A DNA stretch of 39,194 nucleotides. Origin: a virus. Below, one piece after another: positions 1-39,194 of this stretch (positions are counted from its first letter, which is position 1; the number at the start of each line of letters is the position of its first letter). Made by a program: the position numbers and the translations under genes. The notes beneath the pieces were generated by a model. The model saw only the letters and a list, made by a program, of their open reading frames with translations. It ran no database searches and was not told the origin of the DNA. The stretch is from UHGV virus genome UHGV-0142770; one strand, 5' to 3'.

Positions 1-2
1 TG

Positions 3-137
3 AAGCACAAAGCTGCGCAAACCGATGTGGTGCAATCTGAAGCTGACGCAAACAGGAATATGACTGAGGGCGGTCGCGATCTGATGAAAAGCGTGGGCAA
101 AGCAGAAGAGAACAAATCGGACAGCTGGTTTAATTAA
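3..137 (+). CDS. 3' end of a CDS running in from the left edge (partial, product unknown); possibly host flank or prophage end
   Basis: Frame 3 is open from the window edge to TAA at 135-137 (...KSVGKAEENKSDSWFN*), followed by a terminator. Too short for the ORF track. No family recognised. Confidence 0.3.
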   Translation, partial: KHKAAQTDVVQSEADANRNMTEGGRDLMKSVGKAEENKSDSWFN

Positions 138-175
138 TCGATGTAAGTAACTTCAAGCCTATAATTCTTGAAGAT

Positions 176-208
176 AAAAAACCCTCTGTAGTAACAGAGG
201 GTTTTGTT
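176..208. terminator. Bidirectional rho-independent terminator between the left-edge CDS and the lysis cassette
   Basis: A-run 176-181, stem CCCTCTG 182-188, loop TAGTAA, stem CAGAGGG 195-201, T-run 202-208. A/T tracts on both sides let it serve both convergent units. Confidence 0.7.
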
Positions 209-356
209 CATTCATAGTGCAGGGATCAAAATCATTCCCACTCAATTATTTACGGATACCATAACCAATTGACTGATAACAACTTCCTGCAACATGATTT
301 TCACCGTACCGTTTTATATACCGTCACCGGAAATCAGTACCATGAAAAATGCCATG

Positions 357-839
357 CTATCTTGTCAGGGTGTCATACTGTTTTTCGCAGACTCTTCCGG
401 CTTCGGCTGCCCGGTCAGCATACTCTGCCAGTTGTCTGTTTCTCTCGAGAGATTTGCTGAGCACGTCGGCAAGCAAAACTCCGGTGTCTGCGGCTGACGT
501 CCCAGCGCCGACAATGGCGTTATACTGCCTGAGCTGCTCACGGATGGCAAAGAGTTGTTGCTGCAACCTGCCAGCGCGAGCGGCAGCATCAAGAGCATCA
601 TTGCGCGCCTGGTCGATTCTCTGCTGCGCTTCACGTTCATTGGTCACTTTCTCCTGTTCGTAGTACTGACGAACTTTGTCTTCTTCGTCTTTGCGGTCTT
701 CTTCCGCCTGCGCATACCCGGCATCGTACTGGCGACTGCCGTGTATATTCCAGGCAACCACTCCGACGATGAACAGAGCAGCAAGCATCACCACGATAAT
801 CAGTTGTTTCCAATATGCTTTTACGAATGCCCAGATCAT
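357..839 (-). CDS. Rz-like i-spanin (inner-membrane spanin)
   Basis: 160 aa with N-terminal hydrophobic anchor ([18 protein letters not shown]) and a charged coiled-coil body. Start overlaps the endolysin stop (836/839); contains an embedded +1-frame lipoprotein ORF. Confidence 0.75.
365..601 (-). CDS. Rz1-like o-spanin (outer-membrane lipoprotein) embedded in Rz
   Basis: ORF 365..640 lies wholly inside Rz in another frame. Internal Met pair leads into [16 protein letters not shown] with lipobox LAGC; Pro-rich mature part. Start taken at first internal ATG (601). Confidence 0.55.
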   Translation of the reverse strand: MMLLMLPLALAGCSNNSLPSVSSSGSITPLSALGRQPQTPEFCLPTCSANLSRETDNWQSMLTGQPKPEESAKNSMTP

Positions 840-1465
840 ATAGCCAGCACCTTACTGGCAGTGACGTACCGCGCGCGCCGGTCGTCGATGCCGTTCCGGC
901 CACCATTGATAATCAGAGTTACACGTGCAATATCACCGGTATACTTCATGCATCCTTTGCTGGCAAAGAACCACGCCGCGCTACGAGCCGCGTATTCGTC
1001 CTGCGCCAGCAGTTCAGGATTCTCCAGCAGGTCAACTTTCAGACCGTTTCCGCAGTCACGATAGTTATTCAAACCGGTAATCTGGATAAGCCCGCGCCCA
1101 CGGTAATTCCAGCCATCGCCGGGAGCATTGTTACCCATGCGTTTGCTGTAAACCAGATTTGCGATCGCGCGCTGGCGCTCAAGTGGCAATGGTGGTTCAC
1201 CAGCACGGCGCCCCAGTGCATTAGCCTGTCCCTGGGTGAGGCGTCCAGTCCTGACAAAGCTCGCCAGTCCGCTGACGCTGTAGTTGAAATTTTCCTGCAA
1301 CCGGGTGAAGCCTCCAGACTCATGCCCGACCTGAGCAATAAACATTGCCTGATCTTCTGGTTTGCTGATATCAAACTCTTTCATCGCAGAAGTTATATGC
1401 GAGAACCAGCGTGCGGCCAGCGCCTCGCTAATACCAGCAGCTCGTTGGAATTGTTTAATCTCCAT
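836..1465 (-). CDS. Endolysin, glycoside hydrolase family 19 (chitinase-like lysozyme)
   Basis: 209 aa with motifs [36 protein letters not shown] typical of GH19 phage endolysins; position between holins and Rz. Confidence 0.9.
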
Positions 1466-1763
1466 GTTTAGACCTCGTTATTTTGAAAATCTGAACAACG
1501 TTACCGCGAGTTTTAATAACCGCAGCTAGCATGACAGCGTTGATAATGACCTCAGATAAATCCACAGCCATTGGCGTACGTAACCAGATTGCATAGGCGA
1601 CACGAACAGGAATACTGGCCGCAGCAACAATCAGGAAATAAGCAAGCCATCCTCCCCACCTTCGGTGTTGAGAGCCGTTACGCCGGAATGTGACAACGCG
1701 AATTGCTATGCCAGTGCAAATAACTGCATTGGTGATAAGCAAAAAAAACTCATGCGTTACCAT
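1455..1763 (-). CDS. Small lysis-cassette membrane protein (second holin or antiholin)
   Basis: 102 aa with 2-3 predicted TM segments, directly upstream of the endolysin and overlapping both neighbours. Confidence 0.5.
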
Positions 1764-2154
1764 CGTCTTTTCTCCCCGGAATTAACTCGCGTGGATTATC
1801 GGAACGGTGATAGAGCCAGATTCCAATTCGAACTGCGACGATTGCTGACACGAATGCACCAGCAGAGAAAACAATCCCTTTCTCAAACGAGTCCTGCGTA
1901 ATTGTAGGGATCAGGCTGGCTATGCCGATAAGAATTGATGCTGCTGGTTTGTAGAAAAGAAGTCCGCAGAGAAAGCTAAGCATCGACAAGAGTACGCGAC
2001 GACGAATGGGATACTCTACTGCAGAGGTAACAAAAATAACCGCTCCAGCCAAAGACCCCAAAGCAACCTCAGGAGGTGCTCCTGCTATAACCGCCACCAG
2101 AGAACTCATGCTAAGCCACTGATTTAAAGACTCACTGGTTATCTGAACTGACAT
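1750..2154 (-). CDS. Holin-like membrane protein
   Basis: About 134 aa with several hydrophobic helices, first gene of the lysis cassette. ATG at 2154 has GGTGG 5 nt upstream; track start 2163 is GTG. Confidence 0.6.
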   Translation of the reverse strand: MSVQITSESLNQWLSMSSLVAVIAGAPPEVALGSLAGAVIFVTSAVEYPIRRRVLLSMLSFLCGLLFYKPAASILIGIASLIPTITQDSFEKGIVFSAGAFVSAIVAVRIGIWLYHRSDNPRELIPGRKDDGNA

Positions 2155-2437
2155 AAAAACCACCGTTTAATGTGCATATGCCCCCCCTAATTTAAGGGGT
2201 TCATCATACACAATAAACCACATGTGGTTAAATAGGTAATTCATTGTGATACTAATGTTAAACTCATTACTGCCGAAAAAGTGTCACTGATTAAAACACG
2301 GTAGAGAAATTATTAACGAGTAATTTAGGCATAATTACAATATTTAAGTTATTAATTCACTGATTTAATCAGTAAAAGATAGCTATAACATACCACCTCA
2401 CAAGGAGGTGGTTTAGGAATAACAATAAAATATGTAC

Positions 2438-4453
2438 TTACGCACTTCGTAATAAATGTTTAGACATAGCGGCAATACAGAAACAAGATAAGTCAGCGTA
2501 ATTTACACCATACATATCCGATTCTTTATCATAAGTAACCAGAGAATAGTCTGTAGGGTTAAGATTATATTTCTCCATAATCAGCATTACTTCTTGAGCC
2601 ATACATCCGAAGTGATACTTATCAGATTCTGCATCTGTCCATTTAAACTTTATCATGCTAATAGCTAATTCTAGCCCTGCACTATACTCTGCCGTAGATA
2701 TCTCATACACATCTTTACATCTACCGTCAGATGTTTGTATTACACCATTAGTTGCAAAGACAGTTTGCCATCTACGACTAGATTGACCACAAGTTCTTTG
2801 ATTATCTATCTGGGGGGCAACACTACCATCTATACGCAAATAGTTATCTTCCGCTTGTGCGCCTCCCATAACACCTTCTAAAAAAGGCAATCCTTTGTGA
2901 TTATTTACAATGAATTTATTGGAGGTATCTTCTGATATTCCGGTACCAGCATCTGGACCTATAAAAATATTACCATTTCCAGTTGGCAACTTTCTTCCTG
3001 CTCTTGCTCCTATCATAACATTCAGGTCACCTGAGGATAGGGAATTGAGGGCATCAACACCAATTGCTGTATTAAAATTACCTGTGAGAGTCCCAGTGTA
3101 TGGGTTCTCAGTTGATGATACTCCTCGCAATGCTCCATTACCTATAGCTGTGTTATGATCACCTTGCTTTAACTCCCTACCAGCTGCATTACCAATAAGG
3201 GTATTTCCATTACATTTATTATACCCAAGACGTACACCTTGAGGGTCTGTGTAGATGCCAGTACGCATTCCTGCAGAGCGTCCTATTGCAACATTAGCTT
3301 CTCCAGAATGGAGTTGCTGCAAAGCTGACATACCAACTGCAACATTGAACCTACCATCCTTACACTCGTTTAGCGCATCCCTGCCAATACCAATCATGTT
3401 ATTTCCAGTGGTGGCTTTCTTCAAAGCATTAATACCTATACTGATAATCTCTGTTCCAGAAAATGGCGACTTATCTGTAAGATCATCTTCTAGAGTATCT
3501 CCTGACAAACCACCCACACCAACCACGATTGTGTTAGTGCCGCTAGTTATGTTGCGACCAGAACTTGGTCCAAGCAAAACCAATTGATTACCTTTACCAG
3601 AGTCAGTGTAATTTTTTGCGGCATCATAACCTAAAATAAGGTTGCTATGAGACTGAGCTACATTGGTAAACGGAATTCGTTCCGCTCCTGTCTCTTTAAT
3701 TATTTTTCCTGGGCCATAAAATCTTCCATTAATATCTTCCGGCAATAAATACGTGCCATCAGGAACATAAACACCTTGTGGCGAAGCAGATGCCGCGGCA
3801 ATGAAAGCATCTGTATCATTTGTGACTCCATCACCTTTAGCGCCAAAGTCAAGAACACTGACAGTATCCCGCATCTTATCCTGAAACGTTCTATATACCG
3901 CGCCTGAACCATACTGAATAAACCAACCAAAACCACCAACAACTCCGGCGATTGCAGCATCGACATAATTACGCATTGAGCGATTATTTACAGCATCCTG
4001 CTCAAGTGATGGATCTGCAAGGTTAGAAATTCTGTTTTGCTTTGCATCGTAATATTTTGCAAGCAAAGATGGTTTCATCAATGCACGTCTGAACCACCCA
4101 AAACATTGCTGGATCAGCATCGTCAGGTAGTCAAAAGCATCTTCATGCACTTCGGGGAAAAATTTTCCCTGATTGCGAAGGTCTGTCTCCTGCACTACAT
4201 CAAGCACACGATCTATCGTAATTCGCCATCCAGCAGCAAGCGGAGACGGAAGAACAACAGAACCGCCACTATAAGTGCCCGCCCCAGTTACCGTATAACC
4301 GGTATCCAGAACCAATTCTGTTACGTTCCCGTTCAGGTCAGACACCTGAACAACCAGGTCTGATTTTTTGAAAATACGGAAGGTATACGGAAATGATGTC
4401 GTAACGCCGTTACCTGTGTATTCGTTGTGGTCAACTTCGGTTGAGACCGTCAT
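2438..4453 (-). CDS. Tail fibre/tailspike: T7 gp17-like N-terminal adaptor, pectate-lyase-like beta-helix, C-terminal intramolecular chaperone-like domain
   Basis: 671 aa. N-terminus (NEYTGNGVTTSFPYTFRIF...GWRITIDRV...) follows the T7 tail-fibre N-domain pattern; DFGAKGDGVTNDTDAF is a pectate-lyase-fold hallmark; Gly/Asn-rich repeats; C-terminus resembles endosialidase-type chaperone domains. 3' two-thirds is visibly AT-richer. Confidence 0.85.
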   Translation of the reverse strand: MTVSTEVDHNEYTGNGVTTSFPYTFRIFKKSDLVVQVSDLNGNVTELVLDTGYTVTGAGTYSGGSVVLPSPLAAGWRITIDRVLDVVQETDLRNQGKFFPEVHEDAFDYLTMLIQQCFGWFRRALMKPSLLAKYYDAKQNRISNLADPSLEQDAVNNRSMRNYVDAAIAGVVGGFGWFIQYGSGAVYRTFQDKMRDTVSVLDFGAKGDGVTNDTDAFIAAASASPQGVYVPDGTYLLPEDINGRFYGPGKIIKETGAERIPFTNVAQSHSNLILGYDAAKNYTDSGKGNQLVLLGPSSGRNITSGTNTIVVGVGGLSGDTLEDDLTDKSPFSGTEIISIGINALKKATTGNNMIGIGRDALNECKDGRFNVAVGMSALQQLHSGEANVAIGRSAGMRTGIYTDPQGVRLGYNKCNGNTLIGNAAGRELKQGDHNTAIGNGALRGVSSTENPYTGTLTGNFNTAIGVDALNSLSSGDLNVMIGARAGRKLPTGNGNIFIGPDAGTGISEDTSNKFIVNNHKGLPFLEGVMGGAQAEDNYLRIDGSVAPQIDNQRTCGQSSRRWQTVFATNGVIQTSDGRCKDVYEISTAEYSAGLELAISMIKFKWTDAESDKYHFGCMAQEVMLIMEKYNLNPTDYSLVTYDKESDMYGVNYADLSCFCIAAMSKHLLRSA

Positions 4454-4557
4454 GTTAAATCTCCAGATAGTCGCAGCACCCGTTGCGCCGCATATCTGGT
4501 TATTCTATTACCTGAAAAACCACATATGGATATAAAGACTGTGAATATGAATAGATA

Positions 4558-4572
4558 TTACCTTTCAGGTAA
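4558..4572. promoter_or_regulatory. Candidate repressor operator TTACCTTTCAGGTAA (TTACC-N5-GGTAA) in the divergent region between tail fibre and antirepressor operon
   Basis: Perfect 5-bp inverted arms with 5-bp spacer. The 16-mer ATTACCTTTCAGGTAA is identical to the site at 23446-23461. Confidence 0.5.
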
Positions 4573-4609
4573 TTTGCAAAACGTGCTGGATAGCAAACAA
4601 ATTATTTGA

Positions 4610-4629
4610 TACTGTATATTTATACAGTT
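4610..4629 (+). promoter_or_regulatory. LexA (SOS) box TACTGTATATTTATACAGTT upstream of the antirepressor operon
   Basis: CTGT at 4612-4615, 8-nt AT-rich spacer, ACAG at 4624-4627: matches the gamma-proteobacterial consensus CTGT-N8-ACAG. Sits about 20 nt upstream of the ATG at 4649. Confidence 0.8.
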
Positions 4630-4648
4630 ATTGCATGGAGAAGATAAG

Positions 4649-4906
4649 ATGCAGCAGTATCACTATCCACTGGAAGAGGGATTTACCGAAAGGATTCACA
4701 CGCCGGGAGGCGTCAGGTCACTGGTGGAGGGATCGCACTTGATGAAATTACTCCGGGATCTCGATAAGGATGGATTTAATGTCGATGGCCCACTTGCCGA
4801 ACTGACTGCACTGATTAACTACGTCACCAGCTCACAGATGTCTATGCAGGATCTGCAAACACATCTCGACTATTGTGCCGAACAATTACGAAAACAAACC
4901 AGATAA
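4649..4906 (+). CDS. Small protein homologous to the C-terminal domain of the downstream antirepressor; first gene of the LexA-controlled operon
   Basis: ATG 4649 with GGAG 8 nt upstream (track start 4631 is TTG). 85 aa. C-terminal ~60 aa aligns with the Ant C-terminus (DGFNVDGPLAELT...DLQTH vs DGHDVSGAAAELT...DIQTH). Confidence 0.6.
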   Translation: MQQYHYPLEEGFTERIHTPGGVRSLVEGSHLMKLLRDLDKDGFNVDGPLAELTALINYVTSSQMSMQDLQTHLDYCAEQLRKQTR

Positions 4907-4937
4907 GGTTTGTAATTACCAAATTGAGTGCTTATAT

Positions 4938-4952
4938 TTACCTTTGCGGTAA
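4938..4952. promoter_or_regulatory. Candidate repressor operator TTACCTTTGCGGTAA between the small ORF and ant
   Basis: Perfect TTACC-N5-GGTAA palindrome. Confidence 0.45.
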
Positions 4953-5045
4953 ATTTACATCGCACTCCTCTTGTGCCATAGTAATCGGGCACTGGCAAAA
5001 TCCAGTGCCGGGATTGGTCTCCCGGATTACTACAGAGGCACATAT

Positions 5046-5065
5046 GCCGCATAAGCGGTTTTTTT
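5046..5065 (+). terminator. Weak intrinsic terminator/attenuator between small ORF and ant
   Basis: Short GC stem (CCGC-ATAA-GCGG) followed by T7 run 5059-5065, preceded by two longer hairpins at 4988-5009 and 5008-5025. Confidence 0.4.
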
Positions 5066-5219
5066 ATGTGTAAAGCGCACCTATTCTATGGTGGGCTGTG
5101 TGGGGGCACCGAAAGGTGCGCCGGGTTCCTTTGTAGCCGGTAAGACCAACTCTGCACAGTTCACCACCATCTGATTGGTCTCAGCGGTGGTGATTAACCT
5201 AACTACAAAGGTGATCGCC

Positions 5220-5912
5220 ATGAATACCAAACCTTCCATCTTTTCCTTTGAGTCATCCTGCCAGATCCGTATGTTCATGATTGACGGAGAACCTTGGTTT
5301 GTCACCAAAGATGTGTGCAATGCTTTGAATATTGATGTTACACAAGCGAGAAAACTTGATAAAAAAGGCTGGAACAAAAAGGGGCTGTATTCAATACAGA
5401 CCCCTGGTGGAATACAAGAACTATCCATCGTTTCAGAATCAGGTCTCTACATCCTTATTCTGCGTTGCAAAGAGGCAATGACTGAGGGAACGAGAGCATT
5501 CAGATTTCTTGAATGGGTTACAGGCGAAGTACTTCCTCAGATCCGCCGCACCGGAAGTTACATTAAAAACTCGCTCCCGCAGGAAGAACGCATAAAGATG
5601 GTTGCCGACCAGGTAGCCAACGCCACGGCGTCAGCAGTAATGCAGGCGATGAAGATAGAGAACAAAACCTACAGTGCCCCACTGAAGCCCGGCTACCGCA
5701 GTCTGATTCATTCTCCGTCTGGTGTTCTCGGCCTGACGGAGAACTCACTGCTGATGAATCTGCTGAACCGGTTACAGGAAGACGGGCACGACGTATCGGG
5801 CGCGGCGGCGGAGCTGACCACCATGTTTTGCTACATCGTTGGTGTGAGCAAATGCCTGCGTGATATCCAGACACACGCGGAGTACATCAACGACAAAGCA
5901 GGGTTCTTCTGA
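5220..5912 (+). CDS. ant: Antirepressor (Bro-N domain, Ant-like)
   Basis: ATG 5220 with AAGGTGA 5 nt upstream. N-terminal FSFESSCQIRMFMIDGEPWFVTKDVCNALNI matches the Bro-N fold of prophage antirepressors. Downstream of a LexA box. Confidence 0.8.
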   Translation: MNTKPSIFSFESSCQIRMFMIDGEPWFVTKDVCNALNIDVTQARKLDKKGWNKKGLYSIQTPGGIQELSIVSESGLYILILRCKEAMTEGTRAFRFLEWVTGEVLPQIRRTGSYIKNSLPQEERIKMVADQVANATASAVMQAMKIENKTYSAPLKPGYRSLIHSPSGVLGLTENSLLMNLLNRLQEDGHDVSGAAAELTTMFCYIVGVSKCLRDIQTHAEYINDKAGFF

Positions 5913-6080
5913 CGGCGGCGGCACAGGGATGTGCCTTTAAATAATTCTGTACAGATTGCAGGTGAATAGCTTACTATTACCTCACGGGTGATCCATAGCG
6001 ATTAGGCACCGATACAGGAGGAGCCCACATGAGAAAATTTGACGAGTACGAAGGCGTTTAACATTCGGATAGTTTAATGA

Positions 6081-6102
6081 CGGGGCCATTAGGCCCCGTT
6101 TT
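6081..6102 (+). terminator. Intrinsic terminator downstream of ant and of a 10-codon mini-ORF
   Basis: Stem CGGGGCC 6081-6087, loop ATTA, stem GGCCCCG 6092-6098, then TTTT. Confidence 0.6.
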
Positions 6103-6120
6103 CATGTCTGGAGACAGTTT

Positions 6121-6660
6121 GTGTTAAGTGAAGAAATGCAATTTGCCATGGCTGTGGCTCAAATCGTAAGTGCAGTCGCGGTTTCGCTTGGCTTGTTCAT
6201 AGCTATCGCTACTATTATTTATAATGTAAATACAGCGAGAAAAGTACACACTTCAGTATTCCTTGGTGAAAGCAGGTTTGATGTAGATTATAAGAAAGGC
6301 CTATCTACTATGCGCCGCATTCACGAATCGAACAAATCATTCCGCTCTTATATGTATCCAAGCAATGGGCAGGCTGATCTTACGGATGAAGAAAAGACAG
6401 AGAAGAGAGAAATAATTTACTGTCTAGGTTTCTACGAACGCATGGCTGTGAGCGTGAAGCGGAAAACTTATGATGAGACCATGATTAAGGAAGTATTTTA
6501 CAGCTCCGTTGTAAATAACTATCAGATTGCGCTACCTCTTATACAAGCCATTAGAGAAAAAGAAAACATAAACACATATTTTAAAGAATATGAATGGTTG
6601 GCCACACGATGGAAGGATTGCCCATTGAAGGATAAATCCCCGTGGTACAAGTTTTGGTAA
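6121..6660 (+). CDS. AT-rich moron: membrane-anchored protein of unknown function (candidate exclusion/defence or conversion gene)
   Basis: 179 aa; GTG start 6121 with GGAGA 6 nt upstream (alternative ATG 6136). One N-terminal TM helix (AVAQIVSAVAVSLGLFIAIATIIY), Lys/Glu-rich body. Own terminator; AT-richer than flanks by eye. Confidence 0.6.
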   Translation: MLSEEMQFAMAVAQIVSAVAVSLGLFIAIATIIYNVNTARKVHTSVFLGESRFDVDYKKGLSTMRRIHESNKSFRSYMYPSNGQADLTDEEKTEKREIIYCLGFYERMAVSVKRKTYDETMIKEVFYSSVVNNYQIALPLIQAIREKENINTYFKEYEWLATRWKDCPLKDKSPWYKFW

Positions 6661-6682
6661 GCCAGCGCTGCGGGCTTTTTTT
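6660..6682 (+). terminator. Intrinsic terminator after the membrane moron gene
   Basis: GC-rich imperfect stem (AGCCAGCGCTGCGGGCT) followed by T7 run 6676-6682, immediately after stop 6658-6660. Confidence 0.6.
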
Positions 6683-6754
6683 GTGGACGAAACAAAAGTC
6701 AGTGCTACACTCATTGACGCCACATTGAGGTGGCTTATAGATGGAAATTTCACA

Positions 6755-6916
6755 ATGAAAAAAGCATTTGCTGCACTGTTCGTTTTGTTGTCTCTGGTAG
6801 CTTCAACTCAGGCCTTTGCCGGTCGTTGTCAGCACGACAGCGATACTGCCGCTGACGGCTCCCGCTGCGGTGGGCGTTCTGCGGATTCCCGCCCGGGTGG
6901 CGGTGGCATTCGTTAA
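6755..6916 (+). CDS. Small secreted Gly/Cys-containing peptide (hypothetical)
   Basis: Internal ATG 6755 gives MKKAFAALFVLLSLVASTQAFA (signal peptide with AFA cleavage motif) plus a ~31-aa mature part with two Cys and a poly-Gly tail. Short and unrecognised, so tentative. Confidence 0.35.
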   Translation: MKKAFAALFVLLSLVASTQAFAGRCQHDSDTAADGSRCGGRSADSRPGGGGIR

Positions 6917-6939
6917 AAACAAGGCCGCGAAAGCGGCCT
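6915..6939 (-). terminator. Intrinsic terminator ending the minus-strand virion operon (after the lipoprotein gene)
   Basis: 7-bp stem AGGCCGC/GCGGCCT with GAAA tetraloop (6922-6939); on the minus strand a U-run follows (A-run 6915-6920 on +). Confidence 0.6.
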
Positions 6940-6954
6940 GTGACATGTCACGAC

Positions 6955-7368
6955 TTATAAAGATGACTGATATTTTACAACTCTGTTCATGGCATCTTTT
7001 TTCACCGAGCTGATATCAGTTCTTATTTTGGCTTCGTCATTACTGCTTATCATGCTATTAATTTTTTGCACTGACATGCCGTTTCTTTCAGCCATTGCAC
7101 ATACAGCAGCATCGTATGAAGAACTCGCTGCGATGGATATCACCTTGTTACACTCAAACACAGCACCTTCAGCAATATCAGATGCCGATGAGGCTGGCTT
7201 GGTATAAGTCTTGACGTAGTGATCAATACAACTATCCTTCGCCGTCTTGGCAAGAGAAAAATCCATTTTAACTTTGTCGCAATATGCCTTATCAACACCG
7301 TCATAAACATCATAGGATGTCGAGCAAGCGGATATCAAAAATACCGATAACAGCAATAATTCCTTCAT
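6955..7368 (-). CDS. Lipoprotein, last gene of the virion operon (candidate superinfection-exclusion factor)
   Basis: 137 aa; N-terminus MKELLLLSVFLISAC has signal peptide plus lipobox (ISAC); AT-rich; four further Cys. Confidence 0.6.
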   Translation of the reverse strand: MKELLLLSVFLISACSTSYDVYDGVDKAYCDKVKMDFSLAKTAKDSCIDHYVKTYTKPASSASDIAEGAVFECNKVISIAASSSYDAAVCAMAERNGMSVQKINSMISSNDEAKIRTDISSVKKDAMNRVVKYQSSL

Positions 7369-7377
7369 TGTTGTTCC

Positions 7378-9852
7378 TTATTGCGGAGTGACATCCTGAG
7401 GTCGCCACCAGTATGTCTGGTTAAACTCTTTCTTCGAACGTTGCTCCATTTTACGCAAATAGCCTGGTGAAAAATACTCCTGCATCTGATTAAAGATCAT
7501 GTGATCGAGAGCCGCCTTCAAGTACCAGAGATTCGCACCAGGCATCAAACCTTTCCCAAGCTTAACCAGATCACCACCAGTCTGCTCATTCTTCCCTTCC
7601 ACAGCATTTAACGGTATGCCCTGAGCAATCTTCACTACGTCATCAACCAGACCAGCTACCGGGCCAAGCATCGACGCTAGTGCGCCGCTCCCGTACCTGG
7701 TGTGGTCAGAGAAAAGAAAATCACCATACAACCCTGCCCCACCACCTTTTAAAAATGCATTTATCCAGAATTTAACCATGTTGTCACCGGTCATTTCTTT
7801 TGGATTTCTCCCATTAATAAGATCAGTAATCTGCATGGAAAGAGCACCAAGCATGGTTGTGCTTGCTAAAAACGTTGCTATATATGCCGCACGCCCACCA
7901 GCAGACGGCATCCCCATAGCTCTATGCCAGTGACGCATAACTACCGAGATAGGGAACGATTTAAACAGGAAAACACTTCTCGTTAATTCACCTTTCCATG
8001 TTCCACGCTGAAGACCAGACCCTACGAACATCTGTTCACGTGCGCCCGGTGTAATAACAGCCATATCAACTTCTTCAGTTACGGCACCGAGCAGTTTACG
8101 CATTGCCTCAAATTTCACACGTTCAGGCTCACCAAGATGTTTAACTGCTGAATCAGGGATACGCATAATGCTTTCCGGTGTCAGCATCGTATTATTACCG
8201 TTCCCCCAGTCCTCCTGTTGCGCCAGCTTCCATACGCTCCAGTCTGTGTCAGTAATCCCTTTGCTTTTCAGGATACGAAAATCAGAGTCATCGAGGCTAC
8301 GAAGGTCTGGTGTCCGTGACACTACTTCTCCCAGGCTTCCCATCATGGTTACGCCATAAGCGCGCTTGTGCGCATCTGACCATGCTGTAAGCCCACTGGC
8401 ACGCATTACCGCCGTTGCCGCCCAACGAGACACTGACGGCCCCATATTATCCATCGCCCAGCGGTTAACGCTGCCAAGTAGAGATTCCATCGCCAGACCA
8501 GCGCGGCGCGCCCGCGCAAGTTCTGTACGGTTCGTTGGGTCCATAGCTTCAAGCTGGTTGCGGAATAACTGGTTCATTGGAAGGTTGGTAACCTTCGCAG
8601 ACAGATACATGGTTCCAAGATCAGAGAACGATGACAGCAACGCGGATCCGAGCCTGCTGGCAACCAGCCAGTTTCTGATATTGTCAGACCAGCGCGCGAT
8701 GTGAGGATTCGCAACAGGCTGTGTCTTTCCGGAAATAAAGTTGTACAGGTTCTCTGTTTTGTTCGCCAGCCGCTCGACGCTACCGGTTTTACTCGGGTTA
8801 GCTGTTGCCGTTTCTGCCTTCACCTGATCAAGAAGGGAACGGAAAACATGATCGGGGTTTGGACCATATGTTTCCACCAAAGCAATATCTTTACTGATCC
8901 CTTCCAGGTGACCGACCATGATTTCCCATAGAGAGCGATCGCCATAAAGTTGCTGATATTGCAGATAGGAATCTGCATCTTTGAAATGTATCTGTCGTGA
9001 TGCATTACCACGGTTAGCACGTGCGCCGGAAATTCGCATTCCGGTATCAGTAAGCTTATTCAGCCCACCAGTAGCGATCGTGTTATAAGCCTCTCCAAGA
9101 AATGCAGACAACTCGACATCGTTCATCAGTTGTCCATCGGCTCGGGTATAATATTTGCGATCCAGCTTACCTATAACATCGCTAACCCATTTATCTTTTG
9201 ATACCGCCCCAACCTTTTCCATAGAATGATGTTGAGGGATCCCCCAGTTTTCGAGATAGCCAATGTCCCCACCAGCATCATTAAACCGGCGGCGCAGTAG
9301 CTCTGTCACTTCTCTCCACGCCTTAGCACCTTTTCTTGCTTTAGCATTGCCAGTATTTTGCCCTCGCATTTCATATACCAGGTCACGCACGCCCGCTTCA
9401 TCTTCAAACAGGCCAAAAAAGCGAGGATCAACTGCTTCGAATGCCTCCTGCAATTGACTCAATGCATAATCACGAGTGGCTTTTGTTCTGGACTCAACAG
9501 AGAGGAAATTCGATTTACCGTCTGCATTAAAAGCAATAGTACGGTTAAGAGCGCCGAGTTTCCCATCAGCCCCTTGATAGCTATTGATAAATTTATCCAA
9601 TCTCTGACGTGCGGCTATAGTGAGGGCCACACGACGTTTATTTAATGCCGCTTCTCGCTGTAATTCTTCAGATGCCAATTGTGCTGCACGATATAGCCGC
9701 TCTGATTCGGAAAGTTGTCTCCACGACATCGGGTCATCACGAGCAATGGAGCGCATATTTCGATAAATGCGGTCTTCAATATTCTGTATTTCTCGCGCCG
9801 TTAACGTGCGCTGCGCCGCCTGCTGGACCGCTTGTATACATTCCTGTCTCAT
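7378..9852 (-). CDS. Large internal virion/ejection protein (T7 gp16-class by position)
   Basis: 824 aa, last of three consecutive large ORFs between tail tubular genes and operon end; no enzymatic motif recognised. Confidence 0.55.
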   Translation of the reverse strand: MRQECIQAVQQAAQRTLTAREIQNIEDRIYRNMRSIARDDPMSWRQLSESERLYRAAQLASEELQREAALNKRRVALTIAARQRLDKFINSYQGADGKLGALNRTIAFNADGKSNFLSVESRTKATRDYALSQLQEAFEAVDPRFFGLFEDEAGVRDLVYEMRGQNTGNAKARKGAKAWREVTELLRRRFNDAGGDIGYLENWGIPQHHSMEKVGAVSKDKWVSDVIGKLDRKYYTRADGQLMNDVELSAFLGEAYNTIATGGLNKLTDTGMRISGARANRGNASRQIHFKDADSYLQYQQLYGDRSLWEIMVGHLEGISKDIALVETYGPNPDHVFRSLLDQVKAETATANPSKTGSVERLANKTENLYNFISGKTQPVANPHIARWSDNIRNWLVASRLGSALLSSFSDLGTMYLSAKVTNLPMNQLFRNQLEAMDPTNRTELARARRAGLAMESLLGSVNRWAMDNMGPSVSRWAATAVMRASGLTAWSDAHKRAYGVTMMGSLGEVVSRTPDLRSLDDSDFRILKSKGITDTDWSVWKLAQQEDWGNGNNTMLTPESIMRIPDSAVKHLGEPERVKFEAMRKLLGAVTEEVDMAVITPGAREQMFVGSGLQRGTWKGELTRSVFLFKSFPISVVMRHWHRAMGMPSAGGRAAYIATFLASTTMLGALSMQITDLINGRNPKEMTGDNMVKFWINAFLKGGGAGLYGDFLFSDHTRYGSGALASMLGPVAGLVDDVVKIAQGIPLNAVEGKNEQTGGDLVKLGKGLMPGANLWYLKAALDHMIFNQMQEYFSPGYLRKMEQRSKKEFNQTYWWRPQDVTPQ

Positions 9853-9857
9853 TTAAT

Positions 9858-11660
9858 TTAACCTCTCAAGAAACACGCCACAGCGACATCAAACAGGCTG
9901 GAATCCTGTATTGCCTGCTCACTTTCCCTGTTCGCTTCATCCAGTACTTCACGCGCGCTGCGCGATTGTGGATTACCATCATCATCCAGCACGGTGATTA
10001 TCATGTCAGGTGATTCAAGCAGCGAGTCTTCAGCTATGCGCAGATCAATATCTCCTGCCTGATCCGCCATCATTTTTTGTTCTGCCTGTTGCAATATTTT
10101 ATCAGGCTCAAAAGGAGCTACTTCGTCTGGCGTCCTGACCTCTGCTGTTTTATAGAATGAAACAGCCTGAGCATTAAGTTCACTTTCTGCCTGCTGTCTC
10201 CGAGCCAGTTCTGCTCGAGCTTCAAAAAACTGACCGCCAGGCTCATGCGGTGCCAACGCGTTACGAGAAAATTCCAGGCGTTCTTGTGCCTGCCGGATTC
10301 GTTGGTCAATATCGCGAAGTCTGGCCTGTTTATCTGATCGAGCACGAGATAAAGCCTTACCGCTACCGGCTGAATCTTCTGCAAGAATTTGTGCGCGCTG
10401 TTCAGTGAGATTTTCAATAATTCGTTGGCTATTAGCGATTTCAGACTGGTAAACCTGTCTATCGCCACGCGGCAAAAGCTGCGCGGCCTGTTCTTCAAGC
10501 AACCGATTTTCTATAGCGCGCGCCGTTACTCCATCATCTACAGATGACAGAGCCTCATTAACTGCCTGAGAAAGCAGACTCTTGCGCCCAGGAATTTCAC
10601 TGAAAGATGCAGACTCAACAATGCTGGCAACGTCTACAGGTCTCCCCTGGCTAACATCAGACATGGCTTTTCGCAGAGCCTGAATGTGCGAATTACGCGA
10701 AAGCACGTTGATCGGCACGCCGGGAGCAATATCAATTTCAGCATGATGAGCGGCATTCGCCGCCAGTGCAGCATCGATATCAACTGGTGAAAAATTTGGT
10801 GCGCTTGTAGACTCGCCGCGAGAGTTAATAAATCTGCCGACACCACCAAACGCCACCCCAAGAACAGCATCAATAGCAATTGCCTGTCGATCCAACACAT
10901 CATACTGGTTAGCCATTTCGCTATAGCCACCATCACGAAGCGTTTTTGCAGTAAGCCCACGCTGTGCCATACCGAACGCAATATTTGTACCTGCGGCATA
11001 GGCAATATCTGGCGTTGCACGTACTGCTGTTGCTGCGGCGCGTCGCACTGAACTTTCACCCGTCCGCGCAAGCTGAGCCGCCACACCTTCCGCCAGCGCA
11101 CCACCAGCACGTAACCCGAGGCTCATAGGGATCAGTGTTCCGGCACCAGCAGTAATACCCTGCACTAATCCCGCTTCCTGCGCCGTCCTGAAATCAACAC
11201 CCTGTGCTGTCAGCCGTTCAAACTCAGAAAAACCCTGTAGAGAAGTTACCGCCGCAGCACCTCCGACCGGACCACCGAGCGTTGTACCGACAACAGCCTG
11301 CCCGCCCATATCGAACAACCCATGAAGGACCTGCCCGGCGGTTCCGGTTGTCGCGGCATCAGGCGTCAGCCGCTTAACCTGCTGCTCTGCTAGTTTTCTC
11401 TGCTCAGCAATGTATGAAACTGAAGTGTCATTGAGCGAGGTGTTTTCGTTAACAAACTGAGCTATCGGGGATACGATTTTATCCATCCCTGCCCATAGCA
11501 ACTGGTCTGGCTTTGCCACCAGCCCGGAGTACAAACCAGACAATGCCGCTCCTACAGCATTGTCGAAAAAACCAACATCGCTGTTAAAGCCAGCTGGATT
11601 TGATGCTGCTTCGTCAAGCTGCTGATTCTGGTTTACTGGATTAAGGCCAAAGTAACTCAT
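9858..11660 (-). CDS. Internal virion/ejection protein (Ala/Gly-rich)
   Basis: 600 aa, low-complexity Ala/Gly-rich segments with coiled-coil C-terminus; translationally coupled with the upstream gene (ATGA overlap at 11657-11660). Confidence 0.55.
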   Translation of the reverse strand: MSYFGLNPVNQNQQLDEAASNPAGFNSDVGFFDNAVGAALSGLYSGLVAKPDQLLWAGMDKIVSPIAQFVNENTSLNDTSVSYIAEQRKLAEQQVKRLTPDAATTGTAGQVLHGLFDMGGQAVVGTTLGGPVGGAAAVTSLQGFSEFERLTAQGVDFRTAQEAGLVQGITAGAGTLIPMSLGLRAGGALAEGVAAQLARTGESSVRRAAATAVRATPDIAYAAGTNIAFGMAQRGLTAKTLRDGGYSEMANQYDVLDRQAIAIDAVLGVAFGGVGRFINSRGESTSAPNFSPVDIDAALAANAAHHAEIDIAPGVPINVLSRNSHIQALRKAMSDVSQGRPVDVASIVESASFSEIPGRKSLLSQAVNEALSSVDDGVTARAIENRLLEEQAAQLLPRGDRQVYQSEIANSQRIIENLTEQRAQILAEDSAGSGKALSRARSDKQARLRDIDQRIRQAQERLEFSRNALAPHEPGGQFFEARAELARRQQAESELNAQAVSFYKTAEVRTPDEVAPFEPDKILQQAEQKMMADQAGDIDLRIAEDSLLESPDMIITVLDDDGNPQSRSAREVLDEANRESEQAIQDSSLFDVAVACFLRG

Positions 11661-14170
11661 TGCGGAATATCTCCGGAGAATCTCTGACGCTTCTGTGTCA
11701 GATTAAGAACAACGGGAGAACCATCATCTTTCAGCAGATAACCAGTACCAAGTTTCACCAGGTACTGACTATCGCCGTAACTTTGCAAACCATACTGACC
11801 AGGCGGTGTTTTTATCCCGGAGCCGACAACTTGTTCATTCCAAGCCTGATTAACCTGCTTATCGAATTGCTCTGCAGACATTCCCCACGGCAAAAGGACA
11901 TTCCCCATTCCGTTATAGTCATGCACGCCACCTGTAGCTACGTTAACAGCCTGTTTCCAGACATCATTGTCAATTTCGCCTGATACCACGCCTTTTTTCG
12001 CCATCACACCAGCGTAATAATCCTTTGCGATCTCGTATGCCATTGATGCCCCCTGAGCGTCACCAGCAAATGCATCCTTCACCATGTCAGAAAACTCAAG
12101 GCGAAGATCAGCATCTTTAGGCATCGGAATACCTTTCGCATCATCAGTACCTTTACGAGCCGCCGCGCCAGCAAGAATTGTCTGCGCAGCGGTTTCAGGA
12201 GACACGGAAACATCCGGATTAAACCAGTTTTTTTCTGCCAAAATACCACCAGGCTTATCCATCAGTATCCCGGCAACGGCAGCAGATGGAGCGTTGGTAC
12301 TGATCTGCTGTAGTGCTGACATATACACCTGCCCACCACCAGTGCTCTGCCTGATGGTATCGAGATATGCTGCCTGTTGGGAAACTGGAGCATCACGAAA
12401 GAAAACACCGATCTGATTGGCCTCGTCTTTGGAAAAGAACGTCAGTGGAGTGCCATATGACTTAGCAAGGTCACTGACCTGAGCGGCACGCAAGGCAACG
12501 CTCTGTCCAAAGTTATCCTTATTGCTCATGTCGATAGGCTTTGCCTGTCCGGAGGCAAGAGAGAACTGCACAGGATCCGACTGCCGCTGCTTTATCACCT
12601 GATTTGCAGCCGAAACAACGTTGTCATAAAGAGCTGCGCGTGCCGCATAGCCCTCCCCTGTATCACCAGTATCCGGGCGTAATTGCTCAACATATGCTGT
12701 AATGCTGCTTGTCGGCATGTTGCGGAAAGAGCCTATATACTGTCCGGCGATCTGCGTATTCTTAAACTCGGTATATCGCAGGTTTCCTTCTCTGACTCCA
12801 TAAGCTGCAATAAAATCAGCCTCACCAGGTGGGTTAGGAAATTCAACGCCACGCATATACGCAGCTGTCGCATCGCGAACTTGGCTGTCAATCATCGTTT
12901 TATATTCAGCCTGCTGCTGCCGACGCAGTTGATCCGCCTGTCGCATAAAACTTGCCTGCGCCTCAGGAGATGCCGCATCGAATGCTGCATTACCGGTATA
13001 GCGTTTGGTGTTGGTTGGAATTGTTGATAAACCAAGTGCTGCACTGACACCAGCAGTTAACTGCTGATCACTGTATGGCTGGCTACCGTTCTCATGATGG
13101 ATAATGGCTGCACAAAGCGCCTTCAGGGTATCAGGATTTGATGCATCGAGAGGCTCATCAGCAGAAACGCCAAGTTGTTCGCACACTGCTTTGATATACG
13201 ACATAGTGTCATTTTTATCAGTAGGCGGTGCCCAGCGATTAATTATCTCGCTGACGGTATCAATACCCTGCCGCTGATACGACATCAGGTTCCGCCCTAA
13301 TGCACGAATCCCGTGTTCAGGTGTTTCGAATTTAGCAAATCTACCATCATCACCGGTCTGGCCTACCCACGGATTAGTTTTGCTGTATTCGAGATTTCCG
13401 GGGTTATTGTTGCGTATGCCACGGACACGCTCGGAAGAGCCACTATCTGTTACAGCACGGCGAGCTCCAGCAGCAGTATCACTTAACTCGCCATTACTTT
13501 GGATGAATGCGGTCGCATTGTTTGCCGACCACTGGGACAATGCTGCATCAGCAACCTTCTCTTTAAACTCGATTTTCTTGGTCTGTATTTGCTCGTCGCT
13601 CCAGCCATGTGCAGCACCGTACTCCTCAATTTGCTGGAAAGTTTGCTTATTAGCCAATACGTATGCGGCATTGTCGCCATACAATGCTGCGGCATTTTTA
13701 CCATTGTTCAGCAGCGTCGCCTGAAACTGACCTTCTTCGTAGGCATTAATTTGCCCTATCTCGTGCCGCCCGGCCTGCGTAGTGAACTGAATGCGCTGCT
13801 GCTGCGCCTGCTGCATGAAAGCATTACGAGCCTGTTCATCCGGCAGCGACATAGCCAGTTGTTCGACCTGAGCATCAAACTGCTGCGTATACTCATGGCC
13901 TTTTCCAATAGCATTTTTCCCTTTCAGGTTAAGCAAACCTGTTTCAGGGTTATTCAGCAGATCACTGCTTATCTGACTGAGGTTAAGAGATGCCTCCTGA
14001 GCCAGAGCGATATTGGCACGCTGTTTTGCCTGCCCCAAAACATCAATTGCCTCTGTCCCTGCCCGAACAAAAGCATCACCAATACCTGGCTGAGAAAACG
14101 TCTGCAAGCCTGCTGACTGAACTCCACGGCTCTCAACCTGGCGTCCGGATACTGTTGGTACGACTGGCAT
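11657..14170 (-). CDS. Internal virion protein with putative peptidoglycan-hydrolase region (gp15/gp16-class)
   Basis: ATG at 14170 with GGAGG 6 nt upstream, overlapping the upstream stop. Contains GIRNNNPGNLEY...FAKFETPEHGIRALGRNL, which I recall from virion-associated cell-wall hydrolases. Confidence 0.6.
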   Translation of the reverse strand: MPVVPTVSGRQVESRGVQSAGLQTFSQPGIGDAFVRAGTEAIDVLGQAKQRANIALAQEASLNLSQISSDLLNNPETGLLNLKGKNAIGKGHEYTQQFDAQVEQLAMSLPDEQARNAFMQQAQQQRIQFTTQAGRHEIGQINAYEEGQFQATLLNNGKNAAALYGDNAAYVLANKQTFQQIEEYGAAHGWSDEQIQTKKIEFKEKVADAALSQWSANNATAFIQSNGELSDTAAGARRAVTDSGSSERVRGIRNNNPGNLEYSKTNPWVGQTGDDGRFAKFETPEHGIRALGRNLMSYQRQGIDTVSEIINRWAPPTDKNDTMSYIKAVCEQLGVSADEPLDASNPDTLKALCAAIIHHENGSQPYSDQQLTAGVSAALGLSTIPTNTKRYTGNAAFDAASPEAQASFMRQADQLRRQQQAEYKTMIDSQVRDATAAYMRGVEFPNPPGEADFIAAYGVREGNLRYTEFKNTQIAGQYIGSFRNMPTSSITAYVEQLRPDTGDTGEGYAARAALYDNVVSAANQVIKQRQSDPVQFSLASGQAKPIDMSNKDNFGQSVALRAAQVSDLAKSYGTPLTFFSKDEANQIGVFFRDAPVSQQAAYLDTIRQSTGGGQVYMSALQQISTNAPSAAVAGILMDKPGGILAEKNWFNPDVSVSPETAAQTILAGAAARKGTDDAKGIPMPKDADLRLEFSDMVKDAFAGDAQGASMAYEIAKDYYAGVMAKKGVVSGEIDNDVWKQAVNVATGGVHDYNGMGNVLLPWGMSAEQFDKQVNQAWNEQVVGSGIKTPPGQYGLQSYGDSQYLVKLGTGYLLKDDGSPVVLNLTQKRQRFSGDIPQ

Positions 14171-14715
14171 TATAATCCTCCGGGTAATCTGGTTCCTGCT
14201 GCTGCCCCGATTGGCGCAGGGGTGCTTTGAGTAAACGGACTCCACGTCCCACCAAACATCTGGTACGCACCGTATGCCTTCAGAGGCGCAGTGAGCAATG
14301 TTGTTGCTGCTCCCACATTCCCCTGTTTACGGGCTGAACTGGCTTCTGCTTTATAGTTGGCAGCCTGAACCTGATAACCGTAAGCCTCGCGTTGCGCGTT
14401 ATTCACCGTCGTCAGCGAATCAAGAGCGCCAAACTGAGCAGTGTCACCAAATATATCCAGCGCGTTACCGGTAGATAAATCAGCGCCGGTAGCCCCCATT
14501 GTCGCCGCCTGTGTACCAAGCCGCTGTCGGGTCTCTCTGCGCCGTTGCTCAGCTTCAGCGTTACCCCTGTTTATTGCATCATTTGCCTGAGCTGTGGCTA
14601 TATCTGCGTTCGCTTCTGCAACCTTCGAGGCATACTTTCCCTGTTGGTACTGGGTGTATGCCTGAATGCCACTCATGGCGAGCATTGCGCCACCAGCAAT
14701 AACCGGATCGCACAT
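14170..14715 (-). CDS. Internal virion protein (T7 gp14-like by size and position)
   Basis: 181 aa, Ala/Gln-rich, between the gp13-like and gp15-like ORFs. Confidence 0.45.
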   Translation of the reverse strand: MCDPVIAGGAMLAMSGIQAYTQYQQGKYASKVAEANADIATAQANDAINRGNAEAEQRRRETRQRLGTQAATMGATGADLSTGNALDIFGDTAQFGALDSLTTVNNAQREAYGYQVQAANYKAEASSARKQGNVGAATTLLTAPLKAYGAYQMFGGTWSPFTQSTPAPIGAAAGTRLPGGL

Positions 14716-15179
14716 TATTTTCTCTCCATGTGAAATCTGTGGAAATTAAGACCAAGAGCACCATAAGGCGCGGCTTCTTCAAGCCTGAATCCAAGCCAGT
14801 GCAGCCATGCTTTGGCAACATGGTTTCGCTCGTCGACATAGTTTTCCAGGCGCGGATAAACTGCCAGCATCTGCTGCAATACAGGGCGGCAGTGGCGAAG
14901 AAATGTCTTCTGATATTTTTCGATACGGCTGGTTCCGACCAGCCAGGGCGTACCATTGCCACCGATCATTGACGCCGGAGATACGCCAAACATGGTTACC
15001 AGTTCTCCGTTCGCAAATCCTGACCAGGCCATAGTCGCAGTACGCAGACCAACACGCAGCGCATCTTCGGTAGTCATCAGCGATACCGCATACAGTTCGT
15101 CAATATCAGCCTGACGAACATCCGGCAAAATCATCTGAAGATGCTCTTCGGTAGCGGGAATAATTTGAACGTCGATCAT
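14715..15179 (-). CDS. Virion-module protein (T7 gp13-like by position)
   Basis: 154 aa, coupled to neighbours (start/stop overlaps at 15179 and 14715); function not recognisable. Confidence 0.45.
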   Translation of the reverse strand: MIDVQIIPATEEHLQMILPDVRQADIDELYAVSLMTTEDALRVGLRTATMAWSGFANGELVTMFGVSPASMIGGNGTPWLVGTSRIEKYQKTFLRHCRPVLQQMLAVYPRLENYVDERNHVAKAWLHWLGFRLEEAAPYGALGLNFHRFHMERK

Positions 15180-17650
15180 CAGAATCCCCCAACAGTAAGG
15201 CGAGGAATAACGGCAAGAACAGACAGCGGCAACGGATCAAGCTGACGGATTTTTACACGTCCGTTTTTGCCCCAGTTACTGTCCAGTTTCACTTCTACTT
15301 TTCCGGTAGCATCATCAACAGGATCATCGTAGAACTCGAATTCACGCTGTGGATATTCGTACCATTTACCGCCAGGCGTAGTGGCCCAGATGCCGCGACT
15401 GGCATTCACAACCAGAGTAACGGATGGGATCACCTGTTTTTTGTCCAGCAGCGTTTCCTGTCCGTTAATGTTGATATCCAGTGTTTCGAATTCAGCAGTT
15501 ATTGGCAGGCCGATGTGCACCACAGCCCCCGGAGATTCCAGCGTGACGGCACCTCCGGAAACTACTTTCTGTGGTTCCACGTTCGCATCAGAGAGAATGT
15601 TTACGGTCTGGCCTTCAAGATGAGACAGGCCTCCAAATGTCCGGCGCGCCATCTGCCAGTTCGTGGTGCCCACATTCCTGAGGGATGGCGGGACGTTCCT
15701 GTTAGCACGAACCACTACAGCGGTATTGCTGGTTACAGAAATGATGTCGCAACGTAATTCTTTTGACACTTCATCGCCAGTATCAGGATCAGTTCCGGTA
15801 TAAGGGAACTGTAGTTGCGCGCCGACATCACTACTGGTGAAGTACGCACCACCAGAAACACTGATTGTATATTCCGCGCGGTAATCCCATTCGCCAGAAC
15901 CACCAGTGATGATCATCGTTCTGTCAGACGTATTTCTTCCATCATAGCTAAGGCCAGAATCAACAAAGAAAGCATCTTCATCGCTGGTAAATAAACGGCT
16001 GGACAGTCGCTCGATGTATCTCACTGTTTGCCCGTTAACGGTTCGGTTAACGACGAAATACACCGCATCTTCATTGCCTTCGCTGATACTGCATGTGCTT
16101 TCATATTTTCCGGTACTGGATTGTGGTGCCCATGCAAAAACCTGCTGATCACGCAAATAGGTCATCACCAGTAATTTACCGTCATCACGGATGCAGAAGG
16201 CGCTGGAGTAAGGGACTATTGAGAAGCACCAGTCAACAATGCTGTGCTTCTGAAAAAGATGATTGGCAAGGATAGTAAGGTCGTTCCCCTGATAGCCGTC
16301 AACATCGAATGAGTAGGCGAGATCACGGACAACACTGCCTTTCTCCTGGACGAACAGAGCAATATTCGCCACGGCAATTGGTGGGACATTGCTCGAGCCA
16401 TTTGATCCCTGAGAGCTGAATGCAAATGATGATGGGGTAAGCACTTTGTTCTGGTCGCCAGTGATGACGTACTCACCTCCGGAAGTCAGCGCCACCAGCG
16501 AACCAACATCAATCAGGTGACGGATCTCATTAACCTGACGCCCGGCATAGGTGTAGATAATTCTGTCGTCATCCTGCGTAGGATTGCTTTTGCCAAAATC
16601 CTTATAATCCCCAGTACGGCTGGCCCAGATAGTCTGAGGGAACGCAGTCGATGCGGCGAAGTAAAGACGTTGTTGATAATAAACAACAGTGCCAGGATAA
16701 CCATTAACACTGTTCCAGGCATATTTAGCCCATTTATAGCTGGCATTATCCTCGCCAACGACCTGCGAAGGGATATAGGAAATCACCTCGGCAGTTGCAG
16801 TAGTGCCGTTTACAGCAGTGATACGGGTAATGCCAAAACCACTGTGCAGATACTCCCACTCAATGCCAGTATCATCATCACCGGATCCGCCCCAGCCATC
16901 CCATGATGTGCCTTCTGTATGCGAAGGGCGCAAAGTGCCTGTTTTGCCTGCTGTAACGGCGCGATAGTAGTTACTGTCTGCACGGCGAATATCGCCAATC
17001 GACGTACTCTTACTGGTTTCCCATACCGGCACTGAATCCACTGCAGGCTGTTCCAGATAGAACAATTTGCCTACCTGCTCCGCGCCAAAAATAGAGGCGC
17101 TTGCCGTTAACGTAATTGTCCCGGTGCTGGCGCTGGCATAAACCGTCACTGACTCGTCAATATTGATATCTTCAAATGGCCCGTTCTTCGTTACCACATC
17201 AACCAGTTGCCAGTTGTCATGCGCATAGCGGCGCAACTCTTTCGGCGGGTATGCCGGGTGAACCAGCGTAAGCACGTCGGCGCTTTGCGTAAATTTAATT
17301 CGGAACAGATCGGCTTCAGTATATGGCGTGGCAATTTCATAAATAACATTGCTGCTGTTCAGCACCAACGCACCATCTTTGATAACGCGCATGTACTGGT
17401 GCCCGAACTCCAGAGCATAGGTCTGAACCGTCGAGAACTGGAACGGGATCAGGCGGCATTTCCGATTTGGGTATTTGGCGGCACCGACAAAACGCGTACC
17501 AGGTCGATTCTCAACGCCGCCATACTGCCGCACGATAAAGTTATCGCACTTGCGCAATGCCACCTGGTACTTCGCCATGTCGATACGACCGTACAACGAC
17601 GGTCCAATCTCACCACCGGCAAAGCTGGGCTGGATCCAACTGATAGCCAT
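15179..17650 (-). CDS. Tail tubular protein B-like (nozzle, T7 gp12-like)
   Basis: 823 aa directly after the gp11-like gene; N-terminus (AGGEIGPSLYGR...VENRPG) follows the gp12 N-terminal pattern; size matches gp12 (~794 aa). Confidence 0.55.
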   Translation of the reverse strand: MAISWIQPSFAGGEIGPSLYGRIDMAKYQVALRKCDNFIVRQYGGVENRPGTRFVGAAKYPNRKCRLIPFQFSTVQTYALEFGHQYMRVIKDGALVLNSSNVIYEIATPYTEADLFRIKFTQSADVLTLVHPAYPPKELRRYAHDNWQLVDVVTKNGPFEDINIDESVTVYASASTGTITLTASASIFGAEQVGKLFYLEQPAVDSVPVWETSKSTSIGDIRRADSNYYRAVTAGKTGTLRPSHTEGTSWDGWGGSGDDDTGIEWEYLHSGFGITRITAVNGTTATAEVISYIPSQVVGEDNASYKWAKYAWNSVNGYPGTVVYYQQRLYFAASTAFPQTIWASRTGDYKDFGKSNPTQDDDRIIYTYAGRQVNEIRHLIDVGSLVALTSGGEYVITGDQNKVLTPSSFAFSSQGSNGSSNVPPIAVANIALFVQEKGSVVRDLAYSFDVDGYQGNDLTILANHLFQKHSIVDWCFSIVPYSSAFCIRDDGKLLVMTYLRDQQVFAWAPQSSTGKYESTCSISEGNEDAVYFVVNRTVNGQTVRYIERLSSRLFTSDEDAFFVDSGLSYDGRNTSDRTMIITGGSGEWDYRAEYTISVSGGAYFTSSDVGAQLQFPYTGTDPDTGDEVSKELRCDIISVTSNTAVVVRANRNVPPSLRNVGTTNWQMARRTFGGLSHLEGQTVNILSDANVEPQKVVSGGAVTLESPGAVVHIGLPITAEFETLDININGQETLLDKKQVIPSVTLVVNASRGIWATTPGGKWYEYPQREFEFYDDPVDDATGKVEVKLDSNWGKNGRVKIRQLDPLPLSVLAVIPRLTVGGF

Positions 17651-18258
17651 CAGGACAACCTCGCAATGGTAAACTCATCAACCGGTGGCTGTGGTTCCTG
17701 TGATTCATTCTGGCTATGCGAGCCAGCACTAAGAATCACGCGATTGTACATATTGAGGGCAAACGTACCGAGGTCTGCATTCCCAGTCAGCGCCATGTTA
17801 ATAGCTGCCGCAAGACGCCAGGCCAACGCCTCCATAAAAATGGCATCAAACATGTTCACATCTGTAACGCGAGAGACATACTTGAGCCATGCCTGAGGCT
17901 GATCTGTGTAGATCAACTTTCCTGTTCCGTTGGTGTCTGCACCAACTTCGTACTGAACGCGCATTGATGCTGTTGGATTGCGTACACCAGGAAGCATAAT
18001 TTCAGTAATGCGCAGACAATCTGACGGGTACTGGTACGCATATTCCCAGTCAGGCGGTGGATTGCTCGTATCTGCAAGCGCCACGCGTTTGGTAGCAAAG
18101 TTCCAGTCAAAATCAGAAAGCACAGCATCACGGCAGGCCTCAAAGTGCAGCGAACATTCCCCCGCTTCCTTGCTGGCTTCCGTCAGGCTGTTAATGCTGC
18201 GGCTGTTGCCAATATTGGACAGCGCACGATTACAGATCTCTACTACAGAGGCCATCAC
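17650..18258 (-). CDS. Tail tubular protein A-like (gatekeeper/adaptor, T7 gp11-like)
   Basis: 202 aa (T7 gp11 is 196 aa); N-terminal CNRALSNIGNSRSINSLTEA...DFDWNF follows the gp11 pattern ILASIGEPPVSTLEG...SRGWTF. Confidence 0.6.
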   Translation of the reverse strand: MMASVVEICNRALSNIGNSRSINSLTEASKEAGECSLHFEACRDAVLSDFDWNFATKRVALADTSNPPPDWEYAYQYPSDCLRITEIMLPGVRNPTASMRVQYEVGADTNGTGKLIYTDQPQAWLKYVSRVTDVNMFDAIFMEALAWRLAAAINMALTGNADLGTFALNMYNRVILSAGSHSQNESQEPQPPVDEFTIARLS

Positions 18259-18578
18259 TCACCTCCGTTACCGTACAGAGTTTCAGCCGCTGATTTTTCT
18301 ACATCCCCGGAAACAGGAGCGATCGCCATATCAGTGATCTGCAGATCGGCGCTGCGATTAACGCCATCGTCAGTTTCTCTGGCAGACAGGCCTCGAATAA
18401 CAGCCTTTGCAGTTATCATCACTTCTGTTCCGACGCCCTTAGGTTGCGCCTTCAGCTTATTCAATGTGTCGTTATTCAGCGTGATGCACAGCCCCCACGG
18501 GTATTCATCGCGAGTTCTGGTTTCTCCGCTCTCATCCTGGTAGCTGTCAGTGCCGGTTTTGAGGTTTACGAGTTCCAT
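18255..18578 (-). CDS. Small virion-module protein (hypothetical)
   Basis: ATG 18578 with AGGAG 5 nt upstream (track start 18584 is GTG). Confidence 0.5.
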   Translation of the reverse strand: MELVNLKTGTDSYQDESGETRTRDEYPWGLCITLNNDTLNKLKAQPKGVGTEVMITAKAVIRGLSARETDDGVNRSADLQITDMAIAPVSGDVEKSAAETLYGNGGE

Positions 18579-18628
18579 ATACACTCCTGCAATAAAGGGG
18601 CCGAAGCCCCTTGTCTGATCCGCGAGGC

Positions 18629-18964
18629 TTACACGCCCAGTTCTTTACGCTTATCTGCGATCTTCTCGCGGAGCGTTTCGGCTTTGGCGTTATGGTGTGG
18701 CTTCTCGTTAAAGAGCAATTCGTACTCTTCACGGAGCTTATCCAGTTCACCATCATCTGACACATCGTTGATGATTTTGGTGCTGATTGCTGCCATTGAC
18801 ACCTTTCCTGCAACTTTTGCTTTTGCCTGTCTGGCTGCATCGTTAACAGGTTCCAGTGCGCTACCAGGCTCACCTTCGTATTCGATTTCTGCCCCCTCCG
18901 GCCACAGAGTGTTATGGATATGAGAGAGGCGCAGAACGCGGTATCTTGGTTTCTCACCTGACAT
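18629..18964 (-). CDS. Small virion-module protein (hypothetical)
   Basis: ATG 18964 with AAGGTGA 6 nt upstream; charged, coiled-coil-like. Confidence 0.5.
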   Translation of the reverse strand: MSGEKPRYRVLRLSHIHNTLWPEGAEIEYEGEPGSALEPVNDAARQAKAKVAGKVSMAAISTKIINDVSDDGELDKLREEYELLFNEKPHHNAKAETLREKIADKRKELGV

Positions 18965-18974
18965 CGATATCACC

Positions 18975-19412
18975 TTAACCAGTTACTTTTGAGCGGATCG
19001 GATACGGCGTATTGGCATCAACATCAAGACTGATACCAGCAGTGAATTCGCCAGCCGTTAGTGGGCCAGTTGCGACGGAGTAGTTAACACGCAGATATCG
19101 CTGAACACCGGCAGGCACCTTTGCAGAAACAACTCGTTTACCTGCTGTCAGGGCGGTCTTTGCCAGTGCGCCACTATCATAAATAGTGGTCCATGAGCTG
19201 TTATTCTCACTCGTCTGCAACTGGATGTTTACAGTTGCATCACCGCTTGCCGTGGCGGCTGTGCTAACCAGCACCCAAAACTCAAGCGGGTAACCCACGC
19301 CGATATCACGACGTTTTCCGTCAATTGGACCGAGATCGATTACGTCAGTAGAAGCCGCGGTATCAGTTACCGCCTGTGCTTCGGAGAACATCAACAGTTT
19401 GTCGGTGATCAT
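18975..19412 (-). CDS. Capsid accessory/decoration-like protein (hypothetical)
   Basis: 145 aa immediately after the major capsid gene; Ser/Thr/Ala-rich, beta-rich composition. Confidence 0.45.
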   Translation of the reverse strand: MITDKLLMFSEAQAVTDTAASTDVIDLGPIDGKRRDIGVGYPLEFWVLVSTAATASGDATVNIQLQTSENNSSWTTIYDSGALAKTALTAGKRVVSAKVPAGVQRYLRVNYSVATGPLTAGEFTAGISLDVDANTPYPIRSKVTG

Positions 19413-19463
19413 CTTCTTTCTCCATTAGTGGGTCTGTTACGACCCACAGGTTAATAACAGGCG

Positions 19464-20456
19464 TTACACCACGCGGGCTTCTGTTTCCAGAAGCGCATCA
19501 GTTTCACGGATTGGTACACCACGGAATGACGTCCACCACTCGCCTTCAGTCTCTTTTACGCTAATCGCCAGAGATGTTTTCTCCAGAGACTGCAAATCAA
19601 GAGCCTGGCCTACAGTGCGGTTCATGTAGAACACCGGGCGCCCCATGCCACGGTTTGGAATGCGATGCAGTGCTTTAACCATCAACTTCGCAATATTTGC
19701 GGCAGAGGAAGGTTCTGAAAGATTGCTGACATCGATGTTTGCAATGCGAACAACATAACGCCAGTCACGCAGAGCAAGTCCGTTATCCCATTTGTAATGG
19801 GTACGGTAGCCTTCGTACTTGCCGCCATTAGCATCTTCCAGTGTCACCTGGCCTTTATCTTCCATCTGAATGCCAGCCTTCTGCCCTTTCGGGAAGATGC
19901 CATGCACGGTGTTTTCGCCCCACACCACTAACCAGATTGAGGTGTTATCTGTACCCGTGCCACCAGCATCAATGATGTTCTGAGCATTACCTGCAGACAG
20001 GCTGGAATAGCGGGAGGACAGTCCCATAAACTGCTGAGGGTTAACGCTGGAATCACCATAAAACAGCGTCTGCGCCATCTGCTGATTCATCGCTTCAATA
20101 AATGCGCGGTCTTCAGACAGGCGGAATTCGGCGGTATTGCCGTTCAGATCAGCCAGTGACTTATCGACTTCAGCATAGGTTTCCAGCATGCCAACGGAAT
20201 CGGTTACCTGCACTGTGGTTGATTTGCTTGGCTGTACGCCATAGTTCAGCAAACGCCAGGTAGCTGAAGGTAAACCAGAACGAATGGTGGTTCGGTGTCC
20301 GGTAGGAAGGTTCCCTTCGACAAAAGGCATATCCTGAAGGATCGGGTTAGTTTGACCGAGAAGCTCGATAATCTTATCGACTTTCCCGTTTGGATCGACG
20401 CGCTTACCCCAGTCAGCCAGCGTTAGCGCAGTTAAGCCTTTAACAGCCATTGTCAT
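19464..20456 (-). CDS. Major capsid protein
   Basis: 330 aa, directly after the scaffold gene; size and position are those of a podovirus major capsid protein. Confidence 0.8.
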   Translation of the reverse strand: MTMAVKGLTALTLADWGKRVDPNGKVDKIIELLGQTNPILQDMPFVEGNLPTGHRTTIRSGLPSATWRLLNYGVQPSKSTTVQVTDSVGMLETYAEVDKSLADLNGNTAEFRLSEDRAFIEAMNQQMAQTLFYGDSSVNPQQFMGLSSRYSSLSAGNAQNIIDAGGTGTDNTSIWLVVWGENTVHGIFPKGQKAGIQMEDKGQVTLEDANGGKYEGYRTHYKWDNGLALRDWRYVVRIANIDVSNLSEPSSAANIAKLMVKALHRIPNRGMGRPVFYMNRTVGQALDLQSLEKTSLAISVKETEGEWWTSFRGVPIRETDALLETEARVV

Positions 20457-20464
20457 TTCCTCTC

Positions 20465-21166
20465 TTATTTGCCATAGAGCACTTCGGCCGCACTACGCTG
20501 GCCTTCATTACCACCGGTGACCATGCCATCTTCAGACATCGCCTTTCCGATTTTCACGAACGTTTTGACCAGATCAGGGTGATTACCCAGCCCGGTGGTG
20601 TTCAGATATTCTTTGAGTTCAGGTGTCCCGAACTGGTCAAGCGCACGCTGTGCGGCGCTAAGGTTAGAAATCAACTTGTCGCCACCGATTTCTTTGTCAG
20701 CTTTTACATCCGCAGCCCACTGCTCGGTTGTTTTCTGCCAGGCTTCTGCCTGGCGCTGCTGAACACCTGCCAGAATCTTCGGATAAGCATCAACCAGCTT
20801 TTGCGCTTGCTCGTTGGTCAGGTTAAGTTCTCGCGCCACCGGCTCGAATTCCTTCAACGCTTCTGTATCCAGCTCTACGCCTTCGGCAGCCTGAAACTCG
20901 TACTTCTCAGGCGCACCCTCTGGTTTATCGCCGTCCTTTTTTTCATCCTGCTTATCGTTTTCAGGCTTTTTGTCATCAGCAGGTTTATCGCCATCAGCAA
21001 CAGGTTGTGGCTTATCACCTTCCTGTTGTGATGGATCACCAACTGGAGCAGGGTTATCACCTGCAGGCGCTGACGGTTCTGACGCAGCCGGAGCTGCTCC
21101 ACCATCGACTGGTTGCTCATTGCAAAGACGGCGATACAGCAAACGCTCAAATAAATTCATGATCAC
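20465..21166 (-). CDS. Scaffolding protein
   Basis: 233 aa, highly acidic/basic low-complexity (Asp/Lys/Pro/Glu-rich) N-half and helical C-half, between portal and capsid. Confidence 0.7.
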   Translation of the reverse strand: MIMNLFERLLYRRLCNEQPVDGGAAPAASEPSAPAGDNPAPVGDPSQQEGDKPQPVADGDKPADDKKPENDKQDEKKDGDKPEGAPEKYEFQAAEGVELDTEALKEFEPVARELNLTNEQAQKLVDAYPKILAGVQQRQAEAWQKTTEQWAADVKADKEIGGDKLISNLSAAQRALDQFGTPELKEYLNTTGLGNHPDLVKTFVKIGKAMSEDGMVTGGNEGQRSAAEVLYGK

Positions 21167-21459
21167 TCCTGTTCACTGGCCTCTTTGGCCATCTTCAAAT
21201 ACTGTTCAGGGCAATGCGCCATAACGCGCTGAAACAGTTCCAGCGCCAGATTGCGTTGCCCCTCATTAAATGCCATTGCCATAGCGTCCATCGGTGAGAT
21301 AGCGGAAAACACACGGCCTTTCTCCAGCACCGACCAGACAACGCGACGCCCCTGTTCACTGCTCATGACAAAGCGAATGTCATCAATTTCACGCTGCGCC
21401 ATGTCACGTTGCTTACGGGCGTTTTCTTCTTTCAGTTGATCGTCTTCGTAATCTGTCAT
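21163..21459 (-). CDS. Small head-module protein (hypothetical)
   Basis: 98 aa, coupled to portal and scaffold genes by overlapping start/stop. Confidence 0.45.
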   Translation of the reverse strand: MTDYEDDQLKEENARKQRDMAQREIDDIRFVMSSEQGRRVVWSVLEKGRVFSAISPMDAMAMAFNEGQRNLALELFQRVMAHCPEQYLKMAKEASEQE

Positions 21460-23135
21460 TGTGATTGCCCACCCTGACCACTAACTGCATTCGCCATAGC
21501 TGACAAAACACTCGGATCCGAAGTTTTAGCTTCGCTTAGCGTCTTGGCACCCTGTGCCGCCGCCATCCCCATCGCCATCATTTGTTGCTGCTGTTGCTGC
21601 TGTGCCCGTTGCTGGCGAGCATGCTCAACCTGTTCCTGCGGAACAATGACGGTTGGAGACACTCCGGACATATCAGCGAATGCATCGATCGCCTGATCAA
21701 CGTTGAGTTTGTCGAGAGCTTCTGGTTTCGCTTGCGCAAGTTGACCAATGAAGTTAACCGTGGACGCCAGACTGGACAGGCCGATAGACTTCTGCGCCTG
21801 AGCCATGACGGAAATGTATTCGACCTTCAGGGGCATGCCTTCCATCGCGTCAGGCGGTGGCGGCAGCATGTTTTTACGCACCATCATCGAGAAAGCGCGG
21901 TCAATGAGAGGATTAAGACATTCGTCGTTCAGACGCTCCAGAACCGGCCCCAACATCAGAAGTTTTTCTTCTTTCATTTCGATCACCGCTTCAACAGGCA
22001 TCGAGCGGGTATTGATGTTCTGCAACATCATGAACAGATCGACAAAGTAGGCGCTGTTAATGATTTGACGAGTGTCCTGAATGTCTGCCACCAAATCTGC
22101 TGTACTGGGGTTAACCAGATAAGCAGGCCTGAAGCCATCCTGACCAGTAATCTGATCGATATACGTGATGTCGCCAGGAAGAAGGGAGGCGCGCTGATTC
22201 TTGAGGGAAGTCGGAGCAACCATCGGCGGATTGGTGGCTTTATCAATCAACTGCGACTTGCGCTTCTGGAGAAGCTGCAATGCCTTAACAGGTCCAAGCG
22301 CCAGCATACCCGGGCATGATGATCCATAAACATCTTCGCCGTTAACTTCCCAGCGCGGAGCCATAATTGGAAACTCATCGAATCCGGACTCACGCAACAA
22401 CTTGTCGTTATCGCCACCAACCTCGTAATAAACCGATTTGAATGGCTTGTTCTTGCTATCCAGCTTCGATGTATCGCGGTCAATGTTCGGGTAAACCGAA
22501 TGCATCACTTCAATCCACTTCTCGTAGGTGCCGCTTTCCCACATGCTTTTTACGGATTCGCTGACGTTATTTAGCCCGAACTCCTGAACAAGCTGACGAA
22601 CAGTCATAGAGAACTTGCGAAAACAGGTGTCCACACTGCCACGAGGTGAGTTAGCCAGGTAGTAACTGCCTATCGGGAATGGCATTGTGCGAATGATGTC
22701 CTCGTCATCCTCCAGCACTGCCATTGCACCAGTGCTGTATGTGCCGAGGCTTCCGTATAACTGCGGCAGCGACTGATAGAGATTCGACTTATTGAACATA
22801 TCGTTCATGCGGTTCTGCACCGCCTCAAGCCACAACTTAACAGGGCCATAATCCATCATTTCAGGATCTGGCGTAGCCAGGCGAAACCACGGACGCGCGG
22901 GGCTTGTGATGCCTGACATCATGCCGCTGGCGAGAGTGCGCGCCGCCATAGTCCCGGTCGAATCAATAATGCGTGTATTGCGTCGATCGTTACGGTTGAC
23001 CTCAGAAGTCAGAAAGCGGGAACCACGTGGGTTGATGTAATCACTCAACTCGCGCCAGTGCGGCTCGAACGACTGACGCTCGCTTTCAAGTTGTGCGAAC
23101 TGTTTGTTCAATCGCTCTTTAGTTGTTTCCGCCAT
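21456..23135 (-). CDS. Portal (head-tail connector) protein, T7 gp8-like
   Basis: 559 aa, first large gene after terminase; Gln-rich C-terminus (QQRAQQQQQQQMMAMGMAAAQ); size and position match podovirus portals. Confidence 0.8.
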   Translation of the reverse strand: MAETTKERLNKQFAQLESERQSFEPHWRELSDYINPRGSRFLTSEVNRNDRRNTRIIDSTGTMAARTLASGMMSGITSPARPWFRLATPDPEMMDYGPVKLWLEAVQNRMNDMFNKSNLYQSLPQLYGSLGTYSTGAMAVLEDDEDIIRTMPFPIGSYYLANSPRGSVDTCFRKFSMTVRQLVQEFGLNNVSESVKSMWESGTYEKWIEVMHSVYPNIDRDTSKLDSKNKPFKSVYYEVGGDNDKLLRESGFDEFPIMAPRWEVNGEDVYGSSCPGMLALGPVKALQLLQKRKSQLIDKATNPPMVAPTSLKNQRASLLPGDITYIDQITGQDGFRPAYLVNPSTADLVADIQDTRQIINSAYFVDLFMMLQNINTRSMPVEAVIEMKEEKLLMLGPVLERLNDECLNPLIDRAFSMMVRKNMLPPPPDAMEGMPLKVEYISVMAQAQKSIGLSSLASTVNFIGQLAQAKPEALDKLNVDQAIDAFADMSGVSPTVIVPQEQVEHARQQRAQQQQQQQMMAMGMAAAQGAKTLSEAKTSDPSVLSAMANAVSGQGGQSQ

Positions 23136-23149
23136 TTCAATGACTCCGG

Positions 23150-23356
23150 TTACTGACCAAGCAGCGTTTTACCGCTGGTATTAGCGGTTGATGTGTCGCC
23201 CTGAGAACCGGTAAGCAGCGTAGAACTACGACCAGCAGCAGCGCGACGGCGACGAGTTTCTTCGTCGCGGGCATCAACAACGGCGGCATCCTGCTCCTGT
23301 GGTGCTGCCTGAACTTCTGGTGTTGCAGGCACTGATGGTGAGCTACCCATGCACAT
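23150..23356 (-). CDS. Small ORF upstream of portal (hypothetical)
   Basis: 68 aa, ATG 23356 with GGAG 8 nt upstream; low-complexity sequence, so uncertain. Confidence 0.35.
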   Translation of the reverse strand: MCMGSSPSVPATPEVQAAPQEQDAAVVDARDEETRRRRAAAGRSSTLLTGSQGDTSTANTSGKTLLGQ

Positions 23357-23446
23357 ATCAATGACTCCGTACGCAATTAAATTATTACCAATTTAACCAC
23401 ATATGATTTATTTATCGTAGATAGTTGACATTTAACGCACAAATTA

Positions 23447-23461
23447 TTACCTTTCAGGTAA
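23447..23461. promoter_or_regulatory. Candidate repressor operator TTACCTTTCAGGTAA, 17 bp downstream of a TTGACA hexamer (23425-23430)
   Basis: Perfect palindrome, identical 16-mer to the site at 4557-4572, between the portal operon start and the tRNA. Confidence 0.5.
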
Positions 23462-23783
23462 GCAAAGAGTTCATTCCGGTTATTAACCTGACTGGCTTGT
23501 CGTTAAATTGAACAGGTGGAGTGAGCTTTTATTTTGAGCAGTACGGCGTATGGCACATGCGCCGATAGCGGTCTGGATACGTTTAAGGGGCACCCTCCCT
23601 TGCTCGGGCAAACGAACCAGGTAGCCGGAATGTGCAAGTCGAGCGGTTTTATTCCGCGCACGGGGATTCACCATCCCGGCGATTCGGTGTGACGCCTCGG
23701 AAGAGACGAGGGTACAACGATGAGAGCATTTATGGAGCCGCGACAAAGTGTGGTGCCTTAACAGGCTAAGTGCTCTCAGCGTT

Positions 23784-23860
23784 GTGGCATTAGCTCAGTT
23801 GGACAGAGCAACCGCCTTCTAAGCGGTTGGTCGCAGGTTCGAATCCTGCATGCCACGCCA
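23784..23860 (+). tRNA. tRNA-Arg (anticodon UCU), phage-encoded
   Basis: 77 nt cloverleaf folded by hand: acceptor GTGGCAT/ATGCCAC, D-arm GCTC...GAGC, anticodon stem ACCGC/GCGGT with loop CTTCTAA (TCT at 23818-23820), T-arm GCAGG-TTCGAAT-CCTGC, discriminator G and encoded CCA. Closely resembles enterobacterial argU. Confidence 0.9.
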
Positions 23861-23903
23861 GAATCACGCCTAAGGACCGTGATGCCAGAAGTTCCAGGTG
23901 CTT

Positions 23904-23946
23904 GGCGGTGATAGTTTCCCTTGAAGTACTATCACCGCCCTTTTTA
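23904..23946 (+). terminator. Intrinsic terminator downstream of tRNA-Arg
   Basis: 11-bp stem GGCGGTGATAG/CTATCACCGCC (23904-23914 and 23929-23939) followed by a T-run at 23941-23945. Confidence 0.75.
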
Positions 23947-24023
23947 CAGCAGGACGCCATTGCGATGACTTCATGCTGTAAACCCGTACAGCCACGGAAG
24001 GCATAACTCATTGCTTCCAGTTC

Positions 24024-24046
24024 GCCCGGTTCGCCGGGCATTTTTT
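24024..24046 (+). terminator. Second intrinsic terminator (UUCG tetraloop)
   Basis: Stem GCCCGG/CCGGGC with loop TTCG, followed by TTTTTT (24041-24046). Confidence 0.75.
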
Positions 24047-24081
24047 GCCTGATGACCACAAATTACCTTAAAGGTATAATC

Positions 24082-24900
24082 ATGAAAAACTTTAAGGTAA
24101 TTAGTATGTTCGAATCGTTCAAAGAGCTGTTTTTATCTACTGCCAATACTGCCGTGCATCGAGCCAAAAACCCTGTGCTTGGTGCTTTTGTTATGTCCTG
24201 GTGCGCCTTCAACTGGAAATCAATTCTTTATCTATTTTTTAGCAAATCAAACATAATAGATAAAATTTCATATATCTCAGATAACAGCACATGGAAAACT
24301 GTTATGTTTTATCCATGCTTATCTGTAATTGCTATCTGCTGCCTATTACCATGGGTAAACAATATCATTAACGTATGGCAAGCAAAGCCTCTTGATAATA
24401 ATGACTCAATCGAAAATCACCTGAAGGCAAGAAAAATCCAGCGTGAAACAAGACTGCAGAGGTTATTGGCTAAAAAAGATGTTACATACGACAAAGTTAA
24501 GACTGGCGCGGAAAAAGACATCCAAGAGATGAAAGAAGAGATTATTCGATCAAAGAATAGTATGGGGGAATTGACTGCCGAGTTGAAAGCTAAAGATGAC
24601 GAATTGAGATCCGCCAGTGCTCAGTTAGCAGCTCTAAATCATTCATTAAAAGAGATATCGGAAACTCTTGGAAGAATGAATGAGGCATATAAGACCCTCC
24701 AAAATGATTTCGACGAATACAAACTCAAATACCCTGAAAAATCTCAAATAAAAAGCCTTGCACTTGGCAACGGCCAAACAATTAGCAACTTTTTGGAGCA
24801 ACACAACTTATCCGGATTAAAATCTGGTAAGCCAAACGTTTTTAATAACTTTGGTGTTCTATCTGGATTATCAGGTTTCGAGGATAAAAATAAAGACTAA
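24082..24900 (+). CDS. AT-rich moron: membrane plus coiled-coil protein of unknown function (candidate exclusion/abortive-infection gene)
   Basis: ATG 24082 (alternatives 24052, 24106). Two hydrophobic segments (LGAFVMSWCAFNW; VMFYPCLSVIAICCLLPWV) then a long Lys/Glu-rich coiled coil. Opposite strand to the late operon; stop overlaps the terL stop. Preceded by an imperfect TTACC-N5-GGTAT site (24063-24077) and TATAAT (24075-24080). Confidence 0.6.
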   Translation: MKNFKVISMFESFKELFLSTANTAVHRAKNPVLGAFVMSWCAFNWKSILYLFFSKSNIIDKISYISDNSTWKTVMFYPCLSVIAICCLLPWVNNIINVWQAKPLDNNDSIENHLKARKIQRETRLQRLLAKKDVTYDKVKTGAEKDIQEMKEEIIRSKNSMGELTAELKAKDDELRSASAQLAALNHSLKEISETLGRMNEAYKTLQNDFDEYKLKYPEKSQIKSLALGNGQTISNFLEQHNLSGLKSGKPNVFNNFGVLSGLSGFEDKNKD

Positions 24901-26372
24901 GCATATGGATCGTACTCGGTAAGCGCCTTGCCTTGCTGGTTCTGCTGACCGGGAATTCGCAGACGCTTCGACACAGGGAACGCAAACGTCAGCAGTAGCG
25001 CATCGCCTTTACCAGGAGAACGCCCAAGCCGCTCTTTGATATCTTCCTTCGGTTCGATAACGATTTTACCGTCCACTCGAACTTTGTACTCTGCCGCCGA
25101 CAGGTCGTCCGCTGTTTCCTGGTCATCCAGCATGCCGCCCAGCCTCAGCCATGTCTTACATGAGTTGAACATCTCCCCACGCTTGTTAAGCATCTGCGGG
25201 TCAGTGGACGCACCGCCGAACGGAACAAGTTGCCATGTACGTCCCCAGCCATCACCGATTGACTTCAAACCGGTTCCGTAACCGAAGTCGATGAACACCG
25301 CGTCAGCCTGGTACTGGTCTTCAAAGTCAGCGATACGCTTCGCCATAATCAGATCGTCGGTGGTCTTGTTGCCGGTCCACAGCACCTTACTGTGCAGCCC
25401 CTGCCGCAGGTATATCACCGCGTCATCAACACCGGAGTATGCAGGGTCAACGCCGATTATCACCGGAGCATGTGCCACCTGCGCAGCAGTTACCACCCGT
25501 TTCATTGCCTCGTCAGTAAGACCGGTAGGGATAAACTGCAATTCAGATGCATCAGGGAATATGCCGCGCACACGGATTTTAACGAAGTCGCTGTCTTCCC
25601 CGTAGTCATCAACCCATTTCTGTAATTGCTGCTTGTTAGTACCTTCCACCGTCCGGCTGTCAATCTGTGCAGTTTTCCAGCGGTGTTTATATTTGCGGAA
25701 ACATTCGCGGAAACGCCCGGTGTTACGTGTCGGGTTTCCGAACGCCACCCAGATAATCTCAGTGTCTTCGTCCGTAAGCGCACCCTCAGCAACTTCCCAC
25801 ACCAGATCCGCAATGTTCGACGCTTCATCGAATACCACGATGATGCGTTTGCGCTCATTGTGTAATCCGGCGAATGCCTCAGTGTTGTGCTCAGACCAGG
25901 GGATTGCGTCAGCTCGCCACCGCTTGTCGTGCCCAGGGTCATTGCTGTACATCGCGGTAGCGGTACAGGTAAACCAGTCTTTCGTGATAGCAAGGTTCGA
26001 CCACTTGATAATTTCCGGCCAGGTCTTCGTTCGTAGCTGGTTGTCGGTGTTGGCGGTCACCACGACCTTACAATCCTCGCAAGTGGACATGCCCCAGTTG
26101 ATCAGCATTGAGATGAATGCGGATTTACCAATACCGTGACCAGAAGCGCGTGCCAGCATAAGCGGCTGATAGCGCGTCTCTGGATTCTGCAGGTGATCAC
26201 GTATCTCTCGGAACGCATCAGCCTGCCACTGACGTGGACCGGTGGCATGTGCCAGTTCAGTCCCCTCTTCCCCCCACGGGAACGCATAGAGGGCATAGCC
26301 AAGCGGATCGTGAGTGAACCCTGCAATATCCTCGATCAACTGCTCTTCAGGAGATAACGCTGCATCTGTCAC
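24897..26372 (-). CDS. terL: Terminase large subunit (TerL)
   Basis: 491 aa after terS with ATGA overlap; N-terminal ATPase region with Walker-A-like GHGIGKS and C-terminal nuclease-like region with conserved acidic residues (VVFDEA, GVDPAYSG). Confidence 0.9.
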   Translation of the reverse strand: MTDAALSPEEQLIEDIAGFTHDPLGYALYAFPWGEEGTELAHATGPRQWQADAFREIRDHLQNPETRYQPLMLARASGHGIGKSAFISMLINWGMSTCEDCKVVVTANTDNQLRTKTWPEIIKWSNLAITKDWFTCTATAMYSNDPGHDKRWRADAIPWSEHNTEAFAGLHNERKRIIVVFDEASNIADLVWEVAEGALTDEDTEIIWVAFGNPTRNTGRFRECFRKYKHRWKTAQIDSRTVEGTNKQQLQKWVDDYGEDSDFVKIRVRGIFPDASELQFIPTGLTDEAMKRVVTAAQVAHAPVIIGVDPAYSGVDDAVIYLRQGLHSKVLWTGNKTTDDLIMAKRIADFEDQYQADAVFIDFGYGTGLKSIGDGWGRTWQLVPFGGASTDPQMLNKRGEMFNSCKTWLRLGGMLDDQETADDLSAAEYKVRVDGKIVIEPKEDIKERLGRSPGKGDALLLTFAFPVSKRLRIPGQQNQQGKALTEYDPYA

Positions 26373-26965
26373 TGATTACCATCCTGACGTTCTTTGAGTC
26401 GCTTCCTGGCTGCCGCTATGCGATCAGCAATTGTCACATTCACATTAACATCCAGGCGTTCTTTGAATGCGTTGACGTCGACGTGCTTACCAATCAGTTC
26501 TAGGTTCTTCACCTTGTCAGGCCATTTAATTTTTTTGAGGATTGTCTCTATCGAATCCTCGTTCATGTTCATGATGGTCGATGACAGATCAAAGCCACTA
26601 AGCGTAGTGCGCCAGATTTTCGGCCACTCACGGATTGGTTTAAGGCTCCCATCGTCGTTGAGGATATCGATCACGTCCATCTGGTCGATCTCCACCAAGC
26701 GCATGAGAACGTAATCAGCACTGACGCGCATTCGTTTGTTGCGCTCCTCCATCAACTCGGCAATCCGTTTTTGAATGCGTTCATCGCGCATCATGACACT
26801 GGCTTTAACTGCCGCTGTATTTGGGGAGAATCCTGCGTTAATCGCTGCCTGAGTCTGGTTTTCAGGCGTTTTGATGTATGACTGGCAATAAGCCTCCTGC
26901 ATTGCTGTGAGCGGCTTAAATTGCGTTGATTTGCGTTTATAGGTTTTAGGTTCAGCAGGCATCAT
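26369..26965 (-). CDS. terS: Terminase small subunit (TerS)
   Basis: Start taken at the ATG pair 26965/26962 (GGTGG just upstream) rather than track TTG at 27043, which would place a terminator hairpin inside the gene. Basic helical N-terminus, coupled to terL. Confidence 0.7.
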   Translation of the reverse strand: MMPAEPKTYKRKSTQFKPLTAMQEAYCQSYIKTPENQTQAAINAGFSPNTAAVKASVMMRDERIQKRIAELMEERNKRMRVSADYVLMRLVEIDQMDVIDILNDDGSLKPIREWPKIWRTTLSGFDLSSTIMNMNEDSIETILKKIKWPDKVKNLELIGKHVDVNAFKERLDVNVNVTIADRIAAARKRLKERQDGNQ

Positions 26966-27009
26966 AACCACCGTGGTAATAGTTACCATTGTGGTAATAG
27001 TACCATGCA

Positions 27010-27034
27010 AAATAAAGCCGCCATAGTTGGCGGC
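27010..27034 (-). terminator. Intrinsic terminator immediately upstream of terS
   Basis: On the minus strand: stem GCCGCC, loop AACTAT, stem GGCGGC (27034-27017), followed by UUUAUUUU (27016-27010). Confidence 0.6.
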
Positions 27035-27083
27035 AGTATTCAAAACCCATCAAATTCATCATGCATAATCTACTCGTGACATG

Positions 27084-27425
27084 TCACACTATTAATTTCG
27101 TTTCATGCCAGCCTTTAGTCACCCAGCATTGCGAGTCACCATTACACGGGCATGAATTTACAGGAACTCTCTCGCCGCACTTACCGCAACGTTTTCTGCT
27201 GATCGATTTTATACGCCCGTGCACGCGTGCATCATCCTGGCGGATCAGTAACGCTATATACTCACCAAATTCGTAAGGCGCACGCCCGGGGCGACGCGTG
27301 GCACAGTTACGCTCCAGCATTTCAATTTCCTGAGCATCAAGCACAATCTCCAGCTTACGCACACCAGATGCAGCTTGTCTGGCTCTCTGAGCGGCTTTGC
27401 GCTCTGCTGCTGATTTAGCCATCAA
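27084..27425 (-). CDS. Cys-rich small basic protein (hypothetical; candidate late-gene regulator by position)
   Basis: 113 aa; C-terminal Cys cluster RCGKCGERVPVNSCPCNGDSQCW; last gene before the late control region. No family recognised. Confidence 0.45.
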   Translation of the reverse strand: MMAKSAAERKAAQRARQAASGVRKLEIVLDAQEIEMLERNCATRRPGRAPYEFGEYIALLIRQDDARVHGRIKSISRKRCGKCGERVPVNSCPCNGDSQCWVTKGWHETKLIV

Positions 27426-27696
27426 TATTTACCTTTATCGCGAACACCTTTACCGGTTTATCACCGAAGTGCGGATGTGTGATTGTCTTGATTTCATATC
27501 CGTCATACGGAATATCAATTCTGCGGCTGGAATCGTCGCGCTTCGGATATCCCTTTGTGATAATCAGGCGGTCATACTTACGATTAACGAGGCGTTTATT
27601 CCAGTAGTCATTGCACAGGCGATACTCTTCCGTTTTCTCCCCGCGAATCATGGCATCGAAGTATTCACCTTTGACGGCAAGTTGCAGGTTAGCCAC
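27415..27696 (-). CDS. ASCH/DUF3850-like domain protein
   Basis: 93 aa; N-terminal LQLAVKGEYFDAMIRGEKTEEYR resembles the ASCH/DUF3850 beta-barrel motif common in lambdoid nin regions. Confidence 0.45.
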   Translation of the reverse strand: MANLQLAVKGEYFDAMIRGEKTEEYRLCNDYWNKRLVNRKYDRLIITKGYPKRDDSSRRIDIPYDGYEIKTITHPHFGDKPVKVFAIKVNIDG

Positions 27697-27973
27697 GACC
27701 TTCCTCCTTTGGCTTGTGAATTTGTATCGTCATGCCGCTTTGAGTGGTGACTACAATGACAGAACCTGGCTGAAGACTGTTAAGATTGAATGCTTCGTAA
27801 AACGAATCCAATGCCAGTGCTTTTTTATTCTTTCGGTTCCACCAACGCCATCCCTTGCTACAGGCTTCACTGACAATCCACTGTCCACTCCTGTAAGCCA
27901 TATAAAACCAGATGAGCAAAACCTGAAGGAATGCTATCCAGTCAATGATCGTATATTTCGCGAAGGAGTCCAT
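27689..27973 (-). CDS. Small membrane protein (hypothetical)
   Basis: Internal ATG 27973 with GGTGGTGA upstream; hydrophobic segment IIDWIAFLQVLLIWFYMAY. Confidence 0.4.
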   Translation of the reverse strand: MDSFAKYTIIDWIAFLQVLLIWFYMAYRSGQWIVSEACSKGWRWWNRKNKKALALDSFYEAFNLNSLQPGSVIVVTTQSGMTIQIHKPKEEGRG

Positions 27974-28181
27974 CACTTCACCACCTGCGCCGTTTTGATG
28001 ATTGCTGCCAGACAATTCTTGCAAGGAACAAGCAGCGTTCCCTGCTCAATGCTCAATAGCGCATGCTGAGCATCCTGAAAAAGCCATTCGAATGACCCTG
28101 GCCGATGACCGCACCATGTCTCAATCTCGTGCTTAGGGAGTTAAACTCCCTCTCGATAGTCATATTTGATGATGTGCTTGC

Positions 28182-28373
28182 TCACGACTTCACCTCCTGT
28201 TGAGCAGAAACCTGATTTTTGAGTGATTCAGAAATATTCCTGCAATACCTAGCGGATTCATCGTCGAAAATGCTTTCGAAATACTCAGCAATCCAGCCGA
28301 ACACAACAACCTGCTCATTGCTTGGATTTGCACTTTGATTGAAGGCGGTTATTAGTGATGCACTCATACTCAC
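28182..28373 (-). CDS. Small hypothetical protein
   Basis: 63 aa ORF coupled to the downstream gene; no motif recognised. Confidence 0.35.
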   Translation of the reverse strand: MSMSASLITAFNQSANPSNEQVVVFGWIAEYFESIFDDESARYCRNISESLKNQVSAQQEVKS

Positions 28374-28891
28374 TTCACCTCCTGCTGCGGTGCTGCTGGC
28401 AGTGGCATCCAGTGGGTAATACTACCTGGATATAAACTCTTTGCTGGCCCCCAGTAGCCATCTGTATTAACACGCATAACCTCACAGCCATCAAAACCAT
28501 CAGTTACAAGAACGTATTCATAAGGTTCCGGCATCCTTTCGCTTACCGGAATCCAACCATCCGGAGTTGCCGGAGAGTTGCCATTTATATCGAAGTTTGG
28601 CTCTGCGTCCTGAACCAGGAGGATGTAACCATTCTTGGCAGTATCAAGTTCTAACGCCTCGGTGACGGTACCGAAATAGCGATTACCTAAATCAGCATCA
28701 CAAGTGCTTACATCAATGGAAACTTCCATCCCTTCGATTAATTCTGGCAAGTTGTAAGTTTGGCTTACAGGCTCTGCTTCCAGTGATGCCAGTGCAATTC
28801 GTGCCAGTTCCATTTGTTCGCCACGAGTAAGTCCGTTATCAAGCGGATTTTTAATGAATAATTCGATACGTTCTTTGGTTATAGCGCTCAT
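28370..28891 (-). CDS. DUF551-like phage protein
   Basis: ATG 28891 with AAGGAGA upstream, abutting the upstream stop. C-terminal GWIPVSERMPEPYEYVLV...GSITHWMPLP is the DUF551 signature as I recall it. Confidence 0.6.
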   Translation of the reverse strand: MSAITKERIELFIKNPLDNGLTRGEQMELARIALASLEAEPVSQTYNLPELIEGMEVSIDVSTCDADLGNRYFGTVTEALELDTAKNGYILLVQDAEPNFDINGNSPATPDGWIPVSERMPEPYEYVLVTDGFDGCEVMRVNTDGYWGPAKSLYPGSITHWMPLPAAPQQEVK

Positions 28892-28892
28892 A

Positions 28893-29621
28893 TCACTCTC
28901 CTTTGATGCGAATGCCAGCGACGCGTGGCACATTAACTTCCACGATGCGCACAGTTGGTTTGTACATCTCAATCGCTGTCAGCCAGTCAGCGCCAGTCAT
29001 GCGCTTTTCTGCATCGCCATTAGTCCACTTAACCGGTACACCAATAGCCTTCATCGCGATTTCTATTTCCCCGGCAATGGCGCTTTTTCCGCAACCAGTA
29101 AAACCAGAAACAACGACAAGAACTTCGCCTTTGGCTGGTTTTATTTCCCGCGCTTCCAGTTCTGCTATGCGCTTCTCTGATGCTTCAAGTAACGCCTGCT
29201 TATCGCGTAGCGCTTCTTCCAGTTCAGCAACATGGCACTCACTATCAATAAGGTTGTTCTCTGCGGCTTCCAGCTCAACACGCAGCTTCCCTACCGTTAG
29301 CGCAATATCCTCGTTCTCCTGATCGCGGCGTTTGATGTATTGCTGGTTTCTTTCCCTTTCATCCAGTAGTGCCAGCACGGTGGCTGGATTGGCTGCGGCG
29401 ATGAATTCAGCATTGGCCTGCTGTTCCATTTGGAAATCTTCATAGAAACGGCTTTCTGGATGCGCTCCTTCAATTCTGCAAATAGGAATATATCCAGCAA
29501 CCTCGCGATGAATTAGTGCATCATCACCATCAAATCGTCCCTCTCCATATTCGAGCGACCACACACCACACGTTGCTTTCTCTGCCTTTTCACGCAGTGC
29601 CTGATAGTCAATCTTGCTCAC
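28893..29621 (-). CDS. ead/Ea22-like protein
   Basis: 242 aa with central coiled coil (LRVELEAAENNL...LEEALRDKQALLEASEKRIAELEAREIKPAKGE) typical of Ea22-like early-region proteins. Confidence 0.5.
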   Translation of the reverse strand: MSKIDYQALREKAEKATCGVWSLEYGEGRFDGDDALIHREVAGYIPICRIEGAHPESRFYEDFQMEQQANAEFIAAANPATVLALLDERERNQQYIKRRDQENEDIALTVGKLRVELEAAENNLIDSECHVAELEEALRDKQALLEASEKRIAELEAREIKPAKGEVLVVVSGFTGCGKSAIAGEIEIAMKAIGVPVKWTNGDAEKRMTGADWLTAIEMYKPTVRIVEVNVPRVAGIRIKGE

Positions 29622-29925
29622 TGGTTGCCTCCTTTGCTGGGCCTTCTAACTTCTGAGTGGTTGTATCAAACTCAAACAACTTAACCACGTCATCAAACAG
29701 GACATAATTGCCATCAGAATCTTCAGTCATGTCAGCGCCACAATCCTGACCGCACGAGTCACAACCATCCATATCAAGCTCGTATCGCTTCAGGTTTGCG
29801 ATATTTGATAAATTCAGCGCCAGTACAGCTAGGTCATAAACCTCGTCAGCGGTATATCCTGCACCATGTCCATACATTTCAATGCGGGATATGATTTCTT
29901 CTACCCGTTGTTTTGTGATTGTCAT
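29608..29925 (-). CDS. Hypothetical acidic protein
   Basis: 105 aa, coupled within the early-right operon. Confidence 0.4.
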   Translation of the reverse strand: MTITKQRVEEIISRIEMYGHGAGYTADEVYDLAVLALNLSNIANLKRYELDMDGCDSCGQDCGADMTEDSDGNYVLFDDVVKLFEFDTTTQKLEGPAKEATSEQD

Positions 29926-30620
29926 TTTTGCTCACCACTCTGTTCTTCCAGAAAAATACGCATAGCCTCAAGCATCTCTTCGGTGTCATACGGAGACAGC
30001 TTGTCACGCAGGATGTGTTCAATGCTGTTAATGAACTTGCGGATTGCTTTGCGTTCAATTTCAGCCAGGAAAGCGTCGGTGGCTGGGGTTTCGATATTAG
30101 GCAGAAGCGCATAATCGCAAATCGTATCGATCGCAGGATCACAACAGTCATCCTCGTTGCGTGGTCGTTCGCCAACCTTCGTTGACGATTGCATGATGAT
30201 TCCCCAGCAAATACTATCGACCTCTTCGCTCCATCCATCGCAAGCATCACCGCGATAGTCGTCGATTGCAGCCTCAGCCGATTCGATAGCTTCCTCAGCA
30301 GTTTTGTGCCATTCGAAATTATGCTCAGAGCCATATGAGAAATATGAATGTCCCGCCTTCAGCCCCGCATTCTCCGCCGCCAGCGCCGAAAACTTCTCGT
30401 GTGCCAACTTAACAGCCGAATCAGCCTGCTTAATTGACTCAATCGCTCTCTGGTGGTCTTCGGCCAGCGCATTAGCACGCACCAGTTGCACTTCCAGTTG
30501 CGTTGCCAAATCGCTGATCAGCTTTGCCACACTGCGCATATCAACGGCACCACATTCTGCTTTCAGTTCCGAAGCCATCTCATGCCCGGCGGCAACTAAC
30601 CCTTTGATATTACTTTCCAT
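29922..30620 (-). CDS. Hypothetical protein
   Basis: 232 aa, acidic, coupled; no motif recognised. Confidence 0.45.
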   Translation of the reverse strand: MESNIKGLVAAGHEMASELKAECGAVDMRSVAKLISDLATQLEVQLVRANALAEDHQRAIESIKQADSAVKLAHEKFSALAAENAGLKAGHSYFSYGSEHNFEWHKTAEEAIESAEAAIDDYRGDACDGWSEEVDSICWGIIMQSSTKVGERPRNEDDCCDPAIDTICDYALLPNIETPATDAFLAEIERKAIRKFINSIEHILRDKLSPYDTEEMLEAMRIFLEEQSGEQK

Positions 30621-30681
30621 CTTTACCCTCGCTTATCCACATAACTTATTGATTACATTGATAACTAAAAAGATCGTCGAT

Positions 30682-31026
30682 TCAGAACTCTTCGATGTTC
30701 CAGCCACCACCTGCTTTCTTTGGCTTAACCGTTACCCCGATGATTCGGAACGGATACTGATCTGCGGCGACTTTGGTTTTCACCCTGGCGTCGTCGGTCC
30801 AGAAACCTTTCACTTCGTGCAGTTCCATCTCGCCGGTGGCGAGCATCACAGCAAAATCGGGCGTATAGAACGTGTTGTCAGCTAACCGCAACTTGATACC
30901 CTCGAATCGATACCAGGCGATTTCCCCTGCACGTTTACGCTGCTCAAGGTGCTGGCAATACGCAGATTCTGTTTTGTTCATCTGGCCTGTTTTGAGTCGA
31001 CCAAGAGCCTGTATCTGTTTTCTCAT
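30682..31026 (-). CDS. PD-(D/E)XK-like small phage protein (DUF1064-like)
   Basis: 114 aa with YTPDF ... ELHEVK spacing compatible with a PD-(D/E)XK nuclease core. A perfect TTACC-N5-GGTAA site lies 4 nt upstream of its ATG. Confidence 0.45.
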   Translation of the reverse strand: MRKQIQALGRLKTGQMNKTESAYCQHLEQRKRAGEIAWYRFEGIKLRLADNTFYTPDFAVMLATGEMELHEVKGFWTDDARVKTKVAADQYPFRIIGVTVKPKKAGGGWNIEEF

Positions 31027-31029
31027 GAT

Positions 31030-31044
31030 TTACCTCTAAGGTAA
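31030..31044. promoter_or_regulatory. Candidate repressor operator TTACCTCTAAGGTAA abutting a -10-like TTTAAT (minus-strand promoter)
   Basis: Perfect palindrome. On the minus strand TTGATT-N17-TTTAAT immediately precedes it, the same layout as the promoter at 34187-34229. Confidence 0.5.
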
Positions 31045-31091
31045 TTAAAAACCACATAAGACACGAAATCAATAGAGTTTAGAATGTTTTG

Positions 31092-31106
31092 TTACCTGAT
31101 AGGTAA
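31092..31106. promoter_or_regulatory. Candidate repressor operator TTACCTGATAGGTAA
   Basis: Perfect palindrome 62 bp from the 31030 site, flanking the same promoter region downstream of the P-like gene. Confidence 0.5.
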
Positions 31107-31143
31107 TTATTGAGACGTAAAAAAATGCGCTATCGCGCTGGTA

Positions 31144-31944
31144 TTACTTGATAAATCCTGCCGCCTTTCCCCGCCTGTATTCCTCCATCAGCCACTGCGC
31201 CGGTGTTATTCCCCCAAGGGTGGCGGCGTTAGGCATGCACCCGAAACTTCGCCCTGGTGGATGGTAAACGTCTCTCCCTGTGTCCGGAGGCGTACTCATG
31301 GGCTCTGGCTTTGCCTGTATGCTGATCACCGGATCGGGTATCTGCTGTCCGGAAGCCACCTTTTTCGCCCAATCATCGAGCAGCCTGCGTGCGTGTTTCT
31401 CAACCTCAATCTCGCTAAGCTGGCGCTGATACATTGCACGGCGGGTATCACATACGACCCAGTACATAACCGGATGTCGCCACGGGAATCTTTCGGGACC
31501 ACCAGGATATAAACTTTTTTCCTTGCTGTACCGGTGAAACTCCGCCATCACATCGTCAATGGTGACGCCAAGAACCATCTTGCTGTCTTTGCACCACTTG
31601 ATAAATTGCCCTGGAGACGGCCAGAACGGAGATTCACTGGCGCGGGCGTGGCGCATACCAGCAGAAACCTGTTCACGGGTTCGGATCCCCCCTTCGGCAA
31701 ACGCAGCAATCCACTGCTGTTTTGCAGCAACTTCCTGCTCTGGCGTCTTCAGGTTGGTTACCACTGCCGCCGGAAACAGTTGTTTCAGCTGTTTAAAAAG
31801 GGCATCAACAAGCCTCTCTGCTGACATGTTCACCACATTGTCATTGTTGACGTACTGATGCTCATAACCTGACATGCGAGAAAGGGCTTCTCCGTCACGG
31901 TTTTGTATCGCGGTAAAAACGTTGTTCACAAGAAATCCTCCCAT
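31144..31944 (-). CDS. Replication protein P-like (helicase loader)
   Basis: 266 aa; QQWIAAFAEGGIRTREQVSAGMRHARASESPFWPSPGQFIKWC closely parallels lambda P (RRQWVLAFRENGITTMEQVNAGMRVARRQNRPFLPSPGQFVAWC). Directly follows the O-like gene. Confidence 0.8.
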   Translation of the reverse strand: MGGFLVNNVFTAIQNRDGEALSRMSGYEHQYVNNDNVVNMSAERLVDALFKQLKQLFPAAVVTNLKTPEQEVAAKQQWIAAFAEGGIRTREQVSAGMRHARASESPFWPSPGQFIKWCKDSKMVLGVTIDDVMAEFHRYSKEKSLYPGGPERFPWRHPVMYWVVCDTRRAMYQRQLSEIEVEKHARRLLDDWAKKVASGQQIPDPVISIQAKPEPMSTPPDTGRDVYHPPGRSFGCMPNAATLGGITPAQWLMEEYRRGKAAGFIK

Positions 31945-32759
31945 GCTTCAGGGCTGTTCCAGTGCGGAACGTTGTTATCAGGTAATGTTGATTGCTTCTG
32001 TCTGCTAATCTGCAGCCGCCTTGCCAGCTTCTGCTCCCACTGCGCCTGATGGTATGCCTTACCCTCAGCCATCCAGTAAATTCTGAACTCTGCAAGTTCC
32101 TGTGCCGTTGGCAGACTGTCCAGGTAGATCCCCTGCAATGAGCTTTTCCGAAGAAAGTCATCTGATGGTTGCCATTGTTCATGCATGACAAATTTGCCTA
32201 ATTGCCCTGGCCCACCAGGAGGAACAAAGTTATTCATCACGGCGTTGTTTGCGCCGGGGTCATGAGGCACAGAATCCCCGCTTTTTGTCCTGCTCTCCCT
32301 CTCTTGGTTAAATGACTGGTTATATGACTGGTTCTGGATCCCGTTTTTGGGATCATTCAACATCCCGTTTTTGGGATCATTCAACATCCCGTTTTTGGGT
32401 ATATTCCCGTTTTCGGTAACATTACCGTTTTCGGTAACATTACCGTTTTCGGGTTCATTACCCCCTTCCCGGTTGCCTTTAATGTTCCCGTTTTTGGTTA
32501 TATTAAGAGAGAAAACCCGCACTCTTTTCGTCGCTCCCTTTCTCTCTCCGGTATCTGAAATAAGCCCCATTTTCATGAGCGATATAAGCCCGGCCTGCAC
32601 GGTTTTTTTATTCAGACAAGTGTCTTTAACGAGGCGTTCTATGCTGGGGTAGCAGAGGTTATATTCATCGGCTCTGTCAGCCATCGAGAGCAGTATGAGC
32701 TTTAATGACGAGCTACCTGGATCTGTCTCCCAGGCCCAATCTGTTGCATGTCTGCTCAT
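31926..32759 (-). CDS. Replication initiator O-like protein with iteron-encoded repeat region
   Basis: 277 aa; N-terminal winged-helix-like region (LKLILLSMADRADEYNLCYPSIERLVKDT...); central NGNVTENGN... repeats are encoded by DNA iterons; followed by the P-like gene with overlap. Confidence 0.75.
   Translation of the reverse strand: MSRHATDWAWETDPGSSSLKLILLSMADRADEYNLCYPSIERLVKDTCLNKKTVQAGLISLMKMGLISDTGERKGATKRVRVFSLNITKNGNIKGNREGGNEPENGNVTENGNVTENGNIPKNGMLNDPKNGMLNDPKNGIQNQSYNQSFNQERESRTKSGDSVPHDPGANNAVMNNFVPPGGPGQLGKFVMHEQWQPSDDFLRKSSLQGIYLDSLPTAQELAEFRIYWMAEGKAYHQAQWEQKLARRLQISRQKQSTLPDNNVPHWNSPEAWEDFL
32338..32505. repeat. Replication origin iterons inside the O-like gene
   Basis: ATCCCGTTTTTGGGATCATTCAAC at 32338-32361 repeats exactly at 32362-32385 with a third partial copy; then CCCGTTTTCGGTAACATTA-type copies at 32406, 32425, 32443 and 32487. 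Seven CCGTTTT(T/C)GG cores with 18-24 bp period. Confidence 0.7.
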
Positions 32760-32774
32760 GATTAATCTCCGCTA

Positions 32775-32975
32775 TCAGCTTGAATGTTGTGGGGAGGAAT
32801 TAATCATGATCTGCTTAATCTCTGCCCTGATACGACGGTTTGATTCCATGGTGCACTCAACACAGTGTCCGTTGTAAACCCAGCGTTCACTGTCATGTCC
32901 GTGCTTACATGTTTTTCCGGTGTAGTAGCGTTTAAGTCCGCGCTTTGCGGCATCAATACGTGTAATGATTTCCAT
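32775..32975 (-). CDS. Small putative Zn-binding regulator at the cII-equivalent position
   Basis: ATG 32975; about 66 aa with C-x-H-G-H ... H-C-V-E-C spacing, between the Cro-like gene and the O-like gene. Confidence 0.4.
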   Translation of the reverse strand: MEIITRIDAAKRGLKRYYTGKTCKHGHDSERWVYNGHCVECTMESNRRIRAEIKQIMINSSPQHSS

Positions 32976-33080
32976 GGTAAGCCCTGTTATTAGTATTGGG
33001 ATTACGGTCATTTTGTGCTGACACAAAAAAAAGATCAACCAGATTTGGTTTTTTATTACCTTTGAGGTACGAATAGATAT

Positions 33081-33104
33081 GAAAAGACCGCCGGATGGCG
33101 GTCT
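33081..33104 (-). terminator. tR1-like intrinsic terminator between the cro-like gene and downstream early genes
   Basis: 8-bp stem AGACCGCC/GGCGGTCT with GGAT loop (33085-33104); on the minus strand followed by UUUUC (33084-33081). Confidence 0.6.
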
Positions 33105-33125
33105 ACAGAGGGTTGTTGCCAGATA

Positions 33126-33356
33126 TCATGAGTAGAAGAAGTATGCCAGTTCCGCTTTTGAGCGCAGCCATTGTCTTGTTTTACAGGCTTTAAAAAGCCC
33201 ATTCATCAATACCTTACCTGGCATTTTGCGCTTACCTGTTAAGTGAGTCTGGATATAGTGACTCGTCGTTCCGGCTTCCTGTGCGAAGGCTTCACGCTCA
33301 TCCGGAGTAAGTGCAAGCCAGTGCTTTTTGAAATCGAAATGTCCGTTATCGCTCAT
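33126..33356 (-). CDS. Cro/YdaS-like HTH regulator
   Basis: 76 aa, first gene of the rightward operon, divergent from the CI-like gene; HTH-like segment AFAQEAGTTSHYIQTHLTGKRK. Confidence 0.6.
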   Translation of the reverse strand: MSDNGHFDFKKHWLALTPDEREAFAQEAGTTSHYIQTHLTGKRKMPGKVLMNGLFKACKTRQWLRSKAELAYFFYS

Positions 33357-33388
33357 AGCTATTGCCTGATATTTATTTCAGATAATAA

Positions 33389-33417
33389 ATATTCACCCAT
33401 AAGGTAACAAAAATCAA
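33389..33417 (-). promoter_or_regulatory. Candidate pR-like promoter for the cro-like gene
   Basis: On the minus strand TTGATT (33417-33412), 17-bp spacer, GAATAT (33394-33389), about 30 nt upstream of cro ATG 33356. Confidence 0.35.
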
Positions 33418-33440
33418 GGATAGTTACCTATGAGGTGCAT

Positions 33441-33455
33441 TTACCTGTTGGGTAA
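33441..33455. promoter_or_regulatory. Candidate repressor operator TTACCTGTTGGGTAA in the cro/CI divergent region
   Basis: Perfect palindrome; an imperfect copy (TTACCTATGAGGTGC, 33424-33438) lies 2 bp away, giving tandem sites 17 bp centre-to-centre. Confidence 0.5.
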
Positions 33456-33510
33456 TATTGCTTTAAATTGAATCATCTACTGATTCATATATGAGGCGAT
33501 TTTCCAGAAA

Positions 33511-34095
33511 ATGAAAAGTATCCAGGACGTCCGCAGGCAAAATCTCAACGACTTGATCGACCGTGAATTCAATGGTGTTCAGACGCGGATGGCAGAAAAA
33601 CTTGGAACTCAGGCAAATCTGGTAAACCGCTGGGCTCTTGGCAAGAAGGTTATCGGCGACCAGGTTGCGCGAAAAATTGAAGCTGCCGCCAATAAACCCC
33701 GTAACTGGCTTGATATCGATCGCTCGCTTTCTCAGGAAGGTTTTCAGCCTGTCGGCCCAAGCGACATTGGTCAGCTGGCAGCTCACAACCTGGAACGCTG
33801 GATGAGTGAAAGCCGCGACCTTTCAACTCAGGGAAAACTTCACCGCGCATCCGGCGTCGCCCAGGTGACAATAAGCCGCCTGTTAAACAATGAGGTCAGC
33901 GTTTCCATTTCCACCCTGGAGAATGTTGCATCTGCATTCGGGCGTCACGGATATGAACTACTGATCCATCCGCATGACCCTGCAACTATCAACTATGACC
34001 GCTCGCGCTACGCATTGTTACCTGAAACAGAGAAGGCAAAGATCGAAAGTTACATTGAATTTGTCATCAACCAGAACGAAAAAAACAAACAATAA
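33511..34095 (+). CDS. CI-like repressor, non-cleavable type (XRE HTH, no S24 peptidase motifs)
   Basis: 194 aa; N-terminal HTH (VQTRMAEKLGTQANLVNRWALGKK) like lambdoid repressors; C-terminal half lacks the Ser/Lys autopeptidase signature; divergent from cro and followed by a terminator. Confidence 0.65.
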   Translation: MKSIQDVRRQNLNDLIDREFNGVQTRMAEKLGTQANLVNRWALGKKVIGDQVARKIEAAANKPRNWLDIDRSLSQEGFQPVGPSDIGQLAAHNLERWMSESRDLSTQGKLHRASGVAQVTISRLLNNEVSVSISTLENVASAFGRHGYELLIHPHDPATINYDRSRYALLPETEKAKIESYIEFVINQNEKNKQ

Positions 34096-34116
34096 AATCA
34101 TATTTTTCAGTAAGTA

Positions 34117-34140
34117 AGCCGCCTTATGGCGGCTTTTTTA
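34117..34140 (+). terminator. Intrinsic terminator after the CI-like gene
   Basis: Stem AGCCGCC/GGCGGCT with TTAT loop followed by TTTTTT. Confidence 0.7.
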
Positions 34141-34152
34141 TTGCCTATTCGA

Positions 34153-34167
34153 TTACCTAACAGGTAA
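34153..34167. promoter_or_regulatory. Candidate repressor operator TTACCTAACAGGTAA (OL-like, upstream of -35)
   Basis: Perfect palindrome 20 bp upstream of TTGACA at 34187-34192. Confidence 0.5.
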
Positions 34168-34186
34168 TTTTTTTAACTCATATCTA

Positions 34187-34229
34187 TTGACATCAAACCA
34201 GATACGCATAATTATTACCTCAACGGTAA
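34187..34229 (+). promoter_or_regulatory. pL-like early promoter with overlapping operator (TTGACA-N17-AATTAT then TTACCTCAACGGTAA)
   Basis: -35 TTGACA 34187-34192, 17-bp spacer, -10-like AATTAT 34210-34215, perfect operator at 34215-34229 spanning the predicted start site; drives the plus-strand operon. Confidence 0.5.
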
Positions 34230-34248
34230 CAGACCGAGGTAACAAGTT

Positions 34249-34401
34249 ATGCAGTGGAAAATCATCAACGGTTGGTACTGCGTTACTGCATGCGGATTCA
34301 TGAGCTGGAAGTTCCGCACCTTACAGGAAGGCATTAAGTGGGCTTTCGTCAGCAAAGAAGCTCGCGATGTGGCCAACGATAACGAGATATGGGAGGGCTG
34401 A
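34249..34401 (+). CDS. Small ORF, first in the early-left operon (hypothetical)
   Basis: 50 codons, ATG 34249 with GAGGT 8 nt upstream; stop overlaps the next start (TGATAATG). Below the ORF-track threshold, so tentative. Confidence 0.3.
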   Translation: MQWKIINGWYCVTACGFMSWKFRTLQEGIKWAFVSKEARDVANDNEIWEG

Positions 34402-34403
34402 TA

Positions 34404-34703
34404 ATGAACGTTAATCAGCAGAAAAATCTTCAAAAAATCATGCTGGCATTCGACAAGGACTACCGCCTGTCAGAACAGCTATATGACCGACAAGTTGAAC
34501 TGATTGAGAGTATCCGGCTTCATCAACTGGCATCAACTTTCGACGTTGTAACAGTTAAAGGCGTTCGCCAGGAAGTACTGGAGGCCGCTAAAGACAGCCC
34601 TGAGTTCGAAGAACTAATGGATGCCTACCGGCGCGAGGCAATGGCAATTATCGCCCGCTGGGATCTGGCTGATCAGATTGATGGGCAGAGGGACGCGGCA
34701 TGA
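34404..34703 (+). CDS. Hypothetical early protein
   Basis: ATG 34404 with GGAGGG upstream; 99 aa; stop overlaps the exonuclease start. Confidence 0.5.
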   Translation: MNVNQQKNLQKIMLAFDKDYRLSEQLYDRQVELIESIRLHQLASTFDVVTVKGVRQEVLEAAKDSPEFEELMDAYRREAMAIIARWDLADQIDGQRDAA

Positions 34704-35521
34704 ATCCGGGAATTTATTTCGATATCAGCAACGAGGACTACCACGCCGGTGACGGCGTGAGTAAGTCGCAGCTAGATATGGTGGCTAAGAACCCTGCCCT
34801 TCTGAAATGGGTGAAGGCTGCTCCGGAAGACGAAGAGAAGAAGTCTGCACTGGACATGGGTACTGCTCTGCACTGTCTGCTTCTGGAACCTGGAGAGTTT
34901 GACAAACGCTTCATCGTTTCACCGAAATTCGATCGTCGGACAAAACAAGGTAAAGCTGACGAAGAGGCATTTATTCGTGATGTAGCGGATATGGGGATTT
35001 CGGTACTTGATGCAGAGCAGTGGCGAAAACTGGAGCTGATGCGTGATAGCGCAATGGCTCACCCGGCGGCACGCTGGATGTTGGAAGCACCTGGTTACTG
35101 CGAAGCATCAATGTACTGGAACGATGAAGATACGGGTGAGTTGTGCCGAATTCGTCCAGACAAATGGCTGAACGAGCACAACGTGATCGTCGACGTGAAA
35201 AAGGTTGCAGATATGGACCGTTTTGCACGCCACATCGAGGAGTTCCGCTACCACGTGCAGGACGCAATGTACCGCGAAGGCGCAATGAGGGTTACTGGTC
35301 AGCCACATGGTTTTTTCTTTCTTGCCGTGAGCGAAAGCATTGATTGTGGTCGGTATCCGGTACGCGTGTTCGAGCTGGATGCGCCGGATGTCGATGCCGG
35401 GCACGCTCTGTTCCGCCGGGATCTGAATACCTATCACGAATGCCGCATCAACGATGAGTGGGGCGGAGTGGAAATTATTAAACGCCCTGACTGGGCACGT
35501 AAACAGGATATGTACGTATGA
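34700..35521 (+). CDS. PD-(D/E)XK exonuclease (RecE/DUF3799-like recombination exonuclease)
   Basis: 273 aa; N-terminal GIYFDISNEDYHAGDGVSKSQL is the recalled DUF3799/YqaJ-like signature; D...(D/E)xK candidates (RIRPDKW, VDVKKV); coupled to the annealing-protein gene. Confidence 0.65.
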   Translation: MNPGIYFDISNEDYHAGDGVSKSQLDMVAKNPALLKWVKAAPEDEEKKSALDMGTALHCLLLEPGEFDKRFIVSPKFDRRTKQGKADEEAFIRDVADMGISVLDAEQWRKLELMRDSAMAHPAARWMLEAPGYCEASMYWNDEDTGELCRIRPDKWLNEHNVIVDVKKVADMDRFARHIEEFRYHVQDAMYREGAMRVTGQPHGFFFLAVSESIDCGRYPVRVFELDAPDVDAGHALFRRDLNTYHECRINDEWGGVEIIKRPDWARKQDMYV

Positions 35522-36399
35522 GCAATGATATCGCAATCACATCACAACCAGGCGCAACTGTAGGTACTGCTGCGGCAATCTTCAGCCCGGAGGGCATGAA
35601 TCAACTGGTGCGTTTCGCGGAGTTGATGTCACAAAGCAAAGCGACTGTACCGAAACATCTTGAAGGCAAACCTGCCGATTGTCTGGCGGTGACCATGCAG
35701 GCGGCACAGTGGGGAATGAATCCTTTCGCCGTGGCGCAGAAAACGCATGTGGTAAACGGAACGTTAGGCTACGAAGCACAGTTGGTAAACGCGGTCGTAT
35801 CCTCTTCCAGCCTGCTAGCGACACGCCTGAATTATCGCTGGAGCGGTGACTGGTCGAATGTTAACGGCAAAACAGATAAATCACCGAATCTGACGGTAAC
35901 TGTGTCAGCAGTTCTTAAAGGAGAAGCAGAACCCCGTGAGCTTACCATCAGTATGGCGCAAGCCGGAGTGCGTAACTCTCCATTGTGGGAACAGGATCCG
36001 CGCCAGCAGCTTGCCTATCTTTGCACGAAACGATGGGCTCGCCTGCACGCTCCTGATGTACTTCTCGGTGTTTACACCCCTGACGAATTACAGGAAACGG
36101 CACCGCGCGTTGAGCGAGACATTACTCCGCAAACGACCACTGCTGCGGGAATGAACAGTCTGATCAACGCTAAACCAGCGAAAAAGCCTGATGAGCAAAC
36201 GCGTAAAGCGGATAGCCGTGATCCAGAAGAAATGCTGATGGCCTTTACCAGCGCAGCGATGAATTACAGCACTGTCTCCGAACTGGATAAGGCTTACAAA
36301 TACATTGCACAAAAACTTTCAGATGATGACGAACTGCTGGCAAAAGCCACCGACGTTTACAGCGTTCGTCGGGAAGAATTAAACGAAACATCTATGTAA
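35518..36399 (+). CDS. Single-strand annealing protein, RecT/Red-beta (Bet) family
   Basis: 293 aa; AAQWGMNPFA..., SPLWEQDP..., ARLHAPDVLLGVYTPDE and ERDITPQ parallel lambda Bet (ANQYGLNPWT, GPWQSHP, ARLAFGFAGIYDKDE, ERDITPV). Confidence 0.7.
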   Translation: MSNDIAITSQPGATVGTAAAIFSPEGMNQLVRFAELMSQSKATVPKHLEGKPADCLAVTMQAAQWGMNPFAVAQKTHVVNGTLGYEAQLVNAVVSSSSLLATRLNYRWSGDWSNVNGKTDKSPNLTVTVSAVLKGEAEPRELTISMAQAGVRNSPLWEQDPRQQLAYLCTKRWARLHAPDVLLGVYTPDELQETAPRVERDITPQTTTAAGMNSLINAKPAKKPDEQTRKADSRDPEEMLMAFTSAAMNYSTVSELDKAYKYIAQKLSDDDELLAKATDVYSVRREELNETSM

Positions 36400-36448
36400 C
36401 CACCACCGCGGCGCCACGCGCGCCGCACTGCAACCAAGAGAGGTATTT

Positions 36449-36697
36449 ATGAAAGGTGCATTAGGTAAGAAGGAACTCCTGGCGGTGGTGCCACTGTCAT
36501 GGAGCACTATCGACCGTATGGAGCGCGCAGGGGAATTTCCTAAACGCTGGTATATCACCGATAAACGCTGCGCATGGAACCGTGATGAAGTTGAGCGTTG
36601 GCTTGATGAACGTCAGGCAGCAAGCCCGGCAGAGTTCCAGGGTAAAAAACCTCCTGTTCAGCAACGTGTATATCGTCCCGTGAGCAACGCGGCATGA
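36449..36697 (+). CDS. AlpA-family DNA-binding protein (putative excisionase/regulator)
   Basis: 82 aa; LLAVVPLSWSTIDRMERAGEFPK...W.RDEVERWL follows the AlpA/Xis-like HTH pattern; located before the integrase. Confidence 0.6.
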   Translation: MKGALGKKELLAVVPLSWSTIDRMERAGEFPKRWYITDKRCAWNRDEVERWLDERQAASPAEFQGKKPPVQQRVYRPVSNAA

Positions 36698-36806
36698 GTG
36701 TGCTGCTAAGGCACTGGAGCAAATGGTCAGGATGGTACTTATTCCTGGCCTCTGTTTCTGCATGGCTTTATCTGCTGGCATTAATTTTCAGAGAGGGTTG
36801 GATTAA

Positions 36807-37106
36807 GTGAGAAAGTTAAGCCGACTTGAAAAATATCACATGAACAAGGTTTCAATGCGCAGCCCTTCAAAGGTTGTTGCCGTTACTCCTGCGGCGATAG
36901 AGATCGAAAAACGCGCGATTGAAAGAGAGAAAAAAGGGCAGTTCCGCATTGCCGCCCACCTTTGGCTTCAGTGTATGGATGTTGCTTCTGGTGATGTTGA
37001 GCGTGCAAGGATCGCGGTTCGCAGGGACCAATGTATCACAAAAGGTAACGGCCTTCGCCGTGGCGACTATAGCGGTATAGGATGTTGCGGGGTGGTTTAT
37101 GACTAA
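36807..37106 (+). CDS. Small regulator-like protein (possibly PerC-like; uncertain)
   Basis: 99 aa; the segment FRIAAHLWLQCMDVASGDVERARIAVRRDQC loosely recalls PerC-family activators. Start uncertain (GTG 36807 or ATG 36840). Confidence 0.35.
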   Translation: MRKLSRLEKYHMNKVSMRSPSKVVAVTPAAIEIEKRAIEREKKGQFRIAAHLWLQCMDVASGDVERARIAVRRDQCITKGNGLRRGDYSGIGCCGVVYD

Positions 37107-37749
37107 GAAATACACACTAATCTATGCAGATCCACCCTGGGTATACCGGGACAAAGCCGCAGATGGTAATCGCGGTGCCGGTTTTAAATATCCGGTTATG
37201 AGTGTGATGGATATCTGCCGCCTTCCTGTGTGGGATTTGGCCGATGAAAACTGTCTGTTGGCCATGTGGTGGGTGCCAACACAACCACTCGAAGCACTAA
37301 AAGTTGTTGAAGCCTGGGGATTCCGTCTGATGACCATGAAGGGATTCACGTGGATAAAATGTGGTAGTCGACAACCAGATAAACTGGTTATGGGTATGGG
37401 TCACATGACTCGCGCCAATAGTGAAGATTGCCTGTTTGCAGTAAAGGGAAAACTACCTCCGCGCATTAATGCAGGGATCGTTCAGTCATTTACCGCACCG
37501 CGGCTTGAGCATTCAAGAAAACCAGATGTCGTTCGTGAAAAACTTGTGCAATTGTTAGGCGATGTTTCTCGCATTGAACTGTTCGCCCGCCAGTCGTCTC
37601 ATGGCTTCGATGTTTGGGGTAATCAGTGCGAAGACCCGGCAGTGCAACTACACCCTGGATACGCGTTGGATATTGCCAGATTAACAAATGCATTCAGCAA
37701 TGCTCCGCTGTCACCAACAGACAACCAGGGGCGGGAGCGTGCAGCATGA
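37099..37749 (+). CDS. MT-A70 family DNA N6-adenine methyltransferase
   Basis: 216 aa; catalytic DPPW motif in LIYADPPWVY, N-terminal placement typical of phage MT-A70 methylases. Confidence 0.8.
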   Translation: MTKKYTLIYADPPWVYRDKAADGNRGAGFKYPVMSVMDICRLPVWDLADENCLLAMWWVPTQPLEALKVVEAWGFRLMTMKGFTWIKCGSRQPDKLVMGMGHMTRANSEDCLFAVKGKLPPRINAGIVQSFTAPRLEHSRKPDVVREKLVQLLGDVSRIELFARQSSHGFDVWGNQCEDPAVQLHPGYALDIARLTNAFSNAPLSPTDNQGRERAA

Positions 37750-37940
37750 ACCGGGCATCACCAGCAGATTTAAGGAAATGCCTTGAAACTGCAAACATGC
37801 TTGCACACAGCGGGATCAGGTTTGTTCCAATTCCCGCTGTCACCGATGCTGAATTTGCAACGCTGTCAGCAATATTCGCAGACAAAATTGAATCACTGGC
37901 AGCAGAAGCCGAGATGGAAGAAAATCAGCAGAATAATTAA
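37746..37940 (+). CDS. Small hypothetical protein
   Basis: 64 aa from ATG 37746 (ATGA overlap with methylase stop); ends 4 nt before the integrase stop on the other strand. Confidence 0.4.
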   Translation: MNRASPADLRKCLETANMLAHSGIRFVPIPAVTDAEFATLSAIFADKIESLAAEAEMEENQQNN

Positions 37941-37943
37941 ACG

Positions 37944-39194
37944 TTATTCCCCCGCCATCCACTTCTCAAACTTCGACGGGGAGAACGGAATCAGATCCGT
38001 ATGCTCCCCGTCAATCCAAGAATCAATCATATCGGCCCACTGCTGCAACATGTAGGCGCGCTGTCTGGCGTATTCCGCTTTGTTATATACGGCGCGCACA
38101 CCTTTCTGCTCATGTGCCAGAGCCTTTTCAATCCAGTCTGAAGGATAACCAGCCTCATGCAACAACGTACTGGCTGTACGGCGCATATCGTGTACGGTGA
38201 AGTCCTGAATATGCTCACCATCTTCATTTATTATTTTCACCGTTCTGTCGATCAGAGAGTTCAGTGCGGCATTAGATAATGGCTTCCGGAAATTGTAACG
38301 ACCAGGAACCAGGTATTCACTTCCACCAGCGCACATCTGCAACCCGACCAATATATCCTGTGCCTGTTTAGGCAGGTAAATAACGTGCGCCCGGCTTCCT
38401 TTCATGCGGTCTGAAGGAATTGTCCATGTCCATTTTTTAAAATCTATTTCATCCCACGTTGCATTGGTGAATTCGCCCTTACGAACCATAGTGATAAGCA
38501 CCAGTTTTAAAGCCATTTTCATAGTGCCCATAGCACCAATGGCATCCAGCGTGCGGAAGAACAGGCCAATTTCTTCTGGTGTCAGTGTTCGCTCTCGTGG
38601 TTTAAATATGGCGATAGACGAAGGTTTAATGTCAGCCGCAGGATTAAACAAACCATGACCACGGTCATTGGCGTGACGGTATACGCTACTGATGATCTCC
38701 CTGGCCTGCACTGCTGTTGCCCGGCCACCGCGTTCGACAATCCGGTCACACAAATCACGAACCATCGATGTGGTAATTTCAGCCATCATTTTATTGCCAA
38801 GAACCGGAAGTATGTCACGGTCGATCACCGCCTGTTTCATTGCGCGGGTACTGTCAGCCAGGATGACGTGTTTCATATAACTGTCGGTATGTACCGCAAA
38901 CGTCTCGGCACCACGAATCTTTTTGATACCGTCACGTTTAGCCGCAGCCGGTGACTGGCCTGCTTTAAGCAGCTTCTTTGCAGCAATCAGTTCTTCTCGC
39001 GCTTCTGCCAGGCTGATACCGTCACGCCCATACTGCCCGATTACCAGTGTTTCGCGGCGACCGTTGATACGGTAGTCATAGCGAAACGAGACCGTACCTG
39101 ACGTAAGCACAGCTACATACAGCCCGTCACGATCGGAGACTTTGTATAGTTTGTCCTGCGGCTTGAGGTTTTTTAATTTTGTATCGGTAAGCAC
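37944..39194 (-). CDS. int: Tyrosine integrase (phage/P4-type), N-terminus at or just beyond the right window edge
   Basis: 416 aa in window; N-terminal (M)LTDTKLKNLKPQDKLYKVSDRDGLYVAV... is the standard integrase arm-binding start; first codon in window is GTG at the last three bases, so the true start may lie outside. Confidence 0.85.
   Translation of the reverse strand: MLTDTKLKNLKPQDKLYKVSDRDGLYVAVLTSGTVSFRYDYRINGRRETLVIGQYGRDGISLAEAREELIAAKKLLKAGQSPAAAKRDGIKKIRGAETFAVHTDSYMKHVILADSTRAMKQAVIDRDILPVLGNKMMAEITTSMVRDLCDRIVERGGRATAVQAREIISSVYRHANDRGHGLFNPAADIKPSSIAIFKPRERTLTPEEIGLFFRTLDAIGAMGTMKMALKLVLITMVRKGEFTNATWDEIDFKKWTWTIPSDRMKGSRAHVIYLPKQAQDILVGLQMCAGGSEYLVPGRYNFRKPLSNAALNSLIDRTVKIINEDGEHIQDFTVHDMRRTASTLLHEAGYPSDWIEKALAHEQKGVRAVYNKAEYARQRAYMLQQWADMIDSWIDGEHTDLIPFSPSKFEKWMAGE

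Follow-up and report, generated by a model that had tools for sequence, protein, structure and literature searches.

Positions 32275-32505 of the phage DNA considered here are very probably the origin of replication of a phiV10-like E. coli phage, an origin which is found within the linker-coding part of the phage's own replication initiator gene. This DNA as a whole, which we refer to as the window, is a stretch of 39,194 bases. A preliminary description of the window had pointed to origin-type iterons within the initiator gene, that is, to iterons arranged as in the phage lambda ori, and that suggestion is strongly supported by a comparison of relatives. Thus, the same DNA core is found in the same place in relatives of the initiator's N-terminal domain from many genera, that core often is read in different frames and with its synonymous sites fixed, the repeats shift in sequence as the DNA-binding domain diverges, and, in a naturally occurring chimera (Edwardsiella phage GF-2), the iterons align with those of lambda.

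An iteron-containing origin that is situated inside of an initiator gene is textbook for lambdoid phages, and an intragenic-iteron origin is the expected arrangement here as well, i.e., one that is of a known kind. The window differs from lambdoid origins in the family to which its initiator belongs, in the shorter length of its dyad, and in having a 12-mer element that is sequence-specific where those origins have a plain AT-rich tract. In the literature searched, with many subscription papers lying outside of that search, we found nothing on the origin or the iteron sequence of phiV10/epsilon15-like phages, nothing on HTH_36 together with iterons, and no published binding or origin activity for the phage of the window or its relatives. 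The result is a precise and testable origin candidate for phiV10/epsilon15-like phages, which are in use as O157 reporter and typing phages.

The initiator gene and its repeats

Across positions 31100-33100 the window is 97-98% identical to the Escherichia phages phiv142-3, vB_EcoP_PAS61, and phiV10 (genus Uetakevirus), and by this resemblance it is a phiV10-like Uetakevirus. In length the window is approximately that of a whole phiV10-like genome. The initiator itself, of 277 aa, is encoded by the minus strand at 31926-32759 and consists of an N-terminal winged helix, a repeat-encoded linker, and a DnaT-like C-terminal domain. Pfam matches are to HTH_36 at aa 18-67 (E 1.9e-10) and to the DnaT domain at aa 190-258 (E 1.2e-15). 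There is also full-length similarity (aa 1-275; E 2e-110) to PHROG 1032, ‘replication initiation protein’, and it is this combination, of an N-terminal HTH_36 and full-length PHROG 1032 similarity, which places the protein among HTH_36-type phage initiators. The phiV10 homologue is annotated as ‘replication initiation protein’ too, having been identified via the DnaT family.

The N-terminal winged helix (aa 1-85; coding region 32505-32759, minus strand) is the presumed reader of the iterons. An AlphaFold2 model of aa 1-90 has a mean pLDDT of 88.5 and an H-H-H-H-strand-strand topology, that is, a winged helix. Foldseek matches to this model in the PDB are all to winged-helix DNA binders, including the N-terminal domains of staphylococcal RepA (4pql, 5kbj), but as generic winged helices only (all at E > 1e-3), and no specific initiator family was identified among these PDB matches.

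The DnaT-like C-terminal domain (aa 186-271; coding region 31947-32204, minus strand) was delimited using phmmer, by which the last 85 residues of the initiator resemble residues 85-170 of E. coli DnaT (PDB chains 9zbt, 6aep, and 4ou6; E 7e-21 to 5e-20). Those DnaT residues are its single-stranded-DNA-binding domain, and the phage domain presumably also binds single-stranded DNA, recruits the helicase loader, or does both. In several phage records, the initiator gene has been given the name of E. coli DnaT, i.e., primosomal protein I. The initiator as a whole, however, is not DnaT, as the match is limited to aa 186-271 versus DnaT residues 85-170 rather than being full-length. That is, only the C-terminal half of DnaT is matched, the N-terminal 185 residues of the phage protein are without DnaT counterpart, and the gene is found in a phage replication module, beside a P-like loader. 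As judged from these alignments, the labels ‘DnaT’ and ‘primosomal protein I’ are descriptions of one domain and not of the whole protein. What is corrected is a widespread annotation, with ‘Primosomal protein I / DnaT’ predicted to be instead a modular, origin-binding initiator.

The loader gene is directly downstream, at 31144-31944 on the minus strand, and overlaps the initiator stop codon. It is a lambda-P-family helicase loader by its match to Pfam Phage_lambda_P (E 1.5e-56) as well as to PHROG 109, ‘P-like helicase loader’ (E 4.7e-92), and the gene following the initiator homologue in phiV10 is annotated ‘putative replication protein p’. Consensus scans additionally find, both on the minus strand, a terminator-like hairpin at 33085-33104, between a cro-like gene and the replication genes, and a promoter-like site at 33382-33410. 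The hairpin is matched by a terminator annotation in phiV10. Given these two sites, early rightward-type transcription would cross the origin.

The initiator had been described as ‘O-like’, which is apt in terms of layout and presumed function, but not in terms of membership in the lambda O family. Thus, lambda O itself hits Phage_rep_O (PF04492) at 5.7e-36 but the initiator has no hit to that family at E <= 0.01, and comparison of the initiator with lambda O yields no meaningful BLASTP similarity along with an hhalign probability of 4.8%. As BLASTP and hhalign show no demonstrable homology with lambda O, shared ancestry cannot be asserted as the reason why the iterons are lambda-like.

Between HTH_36 (aa 18-67) and the DnaT domain (aa 190-258) are the cores (aa 88-140). 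A pattern scan for CCGTTTTYGG finds exact plus-strand matches starting at 32341, 32365, 32389, 32407, 32425, 32443, and 32488. There are therefore seven, as previously claimed, all within 32341-32497 and inside the coding sequence, i.e., ORF 31926-32759 on the minus strand. There are none in the remainder of the window (39,194 bases scanned), with 0.14 +/- 0.35 expected by chance as based on shuffles, 0/100 of which reach seven. Allowing for one mismatch adds two scattered sites across the whole genome but no second cluster. In gene orientation the cores are of 10 bp, CC(A/G)AAAACGG, and the array as a whole spans 32338-32505 without having a strand of its own. In gene order these cores are found at 32488-32497, 32443-32452, 32425-32434, 32407-32416, 32389-32398, 32365-32374, and 32341-32350, for core-to-core spacings of 45, 18, 18, 18, 24, and 24 bp. 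Each sits within a dyad of roughly 16 bp, either ATCCC-AAAAAC-GGGAT or TTACCG-AAAA-CGGTAA, and all seven are in a single codon phase, encoding (P/T)(K/E)NG.

The 24-nt pair that had been described as exact is indeed so, with 32338-32361 identical to 32362-32385, and Tandem Repeats Finder describes this as 2.6 copies of a 24-nt unit (32338-32399, matching at 100%), along with a further array, at 32389-32462, in which an 18-nt unit is present about 4 times. Within the 45-nt gap there is, by reading of the sequence, a probable decayed eighth iteron, CCGGGAAGGG in gene orientation (32463-32472), which matches the core at 7/10 positions. No other part of the array varies as much from one near-identical relative to the next, with this stretch encoding REGG, LEGC, LDGC, REGS, and others.

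Those relatives consist of 78 from IMG/VR, with N-terminal domains that are 99-100% identical, and they are informative as to copy number, with diversity assessed from the genome set considered below. From one of these arrays to another the differences are of entire units, of 18 or 24 nt. The arrays contain from four to nine exact cores (mode six, versus seven in the window) and never collapse, while 12-mer copies, as considered below, number two or three. Phage phiV10 has one fewer 18-nt unit than the window and one more 12-mer. Known iteron numbers, for comparison, are four for lambda and six for Stx phages, i.e., 933W and P27 (PMC7466680).

Motif, peptide, and DNA-binding domain among relatives

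Use of the N-terminal 87 residues as a tblastn query identifies phage relatives at 42-58% identity. These are phages of Edwardsiella (GF-2), Vibrio (Her/H8 group), and Acinetobacter (AB1, AP22) and, further, E. coli PPompW, Burkholderia Bcep176, and an EBPR podovirus. In every one of them a tandem array of the same type of core directly follows the N-terminal domain, as exemplified by CCCAAAATTGGG, CCGAAAACGG, CCCAAATTTGGG, and GTCCCAAAAACGGGAC. A homologous-protein search with this 87-aa domain yielded short or truncated proteins only, enough for a shallow alignment. A core regular expression written from these phages was then applied to an independent set of 65 loci, one genome per species, which includes Superficieibacter, Providencia, Proteus, Vibrio, Pseudoalteromonas, Marinomonas, Wohlfahrtiimonas, Acinetobacter, and Arsenophonus. 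There are, among these 65, 141 matches within the zone that extends from 240 to 600 nt past the start of the gene (22.9 kb in all) as compared with 43 matches in 357 kb elsewhere (both strands). The core, that is, is about 50 times denser just past the winged-helix domain than it is elsewhere.

Combining the 65 genomes with 7 phages gives a set of 72 loci, 40 of which possess at least two cores. For 23 of those 40, two or more codon phases are used in reading the core 10-mer, and the resulting core peptides are, by phase, PKNG-type (130), QKR-type (21), and PKTE-type (19). Spacings between cores of 17, 22, 23, and 25 nt are common. It is the relatives which carry this multi-frame argument, as the seven cores of the window are all in one frame. 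A second approach is to consider synonymous positions at sites that have been chosen by their peptide, [PTS][KE]NG, rather than by their DNA. At 65 such distinct sites the synonymous third positions are C in 100%, A in 100%, and C in 94%, versus 19%, 65%, and 52% for the same three third-position bases over the rest of those ORFs. The sites that enter into the statistical tests share both descent and tandem duplication, and p-values therefore overstate independence. Effect size and direction are nevertheless unambiguous, and what is conserved, going by these comparisons, clearly is a DNA motif and not the peptide which that motif encodes.

The bases found two and three positions outside of the core are complementary to each other in 65% and 62%, respectively, of 162 distinct sites, versus expectations of 45% and 34%, with 0/2000 shuffles reaching what was observed. 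The flanks thus vary and yet stay complementary. The iteron site is therefore a dyad, the form that a dimer would be expected to bind, and such symmetry suits a dimeric winged-helix reader. One motif read in three frames, synonymous sites that are fixed, and dyad flanks that covary together provide a clean computational signature for origins residing within coding sequence, and that signature is applicable to hundreds of prophages across Proteobacteria.

Loci having more diverged N-terminal domains possess different arrays at this same position. Insertion-type Acinetobacter domains thus are followed by the repeats GTACCAACAAYGGAAC, those of Desulfovibrionaceae by CCCCCGAAC-type units with spacings of 17 and 22 nt, and that of Sphingobium by an array with the unit TCGGAAAAATCCGA, while with the Min27/Stx2a ‘O’ protein (HTH_36, 29% identity) GGGGTGGGGCAGGAGCTGCCC is found three times. 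Tyrion, Klebsiella ST512-KPC3phi13.3, and TL-2011b have instead kept the P gene along with a C-terminal domain that is DnaT-like. The N-terminal domains of these three are unrelated to that of the window, and the cores described here are absent, with other repeats present. As the array changes with the N-terminal domain, the repeats travel with that domain and are tied neither to the C-terminal domain nor to the backbone of the phage.

A natural swap with lambda is provided by Edwardsiella phage GF-2, in which the same N-terminal domain and iterons are fused to the C-terminal domain of lambda O (62% identity over 144 aa, E 2e-67), with a P-like gene next. When the GF-2 sequence is aligned with lambda ori DNA, the GF-2 iterons land on lambda's annotated iterons, the GF-2 post-iteron element lands on the lambda AT-rich tract, and near-identity between the two phages starts exactly where that AT-rich tract ends. 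By this collinearity the winged helix, iterons, and second element are interchangeable, as a unit, with the N-terminal domain, iterons, and AT-rich region of lambda O. From a longer-term perspective, HTH_36 along with 16-bp dyad iterons and 12-mers may represent an ancient, freely exchangeable origin-specificity module that shares ancestry with the N-terminal domain and ori of lambda O.

The GAAYC element and the polypurine tract

A second putative origin element, having no strand, is found at 32305-32337, and 6 nt separate the last core from its start. The sequence of this element in gene orientation is CA-GAACC-AGTCATAT-AACC-AGTCATTT-AACC, i.e., three (G/T)AAYC units that are spaced 12 nt apart, and Tandem Repeats Finder describes it as a 12-nt array of 2.4 copies (32305-32333). 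The pair of ATGACTGGTT direct repeats noted earlier is part of this element. Exact copies are present at 32312 and 32324, with none elsewhere, both of them inside the element and reading AACCAGTCAT in gene orientation. Their placement on the downstream side of the iterons was correctly stated as well, given that lower coordinates are downstream for this gene. A view of this pair as an incidental neighbor of the iterons was discarded, as the pair belongs instead to a conserved, triple GAAYC element.

That conservation is seen in 26 of the 40 loci, in which a triple (G/T)AAYC with 12-13 nt spacing begins exactly 6 nt after the last core, while in 231 kb of background just two clusters of this type are seen. 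The (G/T)AAYC units are read, for most loci, in two codon phases, and in Vibrio phage Her, for example, GAACCAGTCAT is present twice, 13 nt apart. The element is kept as DNA in phages of Enterobacterales, Vibrio, Pseudoalteromonas, Marinomonas, and Acinetobacter.

A scan of AT content in the flanks had been proposed in the preliminary description, and a duplex-stability scan finds no clear or strong, lambda-style AT-rich tract near to the repeats. By that scan the 12-mer region is only moderately unstable, ranking within the least stable 5-7% of 30-40 bp windows across the genome, and AT content over the next 60 nt is 57% versus 53% for the locus. The least stable sites of the genome are intergenic and unrelated to the repeats. 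On grounds of its position and its conservation at the level of DNA, the second element could be the site of opening or of helicase entry, an assignment to which we attach a little less than balanced confidence. More doubtful still is a broader proposal, which is that with the triple GAAYC a generic AT-rich tract might have given way to a sequence-specific element for unwinding or helicase entry, of a kind not described before, with the cassette perhaps being an ancient module. Either the initiator or a conserved factor of the host may recognize the element as single-stranded DNA. Conserved family-wide, GAAYC provides a concrete candidate for where sequence-specific opening would occur, and it is the part of this putative origin which is most deserving of follow-up.

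Adjoining the 12-mers is a polypurine tract, AAGAGAGGGAGAGCAGGACAAAAAGCGGGGA, at 32275-32305 on the gene (minus) strand, in which purines make up 28/31 positions. On neither strand of the window is there a 31-mer that is richer in purines (top 0.005%), and the equivalent tract in the nearest relative (L094) has 30/31 purines. It was rejected as a family-wide feature since it ranks in the top 1% of its own locus in only 13 of the 40 loci.

Proposed mechanism, alternatives, and other origins

Reasoning by analogy with lambda ori, we infer the binding of repeats by the initiator, the bending of DNA, the site of opening, and the role of the C-terminal domain as follows. Dimers of the initiator's N-terminal winged helix would bind the seven 16-bp dyad iterons, with their central A-tracts, and once bound would build a bent, O-some-like nucleoprotein complex. 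That complex would strain and then open the adjacent DNA at 32275-32337, i.e., the three GAACC/AACC 12-mers and the polypurine tract. The DnaT-like C-terminal domain would hold the resulting single-stranded DNA, dock the P-like loader, or both, with that loader then delivering the host's DnaB helicase.

The repeats might instead represent a slippage-prone, low-complexity, Asn/Gly-rich linker that is without function as DNA, with the origin found elsewhere, e.g., in an AT-rich intergenic region. The window by itself is compatible with this idea, as its cores are in one frame as a regular (P/T)(K/E)NG repeat, near-identical relatives differ in their number of copies, as is true of tandem repeats generally, and several intergenic regions are much less stable than any part of the gene. 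A peptide repeat, however, has no need of a dyad which is kept by covarying flanks, nor does it account for the same 10-mer being present in two or three frames, encoding unrelated peptides, in 23 of 40 relatives, for synonymous positions inside of the motif that are fixed at 94-100%, or for unit spacings that in many arrays are not multiples of three. We view a linker-only role as highly unlikely. It is also quite unlikely, in our estimation, that the initiator binds the repeats mainly for the sake of control (autoregulation, transcriptional roadblock, titration, or handcuffing), with initiation occurring at another site. Plasmid iterons, as of Rep_3 plasmids, do have roles in both initiation and copy control. 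With Stx phages, in addition, only the four iterons nearest to the AT-rich region are bound efficiently (PMC7466680), a pattern suggesting that extra copies need not all act in initiation. The absence of a second core cluster from the genome, even with one mismatch allowed, nonetheless implies that there is no separate origin-type site for this same initiator. A second conserved element at a fixed 6-nt offset fits better with a composite origin than with an operator, and GF-2/lambda collinearity puts the array at what in lambda is the functional ori.

A role chiefly as a recombination joint, by which initiator modules are exchanged between phages, might be suggested by the nearby module boundaries, with GF-2 turning lambda-type just past the second element, as well as by the existence of alternative N-terminal cassettes on phiV10-like backbones. 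The junctions, however, are outside of the iterons rather than within them, and the iterons always accompany their N-terminal domain, so that exchange is an expected by-product of a specificity cassette rather than a sign of dedicated recombination sites; we consider such a role to be very improbable. The least probable of these alternatives, to the point of being barely credible, is that the array on the plus strand is a series of intrinsic terminators which act against antisense transcription. A consensus scan does identify plus-strand, hairpin-plus-T-run sites at 32348-32367, 32372-32391, and 32414-32427, but their stems are weak (5-6 pairs, 3 of them G-C, and with loops of up to 8 nt), such structures arise automatically from neighboring dyad iterons having central A-tracts, the regional total of 6 terminator-like sites is near to expectation (3.1 +/- 1.9 in shuffles), and no better-scoring plus-strand promoter reads into them. 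Conservation is explained neither by terminators nor by a recombination joint.

For a replication origin at 32275-32505, then, certain conventional markers contribute little. Though a search for DnaA boxes had been suggested, the window has but one perfect box, at 30633, which is 1.7 kb away, and that number is below the chance count. GC skew was set aside as well, as the cumulative minimum, near 33-34 kb, coincides with a switch in the direction of transcription and therefore is uninformative.

The lambda ori consists of four O-binding iterons and an AT-rich region, found mid gene O, followed by gene P. Likenesses to the window begin with this layout, that is, with an array which is internal to the initiator gene and is flanked by the coding regions for DNA binding (N-terminal domain) and for recruitment (C-terminal domain), and with a lambda-P-family loader as the next gene. 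In both cases the iterons are dyads with a central A-tract and outer TCCC...GGGA arms, and their spacing is about 18-24 bp, with ATCCCTCAAAACGAGGGA as the annotated lambda iteron (20-24 bp spacing) versus ATCCCAAAAACGGGAT as the unit of the window. The natural chimera, GF-2, moreover swaps the two cassettes exactly. Copy number varies among relatives in both, as reported for lambda and Stx phages (PMC7466680), and the central A-tract of the window recalls the intrinsic bend of lambda iterons (PMC7466680). Unlike with lambda, the N-terminal domain of the window's initiator is HTH_36 rather than Phage_rep_O, its C-terminal domain is DnaT-like rather than of the lambda O type, the arms of its iterons are 3 bp closer together, and a 40-bp AT-rich tract is replaced by three GAAYC 12-mers and a polypurine tract, which are moderately unstable.

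The iteron origins of theta plasmids (RepA, RepE, pi, and the staphylococcal RepA_N) are similar in combining a winged-helix initiator with a tandem array of sites, but there the array is beside the rep gene, whereas the iterons of the window are inside of coding sequence. A plasmid-type, Rep_3/oriV origin as such was rejected, owing to the iterons being intragenic and to there being just the single, distant DnaA box and no DnaA-box cluster. The unwinding elements of plasmids have 13-mers, and the 12-13-mers which are found beside the iterons of the window recall these.

Apparent exchange of the initiator together with part of P

Among the related phages ZX5, HEMP4, and TL-2011b, the segment corresponding to 31675-33033 of the window has been replaced, with these boundaries, as taken from match coverage, being approximate, and with the rest of the backbones 97-98% identical. 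The replaced segment takes in a small upstream ORF and the entire initiator gene and reaches into P, of which it covers the 5' third. As inclusion of that third places the N-terminal part of P within the exchange, the initiator and that part of P appear, from these sequence comparisons, to be exchanged as one unit. The small ORF (32775-33038, - strand), which is found directly upstream of the initiator gene, belongs to PHROG 1081 (unknown function). Its product has a Cys/His-rich stretch, CKHGHDSERWVYNGHCVEC, and the ORF is kept in phiV10 and epsilon15.

The alternative initiator of TL-2011b has the same DnaT-like C-terminal domain as that of the window, joined to a different N-terminal domain. 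With this initiator are seen two 28-nt repeats, 209 bp apart (2232-2259 and 2441-2468 of the TL-2011b sequence, L003), each containing the 19-nt palindrome GTAACGCTGnnnGCGTTAC. These repeats may be that initiator's own origin signal.

Related initiators in extrachromosomal records

A circular E. coli record of 8,461 bp (NZ_CP148379.1) carries a repressor/Cro/YdaT/DnaT-like initiator/P module, plus cargo. Its initiator is of the type seen in the E. coli phage sequence PPompW, with an N-terminal domain that is 49% identical, and the gene listing of the whole record shows no replication genes beyond the initiator/P module. Unless it is an assembly artefact, the record seems to be a natural minireplicon of the lambda-dv kind, belonging to this initiator family. 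Two E. coli 'plasmids' of 41,027 bp each (NZ_CP079771.1 and NZ_CP079768.1), in each of which the encoded N-terminal domain is 100% identical, appear to be phiV10-like genomes that were entered as extrachromosomal circles.

The iteron array and other repeats

The iterons of lambda (ATCCCTCAAAACGAGGGA; 735-819 of the lambda sequence, L013) and those of the window (ATCCCAAAAACGGGAT; 32338-32400) have in common TCCC/GGGA arms and an A-tract centre. Given that homology between lambda O and the window's initiator is not demonstrable, this resemblance may be read either as convergence or as deep ancestry. On the + strand of the array there are also sites that score as weak terminator-like hairpins (32348-32367, 32372-32391, and 32414-32427), in which the 5' arm of the next iteron pairs with the 3' arm of the preceding one, followed by a T-run. 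Probably these are a by-product of adjacent dyads.

Among the database proteins related to the initiator's N-terminal domain (P0001-P0036) are many short ORFs, of about 97-130 aa, which terminate within the repeat array, some with visible frameshifts (P0005, P0009, P0025, and P0032). The initiator is truncated as well in two IMG/VR relatives, L014 and L018 (182 and 231 aa). Such shortening may result from slippage or assembly errors within the array.

The window's sole perfect DnaA box, TTATCCACA (30633-30641), a number that is fewer than chance expectation, lies within an intergenic stretch that is among the window's least stable, flanked by ORFs 29922-30620 and 30682-31026. Elsewhere, at 26973-27006, lies the tandem repeat GTGGTAATAGTTACCATT (18 nt, 1.9 copies; TRF score 61), which is partly palindromic in itself.

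Follow-up and report, generated by a model that had tools for sequence, protein, structure and literature searches.

A conserved predicted promoter between the cro terminator and the replication genes in the immunity region of a phiV10-like phage

The replication genes of the phiV10-like Uetakevirus analyzed here probably have a conserved promoter of their own (pO) just past the terminator that follows the cro-like gene, as judged from comparison of related loci, so that an antiterminator would not be needed. The window, the whole stretch of 39,194 nucleotides that was analyzed (UHGV virus genome UHGV-0142770), is 98% identical to phiV10. Our best explanation as a whole, to which we give a probability of about 0.62, is an SPC32H-type switch in which O and P would be transcribed mainly from pO and not by antiterminated read-through, the terminators would insulate, and the antirepressor Ant would bring about induction. 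Our claim refines a known system only modestly and adds no new principle. The region is ordinary lysis/lysogeny control of a common phiV10/epsilon15-type E. coli prophage, a temperate podovirus, and by homology its immunity type appears to be the already characterized Rep/Ant type of SPC32H. The immunity module was found in 541 of 5426 complete E. coli genomes, and a literature search on the phiV10/epsilon15-type group found no transcription start or termination data.

The initial annotation had described a lambda-like layout with divergent cro and repressor genes; gene calls and domain assignments bear this out, and all of the elements that it described are present where it had placed them or within a few bases.

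33511..34095, plus strand: rep, the repressor gene, 194 aa, with two HTH domains (homology, Pfam)
33393-33407, 33424-33438 and 33441-33455, no strand assigned: OR, three Rep operators (motif scan)
33389..33417, minus strand: pR candidate, TTGATT, 17 nt, GAATAT, with OR1 in the spacer (conservation)
33126..33356, minus strand: cro-like gene for a 76-aa HTH protein, first gene of the rightward operon (PHROG, model)
32775..32978, minus strand: Zn-finger gene, PHROG 1081, first gene downstream of pO
31144..32759, minus strand: replication genes (Pfam)
31926-32759, minus strand: gene for an O-like protein with DnaT (1.2e-15) and HTH_36 (1.9e-10) domains
31144-31944, minus strand: gene for a lambda-P-like protein (Pfam Phage_lambda_P, 1.5e-56)

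As in lambda, three operators lie between the divergent repressor and cro genes, a terminator follows cro with the replication genes downstream, and, past the repressor gene, a terminator precedes a co-directional early-left operon with recombination genes. The pR candidate overlaps the divergent rep promoter, and its TTGATT hexamer is kept in five of five phages; the promoter scan offers an overlapping alternative (TTGTTA-17-TATTAT, 33410-33382). The same three-site OR is present in epsilon15, with start-to-start spacings of ∼30 and 17 bp, and in Tyrion, BUCT554, and BUCT711 two of the three sites are found at the one-mismatch threshold, with a weaker third in the aligned sequence. The Cro-like protein matches PHROG 35 "transcriptional repressor" (E 5.6e-13) and is 58-84% identical across five phages, in which the stretch AGTTSHYIQ.HLT, including predicted helix 32-40, is invariant. 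Its model, a single-sequence prediction, has five helices at a pLDDT of 81.6, and the best fold matches of the model, YdaS and 434-repressor-like proteins, are non-significant (E >1).

Searched with phmmer, Rep is a full-length homologue of the SPC32H Rep in PDB 5D50_A (E 4e-42, residues 1-190). Only HTH families were matched in Pfam (HTH_3) and no S24 peptidase domain, in agreement with the earlier description of a repressor lacking a peptidase. Rep shares 100% identity with its phiV10 and ZX5 counterparts and ∼42% with those of the epsilon15/SPC32H lineage. Overexpression of the ZX5 repressor stopped lytic growth, and it was likewise through overexpression that the effects of the ZX5 repressor and antirepressor were demonstrated (PMC9782041). 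The missing peptidase would be accounted for by a LexA-controlled antirepressor, Ant, which would serve induction and is encoded at a distance from the immunity region.

4558..4906, plus strand: induction arm, consisting of operator, LexA box, and ant
4558-4572, within the induction arm: Rep operator
4612-4627, within the induction arm: putative LexA box CTGTATATTTATACAG, a sequence match only, 22 nt upstream of the ant ATG
4649-4906, plus strand: ant, small antirepressor gene (homology)

The product of ant matches PDB 5D50_E, "Anti-repressor protein," with an E-value of 2.1e-47. Upon induction, the LexA-controlled Ant would disable Rep.

The initial annotation had also proposed an operator other than that of lambda. 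We identified it as the 15-bp motif TTACC-N5-GGTAA, which occurs in nine perfect copies in the window versus 0.04 expected; with up to two mismatches allowed there are 38 matches versus 10.7 ± 3.0 in shuffled sequences, and none of 100 shuffles reached 38. The sites lie at pR/pRM, at pL, after the cro terminator (with one mismatch), after the P gene, and elsewhere. Pairs of operators 62 bp apart (62-63 at pL) bracket pL and the post-P promoter in five of five diverged phages, and the epsilon15 record labels the equivalent pL sites as repressor binding sites. The order terminator, operator, promoter, operator, seen in the cro-terminator/pO region, occurs again at pL and after gene P.

34153..34229, plus strand: pL module (scan, operators), with distal operator 34153-34167, −35 TTGACA 34187-34192, −10 AATTAT 34210-34215, and proximal operator 34215-34229
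31030..31138, minus strand: second copy of the module, after gene P, conserved in five phages
31138-31127, minus strand: weak terminator hairpin with T7 at the start of the post-P module, followed by the distal operator (31106-31092)
31072-31044, minus strand: post-P promoter, TTGATT 31072-31067 and TTTAAT 31049-31044, followed by the proximal operator (31044-31030)
31026, minus strand: ATG of the DUF1064 gene, after the post-P proximal operator

The pL hexamers are conserved in five phages, and the post-P terminator is annotated in phiV10. By binding its operators, Rep would switch off several promoters, namely pR, pL, pO, and the post-P promoter.

A GC-rich hairpin with an immediate U-tract follows both cro and rep, and termination is predicted at each.

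33074..33104, minus strand: intrinsic terminator after cro, hairpin 33104-33085, tail 33084-33074 (folding, phiV10 annotation)
34116..34145, plus strand: intrinsic terminator after rep, hairpin 34116-34135, then a T-run (folding, phiV10 annotation)

Both terminators are already annotated in the phiV10 record DQ126339.2 and are not new. The cro hairpin has the form AGACCGCC-ATCC-GGCGGTCT with the tail TTTCATATCT; its ΔG is −15 kcal/mol (z −5.7), and none of 200 shuffles folded equally well. The terminator after cro had been called strong. Its presence holds and its strength does not, since the d'Aubenton-Carafa-type score of +16.8, with four U and then an interrupted tail, describes a predicted terminator of moderate, not outstanding, strength, as against +37.7 for the terminator placed after rep (ΔG −21 kcal/mol, z −6.0). 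The hairpin after cro is kept in all lineages, with a U-tract only in the phiV10, Tyrion, BUCT554, L219, and L223 types; scores at this position reach +36.8 and +41.8, very strong terminators, in some other lineages and fall to −38.8 and −34.8 in the epsilon15 and Klebsiella lineages, whose hairpins lack the U-tract. Given its moderate score, the cro terminator would probably let some pR transcripts through as well, and in the epsilon15 and Klebsiella lineages the lack of a U-tract suggests that read-through from pR is probably the norm. Terminator efficiency is a prediction from these scores. If the replication genes are read mainly from pO, the cro terminator would be an insulator, making the dosage of the replication genes independent of that of Cro, and the terminators after rep and cro together would divide the early region into short units, each repressed on its own.

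The proposed promoter is in the interval that separates the cro terminator from the Zn-finger/O/P genes.

33010..33038, minus strand: pO, predicted sigma-70-type promoter of the Zn-finger/O/P operon (conservation), with −35 TTGATC 33038-33033, a 17-nt spacer, and −10 CAAAAT 33015-33010
33056..33070, no strand assigned: Rep operator GTACCTCAAAGGTAA, one mismatch, downstream of the cro terminator (motif scan)
33037..33050, no strand assigned: palindrome AACCAAATCTGGTT ("M2"), ∼−41 from the predicted pO start

A search for relatives with the window's own Zn-finger protein gave near-identical loci only, and the other lineages were reached by using the epsilon15 Zn-finger protein as the query. Among 118 unique sequences, the −35 hexamer is TTGATC in 109, TTGATA in 6, and TTGACC in 3, and the −10 hexamer is CAAAAT in 112, GAAAAT in 4, AAAAAT in 1, and CAGAAT in 1, whereas the spacer between them takes 31 different sequences, always of 16 or 17 nt. 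A mosaic junction in ZX5/TL-2011b falls exactly at the −35: homology breaks after TTGATC, and CAAAAT reappears 16 nt further on behind an unrelated spacer. Nine diverged lineages share the order hairpin, operator, palindrome, TTGATC, 16 or 17 nt, CAAAAT, ∼30 nt, ATG; across them GGTAA, GGTTGATC, and AAAAT are invariant, at a mean column identity of 68%. The element is conserved in lineages with and without a U-tract on the cro hairpin. A separate promoter near the operator at 33056 was one of two routes to the replication genes that the initial annotation had considered, and the combination of TTGATC-16/17-CAAAAT with an upstream operator in every lineage examined favors this option as the probable one.

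How active pO might be is less certain. Its hexamers agree with the consensus in 8 of 12 bases, where the scan requires 9, and there is no clear extended −10, so pO may be a weak promoter or one that depends on an activator. The sequences that were compared are related by descent, and some of their conservation could be due to binding of a protein and not to promoter function; that pO fires in vivo we infer from the sequence and spacing of the hexamers. The upstream operator at 33056-33070 is centered ∼−60 from the start predicted near 33003, and in all lineages examined an operator occupies the same position, its promoter-proximal half a perfect GGTAA and its distal half imperfect. The proximal operator expected at pO is degenerate in the window. 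With the upstream site imperfect and the proximal site degenerate, repression of pO by Rep is uncertain, and we propose it from the position of the sites. Two further control elements were considered here and rejected. The case for Dam acting on the GATC within the −35 is weakened by two natural variants, TTGATA and TTGACC, in which GATC is absent. A rightward pRE-like promoter at 33028-33056, antisense through cro, has no −35 and a −10 without A at position 2.

Conservation on this scale bears on an explanation by leaky termination, in which unassisted read-through from pR feeds the replication genes and the TTGATC...CAAAAT block has another purpose. It would fit the moderate score of the cro terminator beside that of rep, and the epsilon15 and Klebsiella hairpins without a U-tract. 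What it leaves unexplained is why the hexamers stay fixed at promoter spacing across 31 spacers and a mosaic junction, and lineages with very strong terminators retain the same downstream element. We regard this explanation as unlikely.

It is still less probable that the conserved block is a platform for regulatory proteins instead of a promoter, with Rep at 33056-33070 acting as a roadblock or "stoperator" and the palindrome and TTGATC...CAAAAT binding another phage or host protein. The operator does lie 14 nt downstream of the terminator tail with its promoter-proximal half invariant, and the palindrome looks like a dimer site, its outer CC and GG being kept across lineages around a variable center. 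The arrangement recalls the gp71 stoperators of mycobacteriophage L5, in that a transcription unit contains a repressor site, just past a terminator, that could block elongation in a lysogen. L5 has ∼30 asymmetric, orientation-dependent stoperator sites, whereas here there is one such site, symmetric and placed where a distal promoter operator would be. Against a platform without promoter function, the conserved hexamers have sigma-70 sequence and 16/17-nt spacing, and they stand in the same register to the upstream operator (17 versus 19 nt) as the −35s of pL and the post-P promoter. The roadblock and promoter roles can, moreover, coexist.

The M2 palindrome can be described further. M2-like half or full sites occur in the spacers of pL and p31, and the 25-nt stretch 33037-33061 resembles the matching pL stretch at 76% (repeat D4). 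A site of the AACCA-N4-TGGTT type at ∼−41 of pO is at a typical class II activator position, and a similar site within the −35/−10 spacers of pL and the post-P promoter is at a repressing position. The motif AACCA-N4-TGGTT is not enriched genome-wide (28 occurrences versus 17.3 expected, with 3 of 100 shuffles reaching 28), and we therefore rejected it as a genome-wide regulon and retain it for its conserved position alone. By inspection, IHF or DnaA boxes in the palindrome are poor matches. Early gene timing might depend on DNA-binding regulators that act in a cascade and not on antitermination, with one phage protein acting on AACCA-N4-TGGTT sites and Rep tetramers clamping the 62-bp operator pairs, although we consider such a cascade a long shot. 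SPC32H Rep is reportedly a tetramer; we assume by homology that Rep forms one too, and a tetramer that has two DNA-binding units would fit operator pairs spaced at 62 bp. The obvious candidate for the palindrome binder in such a cascade is the highly conserved Cro-like protein. If the cascade were true, the palindrome-binding protein could switch the replication genes on and the early-left and nin-like genes down.

The second route considered by the initial annotation was an unrecognized antiterminator. Such a factor, whether a phage protein such as one of the first two pL products (50 aa, 34249-34401, and 99 aa, 34404-34703) or a cis-acting RNA, would carry pR transcripts past the terminator in the manner of lambda N or HK022 put. 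We judge this route very improbable. The layout does resemble pR-cro-tR1 of lambda, and the first two pL genes (PHROG 898 and 856) are without known function. The late operon, in addition, begins right after a terminator (∼27030-27000) with no obvious promoter, so some antitermination may exist elsewhere in the phage. On the other side, the distance from the cro stop codon to the terminator hairpin is only 21 nt and the pR and pL leaders measure ∼20-27 nt, so that the untranslated sequence is too short to hold a nut or put element. A two-stem RNA of the put type takes ∼70 nt, and no untranslated space of that length exists upstream of the cro terminator, nor was there an Rfam match for one. 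No boxA-like sequence occurs in 30000-37000, and neither the E-value Rfam search of 30000-37000 nor the gathering-threshold search of the whole window turned up a nut, a put, or another leader RNA within the immunity region. The Rfam matches that did appear there, one RyhB-like at the rep terminator (E 0.24) and one snoR12-like (E 0.56), are at chance level and were set aside. The first two pL products match no Pfam or NCBIfam family. As the initial annotation had noted for the early-left operon, no N-like protein was found: no real early ORF contains a 15-aa window with at least six Arg, and the Arg-rich matches in a scan of all ORFs fell only in out-of-frame ORFs inside real genes.

The reading that we prefer, in which transcription of O and P would come mainly from pO (33038-33010, minus strand) and not from antiterminated read-through from pR, places this phage beside several known systems. 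The lytic switch formed by Rep and Ant of Salmonella phage SPC32H is reportedly the subject of Kim & Ryu 2013 (J Virol) and Kim et al. 2016 (PNAS). The system is cited here via PMC9638917. Shared with SPC32H are the Rep and Ant homologues, with a LexA box predicted at the ant promoter here, the gene order rep, cro-like gene, Zn-finger gene, replication genes, and, for the SPC32H/epsilon15 lineage, the operator core TTACC-N5-GGTAA. The two lineages differ in Rep, as the modest identity given above reflects, and in their terminators, which are canonical intrinsic ones after rep and cro in the phiV10 lineage and hairpins without a U-tract in the epsilon15 lineage. As a further difference, the window holds a second module, an isrK/C4 RNA and a Bro-N protein; the C4-family antisense RNA lies downstream of an operator and upstream of an antirepressor-like gene.

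In contrast to lambda, no N protein or nut sites were found here, a predicted conserved promoter precedes the replication genes, Rep has no domain for RecA-dependent self-cleavage, and operator pairs bracket promoters at 62 bp. Lambda tR1 is Rho-dependent, whereas the cro terminator here is predicted to be intrinsic. Like the C1/immI system of phage P1, the phage has one repressor with operators dispersed over the genome at many promoters, and the C4-family RNA, between its operator and the antirepressor-like gene, recalls P1 immI (c4 RNA, ant). The P1 operators are asymmetric 17-mers, whereas those here are symmetric, the repressor is unrelated to C1, and the core of the switch, with its divergent cro, resembles that of lambda.

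phiV10 has been engineered for E. coli O157 work; it is covered in phage-engineering reviews and also as an O157:H7 phage. Knowledge of a probable Rep-controlled promoter for the replication genes, together with early units split by terminators, would help the engineering of these phages, and the same knowledge would help to predict which prophage genes leak in lysogens. A lambda-like layout need not mean lambda-like antitermination.

Over the 1.75 kb around the immunity region, the window shares 98% identity with Escherichia phage phiV10 and close relatives of that phage, which are temperate podoviruses of the epsilon15-like genus Uetakevirus; relative to the phiV10 record, the window is in reverse orientation. 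Of 5426 complete E. coli genomes, 541 carry the immunity module of the window. The region is a widely represented member of the known SPC32H/epsilon15 Rep/Ant (repressor/antirepressor) immunity type, with a lambda-like layout. Its features are as follows.

33126-33356, minus strand: cro-like gene (76 aa), divergent from rep
33511-34095, plus strand: rep, the repressor gene (194 aa), divergent from the cro-like gene
33393, 33424 and 33441: three operators between rep and cro
33056-33070: single imperfect operator directly beyond the cro terminator
34153 and 34215: operator pair, 62 bp apart, bracketing the early-left promoter pL (TTGACA-17-AATTAT)
31092 and 31030: operator pair, 62 bp apart, after the P gene
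4558-4572: Rep operator upstream of ant
4612-4627: LexA box CTGTATATTTATACAG, a sequence match, upstream of ant
4649-4906, plus strand: ant, homologue of SPC32H Ant (E = 2.1e-47 to 5D50_E)

The initial annotation had described a divergent cro/repressor pair and a repressor lacking a peptidase domain, and both descriptions are borne out, a domain search revealing only HTH domains in Rep. Rep aligns over its full length with Rep of the Salmonella phage SPC32H (PDB 5D50_A, E = 4e-42). The missing peptidase is accounted for by the Ant homologue encoded behind a LexA box, as in SPC32H, and 4558-4906 is the predicted SOS-linked induction arm of the switch. In SPC32H, LexA-controlled Ant reportedly inactivates a non-cleavable tetrameric Rep, whose C-terminal half is said to be the domain bound by Ant. 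Across relatives, Rep divergence is greatest in the C-terminal half, and the Cro-like protein is much better conserved (58-84% identity) than Rep (42-78%). The SPC32H Ant/Rep account is supported in part by a published summary (PMC9638917). In phage ZX5, whose repressor is identical to Rep of the window, overexpressed repressor blocked lytic growth, and transcripts of the lysis genes fell by over 99.9% (PMC9782041). The 76-aa protein has a match in PHROG 35 'transcriptional repressor' (E = 5.6e-13), and its predicted model is a five-helix bundle with YdaS and 434-repressor-like domains as the closest folds; since these fold matches are non-significant, the name Cro reflects position and the HTH fold. 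Gathering-level Rfam matches to isrK (4989-5065) and C4 antisense RNA (5084-5171) are flanked by a perfect Rep operator at 4938-4952 and, at 5175-5912, by an antirepressor-like gene of the Bro-N kind. This resembles the order operator, c4, ant of P1 immI, by analogy with which 4938-5912 would be a second antirepressor module.

The operators share the inverted repeat TTACC-N5-GGTAA, most commonly TTACCT-N3-AGGTAA, with nine perfect copies in the window against 0.04 expected from composition and 38 matches at up to two mismatches against 10.7 ± 3.0 in shuffles. Other operators lie near the ant and Bro-N genes, around the tRNA gene and before terS. The promoter at pL, flanked by its pair, was the top match of the region in a promoter scan. 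The layout (rep-cro sites, plus pairs spaced 62-63 bp at pL and downstream of the replication genes) is shared with four relatives that have repressors 42-78% identical to that of the window (Tyrion, BUCT554, Klebsiella phage BUCT711 and epsilon15), and sites of this kind are labelled 'repressor' binding sites in the epsilon15 GenBank record. The terminase and portal genes are separated by a variable stretch (23380-24100), in which a tRNA-Arg(UCU) gene (23784-23860, plus strand) is flanked by Rep operators; that at 23447 adjoins a perfect TTGACA, and that at 24063 overlaps GGTATAAT, with an ATG close behind at 24082. On the minus strand at 26960-27035, two adjoining TTACCA-N3-TGGT(A/T)A sites come after a good intrinsic terminator (GCCGCCAACTATGGCGGC and TTTATTTTG, score +21), and the terS start codon directly after these sites, with no obvious promoter ahead of it in this stretch. 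Rep, a late regulator or terminase may bind this pair.

A terminator after the repressor gene and a strong one after cro had also been proposed. The former stands (34116-34135; dG -21 kcal/mol, z -6.0), with a strong score of +37.7 in our own implementation of a d'Aubenton-Carafa-type measure. After cro there is indeed a hairpin (33104-33085, minus strand; dG -15 kcal/mol, z -5.7), but its score, +16.8, is positive and moderate. The terminators had already been annotated, the phiV10 record carrying 'putative rho-independent terminators' after the repressor, cro-like and P-like genes. The cro hairpin occurs in every lineage compared, with GGCGG of its 3' arm invariant. In the epsilon15 and Klebsiella types, TCCTTCC or TCCTGCC stands where the U-tract would be (scores -38.8 and -34.8), the phiV10/Tyrion/BUCT554 type scores +16.8, and two more lineages have T6 tails (+36.8 and +41.8). 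The coupling of cro to the replication genes probably differs in degree among lineages. Canonical terminators are absent after both rep and cro in the epsilon15 (locus L003, 5092-5160) and Klebsiella BUCT711 (locus L004, 5077-5140) lineages and present after both in the phiV10, Tyrion and BUCT554 lineages (window 34096-34150 compared).

The replication genes beyond the cro terminator could be reached by an unrecognised antiterminator or from a separate promoter near 33056. Because the cro stop codon lies 21 nt from the hairpin and the leaders of pR (the cro promoter) and pL measure about 20-27 nt, a nut or put element would not fit into the noncoding sequence. A search of the early region for boxA-like sequence found none, Rfam scans gave nothing relevant to antitermination, and an Arg-rich motif, scanned for in ORFs, was absent from all real early ORFs, in agreement with the earlier observation that the early-left operon has no N-like Arg-rich antiterminator. 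The first two pL products fall in PHROGs of unknown function and matched no Pfam or NCBIfam family. In sequence terms, nothing at this site favours antitermination at the cro terminator.

The separate promoter is the best-supported answer, in the form of a conserved TTGATC...CAAAAT element, the predicted promoter pO of the Zn-finger, O and P genes (33038-33010, minus strand). Past the cro terminator, the minus strand reads in order:

imperfect operator GTACCTCAAAGGTAA
17 nt holding the palindrome AACCAAATCTGGTT
TTGATC, 17 nt, CAAAAT
about 30 nt, then the ATG of the Zn-finger gene

A parallel is seen in the pL module, whose upstream half runs distal operator, 19 nt, TTGACA, 17 nt, -10. When nine diverged lineages are aligned (five phages from GenBank, plus four prophages of Superficieibacter, Kluyvera, Citrobacter and Klebsiella), GGTAA, GGTTGATC and AAAAT do not vary, against a column identity that averages 68%. 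Across a census of 118 unique sequences (160 IMG/VR loci and ZX5 added), the -35 reads TTGATC 109 times, TTGATA 6 times and TTGACC 3 times; the -10 reads CAAAAT 112 times, GAAAAT 4 times and AAAAAT and CAGAAT once each; and the spacers, 16 or 17 nt long, have 31 different sequences. In ZX5 and TL-2011b, and in some of the E. coli prophages, homology to the window ends exactly past TTGATC (33033), beyond which these carry another replication module, with CAAAAT recurring 16 nt on after an unrelated spacer. Near-invariant hexamers, a variable spacer and a mosaic junction are the pattern that selection on a promoter produces, and the predicted start lies near 33003, with a leader of ~25 nt. The match of pO to consensus is moderate (8/12 positions), and the promoter scan tool did not report it. 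Since pO is kept in all terminator types, it did not arise recently to make up for the terminator. HEMP4 also shares the immunity module only down to 33033, at the pO -35 (junction viewed at loci L094 and L095, 2700-3100), and then has another module of Zn-finger and replication genes. In the records of ZX5, TL-2011b, HEMP4 and the prophages with this junction, the Zn-finger gene of ZX5 type, which starts with TTG, is left unannotated. Within the O-like gene, tandem direct repeats at 32360-32470 (GGTAACATTACCGTTTTC twice, then the variant copy GGGTTCATTACCCCCTTC), with more CCGTTTT-containing stretches close by, probably serve as iterons of the origin, like those of lambda O.

The distal operator of pO has one mismatch, and the place of the pL-type proximal operator is degenerate in the window and best kept in BUCT554 (TTACCGTAATAGTAA). 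The conserved palindrome overlaps the pO -35, centred near -41, with fixed CC/GG arms and a variable middle; related half or full sites lie within the spacers of pL and of the candidate promoter after P, and no genome-wide enrichment of the motif was found. The palindrome suggests a second regulator. A composite element, in which a full or half TTACC operator is followed after exactly 5 nt by an AACCA(C/G)AT..GGTT-type palindrome, occurs at 4507-4531, 4897-4925, 23385-23408, 31030-31063, 33037-33070 and 34196-34229, and at pO, pL and the post-P promoter diverged relatives have it in the same position.

After gene P come a short hairpin with a T7 tract (a terminator in the phiV10 annotation), operator, 19 nt, TTGATT, 17 nt, TTTAAT, operator and the ATG of the DUF1064 gene, a module kept in 5/5 phages compared. 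What this analysis adds is the conserved, predicted internal promoter pO and this repeated 'terminator, operator, promoter, operator' design. Because the same design recurs after P, the early region resembles a series of short units, namely pR with cro, pO with the Zn-finger, O and P genes, the post-P promoter with nin-like genes, and pL with recombination genes; each of them has Rep operators, and a hairpin ends most of them. With such a design, expression of the replication genes would need no antiterminator.
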